This document shows positions 1 through 64,000 of a stretch of DNA of 64,000 nucleotides, in pieces. Source of the stretch: Octopus sinensis. Lineage: Eukaryota. The stretch covers positions 82,026,001 to 82,090,000 of the forward strand of contig NC_043001.1 in assembly GCF_006345805.1 (NCBI RefSeq), given 5' to 3'. Numbering within the stretch: position 1 is the first letter of the stretch; the number at the start of each line of letters is the position of its first letter. Below the pieces are notes generated by a model. It did no database searches, was not told where the DNA came from, and saw only the letters and a list, made by a program, of their open reading frames with translations. The position numbers were made by a program, and so were the translations under genes.

Positions 1-405
1 CGTATAATCACACATATAACAGCCACGTAGATGCACGGGCGCTCGAATACACACACACGCATACATTCGTACAGTTATATACATACATTCAAGAATGTAT
101 ACGTTAACGCATACAGTCACATCCACAGATACACACACTCACACACACGCATAAACATCCACGCATACATGCAAACACACAAGCACACCCATGTACAAAC
201 GTACACACACTTGTATACATACATACACACACATACATGCACACATGCATGCACACGCACACATCCATATGCACACGCACATACGCACACACATGCGCGC
301 ACATACAAACACATGTACACACGTACATGCACACATACATGCGCGCACACATACATATATATGCACACACACACACACGTGCACGCACACACACACATAT
401 ATATG

Positions 406-436
<31 letters not shown>

Positions 437-640
437 GCACGCACATACTACTTCGCATAGTCAAACGGACATATCTATGTAAACGCAGACAAGCACACGT
501 TCCCCCTCTCTCTCTCTCTCTTTATCTATCTCTCTTGCACTTTCTCTCTACCACACACACACAAACACACACATATACACGTAAGGAAACACACGTGCGC
601 GAACATACACTACTACGCGCAAAGGCGCATGCGCTTTAAT
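1..640. repeat. Mixed (CA)n/(TA)n/(CATA)n microsatellite tract
   Basis: Almost pure AC/AT dinucleotide mosaic; the ORFs here are H/T/Y or C/V/M artefacts. Confidence 0.95.
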
Positions 641-991
641 TGCTGTTCAAACGTTCCGATTCTATGTTTACTAAATGCAAACATATTTTCTCTCCAAAGA
701 CTCACTATTGAAATTTGCGATTTTTCTAGAATCATCGATAGAATTGCATATATTAAGAGCAGGGTATGGCTGTGTGGGTAAGAGGACCACTTTCACAACT
801 ACGTAGTTTCAGTTTCAGTTCCACTGCGCTTCAATTTGAGCAATGGTCATCTACTATGTTCTCAAGTCAACTAACGCCTTCTGAGTACATTAGGCAAAAG
901 GAAGCCACGTAGAAGCCTGTCCTATAATATATATATACATATATATATATATGCATGTACATATATACATACATATATATATTATATAAAA

Positions 992-1345
992 TCCATTGTC
1001 TCTCAGTGCGGGTGCCTTCTAGGATCTTGGGCATCCTCCAACCGATTGCGCTCAAATATGATATGTAGATGCTGACGGTATCAGGGCGTGTATAAGTCTT
1101 GAAAAAATTACAAAAATCGATTCCAGGTGAGAATGCGATCGATAAAGCCGTGAGAACGTGCATTTGTAAAATCGTTTTTCTTGGAATAGAAAACAGTCCA
1201 TCTTTATTTCTTCTTTTGCTGGTGTCTTAAATTTAGGCTAAATCAGTGTTTCTCAAAGGAGAGGCCTATATGACGGTCGGACAAGTTGTTTTGAGAAAAT
1301 TGGGCTTAAATGTTTGACAACTCAGCATCGGAGGCGTTTTGCTCG

Positions 1346-1346
<1 letters not shown>
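992..1346 (+). mobile_element. Possible non-autonomous Helentron/DINE-like (HINE) element
   Basis: Unique 350-bp block between (TA)n tracts with CCGATTGCGCTCAAAT...GATATGTAG and a 3' end GGCGTTTTGCTCGT, resembling HINE/DINE architecture (recognised by eye). Confidence 0.35.
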
Positions 1347-1434
<88 letters not shown>

Positions 1435-1639
1435 CTCATTGACAGGTCTCTGATACTTAGCTACTGTAATTGTTGGGTATATAAACAGATGGGCTGTTCG
1501 TTTGGCTGGGATTGGTCGAATTGATGAAGACGTCTCTGATGAGAATCTAATATGGTTCGAAAATCAATCTACGGAGAAACAGCTAAATTAGCCCTCTTTA
1601 TAGATGTACGCAATATGTTTTATATACATACATGGCGCA

Positions 1640-1800
1640 TGAGTGACTGTGTGGTAAGAAACTTGCTTCCCAACCACATGGTTCCGAGTTCAGTCTCACT
1701 GCGTGACATCTACTATAACCTCGGGCGAACCAAAGCCTTGTCAGTGAATTTGGTAGACGGAAACATCGTGTGTATGTATGTATGTATGTATATATGTAAT

Positions 1801-1847
<47 letters not shown>

Positions 1848-1862
1848 ACATATACTATATAC

Positions 1863-1956
<94 letters not shown>

Positions 1957-1993
1957 CATATATGTATATATATATTATATATATATATACATA

Positions 1994-2045
<52 letters not shown>

Positions 2046-2052
2046 CATATAC

Positions 2053-2104
<52 letters not shown>

Positions 2105-2165
2105 GTATTAGTGTGTCTGTGTTTGTCCTCCCACCATCGCTTGACAACCTATGTTTACATCCCCG
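1640..2165 (+). mobile_element. SINE-A copy with central microsatellite expanded to about 330 bp
   Basis: Head GAGTGACTGTGTGGTAAG...GGTTCCGAGTTCAGTC at 1640; body resumes (GTGTTTGTCCTCCCACCATCGCTTGACAACC) after the (TA)n tract. Confidence 0.8.
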
Positions 2166-2214
2166 TATATATATACACGCTTATGTGTGTGTGTGTGTGT
2201 GTGTGGTAAAGGGT

Positions 2215-2440
2215 AAAAACCCCGTCGGTCATGAATGACCATGGGATTGCACCTAGAATGTTCCCCACCGAGGCACAAGTCTGGGCAAGGTTGTTTATGG
2301 AAGACCAGCAGCCGCCCATGTATACCAACTTCTCTCCACACCACCGATGTTATCCAAAGGAAAGACAAAATCCAATACAGCTTGGCACCAGTGACGTAGT
2401 AGCTCATTTCTACAGTTGAGTCAACAAGAGCAATGTAAAC
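2215..2440 (-). mobile_element. 3' part of another SINE with a possible RTE-like tail
   Basis: Terminal hairpin CATGGTCATTCATGACCGACG on the minus strand; CAGTTGAGTCAACAAGAGCAATGTAAA resembles the core module of the SINEs at 23.4 and 40.2 kb. Confidence 0.45.
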
Positions 2441-2474
<34 letters not shown>

Positions 2475-2678
2475 TGCGCGTTTATGTGTGTGTTTATTTT
2501 TGTTTGTCCCCTACCATCTTTTGACAACCGGTAATTATGTGATTACGTTCCTTGGCTCGGCAATGGAAAATCATAGACTAAGTACCAAGCTTAAAAAACA
2601 AGTACTAAAATTCTTCAAGGCAGTACCCCAGCATGGCCGCAGTTTGATGACTGAAACAAGTAAATATATATGTATACA

Positions 2679-2742
<64 letters not shown>

Positions 2743-2743
2743 G

Positions 2744-2775
<32 letters not shown>

Positions 2776-3113
2776 AGTGATCTGTATATCATACTTGTTG
2801 GCATCGCTAAATCGTATTTCTGCTTCTTGGAGCTAATATCTACTCACACGATATGCCAAGCGAAAATCGTCTGTTAGCTGAGATAGACACTAATGGAAAG
2901 GAAAATGTTATCGCATCTTGCCGAGAAGCTGAATAACAATTCGTTTTTAATGCCAGAAGCAGTATTAGTTCAAAATAGCAATCTGCATATCATACTTAAA
3001 GCATGTTTTCTACTGAAAGCCATCTATACTGTAGTATTAACCTCGAGAGAAACTTCCTTATAGATGTATAGTGTTAAGGGACAGAAATATAAAAGTAATC
3101 ATAATAATAATAA

Positions 3114-3508
3114 TGTGGTAAGTAGCTTACTTACGAACTACATGGTTCCGGGTTCAGTCCCACTGCGTGGCACCTTGGGCAAGTGTCTTCTCCTTTAGCC
3201 TCGGGCTGACCAAAGCCTTGTGAATGGAATTGGTAGACGGAAACTGAAAGAAACCCGTCGTATATATGTATACGTATATGTATGTGTGTGTATATATGCT
3301 TGTGTATCTGTGTTTGTCCCCCCAACATCGCTTGACAACCGATGCTGGTGTGTTTACGTCCCCCTAACTTAGCGGTTCGGCAAAAAGAGATCGACAGAAT
3401 AAGTACTAGGCTTACAAAGAATAAGTCCTGGGGTCGATTTGCTCGACTAAAGCCGTTGCTCCAGCATGGCCACAGTGAAATGACTGAAACAAGTAAAAGA
3501 GGAAAAGA
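3114..3508 (+). mobile_element. SINE-A, near full length (tRNA-derived head, internal microsatellite, (TAAAAGAG)n tail)
   Basis: TGTGGTAAGTAGCTT, B-box-like GGTTCCGGGTTCAGTCCC, tail CAGCATGGCCACAGTGAAATGACTGAAACAAGTAAAAGAG; about 20 related copies in the window. Confidence 0.9.
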
Positions 3509-3624
3509 GAAGAATGAAGGAATTATACAAGAAATTTTAAGAGGTAGACAAAAAATTGTTTAAGGTAATAACGTAAATATTCTACTTTATTTTCATTTTA
3601 TTTCATTTCCTTGGAAAAATTTAA

Positions 3625-4003
3625 GGCCTTCACTATCTGTATATAAATAACGTAGCGAAGGCGGAGGTATTGTTTCAGTTGTGTTCGTTTGTTTGTTCGT
3701 CCTTGGACAAGATATCCCAAGAACCGCTGAATGGATTCGGATGAAACTTTCAGGGATGTTTGCCCTCTTGATTAGATTTTGGGATCGATCTAGTACCGGG
3801 CAAATATTCTGGATTATTTTTTCTATTTTTTTTTTCACTTAATTTTTGAGAGCGGTCGGGCTCATTTTTAGTATTCTCGTTTGTAGGCGCAGTCGAGTTG
3901 ATTTCAGATATTCTCATTTTAAAAATCATCTCTGGCTAATCGTTGAGAGGGCGTTGGTGTTGCCTTGGTGGAAGTTTGTGCTCTCTGAGTACTCTTATTT
4001 ATT
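3625..4003 (+). mobile_element. Non-autonomous Helentron-associated (HINE-like) element
   Basis: GAAGGCGGAGGTATTGTTT, (GTTT)n, GGATTCGGATGAAACTTTCAGG and 3' CCTTGGTGGAAGTTTGTGCTCTCTGAGTACTCTT followed by a T-rich flank. Confidence 0.6.
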
Positions 4004-4020
4004 CTAACATTATCATTATT

Positions 4021-4096
<76 letters not shown>

Positions 4097-4450
4097 ATTG
4101 AGATTCAGAGGAATTAGGTACTTAAGTTAAAGCACCAAAAGTTAGTGCGGTTAATAATGTGAATAAAATCAAAATAAGCAACATGATATCCAGAGGTGAT
4201 GCAGTACGACCGTTTCAAGCGGCTCCATTTAATTGAATAAATCAATCTTTACATCAATTTAAATGCAGGGCTATCGTCAGCTGCATAAATAAATAAATAA
4301 GATGAATTTTTTAATCGGTCAGACACATTTGTATAATTTTACTTAAATAGTCTAATAGGGTAAGAAGACAAAGTCCATGCTGTTGTCACTTCAGCATAGA
4401 AGTTTCTAAGACATCCGGAAAAAAGATTTGTTTGCATCATAGCTTACCAC
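4097..4450 (-). mobile_element. Penelope-like element 3' fragment containing a hammerhead ribozyme
   Basis: Minus-strand remnant ...SSYPIRLFK* (PLE-like C-terminus), then a hammerhead core, ending at (TA)n; the same terminal sequence recurs inverted at about 20770-20815. Confidence 0.55.
4199..4286 (-). ncRNA. Type I hammerhead ribozyme with long stem II
   Basis: ATGCAG-CTGACGA-(57-nt hairpin)-GAAA-C-GGTC-G-TA-CTGCAT; perfect 6-bp stem I, GUA cleavage triplet. Confidence 0.8.
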
Positions 4451-4577
4451 TAATTTTGGTTCTGTTTTAATTTACTAGTCTTGTATATCAAATCTAAGAC
4501 TACACAATAATGTCTGTTAGGAAAGAGCATGAGAGAGTTGACAGAATCATAGTGGGTATAGTCATAAAACGATATAG

Positions 4578-4641
<64 letters not shown>

Positions 4642-5946
4642 CATATGACTATATCGTTAGTTGAAATGTTTGTCATATATTTCAACCTCTAAAGGCAAAT
4701 ACAAGACCCTCGTATACATACATATATACATACATACATATATATATATACATACATTTGTGTGTCCTTGTGTCTGCGTTTGTCCCCTCATTACCACTTG
4801 ACAACCGATGTTGGTGCGTTTACCTCCCACCCTCCACACCGTAACGTTGCGGTTCGGCAAAAGAGAACTATAGAACAAATAATAGAGTCAACAGAAATAA
4901 GTCCTGGGGTCGATTTATTCGACTAAAATCCCTTGAAGGCAGTGCTCCAACATTGCTGCAGTCAAACGACTAGACCAAGTAAAAAGAATATATATGAATA
5001 CGAGAATACAAAAAGAACACACATGCCTCTCTCCATACGCGCGCGCTCACGCACACGCATATACACACTCACATACACGCACACACACATTCACACACAT
5101 ACACGCACATACACACGCACATTCACACACATACACACATATGCATGAAGACATGTTTATTGGTTTATACATTTCAACAACAATAACAAAAACATTCACA
5201 TTATCAACTCGATAGTCATCGATTATTCCTTTGGGATAATTTGTAAAGATGGACGCTATAGATTAATGCTACCACGTGACTGGAACTGTGGTTGGCGTTG
5301 TGTAAAGTCAAAGAGAATATGGACCATGTGACTTCATGGTGTTATCATTATATATATATATATATATAAAACGATATATAATAGTTTTATTGTGTATACA
5401 CACTCTTTACGTATAAAGATCGCTTTACTGTCATTCACGCCGATTTATTATGTGTGTGTATGTGTGTATGTGTGTGTATACATATACATACATACATACA
5501 TACATATACAATCACATGCATATAAACCAATAAACATTTTTTCATGCATATGTATGTATGTGTGCGAATGTGCATGTGTGTGTGCGTGTGCGCGTGTGTG
5601 AGTGTGAATGTGTGTGATGTGGTGTGGTGTGTGTGTTGAAAGGACGGCTATCATCTGTCAAGATGAAGCAGTCATATATATCCACACTCATTTTATTGTG
5701 TGCACAATGTTAACGCGTATATAGGCTTTTATATGCAATATTACTATGTAATATCTTTTATTACTGTGTATACACGCTGTTATTTGATATACATACTGTC
5801 TTACTGAGTATTTAGTGTTATTGCGTACACAAAATTTTAATGTGTATAAATATTGCAATGTATACAGTGGCTTACTGCGTATACACTGTTATTTGTTATA
5901 TACACCCTTGTGCTGTATATATATATATATAAATATATATATATAT

Positions 5947-6289
5947 TACTCTTTTACTCATCGACCCCAGGACTTATTCTTTGTAAGCCTAGTATTTATT
6001 CTATCGGTCTCTTTTGTCGAACCGCTAAGTTACGGGGACTTAAACACACCAGCATCGGTTGTCAAGCGATGTTGGGGGGACAAGCACAGACACACAAACA
6101 TATACGCACACACACGCGCGCACACACACACATACATATACATATATACGACGGGCCTCTTTCAGTTTCTGTCTACCAAATCCACTGAAAAGGCTTTGGT
6201 CGGCCCAAGGCTATGGTAGAAGACACTTGTCCAAGGTGCCACGCAGTGGGACTGAACCCAGAACCATGTGGTTCCTAAGCAAGCTACTT
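5947..6289 (-). mobile_element. SINE-A copy (body and tail) interrupted in its head by the Tx1 pair; head remnant at 13228-13253
   Basis: SINE-A sequence stops at AGCAAGCTACTT (6278-6289) and resumes as AGCAAGCTACTT-ACCACACAGCCAC at 13228-13252. Confidence 0.92.
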
Positions 6290-6517
6290 TATTTCATATA
6301 ATTTGCCATTTAGGCATTTACAAAGAGGGGACAAACAAGGACAGACAAATATAAAGGGTGAAGTAGCTTAACACAGTTACAATTTTCGAATGAAATTACG
6401 GATAAGATTATAAACAATGAATTTTACGAAGGCAATGTTTAAAAATATTAATGATCATGTCGAAGGACGGACACCCAGCCATCCGGGTAGAACCTTTACT
6501 TTCTGATCCGGTCACAC

Positions 6518-9500
6518 TTACCTGGTGCCAAACATACCCATCTTGTATGCCACAGGCTTCCATCTTTTCACAAACATATCTCGTGACAGACACCTCTTCT
6601 CCAGCCTGATTTTGCTACTGAGGTGGTAACTAAAAAAGTTAATCAACCCCTGGCCGGAGACAAAGGTGCCTGTCACTATACCTTTCGTACGCATCTTCCA
6701 TACTGTTTCTTTCAGTATGGCTACTACACAGAAAAAACAAGCCTTTCTTTCCTGTTAAGGAAAGGGGGCGGCACAATCTCGATGACAGACTCAGCCGATA
6801 GCTATACTCTTCCCATCACTGACAACAGTTGTTCAACAAAAGCTATCAGTCCCGATAACTCCGGACACTCCACGAATGCGTGCAAGACGGTCTCCCTATC
6901 CTGCTCACATCGCGGGCATGTCGGCGAGACGGCACTACCGTGCCTTGACAGCTTGTCGCGAACAGGTAAAGCCGCACGGAAACACTGCCAGGCCAGGAAT
7001 TTCTGGTAATTATCCAGATACCCCGGCCCGAACGTCCTCCGGAACAGGTTGACCAACTGATTTTCATCGTAGCCCAGGGTCTCCCCCAAGGCGTCTTCGG
7101 ACTTAATCTCCACTAACCCGCTATAGAAATCCGTGGTGGAACTCCTGTTGCCGGCGTTGCCCACCCGAGATAGTAGCTGGAGCGCCTGACGGCACTCTAA
7201 ATGCCATTCACTCAGTTTAGGTCTCCGCTTGATCCATGCACCGATATCCGTTAGGGATGTTAACTGGGGAAGGTAGAACCGGACGTGCGGCGACCACACC
7301 TGCTCTCCAACCAGGTAAAGCCAGAGGTGCCTCAACCTTAACGCGAGTTTTCGCATCCTCAGCGGTTTCTGGCAGCAGACAGAGCGCTTTACAAGTGGCT
7401 TTCCTCCTTTCCACAAAAATCGGAAAAGGATTCTCTCCAACTTGTTCAGCCACAAATCGGGGCAAGGCACCACGGTCAGACGGTAGGTGATTACTGATGC
7501 TATAAACATCTGCACCACCTCCGCCTTCCCTAGCAGGGATAACGCCCGCCCAGACCAGGTCTGGGTTAGAGCGGTCACCTTGTTGGCCACCTCACTCCAA
7601 TTTTTCTCAATCTGGAGGTCTGGCCCGAACCAGACTCCGAGCAGCTTAACAGGACCTTCCGTCCAACGCCCTACGACGTTATTGGACGGCATCGGCTTGC
7701 CCCTCCAGGTGCCGAGTTGCAAACCGACCGACTTGTCCTTGTTAACCTTTGCTCCTGCCACCGCCTCGTAGCTTTTGATGGCCTCTTCCACCACTGGAAG
7801 CTGGCCTTCGTCTGCCACGATGATGGAGGTGTCATCCGCATACGCCGTAGCTCCTCTTCCACACCATAGATCATGCGGCGCGCCCCCTAGTGCCTCCAAC
7901 TTCCGCAGCAAAGGCTCAAGAGCCAATACGTATAGGAGCGAGGACAGGGGACACCCTTGACGAACTGAACGCTCGATCCTGAACGGCTTCGAAAAGGAAC
8001 CGTTCACCTTGACTACAGACTCGATGTCGCTATACAAAGCAGCGATCCAACCTCGAAAGGTCGGGCCTAGGCCAGCCTCTCCGAGGACCGTCGCCAGGTA
8101 CCGATGGTCGACTCTATCAAATGCTTTGGACTGGTCTAAATGTACTAGTGCTCCCCCTGCGCCAGAAAGCTTCCCCACCCTCTCTAAGGAGTAGCGTATA
8201 AGGTGGAGATTGTCGTGGATCGTTCTGCCGGGGATAGCGCACGTTTGCGCTTCCCCGACAAGTTTGTCCACGACCCGCGCCAACCTTTTTGCTAGCACCT
8301 TGGCCAGAATCTTTAACTCTGTGTTTAACAGAGTTATGGGCCTGAAGTTCCCTATCTCGTCCCCCTTGTTCGGGTCCCCCCTGATCAACGTCACCGCCCC
8401 CCGGCTCGCAGACTTGGGAATTCTCCCATTCTGCTGCCAGTTGGCGTAGACGCTAGCCAGCAGGTGCCCGAACAAGTCTGGCATACTTCTATAAAATTCA
8501 TAGGGCAGACCATCGAGACCCGGCGACTTCTCCCCGGGGCACTTGCCCAACACTTCGATTACTTCCTCGGCTGTGATTGGCCCTTCACAGCACTCAGCCT
8601 CTCGTGTCGAGAGGCGCGGGCCACCAGACAGGAAGTCCCTAAGGGCCTCACCATGATCCAGCGTCCCGCACCTCCCGAACAACTCGGCGAAGTGCTTGTG
8701 AAGTGCCTCACACATCTCGTCCCGGTTCTTGATCGTGCATCCGTTTTCATCAACAAGAGACCCAATTGTGGCATCGTTTCCACGCTGTGTTTCTATCGTA
8801 CGGGCCCATCCGGCAACATTAATTCCCTCACGGCCCAATGCTCGTACTTTAGCCCGGACTCTACATCCCTCATGTTTGGTTTTGAGGTGACGGTCTAATG
8901 CCGTTCTCACTGCTAAAATGTGAGATGCAGAGCCCAACCTCAACGCCTCCTCTAAGTTCTTAACTAGTTGCCCTTCTATTCTAGCCCTATCTAGTCTTAG
9001 TTGTTTACTAAATCTAATGGACTCGAATCGAATGGCTCTTTTGAGGGTGAACCACCACCGGTTATTAACCACGGCTCCGGTTAACGCCCTCTGCACTAAC
9101 ACCTTAATCCGGCTACGGTATGCCTCGCGTGTCAAAATAGACTTGTTCAGCTTCCAGTAGCCGGTTCCTATCTTAAGTGTGCTATCTATGTCCAGTCTAC
9201 ACGTGACCATTCTATGGTCAGTATAGGGCACCTGGACGAGCTGTGGACAACTAAAACTAGACTTATCTCTAGTTCTTATCACTATCCTGTCTAGATAAGA
9301 CTTGAACCTTCCGTCGCCACTCATCCAGGTCCACTCTGGGACGTTCGGATGGTCAAGTCTGTAACGATCTGCTAGCTGAAACCGCTTAAGCAGATCCACG
9401 AGACGTGAGTTCACTTTCCTATAGATCGAGCCAACGCTATCGATGTGTACGTCAACGATAGCATTAAAGTCCCCTAATATCACTAAAGTCTTCGACGTCA

Positions 9501-9891
9501 CGAGAAAGCCCTCTAGGCGCCGATAAAAATCAGTTTGGAACCCTCTAGCACAAGGTGCATAGAGTCCGATCAACCTGAAGGCCTTACTGCTGTATGTCAC
9601 ACCAAGGACGACCAGCCCACCTTCTGGGTCTACATAGACTGTACTTGTCTGTAGAGCCAAGTCTTTACGGATCAGTACCACTACGCCCCCTCGCCCTCCG
9701 GTCTGGCCAGGAGACATGATTTTCTCGTAGCCATTCAGGAGAGGCGAGAAGGTTTGTAGGCTGTCCAGCTTGGTCTCTGTAGCAACCATCACATGTATAT
9801 CATGTGATCTGAGGTCGTCGAGGAAACAAGCCTGCTTCCACTTCGAACTCAGACCACGCACATTTAAACAACCAAGGTTAAGCGAAGCCAT
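6518..9891 (-). pseudogene. ORF2: APE endonuclease + reverse transcriptase + C-terminal Zn finger; open for 1029 aa, then a premature TAG (6802-6804) and a frameshift near 6745
   Basis: Motifs LNVRGL, ETK, GDFNA, SYLDRI, DHRMV, YWKLN, KSPGLDG, FRPITLLN, DQSKAFD, QGCPLS, YADD, CPRC..ETVLHAFVEC; reading continues LSAESVIEIVPPPF and, in another frame, ACFFCVVAILKETVWKMR...GTR* to 6518. Confidence 0.93.
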
Positions 9892-9908
9892 TACAAAAAG
9901 TAAAAGTC

Positions 9909-11338
9909 CTACTTACATTTCGTTGGAGAGGTGGGGGCCGACCTCACCACACGTTTGTGGGCCCCTTCTTTCTCCTCTTTCTTCAGATAGTCCGGCAAGT
10001 TCGCGATATGCCGGATGGCGTTTGGATGTCTGTCTTTTAATTGTTTGAACGTTGTTTCCGCAATCCACGCGTGTCTATTTCGATCTTTGTATTTGTTGTA
10101 CAGTCTTGCTGACTGATGCTGAACCACAATATCGTTTATGTATTTGTCTTGTGTGTCGAATTCAATTAATATGAGTTCATTTTCTTTTTTGTCTTCTTTT
10201 TTTCTGGGCCAGTTGAGCGGGATTTTTTTTTCCGTGTCTGTGGTGTGTCTTTGTTTTTATTATTTTTTGTAGGGGATGTGGACGGGGATGCTGCACGAAT
10301 TCTTTTACGAACTGGTGTAAATCCCCCCTCTGATACCTCCATGGTATCGTCTGGGGTAGCAATAGTTTGTTCGGTAGGCGCCGCAGTTTTTAGGGGGGTG
10401 GGAGGTTTTAATAGTGTAGGGGTTTGTGAGTGCGAGGGCTTGGTTTTTTCTTCAGTCTGTTTTGGGGTTGGCACCGTAACAGCAGGAGTGGGATTTTTTG
10501 TTTTTGTAGGGTTAGGTGTGTTTGCAAGGGTAGGGACTTTTTTATTATCTGAGGGGCCTGGTGTCTGCGGTTTCTTTTGCTTGTCTGGACAGTCTACACG
10601 AATATGGCCCTTTTTGCCGCAGGCGTAACAGGTGGGTTTTCGGCCTTCGACCTGTACCCTGAGGGCTACGTTCTCGCCCACGAGCACCCTCTCAGGAAGG
10701 AGCTGCAGGTCCTCCGCTGTTCCTTGAATTAATATATTAATGTTACGCCCGAGCCAAAATCGAGGGGTAGAGCATGTTACTTCTAGTATTTTTATTTTGT
10801 CCGCCCTTTTATATAACAGGGCGGCCACTACCTCTACCGGATCTACTTCCGGCGGGGCTTCTACAATCCTGACCCGGGACGTCCTGCGTCCCCTATAGCT
10901 TGAGAAAAGTACCACCTCCTTGGTTTTTAGGGGGTTCACAGAATGCCCGCGGGCCATTTCTTCCCCCGAGAAGCGGACATCCACAGTGCCATATGCCCGT
11001 CCCCTGGCGACGTACACGATGTCCTTCCAAATCGGGGACAGGCATTTCTCGATGGTGCTTTTTTCAAAGTGTTTGAACCTTCTGCTTTGTGGACAGAAAG
11101 TTTTAAACACTACGGTCCGCTTCTCGGTCTCCACGATACTGGCGGAGGGTGATATTTTAACATCACCACCCTCCTCTTGCATTCTTTTAAATAGCTCGAT
11201 GAGCTGGTTGACATCGATGTCAATGTTCTCGGTAGCCACTGCGGCTACCGCAGAAAATTTTTTAACATTGCTCTCCTCAAGAGCACTACTTTCGTGGATA
11301 ATTTCAACAGGCATTATTCTGTTGAAATTAGACAACAC
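9909..11338 (-). CDS. ORF1 (gag-like RNA-binding protein, RRM-like region + CX2CX4HX4C); 390-aa frame plus a probable -1-frame C-terminal extension to 9909
   Basis: CYACGKKGHIRVDC knuckle; alternative frame TEKKIPLNWP...ENELILIEFD...TKCK* ends 17 nt before the ORF2 ATG; first ATG is at 11314. Confidence 0.88.
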
Positions 11339-11718
11339 AAAAATTACGAATATTGGTTTCCCACAAAACTGGAAAACCTATAGAAAGTTTTTCTTCCAAA
11401 GTAGTTCAAAAAAGCAGTTCAAAATTCCAATCCCACCCCCATTCGGGGGAGGGGCACAAAAATAGTCTGGCAGGACTATATATAGTCACGTAAATAAAAA
11501 GCCACAATGGCTAACAGTTCAACGGTAAGAAATTATCCAATTATTCCCCGGTAAAACCGGAGAACAAGATAGTTCAGCAACGTTTAAAGACAAATTTTCA
11601 GTAGTGGAAATTCAACAATTAACAACACAGCAAAATTCTTACCGGGAAGAAAACGCGTCCAAACCGTAGTACGGTGAGCAAAGTCACTCTTCAGTCAGTG
11701 AGGTTAGCAAAGCTACTT

Positions 11719-13227
11719 TATTTCAACTATTTTGCCATAAAGGCATTACATAGAGGGGACACTACAAAAACATGTGGAGACATATAACAATTAAAAATAA
11801 AATGATACTGTGAGTGACATGAAAATGAACGTGAGAAAATAAATTAAGTTTATGATAACATGCATGATATCTGAAAATGAAATATGAAGTATGACGAGTG
11901 TGCTACTCACCCCACTCTGAGCAACACCACTCGCTGCCTTTGAGTCTGAATTCTTCTCTAATCTCTGGTCTAGTCCTTCTTTTTCCACTCTCGCTATCGC
12001 TTAAAGACAACTTTCTTTCGCAACCTTTTTCACCGGGGGAGGGGTTTTCTGAATTCTGTGGTGTCTGCTCTTTTTTCTTTTTCTTTTTTTCTTGTGGGGA
12101 AAGGGAGTGGGTGGGTCTGGTGTCTGTATGGGGCGGGTGGGTCTGAGTAGTCTTGGGTGGGATGGAGTTGGACTGGGGTACCATTTCACACTCAGTGTTC
12201 TTTCTTTTCTTCCTCTTCTTACTTCTGCTCTCTGCTACTCTCCATTCTTCCTCCTTTCTTCCGTCTTTGTCTTCGTCCTCTTTTTTCCTCTTTGTCTCCG
12301 CAACTGGTTCATCTATTTTTCCTTCTTTTTCTTCTGTAGGGGGCAGTGTGCTCTTTTTCTTCTGTAGGGGGCAGTGTGCTCTAATGTGGCCTTTTTGGCC
12401 ACATTTAAAGCACCGCGGGGTTCTGCCCTCTACCCATACTCTCAGTATTATTTCTCCCATTGACACCGTTTCCGCCAAATTTTCCAGCTCCCTCGCCTCC
12501 GCTTGTATGATCATTTCCAGTAATTTTCCTTTGTAACTTCTTTCCTCTGTCTCTGTGGCTTGGAGGACAGTCACCTCCTCACTTCCAACGAGGACGGCTG
12601 CCGCAACCCAAGCCACCTTTATGTCAGGTGGAATTCCTTCTACCCTCACCTTAGAATTTTTTCTTCCAAGATAAGAGGGTAGAAGCACCAGTTCCTCAGC
12701 TTTTACGGTTGCACTTGCCAGCCTCCTCGCCTCCTCCTCTGTTTTAAACTGGACAACCACCGTCCCATATCCGCTTCCGTTTGTTATGTATGTTACTTCG
12801 TTCGAATGCCCCTTGAGAGCTTTTTCTATTTTTTCCATATTCATCTGCTCCACTCTCCTACTCTCCACTGAGTGCACCTTGTAGGTGATGGTTTTTCTTT
12901 CCATATTCACCATAACCGTTTTCGGGGGTAGTAACTTTACGTCACTTCCCACCTTCTGTGTCATCTTATACAGCTCCTTCAGTTCAGTCAGGTCCACTTC
13001 CTTTTTCTTCACTCCCGCCGCGTCAGCAAAACTCTTTATTTTTTCCAGATGTTGGTCCATCCTGTTCACCGCCTTAACGAGCTCCTCCTCAGATGTGGAC
13101 AGCTCGTACTCGCTAAGGTCCGAATACATTATTTTCCACTCGCCAACAAACCGCTGGCGAGCAGCTCAAAGGATTCTGTCCGCCTAGTCAAAACTCGACA
13201 CAGTAAACAACTCGACGCATGCGCGTT
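11719..13227 (-). mobile_element. ORF1-only (half-LINE/HAL1-like) non-autonomous Tx1-related element, 1.5 kb
   Basis: Bounded by target copies at 11706-11718 and 13228-13239; single ORF; 3' tail homologous to that of the neighbouring LINE. Confidence 0.88.
11903..13129 (-). CDS. Intact 408-aa ORF1-like protein with CCHC zinc knuckle
   Basis: CFKCGQKGHIRAHC; colinear with the neighbouring ORF1 (GYGTVVVQF vs AYGTVDVRF, PSYLGRK vs SSYRGRR, LRVWVEGRTP vs LRVQVEGRKP). Confidence 0.88.
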   Translation of the reverse strand: MYSDLSEYELSTSEEELVKAVNRMDQHLEKIKSFADAAGVKKKEVDLTELKELYKMTQKVGSDVKLLPPKTVMVNMERKTITYKVHSVESRRVEQMNMEKIEKALKGHSNEVTYITNGSGYGTVVVQFKTEEEARRLASATVKAEELVLLPSYLGRKNSKVRVEGIPPDIKVAWVAAAVLVGSEEVTVLQATETEERSYKGKLLEMIIQAEARELENLAETVSMGEIILRVWVEGRTPRCFKCGQKGHIRAHCPLQKKKSTLPPTEEKEGKIDEPVAETKRKKEDEDKDGRKEEEWRVAESRSKKRKKRKNTECEMVPQSNSIPPKTTQTHPPHTDTRPTHSLSPQEKKKKKKEQTPQNSENPSPGEKGCERKLSLSDSESGKRRTRPEIREEFRLKGSEWCCSEWGE

Positions 13228-13275
13228 AGCAAGCTACTTACCACACAGCCACCCCTTATATATATATATATATAT

Positions 13276-13439
13276 GAGTGGCTGTGTGGTAAGTAGCTTG
13301 CTAACCAACCACATGGTTCCGGGTTCAGTCCCACTGCGTGGCATCTTGGGTAAGTGTCTTCTGCTATAGCCCCGGGCCGACCAAAGCCTTGTGAGTGGAT
13401 TTGGTAGACGGAAACTGAAAGAAGCCTGTCGTATATATG

Positions 13440-13475
<36 letters not shown>

Positions 13476-13691
13476 CGCGTGTTTGTGTGTTTGTGTTTGT
13501 CCCCCTAGCATTGCTTGACAACCGATGCTGGTGTGTTTACGTCCCCGTCACTTAGCGGTTCGGCAAAAGAGACCGATAGAATAAGTACTGGGTTTACAAA
13601 GAATAAGTCCCGGGGTCGATTTGCTCGAGTAAAGGCGGTGCTCCAGCATGGCCGCAGTCAAATGACTGAAACAAGTAAAAGAGTAAAAGAG
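13276..13691 (+). mobile_element. SINE-A, full length, head-to-head with the interrupted copy
   Basis: GAGTGGCTGTGTGGTAAGTAGCTTGCT... through ...GAAACAAGTAAAAGAGTAAAAGAG. Confidence 0.92.
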
Positions 13692-14141
13692 TATATACGC
13701 TGATACTGGATATACTGTATTTTACTGTGCCCACTTTAACATGAGAACAAACATTTACTGTTCATACTCACTGTTACTATACATCACGATGTTATTGTGC
13801 ATAGTAAGTACCACTATATATACGAGTAGCTATTATGTATAGAAAGTTTTACTGATATTGTATATGTAATATATCACTGTTTTAGGTTTACATCAGGCAT
13901 AGGCAACTTTATCGAGAAGCTGGCCGCATGAGACATGGCTCCTCATCAGGCGGATTGCACTACTGGATAATTTCAAGGAAGTTTTTTCTCAAGACCGTAG
14001 GTTTGTCATGACTGATTTAGATCCGCTCGTTTCAAAGTGGGCTGCTCTGTGACCCCTGGCGGTTTGTTGGGCTCACATCGATAAGCTCTGATCCAATTTT
14101 CTGTGAACCAAAAAGGTTATGTGTGTGTGTGTGTTGTGTGC

Positions 14142-14195
<54 letters not shown>

Positions 14196-14334
14196 TGTGT
14201 ATGTGTGTGCAACTACGTTACGCAGTTGCCATCTACTAAAATTCACAGGTGCGGTACTAGCCGGACCTGGGCTATAGTAAAAAAAATTGATCAACAAATC
14301 AGGATAGATAGATAGATAGATAGATAGATAGACA

Positions 14335-14384
<50 letters not shown>

Positions 14385-14503
14385 AAGAGAGAGCGAGAGA
14401 AGGAGAAAAAGAGATTAGGATAGATAAATAGATATATCGTTAGAAATAAATAAATAAATAAATAAAGAAAGAAAGAGATTGTTATACATACATATATATT
14501 GAT

Positions 14504-15320
14504 TTGATCCACTTTGGGAAGAAGGAAACTCTGAAATTATCATATGCTCTTCCCTTGGGCGACTCCCTGGTGTCATCCAACAATACCAGAGATATTGGAG
14601 TGATTGTTGATAACAATCTAAGCTGGAATTCCCACGTAAACAGCAAGGTTGACTTGGCCCGCAAGATGTGCTCCAGGATTCTGAGAACTTTCCGGTCTAG
14701 AGGTGCCTACACCATCATATTTCTCTGCTCTACTTTTGTCGATCCCACCTTTAGAACTGTTGCCCACTGTGGTCCCTCCATACAAAACAACTCATTATGA
14801 AAGTAGAAGCACTCCAGAGATCCATAACAAGAAAGATAGAGCGTATGAGAGGCATTGATTATTGGGATCGACTGAAAAAACTCAATCTCTATTCTCTCCA
14901 ACGCCACCGGGAGCGCTAACATCATTTGTTTTTACTTGAAAAAATTACATCAATATTGCACATATGATGTTGGCATCAATTTTAAAATCCATTCAAGACT
15001 TGACCCCCGTGCTATCCGCCCACTACAAAAATCTAACTCAGGACATATTACGCCACAACTACTTTACCTTAACCGGTCTAGCTCTCTTTAATACCATGCC
15101 AAAATACGTCAAAACGGAAACGGATCCCATGAAATTCAAAACATCCCAGACCAACCTCCTACACCCAGTTATGCCTCCAACAATAATAATAACTCTTTGT
15201 TCGAGTGGGCTATGGTGCCCCATATATGACTAAAAGACTTCGACAGGTGGTGATATTGAATTAGACAGGGCCTGGGCCTATACTGGCCGAATGGCCGAAA
15301 CCTATCAAAGTTATCAAAGT

Positions 15321-15321
<1 letters not shown>
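14504..15321 (+). pseudogene. 5'-truncated CR1-group LINE remnant (RT C-terminus and 3' tail)
   Basis: RDIGVIVDNNLSWNSHV...RILRTF, then EALQRSITRKI...YWDRLKKLNLYSLQR with frameshifts; ends in tandem (TATCAAAGT)2. Confidence 0.8.
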
Positions 15322-15397
<76 letters not shown>

Positions 15398-15512
15398 TAT
15401 AAGTGGTTTTTATGCAATATAATTTTTTCTGAAACTTCAGATTTTTCAATATGCTAGACCACTGGTTTTAAATTGATAGTAATCAAATTACTATTCAATT
15501 TTTCACCCTTAT

Positions 15513-15543
<31 letters not shown>

Positions 15544-15566
15544 CACATATATATAGAGAGATAGAT

Positions 15567-15634
<68 letters not shown>

Positions 15635-17429
15635 GGAGAGACATATGGATAGACAGAGGAAGAGAGAAAGAGAGGGAGAGGGAAAGAAAGAGAGAAAGAT
15701 AAATAGATAGATCGAGAGATAGATAGATAGAGAGTGAGAGTGATTAATATAAATAGTGAGATGGAGAGGGGAAAGAGAAGAGTAAAACTAGAGTGTGTTT
15801 GTTGAGTGTACGAGCTCGTATCATTGTAGACGAAAGACCCCGTGAGGAGAAGTTACAGTCAGGTTGGAAAGATCGTAGACATTCACCTAACCGATGCTAT
15901 CGCGAGACAAATGAAGCGAAGTGTAAAAAGTAAATAAATATGTTGGAGTAACGGGTAGGAGAATTCTAGAAACTTTCTAAGAACGCTATTGGCAGAATAA
16001 CCGGATGCAAGCAATTGTATATGAGGTGGCCGGGGTAGTGTTGTGTTTATTCTATATGTATACGTGTATACATGTGTGTGTCAGTATATATGTATATATG
16101 AGTTAAAATGTAAATATGTGTTTTACACACACATACACACACAGACAGACACACTCTCACACGTATATTCTCATGCGTAAAAGTCATCCATATCTTTTGT
16201 ACATTTTTATATGTATGTGTTCGCGTATGTAGGTATACATATGCGTGTGTGTGTGTGTGAATATACATATACATATACATACATACATAAATACATACAT
16301 ATATACATATATATATATACACACACATATATATATACATATTGTTACATATTTGCATATTTATATACATATAAATATATATACATATATACATACATAT
16401 ATACACGGTCGTATTCGCTGTTCAATATATGAATGCAAATAAAATAGTTTTTAATGGCGGCCATTGCAAAAGATCAAAGTACCCGGATGCTCGACTCATG
16501 CGAGTCTCATGCGATTGGTGAAACCTTTTTTCCCAGACAAAGATCGTTTATGTAGCAGGATCCTATTTAGTCAGAAGAAGAAAAAAAAAAGAAAGAAACG
16601 GAAGTAAATAAATACATGCCATTATCTCGTTGATATCTCACTGGTGATATCTCAAAAATCAATTATTCGCTTCATTTATAACGGAAAAGTGAGCTATACA
16701 ATAATTTCGATATGAAAACAAAATGGTGGACAACGTTACGATCGATCACCATTTTTATAATTTAAATATGAAACGAAAAATTGAAAGTGAGAAGGGAATT
16801 TAAGACTGCCAAGTCATAATTGACAGGGTCTTAAATTGATCTCACATTTCGCAAGTAATCTAAATACTGATTTCACTATATATTCACAAGAAGGTTAACA
16901 ACTGTTGGAATTACATTAACGATCATCTGTTGAAGGAATTTCAATTAAGGATCTCTTATAGGAAACAGAAAAAGCCATTAGTGTCAATATTAGCGAAGAA
17001 AATTATATCTCTTTAAAGATATGTTAGACGAAGGAAAAAATTTCGGCCTCTAGCAGATTTACTTTCGGGGTTTAAGCAAGAAATTTGCATGTTTTTTAAA
17101 TAAAATTTTATCTTAGTTTTTATTTATTTATTTGTTTATTTATTTTTACTTGTTTCAGTCATTGGACTACGGCTACGTTGGGGCAACACCTTGAACGGTC
17201 TTAGTCGAATAGATTGTCTCCAATGCTTATACGTTTTTAAGTCTGGTACTTATTCTATCGATCGTTTTCGCCGAACCGCTAAGATATAGGGCCTTAAACA
17301 AACCAAGAACGGCTATCATGTGATGATGGTGGTAGTGGTAGTAGTGGTGGGAAGGGGTGAAAAAAACAAACCACACACGCAGACGCACGCACTTATATTC
17401 ATGTCCATGCATGATAGACAAAGTATTCG

Positions 17430-17920
17430 CCTTTATTTTTTTCAAAAAGTATTCGATTTTATTTTTTTCTGCCAAAATTAATACAGCTTGGGTAAAATCC
17501 TTTGAATGGAAGGCAACACCACCCTTCCTGCGCGTAGGTGAACATTTTAGCGCCGGTAAGCCGCGCCAATGCCTGGCTGTTACGCCTAGAGTAAATATGT
17601 GTAGTGCGCACACTTATGATTTTCGTTTTCCCGCAAGATGACCGAACGCGTTGAGAAGAAATATTGCATAAACCTTTGCCAAAAGCCTGGTGATACTCAA
17701 GCTCAAGCCATCTAGAAGATTCAGCAGGTATTTTGCGATGATGTCCTGATTAAAACCCAGATTAAGGAATGGTATAACTGCTTCAAGCATGGCCGCACTT
17801 CAGTGGAGCGCGGGACACATTTAGGTAATCTACAAGCCGAAGTGAGGATCCGATTGAGAAGGTTCGGCGAATAGTCATAGAAGACAATCGTGTAACAAAC
17901 GAAGTTACTCACAAAATTGC
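17430..17920 (+). pseudogene. Mariner transposon 5' fragment (HTH region of the transposase)
   Basis: ATG at 17638: MTERVEKKYCINLCQKPGDTQAQAI*KIQQVF...TQIKEWYNCFKHGRTSVE; TIR-like TTCAAAAAGTATTCGA near 17440. Confidence 0.8.
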
Positions 17921-18555
17921 AATACACATATATATAAACACACACGCATTCAGATATATATGTGTATATATCTGTGTGTGTGTGTGTGTGTGTGTTTGTA
18001 TCAGTGTTTGTCCTACACCATCGCCTGACCACAGGTGTTGGTGTGTTTATGTTCCCGTAACTTAATGGTTCAGCAAAAATGACCGATAGAGTAAGTACTA
18101 GGCTTAAAAACGAAGCCTTGGTGTCGATTTGTGCGACTAAAACCCTTCAAGGCTGTACCCCAGCATGGCCGCAGTCAAATGACTGAAATATGGGAAAGAT
18201 AAAAGATGCATATAACTGTCACTCAAACTGCTAGAAATAGCATTTAAATATCATTAATCGTACATTTACCGTCCTCGTAACTATACAAGACAAAGGACAA
18301 TGTAACTCCAGATATATGCAAAGAAAAAAGTCTGATCATAGTTGTAACGGTTTTTCAGTATAAGTCTATAAACTGGATCCTACTATACATATATACAAGG
18401 GTTTCTGCCGCCCTTTAGGACGGACTAGAAAATGTATTCTCAAGATAACCCTCTAACGACATGCTAGTTATGACTGGAGCGTCGTTGATTCTAGGTTTAC
18501 TCACCCAGAGTTGACCGGTTGTCTAAACAACAATACCAGCAACAACAACGAGAGT

Positions 18556-18748
18556 GGAGGCGCAATGGTCCAGTGGTTAGAGCAGCGGACTCGCGGTCGT
18601 AAGAACGCGGTTTCGATTCCAAGACCGGGAATTGTGAGTGTTTATTGAACAAAAACACCTAAGCTCCTCGAGGCTCTGGCGGGGCGAGGTGGTGAACCCC
18701 GCTGTACTCTTTCACCACAACTTTCTTTCACTCTTTCTTCCTACTTCT
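18556..18748 (+). mobile_element. SINE-C 5' half with tRNA(Arg-TCG)-like head
   Basis: A-box TGGTCCAGTGG, GGAC-TCG-CGGTC arm, B-box GTTTCGATTCC; the following body segment matches the reverse complement of about 60410-60447. Confidence 0.7.
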
Positions 18749-19639
18749 GCCACAAAGCAGAGGAACCGTGGTGTAACCCACTGTGGTGTAGTAAACTTTC
18801 AGACCTTAGTCTAGATTGCGAATCCTCTGTACCCCAGGATGGTTCATCTCTCCGCACCCGTTAAAAGCTACCGTTTACGGAATGATGATAACAACGTAGC
18901 TTTCGCGCCCATGCAACCGCCAGTCTATCGCGTGTGGTGGGTCGATCTTCAAGTTGCCACACGCATTCTCAGTAGCTTAGAGTAGGCTCGAATTAGAGAT
19001 TATTCTTTGTGGCTAATGGCGTGAGTCCTGAATGGAAGAAGAAGAAGAAGAAGAAGAAGAAGAAGACAGTAACGAGAATCGCATGACGGCGAAAACGATT
19101 CAGGCGATATTTGAGCCATCGCCTGCCGACTTTAAATAAAAATCAACAACTTGAGTTTATTTATTTATTTGTTATTTGTTTCAAAACTTTGTTTATTTCT
19201 CATGAGATCCGCTGTGAAGATGTCAGGTTCTTCTCAAAAGATTGAATAACCGTCTTCATAGTCACGGTGACTCCATGCAGAAATAGTTCCACTTAGCACA
19301 CGCACAACAGACACGAACATACATACAGAAAACGTATACACTCAAACAGACAGACAGAGAGATAGACGGACATATGCACGCACGCGCACACACACGCACA
19401 CACACACACACAACACACACACACACACACACACACACAATGTGTTATGATCCAATAAAATACGAGCAAAACGAAGCCACTTGGTCTAGCCATTATATGT
19501 ATACATACATACGTACGTACTTACATATATACATATATACATGCATACATACGTTTATATTTATTATATAGTTATGTGTATTTATATATGTAGTATACAC
19601 ACACAAGCACGCACAGACACACAAACGCATATTATATGC

Positions 19640-19681
<42 letters not shown>

Positions 19682-19699
19682 GTGTGTGTGTGTGCTCAT

Positions 19700-19990
<291 letters not shown>

Positions 19991-20101
19991 ATTATGTAGG
20001 TATGTCTTATGTTTCCAAGTAATATATTATCAGCGTATTATTGCACAAACTGTGACTGACTTGTCCTTGAAGATATACGACTTGCGAGATTATTATTACC
20101 T

Positions 20102-20142
<41 letters not shown>

Positions 20143-20672
20143 ATATATATATATATATATACATATACAGGTCGCCATACAACCGACGTCTATTATATCT
20201 TCCGCCATGTTTGTTTGACATCTGTTACCGTTGTCTCCGCCGTCTTTCTTGTAAGCCAATACATCAGACGGAGACAGGCTGGATCAACAACTATGTGTTA
20301 AGAGGTGACAGATATAGCACCAGTTGAGCAAACACCGAAAACTTATGATGACGTTATCTCATATTGTAAAAGTTACGGCTGCCTGCTTTTCACGTACAAA
20401 ATTTTAATATCGACTTTCAAATTATAAAGCTCGTGTTTCAATTTCGAATAGACATGATGATGGTGATGATGATGATAACAACAACACAACAACAACAACA
20501 ACAATAATAATAATAAATCCAATTGTGTCATTTTCTTTTTTTTAAAGTCTGGAAAATGTCAATGTTGATGTCAGCTACCTCTCAAGAGGTGAAAGTACAT
20601 TTTATTAACGCAACTTATTATTCTGTTATAACTTCTTCTTCTTCTCTTCTTCTTCTTCTTCTTCTTCTTCTT

Positions 20673-20729
<57 letters not shown>

Positions 20730-20875
20730 ACTACTACTACTACCATAGTACGAATAATACGGATAATACTTGGTGCTTCAACTTAAGTACCTAATTCAAC
20801 TGAATCTCAATTATTTCTTATATATATAATATATATATATATATATATGTACATACATACATACATAATACATAA

Positions 20876-20909
<34 letters not shown>

Positions 20910-20962
20910 CACACATACATACATACATACATAATACATAATACATACATACATAATACATA

Positions 20963-21026
<64 letters not shown>

Positions 21027-22019
21027 ATGTATGTCTTCTTTTATGCCTTTATTTGTTTCAGTCATTTGACTGCCGCCATGCTCCGTTGACTGTGAAATAA
21101 ACAACAGATTTAAAAGACACCATGTTAGGGGAGATGACACTTTTAAATCAACGTCTTTAAAAATATTCCCTTCAAAATCTATAGAAAAATGTGTCGTAAA
21201 AATAATAAAAAAACAGCACCTTTTATTTGTTTCAGTCATCGAGATGTAGCCATACTAGGGCGCTACCTTGAAAAGCTTAGTCAAACTCAGTATTATCTTA
21301 AAGTCTGATACTTATTCTATCGCTGTCTTTTGTCGAATCGCTAAGTTGCAAGGAGTAAGCAAACCGACATTGGTTTTCTTAAGCCATGGTAGTGGGGACA
21401 AACACAGAAACAGACAGACAGACAGACACATACACACACACCTATATATGTATACTACGGGCTTCCACACAGTTTCCATCTAGCAAATTCATTCACAAAG
21501 AAATAGTCGGGGCTTTAGTAGAAAACACCCGCTCAGGGTGCCGCGCTATGGGGCTGAACAGGAAATCACGTAGATGCAAAGCAAACTTCTTAATCACACA
21601 GTTATCTTTAATTGCACGTCAAAAAAAAAAAAGTTGTTTCTTGTTGAGGAGGAGAATGGGCATACAATTGTCTCTTATCAAACATTTGAAGATCTCCTTA
21701 TTAGCGAAATGGCATTGGATAATGGTAAAAAAAAATTAGGTGAAAATAAACTTATGTGCATGGATTGACAAGAACGTCTTTGATTCGGTTCTGTACAACT
21801 GGTTCTTTAAAAAGAGGATGGAAATCCGTACATTTAATGGCACATTAAGGAACATAGTAATAACACGAAAGAAATGAGAAGCGCTCCTTACGCTTTGTTA
21901 CAGAGTCACGTTTGTAAGCTCTGTAGCACGAAGCTCTGTAGTACGCACGTATGCGCTAAGTGTGAAATCTGAAATCGCCTTTCATGGGAAATATGACTAT
22001 AGAGTATTAATTCTTTTGA

Positions 22020-22230
22020 ATTTTTGACACAAGGCTAACAGTTTGTGGAGCGGAGATAAGCTGATTACATCGACCCCATCGCTCAGCTGGTACTTAGTTT
22101 AGCGAATTCGAAAGGATGAAACGTAGTGTCGATCTCGGCAGAATTTGAACTCAGAACCGAAAGAGACGGAAGAAAAGACACTAACCATTGTGTCCGATGC
22201 ACTTACGATTCAACCAGCTCGCTACCTTTA
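22020..22230 (-). mobile_element. Degraded SINE-B copy (tail type 1)
   Basis: GATTACATCGACCCC...CTGGTACTT...GAAAGGATGAA...GAATTTGAACTCAGAAC, homologous to 44837-45070. Confidence 0.75.
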
Positions 22231-23299
22231 CTATAGTGTATTAATATCTGACACAGTAATTCTGAATGGCTGTAGTGCCATAATGTTCTACAGAAACGAA
22301 CTGAAAAGCCATGAAATTGCACCGAGTTAATGAAACAATTACATTATGACAGGTACAAATGTGTTGATTATCTCATTTATAATTGGTGCAAACAGAACGA
22401 TACTTTTGTTAAGATATCAATAAGGGTTTTCTGATAAAGAGAGATTGATATTTAATTACTTTGAGCACGCAAAACAGCGAGATTCAAAACAGTGTTGTGT
22501 ATATCCATTCATAACACATTCCGGTAGACTCGAATGTGAACACAGCTTTTCGATATTCGAGTCTTCTGTAACGTGTTAAGAATGGATGGATACACACATC
22601 GTAGTTTTGATTTTCGCTCTCTAGCGTGTTCATGATAATTCAATTACAGCGAGGTTGGCCTTCGCATACATCATTAAATGTTTCATTTATTGATTTCTAC
22701 ACAAAGAAACAGTTGTTTCCGTCTACCTTCAAAAAGACATTTATCTTTTTATCTTTTACTTGTTTCGGTCATTAGACTGCGGTACGGCCATCCTAGTGTA
22801 CCATTTGAAGTATTTAGACGAACAAATCAATTCCAGTACTTATCTACAAATCTGGGTTTTATTCTACTCGATTCTAAGTTACGGGGATGTAAACAAACCA
22901 GCACCAGTCTAATCACACTCGCGCACGCACGCGCATGCATCCACAGACCCACACACACGCACGCACACAAAGACAAATATCTGAACATATATGCATATAC
23001 GACGGGCTTCTTTCAGTTTCTATCTACCAAATCCACCCAGAAAGCTTTAGTCGGCCCGGGGATATAGTAGAAGACATATGCCTAGGTATTGCGTATGGAC
23101 CGAGAAGGCACACCCATGCCGAAACACCGGTGTCTAATAGTCAGGGGACTATTAGACTATCACTTGAAAGGAGTGTGTTGCTTATGCGCATTGTCTATAC
23201 AGAGGAAGTAACCTCCGAGACGATATCCAACAGTCAAAAGCTACGTTCACATAAGACTGTCCGAACGTGTTTAGAAAACTGGCATTTTGTCGGACAAAG

Positions 23300-23580
23300 G
23301 TTTCAGTTGATCTGATCAACGGAACAGCCTGCTCGAGAAATTAATGTGCAAGTGGATGAGCACTCCGTAGACACGTGTACCTTGAACGTAGTTCTCAGGG
23401 AGATTCAGCGTGATACGGAACGTGACAAGGCTGACCCTAAGAATTACTGGTACAAACTCATTTTTGCCAGCTGAGTGGACTGGAGCAATGTGAAATAAAG
23501 CGTCTTGCTCAAGAACACAGCGTGCTGCAGTGAATCGATTAGAAGCTGAATACCCCTAGCCACTAAGCCATTCTCCTTCA
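23300..23580 (-). mobile_element. SINE-D (tRNA head + CORE-like TCTTGAGCAAGAC...GCTCCAGTCCACTCAGCTGG module)
   Basis: Head TGGCTTAGTGG on the minus strand; related copies at 35640-35772 and 40090-40325. Confidence 0.7.
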
Positions 23581-24497
23581 CCGGAACGTGCTAAGAAAAT
23601 ATAGGTACATCAACAGATTGAGAAACGTTGCTGATTATATGATTAACCTTGATGATATTAAAGCATTGTTATGTTATTCATATGTATATCACCTAAGGAT
23701 ACCTAATTCATTTTGATGTCAAAAAGGAAACACTTGAAATATTTCTCGTTTCACAAGCAATAATTACTATCCACGGGTATAAGACGTTTTGGCACAACCG
23801 TTTTAGCGCTGTTCATGTGGCATCGTTGAAGCAACGCTGTCTTATTTGACAGCAGGCGTTTTAAGGTTTTCTCGCATTCTCACACTCCTTCTCGTTTCCT
23901 CACCGCTCTTGGCTTTCACCCTTTCGGAATCGATAAATTAAGTAGTAGTAGAATACTGGGGTCAATGTGTTCGACCACCCTCTCCAAAATTTGAAATCAT
24001 CATCATCGTCATGATTCTTCTTCTTCTTCTTCTTCTTCTTCTTCTTCTTCTTCTTCTTCTTCTTCTTCTTCTTCTTCTTCTTCTTCTCCTTCTCGTTGTT
24101 GCTGTTGTAGTTGTTATTATTTATTTATTTATTCATTGCCGTACCTTGTACTTGATATATACTTTATTGCATCGACCCTGAAGGAATGAAAGGCAAAATT
24201 GACCTTGACACGCATCGATCTCAGAATCTACCGCAAAGCATTTTCTCCGATGCGCCAATGGTTCTGCCTGCTTGCCGACTCAGATATATTATAAATAACC
24301 ATATGACTGTTGGATGGTAGAATTGATAGTAAGGCGGAGGAAATGCATTGTAGTGTTTCGTTACACACGATTACGTTTGGTGAAGGAGCGTGGCCTAGTG
24401 GTTGGTGTGTTATGTAGACCTATAACTTACTTTATCGATCTGTTTTGGACCAACCACTAAGTAATTGGATCGTAAATAAACTAGCACCTGTTGTTAG

Positions 24498-24534
<37 letters not shown>

Positions 24535-24723
24535 GCGAGGAGATACTGAAGATTTCCTGATGTTAAGAGTATCGTGTAAGACCTAGTTGGAGACCCAACC
24601 TTCCGAGTTCTTTTAGGGCTTAGAAAAATTGAAGGACAGATGCGAATCTGAGAGGGGTATAAGTTAAATAAAACCATAATTAACTGATCCGTCAGCGATT
24701 TTGCCCAAAGCCAGGAACTCATC

Positions 24724-24775
<52 letters not shown>

Positions 24776-24819
24776 TCCACCAGCGATAATAATTAATTTT
24801 ATTTTATCGCAATTGACTT

Positions 24820-24875
<56 letters not shown>

Positions 24876-24904
24876 ATGTGTGTGTGTGTGTATGTGTGTG
24901 TATG

Positions 24905-24964
<60 letters not shown>

Positions 24965-25389
24965 GACTGCTTCTTTCAGTTACCGTTTATCAAATCCACT
25001 CACAGGGATTTGGTTGGCTATAGTAGAAGATACTTGCCCAAAGTGTCAAGTGGAGCTGAACCCGGAACCCTGTACTTAGGAAGCAAACTTCTTACCTCAC
25101 AGACACATATCCATGGGACCGCTGGATACCAGAGTTGGTTGCAAGGCAGAGAAAATCTGTTGTGCTACTTAGTTACACTTGATTAGGTTCGAAGTTCAAA
25201 TCCTGCTGGGAGGCAACATTGCCTTTCATCCTTCCGGTATCGATTATAAATAAGTATTAGACAAGGACAGAGATTGATTTATCGATTATTTCCGCCCCTT
25301 AAATATATCTGGCCTTGTGCCAAATCTTAGAAACCATCACTTGTAATAATAACAAAAACTTCACTTGGCATCATTTCATATATATCCTT

Positions 25390-25484
25390 TTTGTCTTTAA
25401 GATAATAATATAATAATAATAATGATGATGATGATAATAATAATAATAATAATAATAACAACAACAACAACAATAATAATAATG

Positions 25485-25546
<62 letters not shown>

Positions 25547-25790
25547 TAGAAGAAGAAAAGAAGAAGAAGAAGAAGAAGAAGAAGAAGAAAAAGAAGAAGA
25601 AGAAAAAGAAGGATAACAACAACATAAGCTGCAGACCCAATAACAACAGCGACAACAACGTCGCTATTTTCACCAATACCATTGATGATGATGATGATGA
25701 TGATGATGATTATGACGACGACGACGATGATGGTGGTGATGACGACGGCGATGATGCTAAAGATGCTGCTGATACTGTGGATGATGATGT

Positions 25791-25851
<61 letters not shown>

Positions 25852-25972
25852 GCTGACGATGATTATATCTCTTATTTGCCACAGGGGCAATGACAAATGA
25901 AGAGAACGGTAGAAAAACAGACGTTAAAATTTGGGCGTTCTAGATAAAATCGAATGGGTAGCATAAAAATCA

Positions 25973-26045
<73 letters not shown>

Positions 26046-26564
26046 AATAAACGAAAAGACTGAGTCAGCATTTATATCCTGTATGAGAGAGGAGACCAAT
26101 TCTTGTTATGCTTGGTTAAGCCTGAAGAATAGATTATTTCTTCGGAAAATTTTATGTAATTTCAAAATGAAAACAATTCATGTGTATCAAACAACAACAA
26201 CAACAACATCAATAACAACAAAAACAAAAAAACAACAACAACAACAACAGCAGCAGCAGCGGCAGCAATAACAACTATTACTACTACGATAACACCATCA
26301 ATATCATCATCAACAACAACAACAATAAAAGCATCAGTGACAGTAACAACAGACCACATCAACAACACCAGCAACAAGAACAGCACAACAATAATAACTA
26401 CAGTGATTGCTACAACAATATTTAGACAACAACAACAACACAACAATAACAACGAAAGTAATATGAAGTGCACCAAAAGGCAAAATAGTAGGTGTAGTAG
26501 TGGTAGTAGTAGTAATAAATGATAATAATAATAAAAATAATAATAAGGATGATGATGATGATGA

Positions 26565-26612
<48 letters not shown>

Positions 26613-26675
26613 AATAATAATAATAATGATAATAATGATCATAAATTAAATATCAATAGAGGTAATCATGAAAAT

Positions 26676-26712
<37 letters not shown>

Positions 26713-26792
26713 GTAGTAGTAGTAGTAGTAGTAGTAGTAAGAATAATAATAACAATAATAGTGATAAGTAATAACAATAGCAACAACAACGC

Positions 26793-26874
<82 letters not shown>

Positions 26875-26920
26875 AAGAAGAAGAAGGAGAACCATGATGA
26901 TGATGATGATAAACTTTTAT
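25390..26920. repeat. 1.5-kb mosaic of trinucleotide repeats (AAT, GAT, AAC, AAG, CAG, TAG)
   Basis: Direct observation; explains the homopolymeric ORFs. Confidence 0.95.
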
Positions 26921-27959
26921 CATATGTTTCCACTATTGTTTGGTCTCGTTTGTCTATTTTAATAATTCTTCCCGTTTATTTCTATTTTCTACGTTTATAG
27001 TTATGATTTTTCAAGGATATCTTTTTAAAAAATCTACGAAAATCTTGTTTGTGTTCATTTGCAAGTGAAATTAATTTTCCTCTAATTATTTCAGCTAAAG
27101 TTATCAACGATAATTCCAATATGTCGAGAATAACAAAATCCAGAATGTTCCTTTATCTAACAAACCGCAAAATAACAAAACATATCAATGTCTCCATATG
27201 TTGCAACATGATTACATAACATGTAGCGAAATGGTTGAGTCGTTAAAGAGTCGAATAAAATTAGACTGTCTTCTCGTATTTGGACCTGATTGTTTTGAGT
27301 TCAAATCCCGCTAAAGCCAACTTCGCTTTTTCACACATTTGGTCTCTCTTTTACTCTTTTTTTAATTAACTGTTTTAGTTATTGGACTACAGTCATGGTG
27401 GGGCACCATCTTGAAGGGTTTTGGTCAAATAAGTTCTCCACAGTGCTTATTATTATTTTTAAGCCAGGTCCATAAAGACACACACACACACACGTATACA
27501 CGACGGGCTTCCACACACTTTCTGTATACCAAATTCACTCACAAGACATTAATCAGCCCGCAGCTATAGAAGAAAATTTGCCGCGGAGTGGGACTGAACC
27601 CAAAACCATGTGGTTGCTAAGTGAACCTCTTGGCCACACAGCCACTCTTGCGCATATAAATAACATACCAGCCCAAGCCATAGCTTGGCAAAACTGTTAA
27701 AGCGTCGAGCAAAATACATTGGGGTTTTTGCTCCGTATCTCTGCACTCTTAGTTCAAACCCTGTTGCGGCCAACATTTCCTTTCATCTTCCTGTGGTTTA
27801 TGAATAAAATAGTAGCTTGAAGCTGTGAATTTGCAGAATTCTTAAAATGTCGGACTAAAATGCCTTAGAATATATATTTTGAATTTGAGAATTCAGAGTT
27901 CAAATTTCACCACCGCCTAGTAATTCAAATCTCATCAATGGTTAGGGTTAATATTCAAA

Positions 27960-28380
27960 CGATGTAAAGATGGGTATCATGGTCATCTACTACTTCCCCC
28001 CACTTTCTCCTCCTCTCATTCTCCTCCTCCTCCCCTATACATCCTCTTCTCTCCTCTCCTCCTCTACATCCCCTCCTTCTTACCTTCAACTTCCACCCCT
28101 CCTTCTTCCCCCTTCTTTTCTTCCATCTCTTCCCTTCTTCCCCATCCTCATCCTCTCCCTCCCTTACCACTCCTCCACTTCTTCTCCTTCCTCTTCCTCC
28201 TCGCCCCTTCATTTCCTCCCCACCTCTTCCTCCTCACTGCCCCTTCCTCATGCTCTTCTTCTTCCTCCTTCCTCCTCCACTCACCCTCTCTCTACCCTTC
28301 TCCTCTCTCTACCCTTCTCCTCTCTCTACCCTTCTCCTCTCCCTATCCCCACACTCCTCCCCTCCTCCTTCTTCTCCCCC
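27960..28380. repeat. Polypyrimidine (CT/CCT-rich) low-complexity tract
   Basis: Nearly all C/T on the + strand. Confidence 0.9.
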
Positions 28381-28819
28381 ACCTCCTTTGAAACAGCTAG
28401 TTGGCAGAAACATTATCACGCCTGACAAAGTGCTCTCTCTCTCTTTTCTTTTTTTACACATTTTAACTAAATGAATTTCGACCCCAAAATATGCTGCCTG
28501 GCAAATTGTTTGGTTTCGCTTGTGGGATAATCCAATTATGAACAATTCACGTGATCAGCTTTAGCCAATGAAATAGTGAGTCTCAGATGCTATCTTGAGC
28601 AAAAGAACATTTCATTACACGACATCAAATTAGCCTCTGCAGATGAACGTAAATGTGGGGAGTAAATAAGGGCATAGAGCTCAGCCTTGATGAAGAAGTC
28701 CAAGTGGTTTCGGTTTCGATCCCATTGCGCAGTAGCCCCGAGCTGACCAGTTCGCCTTGTGAGAGAATTTGATAGACAGGAAGTACGTGGAAGACCATCG
28801 TATGCATGTACGTATGTCA

Positions 28820-29130
28820 TTATTGTGGAAATCAGCTACTCAGCGGATGTTAGCATAAACCCAAAGATCACCAAAAAAGAGAATACTTATGCTGAACTAT
28901 TGGGGATTCCATAGTTAGTCTATGTAGTTTACAAGATCAAGTTTATACCTGTAATTATTTGAGCAATGAGATATGTAACAGACTGCATAAGCACCAATCT
29001 TGAGAAACTAAGCTTCTCAAAACCAGAAAGGAGAAAGCTGGTTCGAAGACTACAGAACCAAGACATCACTGGAACTGTAAAAATGTGTAAAACTTTCCAG
29101 AAGTTAATCATCTAAGTATATAAGCGCATG
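28820..29130 (+). pseudogene. 3' end of an RLE-type non-LTR retrotransposon (R4/Dong-like), followed by (TATG)n
   Basis: Conceptual translation VEISYSADVSINPKITKKENTYAELL...FIPVII*AMRYV...LEKLSFSKPERRKLVRRLQ...GTVKMCKTFQK resembles the C-terminal restriction-like endonuclease region. Confidence 0.7.
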
Positions 29131-29420
29131 TTTATGTATGTATGTATGTATGTATGTATGTATGTATGTATGTATGTATGTATGTATGTATGTATGTATG
29201 TATGTATGTATGTATGTATGTATGTATGTTTGTATATATGTATTCATGTATGTATGTCATTCTTTTTTCAAAATTTCTTGCTAATAGAAAAAGGTTTGGT
29301 TTCTAGCCTAGATCCAAGGCTCCTTCACTGGAATTTCAGCAACATCAACAGGGCATTTTTGCTTGTGCGTAGGTATATGTGTAGCATTTGGAGTCAGTGT
29401 ATGTATATATATATATATAT

Positions 29421-29815
29421 TTTTTACTTGTTTCAGTCATTTGACTGCGGCCATGCTGGAGCACCGCCTTTAGTCGAGCAAATCGACCCCGGGACTTATT
29501 CTTTGTAAGCCCAGTACTTATTCTATCGGTCTTTCTTGCCGAACCGCTAAGTGACGGGGACGTAAACACACCAGCATCAGTTGTCAAGCAATGCTAGGGG
29601 GACAAACACAGACACACAAACACACACATTCATATATATATACATATATACAACAGGCTTCTTTCAGTTTCCGTCTACTAAATCCACTCACAAGGCATTG
29701 GTCAGCCCGGGGCTATAGCAGAGGACACCTGCCCAAGATGCCACACAGTGGGACTGAACTCTGAACCATGTGGTTGTTTAGCAAGCTACTTACCACACAG
29801 CCACTCCTGCGCCTA
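29421..29815 (-). mobile_element. SINE-A, full length
   Basis: Complete from TAGGCGCAGGAGTGGCTGTGTGG to the tail. Confidence 0.92.
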
Positions 29816-29874
29816 TATATATTTATATGTTCTGTTTTATGTATGCACTCTTATGCATATAGCTGTATGTGTAG

Positions 29875-29998
29875 ACATGCGCATATATACTGAAATGATA
29901 AACTTCTGGAAAGTTTTACATATTTTTACAGTTCCAGTGATGGCTTGGATCTGTAGTCTTCAAATCAGCTCAGCTTTCTCCTTTCTCGTTTTGAGAAG
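29875..29998 (-). mobile_element. Second short 3' fragment of the same RLE-type LINE
   Basis: Reverse complement closely matches 29011-29129; abuts (TATG)n at 30003. Confidence 0.75.
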
Positions 29999-30002
29999 CC
30001 AG

Positions 30003-30360
30003 TATGTATGCATGTATGTATGTATGTATGTATGTATGTATGTATGTATGTATGAATGCATGCATGTATGTATGTATGCATGCATGTATGTATGTATGTG
30101 TATGTATGTATGCATGTATGTATGTATGTATGTTTGTATGTATGTACGTATGTATGTATGTATGTATGTATGTATGTATGTATGTATGCATGCATGCATG
30201 TATGTATGTATGTATGCATGCATGTATGTATGTGTGTATGTGTATGTATGTATGTATGTATGTATGTATGCATGTATGTATGTATGTATATATGTATGTA
30301 TGCATGCATGCATGTATGTATGTATGTATGTATGTATGTGTATGTATGTGCATATGTGTG
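30003..30360. repeat. (ATGT)n/(ATGC) array
   Basis: Direct observation. Confidence 0.95.
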
Positions 30361-30738
30361 TGTATGTAAGCGTGCATGTCTCTATGAATGTATGTACAAA
30401 TACACTCAAACACATATACACGCTCTCTCACACACATAAAAATGGAAGCTGTTTATTTTCATTTATTGGGGACAATGCTTTTAGATAATAACCGTTGTGT
30501 AACATTAGGCGTGAATATAATAGCTTCTCTTATATGTGTACGTGCGCGTGTGTGTATGTGTGTGTGTGAATAACTTAGAGTACACATGTACATACATCCA
30601 TATATATATATCTGTGCATGTGTCTATATAGTATATGTGTGTGTGTATGTATGGAGAGAGAGAAAGAGAGAGAGAGAGAGAAATAGAAAAAGATAGCGAA
30701 AGAAAGAGAGAAAGAGAGTGTATGTGTTGCGTGTATGC

Positions 30739-30828
<90 letters not shown>

Positions 30829-31231
30829 AGGGAGAAGAGCAGAAAAATACAGACGGAAAGGTGGTAGTGAGTTGTTGGACGATAGTAAATGAAATCTCGC
30901 CAGCAAGTCTTCAGAAACTGGCACAAGATTTGTTTTGTAACATGAAAATAAAACATGATAACATTGTTTAGAGAAATGTTCGTGACGTTATTGATTAAAT
31001 GTTTTAATTTTGGTAAAAACTGTTATTGATAATAAAACAAAGCCAGCGTCGCCGGTGTTATAGAAGTACTTAGTTAATTTTAAGTTTAGTTGTAGTATTT
31101 GGTATAAAGCTGGGGTCCACAACAAGCGGGCCGCAGATCATTTGGTATCGGGCCGCACAGAGAGAATACATATTCTGATTTTATTTCTGTTTTATTGGCT
31201 ATCGCAATCTTCAGGATATTTTTGTGTTATA

Positions 31232-31624
31232 CACTCTTTTACTTGTTTCAGGCATTTGACTGTGGCCATGCTGGAGCACCGCCTTTAGTCGAGCAAATCG
31301 ACCCCATGACTTAGTCTTTGGAAGCCTAGTACTTATTCTATCGGTCTCTTTTGCCGAACCGCTAAGTTACGGGGGCGTAAACACACCAGCATCGGTTGTC
31401 AAACGATGTTGGGAGGACAAACACAGACACACAAACATATATACACACACACACATACATATACATATACACATATACGACGGGCTTCTTTCGGTTTCCG
31501 TCTACCAAATCCACTCACAAGGCTTTGGTCGACCCGAGGCTATAGCAGAAGACACTTGCCCAAGGTGGCATTCAGTGGGACTGAACCCGGAACCATGTGG
31601 TTGGTAAGCAAGCTACTTACCATA
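31232..31624 (-). mobile_element. SINE-A, near full length
   Basis: Colinear with the other SINE-A copies. Confidence 0.9.
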
Positions 31625-31857
31625 CATTTATTATACATGTAAGAATTCCTACTATCGTAGGCACCAGAATTGAAATTTCGTGGGCGAGAGCCAGTTGATT
31701 ATATAGACCCCTAACGATCAACTGACACTAATTTTATCAACCCCTGGAAGGGATAAATGGCAAGTCGAACCTGGCGGATAGTGTACTCAAAGCGTAAAGC
31801 CGGAATAAATACTGCTTGGCAAATTGTCCGGTGTGCTAACGACTCGGTTAGCCCACC

Positions 31858-31888
<31 letters not shown>

Positions 31889-33674
31889 GTATGTATGTAT
31901 TTATGTATGTATGTTTATATGTATGTATGTATGTATGTAGTATGTATGTATGTAGTATGTATGAGCGGTATTGGTATCCAGAAGACCCAGAATGGCAGGT
32001 AAGGCTATGTAAGTGCTACGGGAGGACGGTAGTTAGACTCTCGGTTCTCTAATAATACGAGAGGGGTGTCTAATGCGGGTCTTGTGTGACCATGTACGTA
32101 TTAAAAAAATGAGATGCATTTGTAATGACAAGATATTAACTCCTATGTGTGTTGCTGTTGAGGTAGCACTCTATTTTCGATAAGTGTCGTATAGTTAATA
32201 CTGTGTGCTGCGATTTGAATTAGTTTGGCTGCTATTTCTACCGAATCAGTCGACTACGCAGAGGCTCCTACGTTGGGATGTCATAAAAAAATTTTGTGTA
32301 TGTTTTACTCCTTGTCAGAAAGCAGTTAGTTGATGAATTTAGTCGTAATGTGTGAAGAAAATCAATTAGTTAATGGCCAACTGAACATTTCATCATCAAT
32401 AATGACTAATAATTTACCAGAATTAAGCAGATAAGACCAAAAAATCTATCCCTTTCCTCCATTTTTGTCCAACGTTGTCTCTCTCACCGTTTCATGCTTT
32501 GTATTCTCTCGACACCACCGTTTACTATTTCGCTTTATTTTTGCTTGTCCCTGACTCTGTCTTTCCGTCTTTCTGTTTGTTTTTCTATTTGTCCATCTGT
32601 TTATCTGTCTGCTTCTGTTTCTCTCATTAACACACACTATAGTCTCTATACTCTCTCGTACTGTTAGAAATAGCAGCCAGTTCTCTTTCAAATAACGTGT
32701 TGTTCTCTCAAGAAAACAAGGATGCACTGATAAAATGAGATATGGTCCTAGATATCCTATGTTTGGATGGTCACAATTAGAACGTCTTTGATCATAGGTC
32801 AGTTTGACCATGGCTTACGGCAAAATAGGAAACCGTTATACATACTTGTGTAACGGTTTCTAATTTAGACAAAAAAGAAGCAATTTTGATGGGAGGGAAC
32901 TAATCAATACCATCGGACCAAATACTTGCCTCATAGTTTCTATTATTATTATCGACCCCAAAAGAATAAAAAAAAAAGAAGCTAACCCTCGCGGAATTTG
33001 AACTCGCAATCTGAAGAAATACAACACAGCATTTTACTCCCACGCCTTTACGATTTTGCCTGCTGGCCACCTTAATGGATAATATTCACTTTCTAATTTT
33101 GTCACAAGGGTTGCAGTTTTGGAAGAGGTGGCGAGTCTATTACATCGACTCCAGTGTTCAATAGGTATCTATTTTATCGTCTCCGAAATGAAGGGAACAG
33201 TCAAGCTCAGAATGTAAGGAACCGGAAGAAACGCAGTTAAGCATTTTGCTTGACGCCCTTATGACTCTGTCAGTTTGCAGTTGGAATGCACTTTCCAACT
33301 AAATGGTTCTGGATTCAATCCCACTGTGTGGCACCTTGGGTTAGTGTCTTCTACCAAAGCCTTACGAGTGGACTAAGTAGAGGGAAACAGAAAGAAGACT
33401 CTAGTATATATATATATATATATATATATATGCATATACACACGCGCGCGCACACACAGACACACACACACACATGCATGTATATACCTATGTGTGTGGG
33501 TCTTTGTGTTTGTCTCACCGCTTGTCAACCGGTTTTGGTGAGTTTAAATACCTGTAACTTAGCGGTTCGGCAATAAGTCCTGGGGTCGATTTATTCGACA
33601 AAAACCCCTTTAAGGCGATGCTCCAGCGTAGCCACAGTCATGACTAAAAGATAAAATATAACAGACAGAACACC

Positions 33675-33773
33675 ACTACGCCTTATGCCCACGGGCATAT
33701 GACGTAGTGGTTAAGAGCGCGGGCTACTAACCCCAAGATTCCGAGTTCGATTCCAAGCAGCGATCTGAACAAC

Positions 33774-33832
<59 letters not shown>

Positions 33833-34016
33833 CACCGAAAAATACCTTAGGAATGAGAACCCAGGTTCGAACTTTCTCCAAGACATCTGAAGAAGGCTGG
33901 AGGGTATATCAGCCGAAACGTTGTGTTAACAACAAACAAGATGAGGACAAATATCCGTCGAATGTAAATAATGTAAATAATGTACATAATTCCTCATCTC
34001 TTAAATATAAAACTGT
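33675..34016 (+). mobile_element. tRNA-headed, hammerhead-containing SINE-like element with 5' inversion and TSD
   Basis: A-box 33700-33710, B-box 33743-33754, (AAT)n, hammerhead 33882-33927, (AATGTAAAT) tandem near the 3' end; AGAACACC at 33667-33674 and 34017-34024. Confidence 0.75.
33882..33927 (+). ncRNA. Minimal type I hammerhead ribozyme motif
   Basis: GACAT-CTGAAGA-A-GGCTG(loop)CAGCC-GAAA-CGT-T-GTGTT; palindromic ACGT stem III as in dimer-dependent minimal hammerheads. Confidence 0.65.
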
Positions 34017-34614
34017 AGAACACCTTTTTGTTTGCTATTAAGTTAAAAATACTTGAACAACACCTGATTGTCATCGGTTATGTGATTGCATAACATAACA
34101 GCTCTCGGTAGATGAGTATAATTAGCAGCTTTTTATAGCTAAGTACATTATAATCTTATCATTAGTATGATTTAAGTATTAAGCATTTAATTTCAAAATC
34201 ATTTCATCTCCCTTCAGGCGTTTGAAGATGGCCGTTTTCGTAAGACAAATTGTTGTTGAATTAAATAGCGGTAACCGAAAAATAAATCGTTGATGTTTAG
34301 GTATGTGTGTACATGTATGCGATTCACAGAAATTACTTCTGTCCATCACAAAGATAATGGTTATATGAGTTCCTCTGTTTCACATTATCTCTTAATTAGT
34401 GTCCGCTGTGTTGGAAGGATGGATGGTGATTGCAAAACAAAAAAAATCAACTGATGCGGTAAGATGTGTTGCGTCCTGCCATATGTCGTTTCCCTCGCTT
34501 TCGCTTCCCTTTAAACTCCAGCATCATTTTCTTCTTTCTCATTCCATCCCTCCTTCTCTCTCTCTCTCTGTGCCGCTGTCCCGAGTGTGTAAGTGTGTGT
34601 GTGTGTAATATTAC

Positions 34615-35024
34615 ACTTTTACTCTTATACTTGTTTCAGTCATATGAGTGCGGCCATGGTGGAGCACTGCATTTAGTCGAGCAAATCGACCCCAGGACTT
34701 GTTCTTTGTAAGCCTAGTACATATTCTATCGGTCTCTTTTGCTGAACCGTTAAGTTACGGGGACGTAAACACAGCACCATCGGTTGTCAAGCGATGTTGG
34801 GATGACAAACACAGACACACAAACATAGACACACACATACATATATTATATATATATGTATATACATATATACGACGGGCAAATTTCAGATTCCGTTTAC
34901 CAAATCCACTCACAAGGCTTTGGTCGGCCCGAGGCTATAGTAGAAGACACTTGCCCAAGGTGCTACGCAGTGGGAATGAACCAGGAACCATGTGGTTCGT
35001 AAGCAAGCTGCTTACCACACAGTC
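34615..35024 (-). mobile_element. SINE-A, full length, abutting a SINE-B copy (35030-35200, minus)
   Basis: Colinear with the other copies. Confidence 0.88.
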
Positions 35025-35441
35025 AGCAAATTTTGGCACAAAACCAGCAATTTCGACGGGAGAGGGTAATTCGATTACATCGACCCCATTGCTCGAAAGG
35101 ATGAAACCAAAGTCGACCTCGGTGGAATTTGAACGCAGAAGAATGTGAAGACGGGAGAAATACCGCGAAGCATTTCGCCCGAGACGCAAAGGATTCTACC
35201 AATAGTATATTATACATGGGATAGAGAGCTAGCAGAATCGTTACAGTGTTGGAAAAAATACTTAGCAGTATTTCCAACAGTATTTTTATGTTCCGAGATC
35301 AAATGCTGCTGAAGGACAGACATTTTTGAAAACTTGAAAAAAACCGACATTTTGAAAACATTTTTGAAACACACACACACATATTTATATACACATGCAT
35401 TCATGCATACATACATAAATACATACATACATACATATATT

Positions 35442-35484
<43 letters not shown>

Positions 35485-35770
35485 TTATAATGGACCCTCC
35501 CTTCGTTAGACGACGTTTGAGGGTTCGACAAACTCTTACCGAAAAACCCCATACATGATTTGTTTATAGACATCAAATGTTTATGTAGGCATAAGCTCAC
35601 TCCCTCCATCAAATCGAAATTACCTGCACAGGTGCCACATGTCAGCCGTCGAAATGATCACAGAGCAACGTGAAATGAAGTGCTTTGCTCAAGAACACAA
35701 TGCTACGCCCTCTCTGGGAATCGAACCCACGATCTCGCAATCGTGATTGCAACACTCTAACAACTAAGCC

Positions 35771-36384
35771 ATGCATGTGTGTCTGTGTCTGCGTTTGTCC
35801 TCCCATCACCGCTTGATGACCGGTGTTGGTGTGTTTACGGCCCCGTAACATAGCGGTTCGACATAAGACAACCGATAGAATAAGTACTAGGCTTAAGAAA
35901 TAAGTTCTGGGGTTGATTCATTCGACTAAAAAACCCTCCAAGGTGGTGCTCCAGCATGGCCGCTGTCAAATGACTAAAACAAGTATAAAAATATATATCT
36001 CTTTTACTCTTTACTCTTTTACTTGTTTCAGTCATCTGACTGTGGCCATGCTGGAGCACCGACTTTTAGTTGAGCAGATCGACCCCAGGATTTATTCTTT
36101 GTAAACCTAGTACTTATTCTATCAGTCTCTCTTGCCGAACCGCTAGATTACGGGGACGTAAACACACCAGCATCGGTTGTCAAGTGATGTTGGGGGAACA
36201 AACACACACACACACATATATACATATATACGACGGGCTTCTTTAAGTTTCCGTCTGCCAAATCCACTCATAAGGCTTTGGTCGGCCCGAAGCTAGCGTA
36301 GAAGACACTTGGCCAAGGTGCCACGCAGTGGGACTGAACCTGGAACCATGTGGTTCGTAAGGAAGCTACTTACCACACAGCCAC
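35771..36384. mobile_element. Tail-to-tail SINE-A pair (35771-36000 + 3' half; 36001-36384 - full length)
   Basis: Two tails converge at about 36000. Confidence 0.88.
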
Positions 36385-36385
36385 A

Positions 36386-36421
<36 letters not shown>

Positions 36422-37519
36422 TGTATGTATGTATGCGTGTATGTATGTATGTATGTATGTATGTATGTATGTATGTATGTATGTATGTATGTATGTATGT
36501 ATACAACGCGCAAATTATTATTCTCCCTCTTAGTTCTATTGAAATGCTACTTTTTATATTAGTTTTCATTATATACCATTAACATATATTAGTATATATA
36601 ACTAGTATTAAAATGACATTATAACCGTGATATATAATTTAAATAACGACGCCATTAAACTGTCATTATGAATTGATCTTTTCTGATAGTCGCCATCTTA
36701 CGTCTGCTCTTTCCATGTGGTCATATCATAGAGTGATATCGTATACTCGATGTCTTCGTGTCATGCTCTCTCTTTCTCTCTGCAGCTTGTTTCTGACTCT
36801 CTCTCTCTCCTTCCCGCTTTCACTCTTTCCCTTCTCTCTCTCCTTCTCTCATTCTCTTTCCCTCTCTCTCTCCTTCTCTCATTCTCTTTCCCCCTCTCTC
36901 TCTCTGTTCTTTACCTTTCTCTCCTTCCTCCTCTCGCTAACTTGTGCTCTTTCTCTTTCGCTCTCTCTCAATTTGCAACTTCATAAATTTTCTTACAACC
37001 CTTGCTTTAGAATTTTAAATACGCACGTACACATACACTCACACATGAAAGCCCGACATAACATACAAATACATGTGTGTGTGTATGTGTGTGTGTGTGT
37101 ATGTGCGTGTGTGTATGTATGTGTGTCTGATGTAGTCTTAAATACGTGGTATAGCCTTAAACACATTAACATAGCTAGAGTATGTGTCGGCCCCTGCTCC
37201 CCTTCAGTTTGCCGCCCCCGGGCCCTCACAAAAAATACATCTTGCCAACAGCAGACGCAATAGTGGTGCCGCTACCGTAAAAGTTCCACCCGGGGAGAGG
37301 CACCCCCTCCATCCGCTCTAGCTACGCTAGTGTGTTAAACACTAGTTTAAAGCCATGTTACGTCCGAAACATCAGTTCTTGTCCGATCACCGATGTTATG
37401 CAATGTCGTATCAATATAAGCACTTAAGTCATGAATAAAAACAGTACGTTACTAAACAGTATTCACTCATAACTGATGGTTCTATTGATTCTACTTTACA
37501 ACACATTCATAGATACAAA

Positions 37520-37713
37520 TAGGCGCTGGAGTGGCTGTGTGGTAAGAAGTTTACTTCCCAACCATTCTTTGTAAGCCTAGTACTTATTCTATTGGACTCT
37601 TTTACCGAACCGCTAAGTTACGGGAACGTAAACACACCATGATCGGTTGTCAAGTGATGGTGGGGTGACAAACACAGACACAGAAGTACATACATATATA
37701 CATACATACATAG

Positions 37714-37745
<32 letters not shown>

Positions 37746-37927
37746 GCACACACATATATACACGACGGGTTTCTTTAAGTTTCGGTCTATCAAATCCACT
37801 CACAAGTCTTTGGTCGGCCAAGGCTACAGTAGAAGACATTTGCCCAAGGTGTTACGCAGTGGGGACTGAACCCAGAACCATGTGGTTGGGAAGGAAGCTT
37901 CTTACCACACAGCCACTTCTGCGCCTT
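37520..37927 (-). mobile_element. SINE-A minus copy (37562-37927) preceded by an inverted head fragment (37520-37563)
   Basis: AGGCGCTGGAGTGGCTGTGTGGTAAGAAG on + at 37520; complementary head at about 37890-37927. Confidence 0.8.
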
Positions 37928-37972
37928 ATATATATATACAGACACATACATACACATACATACATATAATAC

Positions 37973-38144
<172 letters not shown>

Positions 38145-39611
38145 TAGATATATTATACATACATACACACACATATATGATGTCCAAATGTACGAAGAAA
38201 CTTTTATAGAAGACTTAAATTCAAAACCCTTTTAACTACTAGACATTGGTCAATCGGTTGTGCCATTTTCCCAAAATGTAAAAGTGACAAAGAAAACGGA
38301 CATAGAAGGAGAAACTTTAGCATTAGATACTACAAGAGCCAACGCAAACTTTCGTTTCTTTCCTTTTATTAATACGGAATGTAAATCGTTTGAAATACCT
38401 TCAAGAGATTAAAGCTTTCCAATGGTTTTATTTTATATTATTTCATTCTATTTCATTAGTGCTGTTGAAGGTTGCTCAGATACCCTCAGTAAACACTGGA
38501 AGATTCTAATACCCATGAAATAACAATTATTAATTCTTAAGTTATCAGGAGACAATAGAACGGAGACAGGCAACGGAATGTTGACTATAATTGTCACAAC
38601 TTGTTTAAGTCAAAATGTATTTCTGGCATCCATAAAGTCGAAATCTAAGTGGATTCTATTTTACTCCTTTTTATTCGTCTTTATTTATAAGATCGATCGT
38701 TAAACGTGCTGATCGCCAGATTCTAACAACATGATATAATAGAGGACAGATACACTAAGAGAAAAAGCGTCTTTTGTTCAGGTATACTCGTTGTATTCTG
38801 ACCAATATACGAGTGTAAAATTAGTTTTCTATGAAATCCATTAATGATTTGTTGCAATGTCTAACAGTTCAGTAATGGCGGACAGCTTCGAAAGCGGTTT
38901 CGAAAAAAATATAAAATATATAAAATAAAATAAAAATAAAACGCTAAGCAATAACAACATAACATCACAGATTACACTATAACAAGTCTTATGACCCCTT
39001 CAAGAGTGTTCTAATTGAATCCTAAAAGGGTTGAAACAAACTATTTGACAGCGTTTATTTGAAACCATACAAAGAAAAAGTGCAGAACTGGCGTTAAATC
39101 TATATGTCTAGCACTAATGGGTGGGTTTAGTGCTCTAGCTTAACTCCTCCATATATAAATATTCTGAAGTAATAAAAGGAAGCGAACATTTTATGGTTTG
39201 ATAACTTCTATGTACTGCAGTGTTGTTATAGCTTGCTGGTGTGTTTTCTCGTCCCTCCCCTCTCCCCTACCTCATCCCAATACAGCAACTCTGTCTCTCT
39301 CTCTGTTGATTTGTTAGTTTTATAACCAACCATCATTACAAGAACACCAACGCCAGCAGCACCACCACTACTGCTATTAAAGCACCTTCAAATAGTTTCT
39401 CAAAGGTTTACTTAGTGTTTGGTGAAGACAGGTGAAAGTAAATAGAACGAAGGAGGTGGCGGAAACATAGAAAGGAGCAGTTTCAGACGAGACATAAACA
39501 GGGTAAGAGCATTTAGATACTGTTCAGTATCTAATAAGGGACAGAAAAACATTAAAGGCAACGGGACTGTGGTGAGCTCACTGAGTACATTTTTTTCCTC
39601 CTCTCTCAATA

Positions 39612-39644
<33 letters not shown>

Positions 39645-39831
39645 AGAATTTTTTGCGTAATGAGATAAAAAAACCAAGGCTGTGTAGATATTAGAACATT
39701 TATAGATAGAAGGTCTTACAGCTATTTCCGAAGACGGTGTGAGAGGATGGTTAAGTAATAGTTAATTTAGATAGGATACAAAATAGAGAGTGAGGTGGAG
39801 GAAAGAAAATAGATGTGAGATATGTAGATGT

Positions 39832-39867
<36 letters not shown>

Positions 39868-39945
39868 GTAATAAATAAAAAAATATATGCATATATATAT
39901 ATTATATTTTATATATATATATATGTAATAAATAAAAATATATGC

Positions 39946-39981
<36 letters not shown>

Positions 39982-40000
39982 ATATATCTATATATATATA

Positions 40001-40054
<54 letters not shown>

Positions 40055-40600
40055 TAATATACATATATATAATATACTTACACATATATAGCCTGCTCGT
40101 GAGATTAACCCTTAAAGTAGTTCCCAAGGAGTTTCAACGCGACACAGAATGTAACAAGGCTGGTCCTTTGAAATACAGACACTAGTCATTTTTGTCAACT
40201 GAGTGGACCGGAGCAACTTGAAATAAAGTGTCTCGCCCAAGGACACAATGCACCATCTGCTATCGAACTCACGACATTACAATCATGAGTTGAATACCCT
40301 AACAGCTAAGCTACAGGCCTTCACACTCATCCGCACAATAAAGAAGGCGGAGGAGATGTTAGACAAGGGTTACACTGCGGGTCGCGAGAAGAGTGTTAGA
40401 TAAATGTTAGATTGCTTGTTCCTTACGATGTTCAAGAGCACCAAATACCAAGGGGTTCAGTGCCTGTGATGTCGATGTTTATAAGGAGTACTATCACTTA
40501 CTAACTGTCAGACTGAACGCCTTAGAAGCACTCAGCACTAGTATGTTACTAACGAAACCATCGGATTCAGGACTAAAAAATTATTACAAATATTAATTCT

Positions 40601-41008
40601 TATTCCTTTATTGTCCACAAGGGGCTAAACATCGATGGGACAAAGAAGAACATTAAGTCGGTTACATCGACCCCAGTGCGTAACTGGTACTTAATTTATC
40701 GACCCCGAAAGGATGAAAAGTAAAGTCGACCCCGGCGGAATTTGAACCCAGAACGTAACGGCAGACGAAATACCTATTTCTTTACTACCCACAAGGGGCT
40801 AAACACATACAGGACAAACAAGGACAGACAAACGGATTAAGTCGATTATATCGACCCCAGTGCGTAATTGGTACTTATTTAATCGACCCCGAAATGATGA
40901 AAGACATAGTCGACCTCGGCGGAATTTGAACTCAGAACGTAGCGGCAGACGAAATACCGCTAAGCATTTCGCCCGGCATGCTAACGTTTCTGCCAGCTCG
41001 CCACCTTA
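40601..41008 (-). mobile_element. SINE-B dimer (tRNA-derived head TAAGGTGGCGAGCTGGCAGAAACG; two bodies with Tx1-like tails)
   Basis: Units 40601-40774 and 40775-41008; flanking direct repeat TATTAATTCT at 40591-40600 and 41007-41016. Confidence 0.9.
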
Positions 41009-41019
41009 TTAATTCTGGT

Positions 41020-41800
41020 TCGGTGAGAAGTCAAGTACAACGAGGATGTTTTTAAATCTTATGCACAGAGGACTCCTGTCATCTACTAGCGGCGAGACTG
41101 AAAGCTTTAGAGGTACTTCTGTACATTACTTTGAAAAACCTTGCCAGAATCATGTTCAAAGATCGGTCCTGTCAGTATCAGAAAAATCAGCAACGTTGTG
41201 AAACTTGAGAGTCACAGTGTAATACCTGTGGGGACCACGGTGCAGTCGATTAGGTATTTGTTACCAGCAGTTTCAGGATAAATGCAAGGAGCGATATCAG
41301 GAACCGTTTGATGCATCTTTGTATTTATCAAAAACATTAGATTTTAAATAGAGGACTTTTACGAAATGGTGTCATAAAATTTGGCTACGCGCTGAAATTC
41401 GTGAACCTCCTTCCTCCCTTTCACACAAAAGGATGACTCAAGTTGTTGCTTAAGACAAAAGTCTGAGCTCTTCAGTTTAATAACAAGTGTTAGGTAGGGT
41501 GACATGCTGACACCTGTATTGTTAAATATCTTCCGAGTCTGTATGATCACACTGATACACAAAAGGATGGAAGGAGAAGCAGTAGTCACTATTAACATGC
41601 ATCCTGTTAAGAATAATTTCACTAAAAGAAGGCTGTCGACTACCTATAAGCTTAGATTCAGAGAAATTATGGAGCTATATGATACTGATGAAAGTGTTCC
41701 TTTAAATCACATGGTGAAAAACCCCACAAGCCTTCATCACAACCGCAATTACAACTTTTAAAATGAATTGACTTGAGGGTTAGTATCCAGGAAAATGAGG
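41020..41800 (+). pseudogene. Highly degraded RTE-like LINE reverse-transcriptase remnant
   Basis: Decayed motifs: FRGTSV...LARIM (RT domain 1), GVR*GDMLTPVLLNIF (QGD motif), ELYDTDES (YADD region). Confidence 0.6.
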
Positions 41801-42133
41801 TTATTTTTCAGTGACGCGCTGTAACGTCTTATTCTCATTGTTTCATTACAGCAACAAATAAAATTACCTCGAATTCAGACAGTACAGTTTTGGTTATCCT
41901 AGGGCGCTTGAATGAAACAGATTTTTTAGTTTGGAATCGCTCTTTAAATTGATTCAGAACCTGCTTCATGTGTTACCCAACAGCGTAGAATTACGAAAAA
42001 CAGAACAAAAGAGAATAAAACTACCACATCCATAAACTGTAAGTTAAACAAAGTAAGTTTTAACACAGAATGTTTGTACATTTTCGGCACCCCAGCAACA
42101 CCAGATTCTTCTTCTTCTTCTTCTTCTTCTTCT

Positions 42134-42168
<35 letters not shown>

Positions 42169-42217
42169 TCCTCCTCCTCCTCCTTCTTCTTCTTCTCCTC
42201 CTCCTCCTCCTCCTCCT

Positions 42218-42276
<59 letters not shown>

Positions 42277-42952
42277 GTGCGTTTGTGTGCGCGCGCGCGT
42301 GCGAGTGAGTAAATATATATACATGCATACATGCATATGTGTGTGTGTGTGTGTGTGTGTGCCTTTACATATTCCCCATTTTAGTGTAGTAGCAAGTGTA
42401 GTAGCACCCCTGACTCTCTTTAAACTCAATGCAATCTAATCTTTCTTTAACAAGTTTCACCCTATCTATATTTCTTTCCTATATACTTTCTCTTGTATAT
42501 TTTATTTTCTTTTCTACAGTTTATACATTTATATTTACAATTATTTACAATTATTTTATGTGTTTATTTAACACAAGGAGAATTGTAGTAAAGCCCCATT
42601 CTTTAATAAAGTGGAAAATACCAACATGACATCCTGGACTTAGTATTTTTAGCGGGACACTACATTCTGTATGCATGTACCTGACGTGACCCAGACTGCA
42701 AAACTGATGCAACACAATATGATGTACAACATTTCACTCATAAAGGACAGTCGTAGGATGGGTCTAACGATCGTCGTACGAAGTAAAGACTAATAGCAAA
42801 TCCATCTCCTGTTTCCTCAATCGATTATATTATAAACTTCTGTCTATTTTAAGCTTATGTATACACATTAGCGATTCGCTAAATCATCCATGGATTTGTA
42901 TGATGAAAACTTATATACAGACAGTGAATTAAGTCCGATATCTACCGAAGAG

Positions 42953-43003
42953 TCCTTACTGATGAAGCAACGGAGGTTGCCGAAACTGAATTCAGTATAA
43001 GGA
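42953..43003 (+). ncRNA. Type I hammerhead ribozyme
   Basis: TCCTTA-CTGATGA-aGCAAC(GGAG)GTTGCc-GAA-ACTG(AATT)CAGT-A-TAAGGA; 6-bp stem I, 4-bp palindromic stem III, GUA triplet. Confidence 0.82.
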
Positions 43004-43232
43004 ATTCCAGAACGGTGTTTTCGGACGATTATAGTCTTTGTCTGTGTATATGTACATAATTATGTGTTTGACTACAGCATTAGAGCATTTCAGTTCTTAT
43101 TTCTAGCAATATAAGTATTTATAACACCCTAGTCGCATTTAGTGACTATTATAGTTTCTTTTTGGTAAAACTTTGCAAACTGCTGTCTATTTTCATTATA
43201 TATAATATTATATATATATATATATATATATC

Positions 43233-43314
<82 letters not shown>

Positions 43315-43963
43315 TATATAGAGAGAGAGGAGAGAGAGAGAGAGAGTGAGAGAGAAAGAGGTAGATAGATATAGATATAGATATGCATGTACTCACATTT
43401 CAAATTTCATATATTTTCAGCGGATACACAAGCACACACCAGTACACGCAAAATGATTATAATACACGGAGTGTATAAAGTACATATTTATATAAAAGCC
43501 ATATATTTTCGCTTACGCACATATTTTCATCCACCTACACTGGCGCATGCAGAAGCAATTAAATATATGCTAAGAGAGAGACAGAGAGACAGAGAGACAG
43601 AGAGAGTTTTAAACAGACATATTTAATTCGGTGAAATAAGTTGCTGTTCAAAGTAGTTTGCTGTGAAACGTTAGCAGTGTGTAAAATGAGGCACATTTTC
43701 AACTGATTGTCATTTTAATTAGCAATAAAAGGACAATTGGTGTGTAGAATATTAAACATGCTGTTATCTGATCAATTACACCAGTCCTCATACCTCATGT
43801 AAGAACCTATCCTACATAGAACTAACACACTACAGGAAATCCTCGACTTAAATGAGTTGTCAGAAAACAATTTACTGAACAAGATTGTCTTTTTTCTCCA
43901 AAATGCACTGCTGTTAAGAAACAATTTTATTACATTATTTTCAAGCATTAGAACTAATTATTA

Positions 43964-44025
<62 letters not shown>

Positions 44026-44042
44026 CGTCATCATCATCATCA

Positions 44043-44120
<78 letters not shown>

Positions 44121-44145
44121 TTATTACTATTGTTGTTGTTGTTGT

Positions 44146-44335
44146 TAAGGTGGCGAGATAGCAGAATAATTAGCGTTCCGGGCGAAAATCTTTGCAGTAT
44201 TGCACCCGGTGCTACGTTTTGAGTTCAAATTCCGCCGAGGTCAACTTTGCCTTTCATCCTCTTGGGGATCGATTAAATAAGTACCAGTTATGCACTCGAG
44301 TCGTCCCCTCCACAATGCTGCCCTTGAGGTAAAAT
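44146..44335 (+). mobile_element. SINE-B copy
   Basis: TAAGGTGGCGAGATAGCAGAA...GAGTTCAAATTCCGCCGAGGTC...TAAGTACCAGTT. Confidence 0.8.
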
Positions 44336-44355
44336 CATCATCATCATTATTATTA

Positions 44356-44407
<52 letters not shown>

Positions 44408-44836
44408 GTTATATTTGTTGTTATTATATTATTATATTATTATTTTATTATTATTATTATATATTATTTGTGTGTTGTTGTTATTATATTATTATTATTA
44501 TTATTATTATATATTATTATTATTATATGAGAGAGCAGTACATACCATCAAAGTGACACAGGGATAAAATATACGAAACCCTGTATACCCATCATGACAG
44601 CCCATCTGACAAGGGTACACCTGACACATGCATCACAACCATATGTGTGCGACATGGTGATCTCATTTCAAGATAAACAGCGCATGACCTTGCAGGTGGG
44701 GCCCAGTTTCTTTAGGTCGAATAGCCCATCCCACTGAAAAGGTCCCTCAATAAGGGTCGTTTAAGGATGTTGAACGAAACACCAATGTTTCCAGAGGTGA
44801 ATTATTCAAACCCCAAAGAATTCCTCTCAACATATA

Positions 44837-45070
44837 TATTTCTTTACTACCCACAAGCGGCTACACACAGAGGGAACAAACAAGGACAGGCAAACGGATT
44901 AAGTCGATTACATCGACCCCAGTGCGTAACTGGTACTTGATTTATCGACCCCGAAAGGATGAAAGGCAAAGTCGACCTCGGCGGAATTTGAACTCGGAAC
45001 GTAAAGAGAGACGAAATACGGCTACGCACTTCGCCCGGCGTGCTAACGTTTCTGCCAACTCGCCGCCTTA
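44837..45070 (-). mobile_element. Young SINE-B with Tx1-like tail and 16-17-bp TSD
   Basis: TSD TTCCTCTCAACATATA at 44821-44836 and 45071-45086; ends in GAAATA with no poly(A). Confidence 0.93.
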
Positions 45071-45415
45071 TTCCTCTCAACATATAGCTATGTTGCTCCA
45101 CGACTAGCTGTGCTCAAGATCAGGGATGCAGATATCATCAGCCACTAAGGGACATGTTCAGAATGTTAAGGTCAAGCAACTGACAAGCAAATCTGTGGTA
45201 TTGAGCAGAATATTTGTTGTAGCTCCTTCTTTTATACCAAGACAAAACAATGTACATAACACTTCCATTCAGTTAAGACCAGAAGCTTCGGTCGGATGGA
45301 GGTGCCACGCAGTGGGACTGAACCCGGGATCAAGCCTCTTACTACACAAATACGCTTGCTCTTATATATGAACAATGTCTTCACACACACACACACACAC
45401 ACGCACACACACACA

Positions 45416-45452
<37 letters not shown>

Positions 45453-45761
45453 CTGAACTACAAAAGAAACGTCGCACTGTGAAAGATTATCTATTTCACA
45501 CACGATATTGAGATTATAGGTATTTTATCACATTCTAGGTAATTTAACATCAGGAAGATGTCACTGACCCACAACACCACTCTCTTTTGAAAGCACAAGG
45601 ATTGCTTGTAGGGCCCGAACTCGCTCACTTTTCATGAACATAGTAATGTTCAATAACGCATCTTTATGAAAAGCATGATGCACTGGCAAAATGTTGAGTC
45701 GTTGGGTATAAGAGGCACCCAAATTTACCAGCTTGTCGTTCGTTTCCCGAACGTAGCCAGC

Positions 45762-46992
45762 ATGCCTAGACTGACACGAAATCAGTCGGGGCAAGCCATC
45801 AGACGTCTCCATGCTATTCACCGCCCATGGGTCCTTGTTAATAACTTGAACTGCAGTATTCGGACAATTGAGCGGTTGAGGAAAAGATACAATGCCACAA
45901 ACAGCAAGGATGATCGTCCACGCAGTGGGTGACCGAGGGTTACAATAGCACGTCAAGACCGTTACCTGCACCGACAGCACTTGCAAGATCGATTCCAGAG
46001 GGCAACGGAATCAGTTAGGCAGACCATATGGAACTCACTACACACCCATTTGTGCAGAGACAGTTCACCGCCGGCTGTCTTGTTGACGTCCAGCTAGGGG
46101 CTCGATCATCACAAATTGTCATCGACGGGTATGTCTGCAGTGGGCTCAAAAACGTCAGAACTGGCGATATCAGCCGTGAAGGACTATAGTCTTCTCTGAC
46201 GAAAGTCGATATTGTATTTCTGAGGAAGATGGCAGAGCTAGGTCTTGGAGAAGAAGGGGTGAACGCCATGCCGATGGCTGTGTGATGGAGAGAGACTCAT
46301 GGTGATGGTAGAACATCATCGCATGAGGTGGGATTAAACTCAACCGGAAACTTGGACTAGTGGACTTCTAAAATATCGGACAAGGCCGGGGCAATGGAGT
46401 AACCGCCGCTCGCTACATCGACCAAGTGTTGAGACCTCACATTGTCATATTTTGCCCGTCATCGGAATCACGTGTTCCAACACGACAATACTCGTGTCCA
46501 TTCTACCAGGTTGACAAAAGACTTCTTCCAACAGCACAACATCCAGACACTGCTATGATCTGCCCTAAGTCCGGACTTGAATCCCTTAGAGCAGTGCTTT
46601 TCAAACTTTTTGCTGGAGCGGAACCCCAAGGAAACATTCCACTGGCTCGAGGAACCCCTGTGCAATAATTTAATAGTCTTATGCACACATATCTGCACAG
46701 GAGAATTAAAAATTGCTGCCGATTTTAGCAGTTTTGTAACTTCTTGCGGAACCCCTGGACTGTACTGGCGGAACCCTGGTTGAAAACCACTGCCTTAGAG
46801 CACCTGTTGGACGAAATACAAAGAAGGCAAAATGACATCCGTCCAAAGCCGACAACTGCGGTACAACTCACTGCAAGTTTTAACAGAGTGTGGACTACTG
46901 TCCTCATGTCCTTCATCAATCTTTTGGTGCGTTCAATGTACAGAAGATGCCTGGCGGTAATCAAAGCTAACGGTTGTTACACGAGATATTGA
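45762..46992 (+). pseudogene. Tc1 DDE transposase pseudogene
   Basis: MPRLTRNQ...DDRPRSG* (HTH), VFSDES (D1), QHDN-like (D2), SPDLNPL|EH (D3, split by a MITE), ...RRCLAVIKANGCYTRY*. Confidence 0.88.
46592..46792. mobile_element. 201-bp hAT-type MITE with 8-bp TSD
   Basis: TIRs CAGTGCTTTTCAA / TTGAAAACCACTG; TSD CCTTAGAG at 46584-46591 and 46793-46800. Confidence 0.92.
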
Positions 46993-48789
46993 GTTCATCT
47001 CTTTGGATCCAGGACACTGTCATCACGTGACATCATGTGACGTCAGACATGTTTCAGGAATTGACGTTTTATCATTAGCGAAAGAAGGGTTTCTTAATTA
47101 GCACTCATCAATCAATACTATGGCAGTCTGTTAATAAACTGGTTTCTATTTAGTATGTGTGCGACGTTTCTTTTGTGGTTCAATTTATATATATATATAT
47201 ATAGAGAGAGAGAGATAAATAGATAGATAGATAGATAGATATAGATACATACATACAAACACACATACATACTAATATAAATATTCACACACATATGTGT
47301 GCGTGTGTAACTTCGTCTGTGTATGTGTGTGCGTGCGTGTGTCTTCGTGTATGTATTTTAACTCCAAGTTCAGCTGACAACTGGTGCGTACATGTGTGTA
47401 CCTCACCGCCTCTTAATTGGTGTTAGTTTGCTTGCGTTCACGTAACCTACCGGTTCGGCACAAGAAACTGGATAAATGAATACCAGACTTAAAAGAACAA
47501 TAAGTACTGGGGTCGATTTGTTCCACTAAACCCTTCGAGGTAGTGCCCCAGCATGGTCGCAGTGCAATGTCTAAAGGAAGCGATAAAAGATAAAAGATAA
47601 ATTTGAATTCAGCAAAAGCGGAGGTAGAAACATCGGCTTTAGTGCCGGAAGGCTGGAATTCCCGGGGATATTGCCAGCCTTCATCGTGTCGTAGAATATA
47701 ATAAAAAAAATATGACAAACAATTGCCTTCTACTTTAAATATTTCTGTAGCACAGTACTCTCGATATAATGATCACATCCTCATCGATTCGCAGTGTTTA
47801 AGGATAGAAGAGCGAAGAACACGCTATGTGTATAGACAACACAAAGCAAATTCTATCTATGATAGTATTCATGGCCGCCCATAGTAGAAAAGTATTTCCA
47901 TCTGGTTTCTAGGCTTTCGCAGTCTTCTTTTTTAACCCTTTAAAAAAAAAAAATATGCTATATTTATTTCGCTTTCCCTGTGCTTCTCTCTTCTTTTGGT
48001 TCCCATTGATGAAAGACTAACGTCCGAAATGTCGACTTGCACTTTCTTATATTGAAGCGTTAACTAATACCATATTTATTTATCTAACTGTTCTGCTTCG
48101 TCCTTCTTTATTGCCGAAGTTTCGGCCTGCCTGCTAGCCTACATCAGACTCGATATAAAAACAAACTTTGTGTGTGTGTCTTGCATTATATAAATACATA
48201 TACGCACGCTTGCACGCTTGCACGCACAAACACACATACACAGACCCATATATATATATACATCTCTCTTACTCTCTTTCTCTCTCTATGTATATATATA
48301 TGCATACGTATACAAGCTTAAACACATACACATAAACGATAAATGTGTGTATGTGACTTTGTATCTGTGTGTATGTACGTACATGTATGTATTTGTGTAC
48401 ATGTGTATGTATATGTCCCTATATGTTCATCTGTCTCCTGTAATATTAGCCTACCTTCTATCTCACTGCCTCTTATTAAAAGACATTATCTTCGTACGTT
48501 TCATATTTCGCTTTTATACAAAACAAGCAGACATTTTATCCCGTCTTGATTTTCGCTGCCATCATCATCATCATCCTTTATTTTCTCCTCCCACTCTATT
48601 TATTCATTTCACTCATTTACTGTTTGAGTTATTGGAGCATGTGTATTACACTAGCAATTAGACAGTTCCAATTAGATATTAAATGTTTCAAGACAATTAC
48701 TTAATATCCGCTTTTACTTTCTGTTTTGATGTTTCCCGGTATTTTGACAATAAATATGGACACTAAACTAACTAAACAGTTGATATACT

Positions 48790-49790
48790 AACAACAATGA
48801 TCAAACACACACATACACACACACATATTATGAACACACATACATTCATACATACGTGCATACATCCATTCATATATACATGTATATATATATGCACACA
48901 TACATGCACACATATATACACATACAAACATACATACATACATAAGTACATACATACATACATACATACACACTTACATGTATGCATACACACATACATA
49001 CAGATACATACACACATACAATACCACACATACATAACATACATACATATACACACATATACATACACACATACAGAACCACACACATACATAACATACA
49101 TACATATACACACATATACATACACACATACATATACATACATACACACACACAGAACCACATACATACGTAACATACATACATATACACACACATACAC
49201 ACACATACATAATATACATACATATACACACATATACATACACACATACATATACATACATACACACACACAGAACCACACACATACGTAACATACATAC
49301 ATATATACACACATACACACACATACATAATATACATACATATACACACATATACATACACACATACATATACATACATACACACATACAGAACCACACA
49401 CATACGTAACATACATACATATACACACGCATACACACACATACATAATATACATACATATACACACATATACATACACACATACACACATACAGAGCCA
49501 CACACATACGTAACATACATATATATACACACACATACATAATATACATACATATACACACATACATACACACATACATAACCACACACATATATAACAT
49601 ACATATATATACATATATACACATACATTCACACACATACATGCACACATACATACAACATACATACACACATACATACACATACATACACACATGCATA
49701 ACCACAGACATACGTAACATACATACATATACACAGGCATACATACATACAAACATACACGTACACACACTCACGCGTGTTTACATACAG
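48790..49790. repeat. Higher-order (CA/TA) microsatellite array with about 118-bp units
   Basis: AGAACCACA landmarks at 49075, 49154, 49272 and 49390. Confidence 0.85.
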
Positions 49791-49879
49791 ACGCCACATT
49801 CCACCTTAAGCACAACACAACGTCAATCCGGGCGACCAACCCAGAGGATGGGTTATTAAATTATTTGTTTCTGCTCAGT

Positions 49880-50900
49880 TGAGTTGTTGTTGTTGTTGTT
49901 GTTGCTGCTGCTGCTGCTGTCGCCGTATCGTCATCGTCGTCGTCGTCGTCATTGTCGTTGTCGTTGATAATGTTGCTGTTGTCATCTTTGGTGTCATTTC
50001 GACATTGTTGTTTCTGATGCTGGTGGTAGTGCTGAGAATAGTGTTAGTGGTGGTGGTGATGGTGGTGGTGGTTGTGACCTAGAAGTGGTGGTAATGGTGT
50101 TAGTGGTGTTGGTGATGGTGGTGGTGGTTGTGGCTTAGAAGTGGTGGTAATGGTGTTAGTGGTGTTGGTGATGGTGGTGGTGGTTGTGGCTTAGAAGTGG
50201 TGGTAATGGTGTTAGTGATGGTGGTGGTGGTTGTGGCTTAGAAGTAGTGGTAATGGTGTTAGTGGTGTTAGCGATGGTGGTGGTGGTTGTGGCTTAGAAG
50301 TGGTGGTAATGGTGGTGATGGTGATGCGATAGCGTTGATGATGATGGTGGTGGCATTGGTGGGGATGGTAGCGGTGTTGTTTTGTTGATGGCATTCATGT
50401 TGTTGTTGTTGTTGCTGATGCTGATGTTGATGTTGGCGGTGATAATGATGGTAATGGTGGTAATGGTGGAGGTGTTGCTGCTGATTTTAGTCGCGGCAGT
50501 ATTGGTGATAGTGTCGGTGGTGCTGCTGATGGCGGTGGTAATGATAGCGGTGGTAGTGGTGGTGATGGTAGTGATAGCGGTGGTAGTGGTGGTGATGGTA
50601 GTGGTGGTGACGGTAGTGGTGGTGATGGTAGTGGTGGTGATGGTAGTGGTGGTGACGGTAGTGGTGGTGACGGTAGTGGTGGTGATGGTAGTGTTGGTGA
50701 TGGTAGTGGTGGTGACAGTAGGGTGGTGATGTTAGTGGTGGTGATGTTAGTGGTGGTGATGGTAGTGGTGGTGATGGTAGTGGTGGTGATGGTAGTGGTG
50801 GTGATGGTACTGGTGGTGATGGTACTGGTGGTGATGGTAATGGTGGTGGCGGTAGTGATTGCTCTACTACTGTTTTGCCATCGTCGTCTCTACTGCTACT
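49880..50900. repeat. GGT/GTT/GAT trinucleotide mosaic including about 5 copies of a 56-bp minisatellite
   Basis: AGAAG landmarks at 50081, 50137, 50193, 50240 and 50296. Confidence 0.9.
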
Positions 50901-50943
50901 GCTGCTGCTCAGATCGATCACCCCAGATTTTCTGATTGAACAG

Positions 50944-51111
50944 TCCTATATGTGATCAAATCAATGAGCCCCCTGATGTCGACTCTGCCTTCTCTCCGAT
51001 CAGGGTCGGTGAAAGAAGTACCAGTGATGCACTGATGTCGATGTTATCGGCTAGTCCCTTTTCCCCCCAAATTTCAGACCTTATGCCTACAGCAGAAAGG
51101 AGTATTATCAG
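50944..51111 (+). CDS. Candidate internal coding exon of an unidentified host gene (168 bp, phase 2-2)
   Basis: AACAG| acceptor, CAG|GTATAG donor, one open frame: PICDQINEPPDVDSAFSPIRVGERSTSDALMSMLSASPFSPQISDLMPTAERSII; not repeat-like. Confidence 0.4.
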
Positions 51112-51958
51112 GTATAGTGTAAAAATCAGTGAAAATTTAGGGATTCAGAGTAGATACAATCCCCAGCCCAGCTACGGCAAAATAACTACATTAGCTTTCT
51201 TTTATCCGTTACTTGTTTCACTCATTGGACTGCAACCATTCTGGAGCACCAACTTAGAGGGTTTCATTGGAAACATCGATACCAGTACTTCTTTTGCTTT
51301 GTTTTAAGCTAAGTACTTATTTTTTCATTTTTCAATTTCTTGTGCCGAACCGCTAAGTTACGCAATGCAATCAAACTGACATCAATTAAGAGGTGATGGG
51401 GGACACACAGACACACACACGCTGTGGGTTTCTTTCAGTTATCCGTCTACCAAGTCCACTCTCAAGGCCGAGGTCAGATTGGCTGTTCATCCCTCCTGGG
51501 TCGGTAAAGTGAAGTCCTAGCCTAGTACAAGTCGATGTACTCAAAGCTTCTGGCCTTCTAGCTTTTACTTTTATTGTTTTTACTGTCTTGTTTTGTTCTT
51601 ACTGCCCTGTTCTTGTTACCACTTTTACCCCTCCGCAAAAAGTCCCAAATTTTATTAAATTTACTTTGCGGGAAGGACTGTTTCAACGAAGCTACGTCTT
51701 GTCCTTACCTTCGTCACGCGGAGTAGACGAAACAGGGACAACTGAAGAAAAGGAATATTCCTTGTGTTGTATGTCTTGTACTCCGTTTTTTCGTTGTTTG
51801 AAAAAAGTCGGTTTCCATGTTTTTGTTTTTATGTTTTCTTTTCTCATTGTGTTCAAGGTTTTTTTGATGTCCTGTACCCATATATGCATGTATATATACA
51901 TATAGATGTAGGTATGTACATATGCATATATTTATATATTATTTATATTATATATATA

Positions 51959-52003
<45 letters not shown>

Positions 52004-52338
52004 TATAAAACGAAATGTCTATATTTCATTATCTTCATCTATATTTTTATCTATTCTCCATTATATTTATATGTGTATATATTCATTTGTCCTTGCATAT
52101 TTTTAACATCCATATACAATTTTATATTTCTATATCTATATTTTGAATTCTTTATATGTTTTAGACAATTCTTTTTATCAAATCCGTATATGTATACACC
52201 AATCGCAGTCTGCTTGAGTTGAACTTCTTCCTTGTATCTCTTGAACTTGTCTAGCGTCTCGGGTTTGACTCGAACGCTTCCATGCTTTCTATGATTTTTT
52301 GAAGAAAATTTATAATCATATGTATATATATATATATA

Positions 52339-52620
52339 TATATAATATTAATTAGAGACAAAACCACTATTTTGCAAAACAAACAAGGAAAGACTTAATC
52401 AATAATTAATAATTTTTTACTTTTTTTTACTTTTTTTTACTTTTTTTTACTTTTTATTAAAATTTTATGTATTGATTAAGTCTTTCCTTGTTTGTGTTGC
52501 AAAATAGTGGTTTTGTCTCTATTAATATTATATAATATTTTACTATAAAATTGGATTTAATCCTAAATCTGATTTTTCCCTGTAAATTGGATTTATTCCC
52601 TAATATTTATTATTATATAT
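52339..52620. mobile_element. Foldback element (about 65-bp inverted arms) with tail ...TTCCCTAATATTTATTAT next to (TA)n
   Basis: Arms 52339-52404 and 52470-52534; the tail recurs inverted at the window end (63978-64000). Confidence 0.75.
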
Positions 52621-53160
52621 ATATATATATTAAGTTAATACAAACATGAAAGCACAAAAAACACAACAACGCGAGGACGTGGAACAAGTATAGTGTTATT
52701 GGACGCTCAGGAAAGGAAAGAAAGAAGGAGGATTTAACGTTTCGAACGGAGCTCTTCGCCATTAACATAGAAAAAGGAAAGGTCAAAGGAAGGGAAGACG
52801 GAGAAAGAAAATCGCCAATGATATACACGCGGGGATCCGAATGTTGGAGGTTAGTGGCAGGTATAGTGCACAAAATCTGGACAGTGGACGATAAGGAACA
52901 ATAAAAATATACGAAAGTTACGCACTTTTTTCTCAGTTGCTACAATATGTGTGTGTGTGTGTGTGTGTGAGCTTGTATGCATGTACGCATGTATGACTGT
53001 AAATATGTTTGTACACACATACACATGCGTATCGAAATTGAAGAGTAGAAACGTGTTGTAATGATTAGTGAGTTTCTTAACAGTTATGTGTGTGTGTGTG
53101 TGTGTACATGTATGCATATGTACATTTATGCATAAGTGTATTATATATCTATATATATAA

Positions 53161-53237
<77 letters not shown>

Positions 53238-53312
53238 GTATATATATATATGTATATGTTATATACACACACACATATATGTCTGTTATTTCACATAGAT
53301 GTGTATGCACAC

Positions 53313-53349
<37 letters not shown>

Positions 53350-54609
53350 ACATTTGAATACTTACTTTTGAAGAAGACATGCTATATATACTATTATAAA
53401 TGAACTATTGAATAAATATAGATATAACCAATTCAACATACACCACACGTGAATCCACACCCCCATACACCCCATACACACATGCACTCATACATACACA
53501 TACAGACGCATACACGGAACGTGCGTTCATTGAAACTCCGCGCCATATTGAACTGAAATATGAATGAGAAAGAAATTTAATATGGCGTTAGTTCCATTGA
53601 CCTAGTCTCTTTACATCTTTCCTTACATTCATTGACCACGTACGCTTGGTCCTTCATTTAGTTTATCTTTTGTTATATTTGTAGCATCACATCCGTACCA
53701 TCCACCCTGCAAACACATGCATACCTATATACACATCGCGAATACGTTTTTATAGATACGCATGTATATGTATTATGTGTGCGTGTGCTTGTGTGTGTGT
53801 GCGCGCGTGCGAGTATGTATGTGTATGTGTGTATACATGTGTATCTGAATGTGTGTGTGTGTGTGTATATATATATATTGCACAAAATTCTATGGATTGC
53901 TTTCAAACATCGGCAATATAGCTCGATAGAGTTATACAGGGCAGAATTGTATTATATATATATATATACATACATTAAATATATATATATCTATATATAT
54001 ATATATATATTATTATATAAACATATAAATATTTATATATATATACATACATACATTAAATACATATATATATATATATGTATACATGTGTGTTAGTGTC
54101 TATTCGTGTGTGTGAGAGTATATATATATTATATATAATATTATACACACATACATACATTAGATATATATATATATATATTTACGTATGTATATATGTA
54201 TGTATACATGTGTATATGTGTGAGTGAGTTTTAGTGTCTAATCATGTGTGTGTGTGTGTGTATGTACGTATATCTATCTTAATTAATCTCTCTCTATATA
54301 CGTAATACATACATTTATACACACACACATACACTCACACACACACGCATAAATGCGTAAGTTGGTCTATATAGATTTGCATGCACACATCCGAATACAT
54401 GAACTATAAACGTCGTCTACCCTCTCTCTCTCTCTCGCCCCTCTTTTTCTTTCACTTTCTCTCTCACTCGATGCTGGAATGACTGACTGTTCACTAAAAA
54501 GAAATTAATAATTCTTCAAGGAGGTAAGCGGCTCAGTAACCTGCTGCGCCTGACAGATCACAGCCACTTGAACGGTTTATATACTATTAGTATAGAGAGG
54601 GAGAGAGCA

Positions 54610-54669
<60 letters not shown>

Positions 54670-54839
54670 GTACAGAGAGAAAGTATGAGAGGTAGAGAGA
54701 GAGAGTGGTGTAGGTGGAGAGATGAAGATGAGCATTATAAGTGCTGAATATACGTAGATGTGATGAGAGGAGATGAAACTTCGTTAACAAACAAATACAG
54801 TATCCATTACTCCACGCGGCTCTTGACTTAGCTGGGTTT

Positions 54840-55500
54840 GTGTATGTATGTATGTATGTATGTATGTATGTATGCATGTAATCATGTATGTATGTATGTA
54901 ATGTATGTATGTATGTATGTATGTATGCATGCATGCATCATGTGAGTATTATGTATGTATGCATGCATTGCATGCATGTATGTATGTATGGATGTATGGT
55001 ATGTATGTATGTATGTATGTATGTATGTATGCATGTATGTATGTATGCGTGCGCGAGAGTCTGTGTACGTATGTATATATATGCATGTATGCATGTATGT
55101 ATGTATGTATGTATGTATGTATGTATGTATGTATGCATGCATGCATGCATGTATGTATGTATGTATGTATGTATGTATGTATGTATGCATGTATGTATGT
55201 ATGCGTGCGCGAGAGTCTGTGTGTACGTATGTATATATATGCAGGTATGTATGTATGTATGTATGTATGTATGTATGTATGTATGTATGTATGTATGTGT
55301 GTATGTATGCATGTGTGTATGCATGTCTGTATACTTGTTTGTATGTATGCATGTATGTATGTGTAAGAACGTATATATGTGTGTGCGTGCGCGAGTGTCT
55401 GTGTGTACGTATGTATGTATATGCAGGTATGTATGTATATATGCCTGTATGCATGTATGTATGTGTGTATGCATGTTTGTATGTTTGTTTGCATGTTTGT
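54840..55500. repeat. (TATG)n array with a thrice-repeated GCGTGCGCGAG(A)GT landmark
   Basis: Direct observation. Confidence 0.9.
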
Positions 55501-56131
55501 ATCTTTCATCTTTTACTTGTTCCGATCATTAGAGTACGGTCAAGCTGGGGCACCGCCTGAAGAATTTTTAGGCGAATGAATCGACCCCCCCAGTATTTTT
55601 TAAACATGGTACTTATTCTATCGAAGGGCAAAGTTACCTGGATGTAAACACACCAATAGCGGTTACCAAGCGGTAGTGAGGCACAAACACAGAATGCACA
55701 CACACGCACGCACGCACACACACAAACACATACACACACACACACATACACATACGACGAGCATCTTCCAATCTCCGTGGACCAAATCCACTTACAAGGT
55801 TTTAGACGACCTGAGGCTATGGCAGTCCGCTTATATGTAAGTATGTATGCATGAATGTATGCGTACAAAATCGTTCTTCATTTGTTATGCAACTTCGTTT
55901 GTGTGCAACGCGTGTGCAATAGTTGTTCTCTACCTTCTTCTTTCAGTTCTTTTTCCAGTTCTGAATTTTCTGGTACTTCCTCCCCCTCTCCCTCCCCCTC
56001 CCCCTCCTCGTTCCCTACCCCTGTTGGTGCGGCAACTGGAGTAATGCGGATCGTGTGTGAAAGTAAGGGTACCCAAAAGAATCAGTGATTTACTCCCATC
56101 CCACTCCATCTAGTTCTGCTCTCTATAGAAG

Positions 56132-56280
56132 TAGGAGTGGCTGTGTGGTAAGTAGCTTGCTTACCAACCACTTGGTTCCGGGTTCAGTCCCACTGTGTGG
56201 CACCTTGGGCAAGTGTCTACTACTATAGCCTCGGGCCGACCAAAGCCTTCTGAGTGGATTTGGTAGATGGAAACTGAAAA
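56132..56280 (+). mobile_element. SINE-A 5' half
   Basis: Head and body present up to GGAAACTGAAA. Confidence 0.88.
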
Positions 56281-56368
56281 TAGGGTAATAATAATAAATT
56301 ATTATTACCAGTGGCCTAGCACAAAAAACGAATTAGTCATTAGACTATATATTATTCATATAGAAATA

Positions 56369-56710
56369 CAATAAGAGGCTTCCAAATAGGAAAGCGTTGT
56401 GCTAGAACACAAAAATGTTTTTACCGGCATCCTCTCTGTCGCCGGGTAAAATTTGCGTCTGCTCAGAGGTTTGAAAAGTTAGGATTTACAAACCGTTAGA
56501 TCTACATGTGGATCTGTACGTCAGGATTATGAAGGCTGTCCCACTGAAGAAACTTGCCTTCAGCAAATATTTTTTTGCTGGAAATAGTTAGAAACCGTCG
56601 GTCTGGGATATAGTTGAGATGGTAAATGTTTTTAATTTTCATTCCTTTCGTGAATTTATCCCTTTTTTGTGTTCTAGCACAACGCTTTCCTATTTGGAAG
56701 CCTCTTATTG
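56369..56710. mobile_element. 342-bp MITE with perfect 47-bp TIRs and TA TSD (Tc1/mariner-type)
   Basis: TA|CAATAAGAGGCTTCCAAATAGGAAAGCGTTGTGCTAGAACACAAAAA ... exact reverse complement |TA. Confidence 0.9.
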
Positions 56711-57869
56711 TATATATATATATATATACGAAAGAAGGTTTGAAAATGCAATTTAAAGGATGTTTATTTACTTTACCGGTTTCACTCTTTGGAAAAAGAT
56801 TATCAAAAGTAACATGTAGAAGTTTGGTTGCGTTAATTATTGGTTGTTGCAAATTGCTACATTGCATATATACAGTCTTTGGTAACAGGGACATGTTAAG
56901 GACATAAAAAAGTTCAACAAGTTCCTTAAAATATTGGGCACAAAAGATTACATAAATAACGTTCTCAAGGACATACTTAAGATAGTTTCCAGAAGGAATT
57001 GATATGGTATTTGCATCTGTATATTCAAACATGCACAGAATATTGGTTGACACAGAGTACTATAATCCATATAAATATACATTCTTTAGTGACAACAGTA
57101 TGTTGAGAATATAAAAAAGTTTAACAAGCTCATTGAAAATGGGCAGAAAAAGATAACAAATATATTATACATCTCAAGGTAATTTCCAGGAGGAATGTGT
57201 GTGTGTGTGTATGTATGTATGTGTGTGGATGGCATTTGGCATGGTGCTGCGTGTGTATATGTGTGTCTGTATGGAGGTGAGATTGGTGTGAGTGGTGTGT
57301 CCTTGTGTGTGTGCAATATAGTATACATATGTTTGTGGGTGTGTGTGTGGGGGGGTTGTTTTGATTGTTCCAGGGTGGTGTTGTAAATAGATGTGTGTTG
57401 TTTATATATATATAAGTACTAGGCTTACAAAGAATAAGTCCTGGGGCCGATTTGCTCGACTAAAGGCGGTGTTCCAGCATGGCCACAGTCAAATGACAGA
57501 AACAAGTAAAAGAGTAAAAGAGTATATACTCATATTCTGACCTCTCACCACCATTGCCCAAGAAAGCCCCAGTGCTTCGAGGTGATGTTATACTTTCTGT
57601 CCCGAAACGGACCCAAACATTTTACGAAACACAAAGGTTATTCGACACGATGTAAGCAACTGAAACAGCATTAAATTAAAGTCGTTCTGACCATGGCCAT
57701 CCCCTCTTTTAAACTGAGTATGTAGGTAATCCGTGATCGCATTACACTGTAAAGATAGTGCGGTGTGATTTGAAGGAGATCTGAATGCGAATTCAAGCAA
57801 AGCGAACCACCAGGTTGCGGGATGCTTCGTTCAATTCCGTCGTGTTGTACTGATATTCTGTCATTCAAA

Positions 57870-57873
57870 CACC

Positions 57874-57918
<45 letters not shown>

Positions 57919-57937
57919 TATCATCATTATCATCATT

Positions 57938-58005
<68 letters not shown>

Positions 58006-58023
58006 TATCATCATTATCATCAT

Positions 58024-58099
<76 letters not shown>

Positions 58100-58941
58100 G
58101 TAGGAGCAGCAGCAGTAGTGGTTAAGGATTTCTGGAATTTGTTACTACTGCTTGCACCAACACCACCATCAACATCAACATCACCACCAATACCACAAGC
58201 GCTATGACAACGACAACCACCACGACAAAAACAGGCAGCAGCAGCAGTAGCAGCACCACTACCACTACCACCACCACCACCACCACCGTTCTCCTACCAC
58301 TAGCATCATCATCATCAACATCATCACTTATCATTATCACCAGCACCACTATTACCGACCACCGTCACACAACAGCTAACCCAGCACCGCCGCCGCCACC
58401 ATTACCATCACCACCACCATCACCATCACCACCATCATCACCACTACCACCACCACCACCAACACCAACACCACCATCACCACCATCATCACCATCACCA
58501 CCACCACCAAACCCCACACGCCGCCGACACCACTACCACAACCACCACTACCACCACCACCGCCACCATCATCACCGCCGCCGCCGCCCCACCACCACCA
58601 CCACCACCGCCACCACCGCCACCACCACCACCAACAACAACAAAAACAGCAACAGCCACATAGAGCATCAATGGTGTCAGAACTATCACTAGCCCCACCA
58701 CATCCATCACCCGCACAGCTACACCCACCTCTACCACCACCACCATACCACCGCCACCACCACAGGTACCACCACGAGTACCACCATCGCTTTCATCCCT
58801 ACCACCCCCCACGGCCAGCACCACCACGCCAGCATCACCATCATGACCACCACCACCACCACCACCACCGCTACCAGCGCAACAGTAAACATAACTCTCA
58901 CCACCACCATCACCACCACCATCACCACCACCAACACAACT

Positions 58942-58974
<33 letters not shown>

Positions 58975-59050
58975 GCAGCCACCTCCAGCGTCGACGGTGC
59001 CACAACTATCACTAGCATCACCACATCCACCATCACCGCCGCCGCCCCAA
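57870..59050. repeat. (CAT)n/(CAC)n/(AAC)n trinucleotide mosaic
   Basis: Direct observation. Confidence 0.95.
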
Positions 59051-59221
59051 CGGAACCAGTCCATCAATAAATGAACACTTTGACACCCCAGGAAATATTC
59101 GGTGCATTCGCATGAAATCATGCACATTTATTAATTGCAATTTTGGCAGAGAGATGTAGACACACCTACACACCAATTCACTCTTCTATAGTTCCACATA
59201 GTTTATATACATATACATACA

Positions 59222-59297
<76 letters not shown>

Positions 59298-59685
59298 ATA
59301 TTAATATATATTACACAATATACAATATATAAAACACAATGTGTGTATGTGTGTATATATATATGTATATATTTATATGTATACACACACACACACATAC
59401 AAGCATATACACTCAAACAACCATAGATGCGCGCATTACCACATGGCAATGAAAAACAGCTTCGCATGCTGTGTCGAGTAAATACCTGATACGTGCATAC
59501 ATTCCCACATATACGCACACATACGGATGCATAGATTCATACGCACATACATATACGTACACACATGCACGCATGCGTACACACACATACGTAAAGATTC
59601 TCCATTTGAGATTTTTGAAATCAACGTATGACATGCAATCACGTGACTTCATGTATCCTAAACGCATCCATAACGAATAACCACA

Positions 59686-59716
<31 letters not shown>

Positions 59717-60130
59717 CACCACACACACACACATATATATATTCACACATGTACAAAAAAGACATGCATACTTGTACCACGCATGCAAGTTGTTCACACA
59801 TAGACCTACGATTTCTTGGTAATCTCTTAGATTCGTGACCTCTACATTGCACCACACTTTGAAGGCTTTGCATTTACAATCGAAGAGCAGGAGATAGCAA
59901 GAAATTATCAAATAAACCAGAGGCAGTGAAGCCCTTGGAGACCCTAAGATGCAACAGAAGGCGTTGATTATATCATATTTCTGTGGAAGACATCATACGT
60001 ATGACCAGCAGCTGGTAAAAAGTAACATCAAGGCACTAAACTCCCAGTATAATATAACGTCGCTAAAACAATATACGATGCCACCTGAGAAAAGAAAAAA
60101 GAAAAAAACCCGGCTATCCTGGAATAAATA

Positions 60131-60668
60131 TAGGCGCAGGCGTGACTGTGTGGTAAAAAGCTTGCTTCCTAACCACATGGTTGCGGGTTTAGTCCCGCTG
60201 CATGTCCACTACTATAGCCTTAGGCCGACCAAAGCCTTGTGAGTGGATTTGGTAGACAGGAACTGAAAGCCCGTCGTATATATAAAACGATAAACGTCAC
60301 CCTTTTCAAGCCTAGCCAGGTTCATGGGCCCGGTTTACCGGTTTCTGTGGCGTATGTGTTCCCCCCAGCTGGACGGGGCGCCAGTCCATCGCAGCGTTAC
60401 TCAAGAAACAGGAAGAGAGAGTGAGAGAAAGTTGTGGCGAAAGAGTATGTCTGTGTTTGTCCCCCCCCCTCCACCGTTTCACAAGCGGTGTTGGTGTGCT
60501 TATGTCCCTATAACTTAGCGGTTAGGGAAAAGAGATCGATAGAATAAGTATCAGGCTTTAAAAAAATTAATACTGGGGTCGATACATTCGACTAGAAATC
60601 CGTCAAGGCGGTGCCCCAGTATGGCCGCAGTTCAATGACTGAAACACGTAAAACTAAAAGATAAAAAG
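60131..60668 (+). mobile_element. SINE-A carrying an inserted SINE-C-related segment (about 60295-60447, minus) at its central microsatellite
   Basis: SINE-A head 60131-60280 and tail 60448-60668; the insert ends GAGAGAAAGTTGTGGCGAAAGAGTA, matching 18700-18740 reversed. Confidence 0.75.
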
Positions 60669-60669
60669 A

Positions 60670-61080
60670 TTGAGAAATCCCTCATATAAGCATCAACACA
60701 AGGTATTTTTGAGGAACTGTCTCATCACAACGTCTCCCAAGCGTAAACATAATCCGAATATTGTTTGGGACAGGTAAGAAAAGTATGTACCGTCATAAAA
60801 GGCCAGTTGCCCTGCTGAGGTGAATATCTTGTCGAAAATCAAAAAGAAGGAGAATAACTATGGGCAACTGCTTCGAAATATCCGGTTTTTATACCCAGAT
60901 TATAAATTCATGTTTATATCCATAATAATTGCTGTACTTGGTTTCGTTCGTAAATGCCAGAGTGACAATCTCGATAAAGTAGGTGTTCTTCAGAAAAAGA
61001 AATCCACCGTCCAACTCGTACATTTGCAAATACTCTCTGTTCAAAATGTGACGTTGATTTTGCTATTTACGTTCCAATGA
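60670..61080 (+). pseudogene. Third RLE-type (R4/Dong-like) LINE 3' remnant
   Basis: KHNPNIV(PD-like)...SCPAEVNILSKIKKKENNYGQLLRNIRFLYPDYKFMFISIIIAVLGFV, homologous to 28820-29110. Confidence 0.7.
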
Positions 61081-61820
61081 CGTAGCGTTGAATCTTTATT
61101 TGAAGCCAGCTCCTTCCTTATAGAAAGACTTCGAATAATTAAGACAGAAGAAAACATACAGACATATACATGAATACATGCATACACACACTCATTTTGT
61201 AAAATGGTTTTCCATGTTGTGTACAAGTTTATCTATTATTTACAAGTTTCCAGATTTTCGGCAACCTGCCATCATTTAATTGTCTTATTTGTTCGTGTTA
61301 TTTACTGTTGAGTGCAAATCCCTAACTTCCTTATAAACAATGTAACGTGTTTTTTCCGGAAGCGGCATAAACTAAAAAAGATTGCGTGGATGTCCACCTC
61401 TTTGTACATGCATTATGAGGTCATCCACGATGAAACCAATGTTCTTCGAGTTGTATCCTAGCAACAGATAAAATTTGTTCTTGTGATTTATTTATTCACA
61501 CAGCAAAACCGAATTTTACTGGAAACGGTAGTTATTGAAAGCGAAAAGGTATTTTAGAAATACGAAGAGTATTCCTGAGTCAAATTGCATTATGGATATT
61601 TTGGATGTAAAAGCATCTCATCCCACTCCCCATGAAGCAGCCGATCAGAATAGCTAGCAGAATCATTAGCAACGCAGGACAAATCTCGGGGTATTTGGGT
61701 TCAATCCCTTTTCAGAGTACTTTGAGCAAGTGTCTTCCACTTCTGTTATAAACTCGGCCCGGCTAATGTCTTATGTGCGAGTAGATTCCATTGACAGAAA
61801 CTGAAAGAAGCCCGTCGTAT

Positions 61821-62220
61821 GTGGCTGTGTGGTAAGTAGCTTGCTTACCAGCCACATGGCTCCAGGTTCATTCCCACTGCGTGGCAGCTTGGGCAAGTGT
61901 CTTCTGCTATAGCTTCAGGCCGACCAAAGCCTTGTGAGTGGATTTGGTAGACGGAAACAGAAAGAAGCCCGTCGTATATATGTTTATATACGCATGTGTG
62001 AGTATATGTTTGTGTGTCTGTGTTTGTTCCCCAACATCGCTTGACAACCGATGGTGGTGTGTTTACGCCCCCCGTAACTTAGCGGTTCGGCAAAAGAGAC
62101 CGATAGAATAAGTACTTGGCCTCCAAAGAAGAAGTCCTGGGGGCGATTTGCTCGACTAAAAGCGGTGCTCCAGCATGGCCGCAGTCAAATGACTGAATCA
62201 AGTAAAAGAGATAAAAGAGA
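61821..62220 (+). mobile_element. SINE-A, full length, preceded by an older degraded copy (about 61680-61820)
   Basis: Colinear with the other copies. Confidence 0.9.
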
Positions 62221-62249
62221 CAAATATATAAAGGAAATTGAAAACGCAA

Positions 62250-62830
62250 ATCATAGGCAGTCAAACAGATTCCCGAACGTATAAATGAAGGTATTCAATG
62301 AATGAAACTGAAGCATATATATTTATACATATCAACATAAATTATGTATGTACAGGCGTAAAGATTCTCCAAGGGTATAAAGAATAAAACCAAACATACA
62401 TAAAAATATAGAAGAAATATAAAATAAGGAAGCTATCCTCATTGACAGACTAGGGCCCCAAATTAACAACAGGCTGGAGGTTGGCAATCAATATATTATT
62501 TAGCTACATCTGGATGCGTGTAGGTTCATTTTAGATGACATGCTCATGTATTATATATAAAACAAAAGAAACCGCACGAAAAAGTACATAACTTAGAAGC
62601 AACGCTGTGGGTGTGCCAACACAGACGAGCTTAAGACATAGCCGCTCTCACGCACTTCTCATGAGGAATTCCGGAAGGAACTTCGTGAGACAACTGCAGA
62701 GACGCTTCTGGGGGTAAAAAAATTCAGTAACCGTTGGAAACCGTTTATAGCAGTGACTCGATCAGTTCCTAACTATATCTGAAGAAGGAATTTTTGTATT
62801 CCAAAATATTATCATTATATCAGACTATGG
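62250..62830 (+). mobile_element. Probable Penelope-like element 3' remnant (GIY-YIG C-terminus + degenerate hammerhead)
   Basis: IG..Q.PERINE and KEAILIDRLGPQINNR resemble GIY-YIG motifs; CTGAAGA-A-GGAAT(loop)ATTCC-AAAA at 62779-62806. Confidence 0.5.
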
Positions 62831-63017
62831 ATAATTGAATTATGACTTATTATAATAGTCCACTCTGCATTGTTGTGCTATTCAAGACACATTATATTTT
62901 ATATAAAAATACATATAAAATTACTCAGTAATTTTTCTACTCTGTATTTTTTTTGCATTGGCTCCCTATGAGCACTCCGTAAATAGCCCATAAATTTCTA
63001 TACGTACTTAATATTAT

Positions 63018-63056
<39 letters not shown>

Positions 63057-63168
63057 GTGTTGTGTGTGTGTATATATATAAACATATGTATATATATTTA
63101 AATTTAATTTAAAATGAGGGTGAGAAATTAGATATTAATTTGATTTGAAGGTTCAGTAAAATTGTATT

Positions 63169-63773
63169 ATATACATATTAGAGGGAAACCACTATGTGGA
63201 GACCCATATGCTAGAAATAGATCCGCTATGGTCTTACCACTAAGAAATGTTCTCAAGAAAAATTTAGCAAAACAACCAAAGCGTAATCGAGCAAGACAAA
63301 AGAAAAAGCAATAAAAATATGGATTATTCACATACATGTTTCACTATTAACGTATTACGTAATTTACTTACGTAAATATCCGTAGATCATCGGTGTGACC
63401 GTCCAAATGAATATAATTTGCCGGACTGCATACTAGGACGTCCGCACAAAGTCAGATTTGCAAACAGTTCTACTCATTGCACTCGTGGTTACTATTTCAA
63501 ATGTCTCGTGCAGACGTCCTAGTATGCAGTTCTGCAAATTATATTAATTTGAGCGGTCACACCGATGATCTACGGACATTTACGTAATATGTTAATAGTG
63601 AAACACGTATGTGAATAATCCATATTTTTATTGCTTTTTCTTTTGTCTTGCTCGATTACGTTTTGGTTGTTTTGCTAAATTTTTCTTGAGAACATTTCTT
63701 AGTGGTAAGACCATAGCGGATCTATTTCTAGCATATGGGTCTCCACATAGTGGTTTCGCTCTAATATGTATAT
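63169..63773. mobile_element. 600-bp foldback element (about 270-bp inverted arms, 60-bp spacer) in TA-rich DNA
   Basis: Arm 63169-63447 is the near-exact reverse complement of 63508-63773, apart from a 13-nt insertion and scattered substitutions. Confidence 0.92.
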
Positions 63774-63778
63774 GTGTG

Positions 63779-63834
<56 letters not shown>

Positions 63835-63950
63835 TAAAAATTTATATATAAAGAACGTGAAAAACACGAAGGGACGAACACAGAAAACAGACAAGTCATT
63901 CGAAGCCTTCAATCTTCAGTCAGAAACCGAATCATCATGGCAAATTTCGG

Positions 63951-63986
<36 letters not shown>

Positions 63987-64000
63987 TAAATATTAGGGAA

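What the first reader, a model, noticed from the sequence alone, without database searches (positions are those of the whole stretch)
44821..45086. SINE-B carries the 3' tail of the Tx1 LINE: a candidate SINE-LINE partnership
Seen: the LINE 3'UTR segment AGAGGGGACAAACAAGGACAGACAAA (6324-6349) matches this SINE's tail at 24 of 26 positions. 21 nt of it are identical in the SINE-B copy at 40812-40832. LINE and SINE both terminate in GAAATA without poly(A), and this copy has a 16-17-bp TSD typical of APE-mediated TPRT. Established: stringent SINEs share 3' ends with their partner LINE; Tx1-mobilised SINEs are rare (crocodilian SINEU is a precedent). Inference: the same Tx1 lineage mobilises SINE-B while inserting itself into SINE-A.
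Basis: partly seen in the sequence, partly recalled or inferred. Interest (0 to 1): 0.8.

Follow-up and report, generated by a model that had tools for sequence, protein, structure and literature searches.

The report
SINE tail resembles a neighbouring LINE tail
A short mobile element (SINE) in what looks like an octopus genome shares a real 30-base block, a small hairpin and the same last six bases with the tail of a nearby site-specific L1/Tx1-type LINE, so the two tails are probably related, but whether this LINE lineage actually copies the SINE is not shown.

Summary
LINE 6324-6349 matches SINE-B 44869-44894 at 24/26 (27/30 over 6320-6349) and 40807-40832 at 23/26, with 0 matches expected by chance. 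All elements end in GAAATA without poly(A). The SINE-B copy (44837-45069, minus strand) has a perfect 17-bp TSD.

For the partnership:
- The block lies 32-34 nt from the 3' end in both elements.
- It falls inside the ~65-nt tail module that is the only 3'UTR part conserved between the LINE and a diverged ORF1-only "half-LINE" (ORF1 37% identical).
- Over the last 60 nt, LINE and SINE-B are 72% identical, against 74% for LINE and half-LINE.
- An unsupervised alignment predicts one shared 4-bp hairpin with compensatory changes.

Against it:
- The terminal 32 nt are only about 55% identical, which is not significant against a window-wide null.
- Hairpin loops differ consistently (UAAAU/UUUAU in the LINEs, YUUGW in the SINEs).
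- LINE and half-LINE sit in tandem at one exact nucleotide of a CORE-SINE head, so they look site-specific. None of the 3 scorable SINE-B-superfamily insertion events, nor a fourth copy that abuts a SINE-A, uses that site.

Only one LINE locus and three block-bearing SINE-B tails were available, and no outside genome data could be retrieved. Verdict: tail homology is likely; mobilisation by this lineage is plausible (about 0.45) and unproven.

The parts
44837..45069 (-). SINE-B copy B1 (233 bp). The head AAGGCGGCGAG... is at 45069. It has a B-box-like GAGTTCAAATTCC and a central domain ...TTTCATCCTTTCGGGGTCGAT...GGGGTCGATGTAATCGAC. The tail ends ...GTAGTAAAGAAATA at 44837. There is no TTTT run in the sense strand.
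44820..44836 (.). Left copy of the perfect 17-bp target-site duplication of B1 (attcctctcaacatata). The right copy is at 45070-45086.
45070..45086 (.). Right copy of the 17-bp TSD of B1.
44865..44894 (-). Block shared with the LINE tail: 27/30 overall, and 24/26 for 44869-44894. It lies 32-57 nt from the SINE 3' end.
44849..44861 (-). Predicted tail hairpin of B1: GCCG-CUUGU-GGGU (the innermost pair, next to the loop, is a G/G mismatch in this copy). It lies 12 nt from the 3' end.
40775..41006 (-). SINE-B copy B2, full length and about 89% identical to B1. It carries the block at 40807-40832 (23/26, with 21 contiguous) and the hairpin GCCC-CUUGU-GGGU at 40787-40799.
40601..40774 (-). SINE-B copy B3, 5'-truncated and joined directly to the 3' end of B2. 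Its tail keeps only part of the block (GTTCTTCTTTGTCCCATCG) and ends in GGAATA. The B2+B3 pair is flanked by a single 9-10-bp TSD AGAATTAAT(A) at 40591-40600 and 41007-41016.
6290..11702 (-). L1/Tx1-type LINE, about 5.4 kb. ORF1 is 11338-10166 (390 aa, CCHC). ORF2 is 9891-6802 (1029 aa; APE, RT, zf-RVT). The ORF2 C-terminus is broken by a stop at about 6802 and a frameshift at about 6740-6770, and homology to a relative's ORF2 continues to about 6524. The 3'UTR is about 6290-6523 and ends TATATGAAATA.
6290..6354 (-). LINE tail module, about 65 nt. It is the only part of the 3'UTR conserved with the half-LINE. It contains the shared block (6320-6349), the hairpin UGCC-UAAAU-GGCA (6304-6316) and the GAAATA terminus.
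11719..13224 (-). ORF1-only 'half-LINE'. Its ORF is 13129-11903 (408 aa, CCHC), only 37% identical to the LINE ORF1. Its last ~65-70 nt are about 76% identical to the LINE tail, with the hairpin UGCC-UUUAU-GGCA at 11733-11745 and a GAAATA end.
13225..13250 (-). 5' piece of the occupied SINE-A (CORE-type) head, GGCTGTGTGGTAAGTAGCTTGCTAAC. The first copy of the target duplication AAGTAGCTTGCTAAC is at 13239-13225.
11703..11718 (-). Middle copy of the target duplication (AAGTAGCTTTGCTAAC), between the half-LINE and the LINE.
5960..6289 (-). The rest of the occupied SINE-A. It starts with the third copy of the target (AAGTAGCTTGCTTAGG, 6289-6274).

Best explanation
SINE-B in its block-bearing tail type (copies B1, B2 and partly B3) carries a ~60-nt 3' module that is homologous to the tail module of the L1/Tx1-type LINE lineage seen at 6290-13224. 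The module has four shared parts: a T/G/C-rich block (TTTGYCTGTCCTTGTTTGTYCCCTCT), a 4-bp hairpin with a 5-nt loop, an A-rich linker, and the terminus GAAATA.

The most likely history is the classical one. The SINE took its tail from a LINE of this lineage, and the LINE reverse transcriptase recognises that tail and copies the SINE by target-primed reverse transcription. This gives 5' truncations, chimeras and 10-17-bp TSDs.

The actual driver is probably a related LINE family and not the two elements in this window, for two reasons. The terminal 32 nt and the hairpin loop differ consistently between the window's LINEs and the SINE-Bs. The window's LINEs also insert at one exact nucleotide of the SINE-A head, whereas SINE-B copies are dispersed.

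Shown: the sequence match, its position, the module boundary, the hairpin covariation, the TSDs and the tandem site-specific LINE insertions. Inferred: the direction of transfer, recognition by the RT, and which LINE family does the work.
For: - The block matches at 24/26 and 23/26, with 0 expected by chance, and extends to 27/30.
- It lies at the same offset from the 3' end: 34-59 nt in the LINE and 32-57 nt in SINE-B1.
- Homology between LINE and half-LINE starts about 65 nt from the end, at the block, although their ORF1s are only 37% identical and the rest of their UTRs is unrelated. The block therefore belongs to a constrained LINE tail module.
- Identity over the last 60 nt is 74% for LINE and half-LINE, 72% for LINE and B1, and 70% for LINE and B2.
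- MAFFT plus RNAalifold on 10 tails (LINE, half-LINE and 8 SINE-B-superfamily tails), run without supervision, gives a single consensus hairpin. Three of its four pairs show compensatory changes.
- In that hairpin 85% of cells are paired, against 61% in shuffles (0 of 500 shuffles reach the observed value). Slid controls give 22-42%.
- All of these elements end in GAAATA without poly(A).
- TSD lengths are 17, 16 and 9-10 bp for the SINE-Bs and 15-16 bp for the LINEs.
- L1-Tx1 is a recently active LINE group in Octopus vulgaris, with 13 families, 421 insertions and a mean of about 5.4 kb per insertion. Most octopus SINE families are unclassified (PMC13282606).
Against: - The distal 32-34 nt are only about 55% identical. 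Shuffle p values are 0.003-0.1. Against 8,526 real 60-mers from the window they are not significant, with 0.06-0.5 of the null scoring as high.
- Hairpin loops differ: UAAAU or UUUAU in the LINEs, and CUUGU, UUUGU or CUUGA in the SINE-Bs.
- The hairpin and the CCCTC motif also occur in SINE-B subfamilies that lack the block and have quite different termini, such as ...TTAGAAACC or (ATC)n/(ATT)n. They may therefore belong to the SINE body and not to a LINE-derived tail.
- None of the 3 scorable SINE-B-superfamily insertion events uses the LINE site AAGTAGCTTGCTAAC. Their TSDs are TATATGTTGAGAGGAAT, AGAATTAAT(A) and ATTAATACNCTATAGT. A fourth copy abuts the 5' end of a SINE-A and is not at the site either.
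- Target choice is set mainly by the LINE endonuclease (PMC4494074, citing Takahashi and Fujiwara 2002).
- The sample is one LINE, one half-LINE and three block-bearing SINE tails.
- The hairpin structure was derived from the same alignment on which it was counted.
Confidence: 0.45

Rival explanations
1. The same site-specific LINE family seen at 6290-11702 is the current mobiliser of SINE-B.
For: - The block matches at 27/30 and the whole 60-nt tail at 72%.
- Both end in GAAATA.
- The LINE is young, with nearly intact ORFs.
- SINE-B1 is young, with a perfect 17-bp TSD.
Against: - The terminal 32 nt and the hairpin loop differ, whereas the half-LINE, which shares the LINE's site, keeps 28/34 of the terminal part.
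- No SINE-B insertion examined is at the LINE's target.
- The LINE-type distal tail occurs only in the two LINE elements, and the SINE-B distal tail only in SINE-Bs, with no intermediates in 64 kb.
Confidence: 0.2
2. Mosaic exchange without a functional partnership. The 30-nt block moved between a SINE-B subfamily and the LINE 3'UTR by recombination or template switching. SINE-B keeps its own ancestral terminal tail and is mobilised by a different LINE clade.
For: - Similarity is mosaic: the proximal block is 90% identical and the distal part about 55%.
- The distal SINE-B tail (GTTTAGCCCCTTGTGG...) resembles other SINE-B subfamilies that lack the block, for example GTTAGCCTTGTG in the copy at about 21996-22230.
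- SINE-B shows template-switch products (the B2+B3 chimera).
- Dong-R4 and CR1 are more active than L1-Tx1 in O. vulgaris (PMC13282606).
Against: - The block lies at the same distance from the 3' end in both elements.
- It is inside the module conserved between two LINE families with 37% ORF1 identity. The half-LINE retains about 17/22 of the corresponding stretch.
- The hairpin geometry and the GAAATA terminus are shared as well.
Confidence: 0.25
3. Chance or compositional convergence of two T/G-rich stretches, with no common origin.
For: - The block is quasi-repetitive (TGTC/TTGT units).
- A weaker version, TGTTTGTCCCC, also occurs inside SINE-A next to its (TG)n tract.
Against: - No matches are expected in shuffles.
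- The match has E about 1e-5 within the window.
- Only about 0.1-0.2% of real window 60-mers score as high, and that set includes the true copies themselves.
- The offset, the hairpin and the terminus are the same in both elements.
Confidence: 0.05

Closest known systems
Stringent SINE-LINE pairs with a common 3' tail (for example eel UnaSINE1 with UnaL2; the tortoise Pol III SINE with CR1; Ohshima and Okada's 'common tail' model, as cited in PMC4824008 and PMC4494074)
   Same: A short element with a tRNA-like head and a LINE in the same genome share a 3' module. The module has a small stem-loop near the end and a defined terminus that is not poly(A). Insertions are flanked by TSDs.
   Different: In known pairs the similarity normally runs to the very 3' end. 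Here the strong match is sub-terminal (32-59 nt from the end), and the last 32 nt and the loop are diverged. The candidate partner is an L1/Tx1-type LINE, whereas the bivalve pairs in PMC4824008 use L2 and CR1 LINEs. From my own knowledge, RTE-clade partners are also usual.
SINEU mobilised by Tx1-Mar in crocodilians (Kojima 2015, PMC4494074)
   Same: A non-autonomous retroposon is linked to target-specific Tx1 LINEs. Tandem insertions sandwiching a TSD are seen there and here (LINE plus half-LINE).
   Different: - SINEU has snRNA-derived heads and poly(A) tails, and no LINE on Repbase matched its 3' region. The link rests on shared target preference: 90%, 23% and 13% of copies lie in the Mariner target.
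- Here the link rests on tail similarity, and a shared target was not seen in any insertion examined.
Target-specific Tx1-clade LINEs (Tx1L in Tx1D, Keno in U2 snRNA genes, Kibi and Koshi in microsatellites; as summarised in PMC4494074)
   Same: L1-like ORF2 (APE, RT and a C-terminal zinc-binding domain). ORF1 with a CCHC knuckle. Insertion at one exact site of a multicopy sequence. Tandem arrays separated by the duplicated target.
   Different: The target here is the tRNA-like head of a CORE-type SINE. Placement within the Tx1 clade by RT phylogeny was not done.
HAL1 and other ORF1-only or internally deleted non-autonomous LINEs (nonautonomous L1 and Vingi derivatives, cited in PMC4494074)
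   Same: The half-LINE keeps an ORF1 and the 3' tail module, lacks ORF2, and uses the same target, so it must rely on ORF2p supplied in trans.
   Different: Its ORF1 is only 37% identical to that of the neighbouring LINE. It is therefore not a simple deletion derivative of that copy.

Membership tests
SINE-LINE partnership by shared 3' tail | SINE and LINE of the same genome share the 3'-terminal sequence | tested here: inconclusive
   The 30-nt sub-terminal block matches at 27/30 and the last 60 nt at 72%, and both end in GAAATA. The last 32 nt are about 55% identical and not significant against the window null.
SINE-LINE partnership by shared 3' tail | A conserved stem-loop in the tail at an equivalent position | tested here: met
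   One consensus hairpin of 4 bp with a 5-nt loop lies 12-14 nt from the end. 85% of cells are paired against 61% in shuffles (0/500), and 3 of 4 pairs show compensatory changes. Caveats: only 10 related sequences, the structure was derived from the same alignment, and loop sequences differ between LINEs and SINEs.
SINE-LINE partnership by shared 3' tail | The similarity holds between family consensus sequences, and no other LINE clade matches better | not testable with these tools
   No genome of this or a close species was reachable. The window holds no other LINE coding fragment.
SINE-LINE partnership by shared 3' tail | Where the LINE is target-specific, the SINE shares its target preference | tested here: not met
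   LINE and half-LINE both sit at GGT|AAGTAGCTTGCTAAC of a SINE-A head. The SINE-B-superfamily TSDs are TATATGTTGAGAGGAAT, AGAATTAAT(A) and ATTAATACNCTATAGT, and one further copy abuts the SINE-A 5' end. The sample is too small to exclude a weak preference.
SINE-LINE partnership by shared 3' tail | Trans-mobilisation shown experimentally | not testable with these tools
   This needs a retrotransposition assay.
Tx1 clade of non-LTR retrotransposons | The RT groups with Tx1 references in a phylogeny | not tested
   No named Tx1 or L1 references were returned. The closest solved structure is human L1 ORF2p, E 2e-63 over residues 6-842. That places the LINE in the L1/Tx1 group only.
Tx1 clade of non-LTR retrotransposons | An ORF2 with APE endonuclease, RT and a C-terminal zinc-binding domain, and an ORF1 with CCHC knuckle(s) | tested here: met
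   Pfam hits in ORF2 are Exo_endo_phos, RVT_1 and zf-RVT. Both ORF1s hit zf-CCHC.
Tx1 clade of non-LTR retrotransposons | Target-specific insertion into a multicopy sequence | tested here: met
   Two elements with 37% ORF1 identity are inserted at the same nucleotide of one SINE-A head, leaving three copies of the 15-16-bp target. Only one locus was seen.
tRNA-derived SINE (for SINE-B) | A head related to a tRNA with Pol III A and B boxes | tested here: inconclusive
   A B-box-like GAGTTCAAATTCC is present and the body has no TTTT run. ARAGORN found no tRNA, and Rfam found no tRNA match at E<=1.
tRNA-derived SINE (for SINE-B) | Short, non-coding, multicopy, flanked by TSDs and showing 5' truncations | tested here: met
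   The copy is 233 bp. At least 9 related copies or fragments occur in 64 kb, with TSDs of 17, 16 and 9-10 bp and one 5'-truncated copy.

The most novel reading that the evidence does not exclude
The large octopus-specific SINE expansion, or at least the SINE-B superfamily, is driven by L1/Tx1-type LINEs that recognise a small conserved 3' hairpin. This would be the first stringent, tail-sharing partnership between a tRNA-type SINE and Tx1. In it, the SINE RNA would be integrated at dispersed sites while the LINE itself homes to the head of another SINE. Target choice would then depend partly on the template RNA and not only on the endonuclease.
Probability: 0.25. Interest if true: 0.6.

Novelty: new member of a known kind. 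Interest (0 to 1): 0.4.

Why it matters
According to the papers read here, SINEs make up about 12% of octopus genomes and about 40% of their repeats, their expansion is specific to octopuses, and most families are unclassified. None of these papers names a LINE partner for them (PMC13282606, PMC8967140).

A demonstrated L1/Tx1 partner would name the engine of that expansion. It would also add a clade that, to my knowledge, has only one proposed SINE client (SINEU), and that case rests on target sharing and not on a shared tail. If a site-specific LINE can spread a SINE to unrelated sites, that would bear on how far target choice is set by the endonuclease and how far by the RNA.

As it stands this is a reasonable lead from one locus and not a demonstrated partnership.

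Tried and rejected
1. More copies from public data.
- Exact look-ups of the window's ORF2 and both ORF1s found no record.
- The best ORF2 relative (62% identity, GCA_024449705.1) lies on a 3-kb contig that ends 113 nt after the stop, so its tail is missing.
- Relatives at 40% identity have unrelated tails.
- ORF1 relatives, including an O. bimaculoides protein, have no contig on record.

2. Pattern scans.
- The block gave 3 short chance hits in metagenome contigs and none in viral contigs.
- A SINE-B core motif gave none in genome or viral contigs.

3. Separating Tx1 from L1 by the names of homologues. No informative names were returned.

4. tRNA origin of the SINE-B head. ARAGORN and Rfam found nothing.

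5. My eye-alignment suggested that the distal tails of several SINE-B subfamilies are homologous to the LINE's distal tail. Local-alignment scores against 8,526 real window 60-mers did not support this, so I dropped it as sequence evidence and kept only the hairpin result.

6. Other LINE clades in the window that might match the SINE-B tail better. tblastn with 24 LINE proteins found nothing outside 6500-13200, and the SINE-B distal tail occurs only in SINE-Bs.

7. Single-sequence folding of the tails. The z-scores were not significant.

Full report
**What is at the coordinates**

All relevant elements read on the minus strand. The finding's interval holds a 233-bp SINE, here called SINE-B copy B1, at 44837-45069.
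- Its head, AAGGCGGCGAG..., is at 45069 and carries a B-box-like GAGTTCAAATTCC.
- It has a central domain (TTTCATCCTTTCGGGGTCGAT...GGGGTCGATGTAATCGAC).
- Its tail ends ...GTAGTAAAGAAATA at 44837.
- It is flanked by a perfect 17-bp duplication, attcctctcaacatata, at 44820-44836 and 45070-45086.

**The match**

The 26-mer at 6324-6349 recurs at 44869-44894 with 2 mismatches and at 40807-40832 with 3 mismatches, 21 of those bases being contiguous. It occurs nowhere else in the window. None of 100 dinucleotide-preserving shuffles gave a match. BLAST extends the match to 27/30. A 21-base version found only three short, unextended hits among 241 million metagenome records and none in viral contigs. 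The block is therefore not a common low-complexity word, and chance can be set aside.

**The LINE**

The LINE occupies 6290-11702.
- ORF1 (390 aa) has a CCHC knuckle.
- ORF2 (1029 aa) has APE, RT and zf-RVT domains.
- The closest solved structure is human L1 ORF2p, with E 2e-63 across residues 6-842.
- The ORF2 C-terminus is damaged by a stop at about 6802 and a frameshift at about 6740-6770. Homology to a relative that is 62% identical continues to about 6524.
- The 3'UTR is therefore only about 234 nt.

Immediately upstream lies an ORF1-only "half-LINE" at 11719-13224. Its ORF1 is only 37% identical to that of the LINE.

Both elements sit in sense orientation at the same nucleotide of the tRNA-like head of one CORE-type SINE, called SINE-A. 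The layout is:

GGCTGTGTGGT AAGTAGCTTGCTAAC | half-LINE | AAGTAGCTTTGCTAAC | LINE | AAGTAGCTTGCTTAGG...

The 15-16-bp target is thus present three times. Intact SINE-A heads elsewhere in the window read straight through this site. Two independent insertions of diverged elements at one nucleotide are the signature of a target-specific LINE. The same pattern is described for Tx1 families and SINEU-3 (PMC4494074).

I could not place the RT within the Tx1 clade as opposed to L1 proper, because the homologue searches returned no named references. L1-Tx1 is, however, the L1-like group recorded as recently active in Octopus vulgaris (PMC13282606). An ORF1 relative comes from O. bimaculoides, which suggests an octopod genome.

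**Evidence that the shared block is part of a LINE tail module**

1. The block lies 34-59 nt from the LINE 3' end and 32-57 nt from the SINE 3' end.
2. The only part of the two LINE 3'UTRs that is conserved is the last ~65-70 nt (about 76% identity), and it begins at the block. The half-LINE keeps about 17/22 of the corresponding stretch.
3. Over the last 60 nt, identity is 74% for LINE and half-LINE, 72% for LINE and B1, and 70% for LINE and B2.
4. All of these elements end in GAAATA without poly(A).
5. I ran MAFFT and RNAalifold without supervision on ten tails: LINE, half-LINE and eight SINE-B-superfamily tails. The result was exactly one consensus structure, a 4-bp stem with a 5-nt loop about 12-14 nt from the end. 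Three of the four pairs show compensatory changes, for example UGCC/GGCA, UGGC/GCCA, UGCC/GGUA and GCCC/GGGU.
6. On that alignment 85% of cells pair, against 61% in shuffles (0 of 500 shuffles reach the observed value). When the 3' partners are slid by 1-3 columns, 22-42% pair.

These points make a private capture by this one LINE copy unlikely. They fit the classical model in which a SINE takes its tail from a LINE.

**Evidence against a simple partnership with this LINE**

1. The strong match is sub-terminal. The last 32-34 nt are about 55% identical. Shuffle p values are 0.003-0.1. Against an empirical null of 8,526 real 60-mers from the window they are not significant, whereas the proximal block is. 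The half-LINE keeps 28/34 of that terminal part.
2. Loop sequences differ consistently: UAAAU or UUUAU in the two LINE elements, and CUUGU, UUUGU or CUUGA in the SINE-Bs.
3. The SINE-B superfamily in this window has at least four tail types. Only one of them carries the block. Others end in ...TTAGAAACC or in (ATC)n/(ATT)n/(TTC)n runs, yet they keep the CCCTC motif and the hairpin. These features may therefore belong to the SINE body.
4. Target choice in LINEs is set mainly by the endonuclease, and the published Tx1-SINE precedent rests on shared target preference (PMC4494074). Here no SINE-B-superfamily insertion examined uses the LINE's site:
   - B1 has the TSD TATATGTTGAGAGGAAT.
   - The B2+B3 pair is flanked by a single AGAATTAAT(A).
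   - A subfamily copy at about 21996-22230 has ATTAATACNCTATAGT.
   - Another copy abuts the very 5' end of a SINE-A and not the site 11 nt inside it.

   This rules out a strong preference of the SINEU-3 kind (about 90%). It does not rule out a weak preference.
5. The LINE-type distal tail occurs only in the two LINE elements and the SINE-B distal tail only in SINE-Bs. No other LINE coding fragment is present in the window for comparison.

**Conclusion**

The tails are very probably homologous. The most likely reading is that the block-bearing SINE-B subfamily took its tail from a LINE of this L1/Tx1 lineage and is or was mobilised by one. That LINE is probably a related family and not the two site-specific elements seen here (confidence about 0.45).

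The alternatives are:
- a mosaic exchange of the block with no functional link, SINE-B being driven by another clade: about 0.25;
- chance: about 0.05.

Sharing of tails between SINEs and LINEs is a well-known phenomenon. A Tx1-type partner for a tRNA-type SINE would be a new member of that kind and is of moderate interest, because the papers read here name no partner for the large octopus SINE expansion.

**Limits**

The evidence comes from one LINE locus, one half-LINE and three block-bearing SINE tails. No genome-wide consensus sequences were available. No RT phylogeny was done. The hairpin statistics come from ten related sequences, and the structure was derived from the same alignment on which it was counted. 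All attempts to retrieve further copies from public collections failed.

Noticed in passing
window 5960-13250 (minus strand): Two diverged L1/Tx1-type elements are inserted in tandem at the same nucleotide of one CORE-type SINE-A head. One is an ORF1-only half-LINE and the other a 5.4-kb LINE. The 15-16-bp target AAGTAGCTTGCTAAC is present three times. This looks like a site-specific LINE lineage whose target is a SINE.
   Followed up: partly
window 6361-6369 (+ strand; inside the LINE 3'UTR): The LINE 3'UTR carries the 9-nt core of its own target site, AAGTAGCTT (followed by AAC), in antisense orientation. The chance of this 9-mer falling in a 234-nt UTR on either strand is about 0.002. The half-LINE UTR lacks it. 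It could be a pairing segment for the target, or a coincidence.
   Followed up: partly
window 6524-6802 (minus strand): The LINE ORF2 is cut short by a stop at about 6802 and a frameshift at about 6740-6770. Homology to a relative's ORF2 C-terminus continues to about 6524, so the real 3'UTR is about 234 nt and not about 510 nt.
   Followed up: yes
window 40591-41016 (minus strand): A full-length SINE-B (B2) is joined directly to a 5'-truncated SINE-B of another tail variant (B3). The pair is flanked by one 9-10-bp TSD, AGAATTAAT(A). This is either a single insertion of a chimera made by RT template switching or a dimeric SINE.
   Followed up: partly
window 21996-22230, 23800-24000, 25110-25330, ~32800-32975, 35030-35200, 44147-44310: Further SINE-B-superfamily copies share the head and central domain but have at least three other tail types: ...GTTAGCCTTGTGTCAAAAATTCAAAAGA, ...TGGCCTTGTGCCAAATCTTAGAAACC, and ...GGTAAAATCATCATC followed by (ATT)n or (TTC)n. 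This suggests tail swapping and possibly several LINE partners.
   Followed up: partly
window 13225-13305: Two SINE-A heads lie head to head as a 92% inverted repeat separated by a (TA)n run, next to the LINE insertion site.
   Followed up: no
SINE-A copies, e.g. window 13266-13700, 3114-3509, 29422-29806, 61821-62219: SINE-A appears composite. It has a tRNA-like head plus a CORE-like segment, then an internal (TA)n(TG)n microsatellite, then a 3' half. The 3' half contains motifs resembling the SINE-B central domain (GGGGTCGAT, AAGTAC) and a weak copy of the block (TGTTTGTCCCC).
   Followed up: no
window 35030-35060: A SINE-B-like copy ends (...GCCAAAATTTGCT) exactly at the first base of a SINE-A (GACTGTGTGGTAAG...). 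This may be a nested insertion or a composite element.
   Followed up: no
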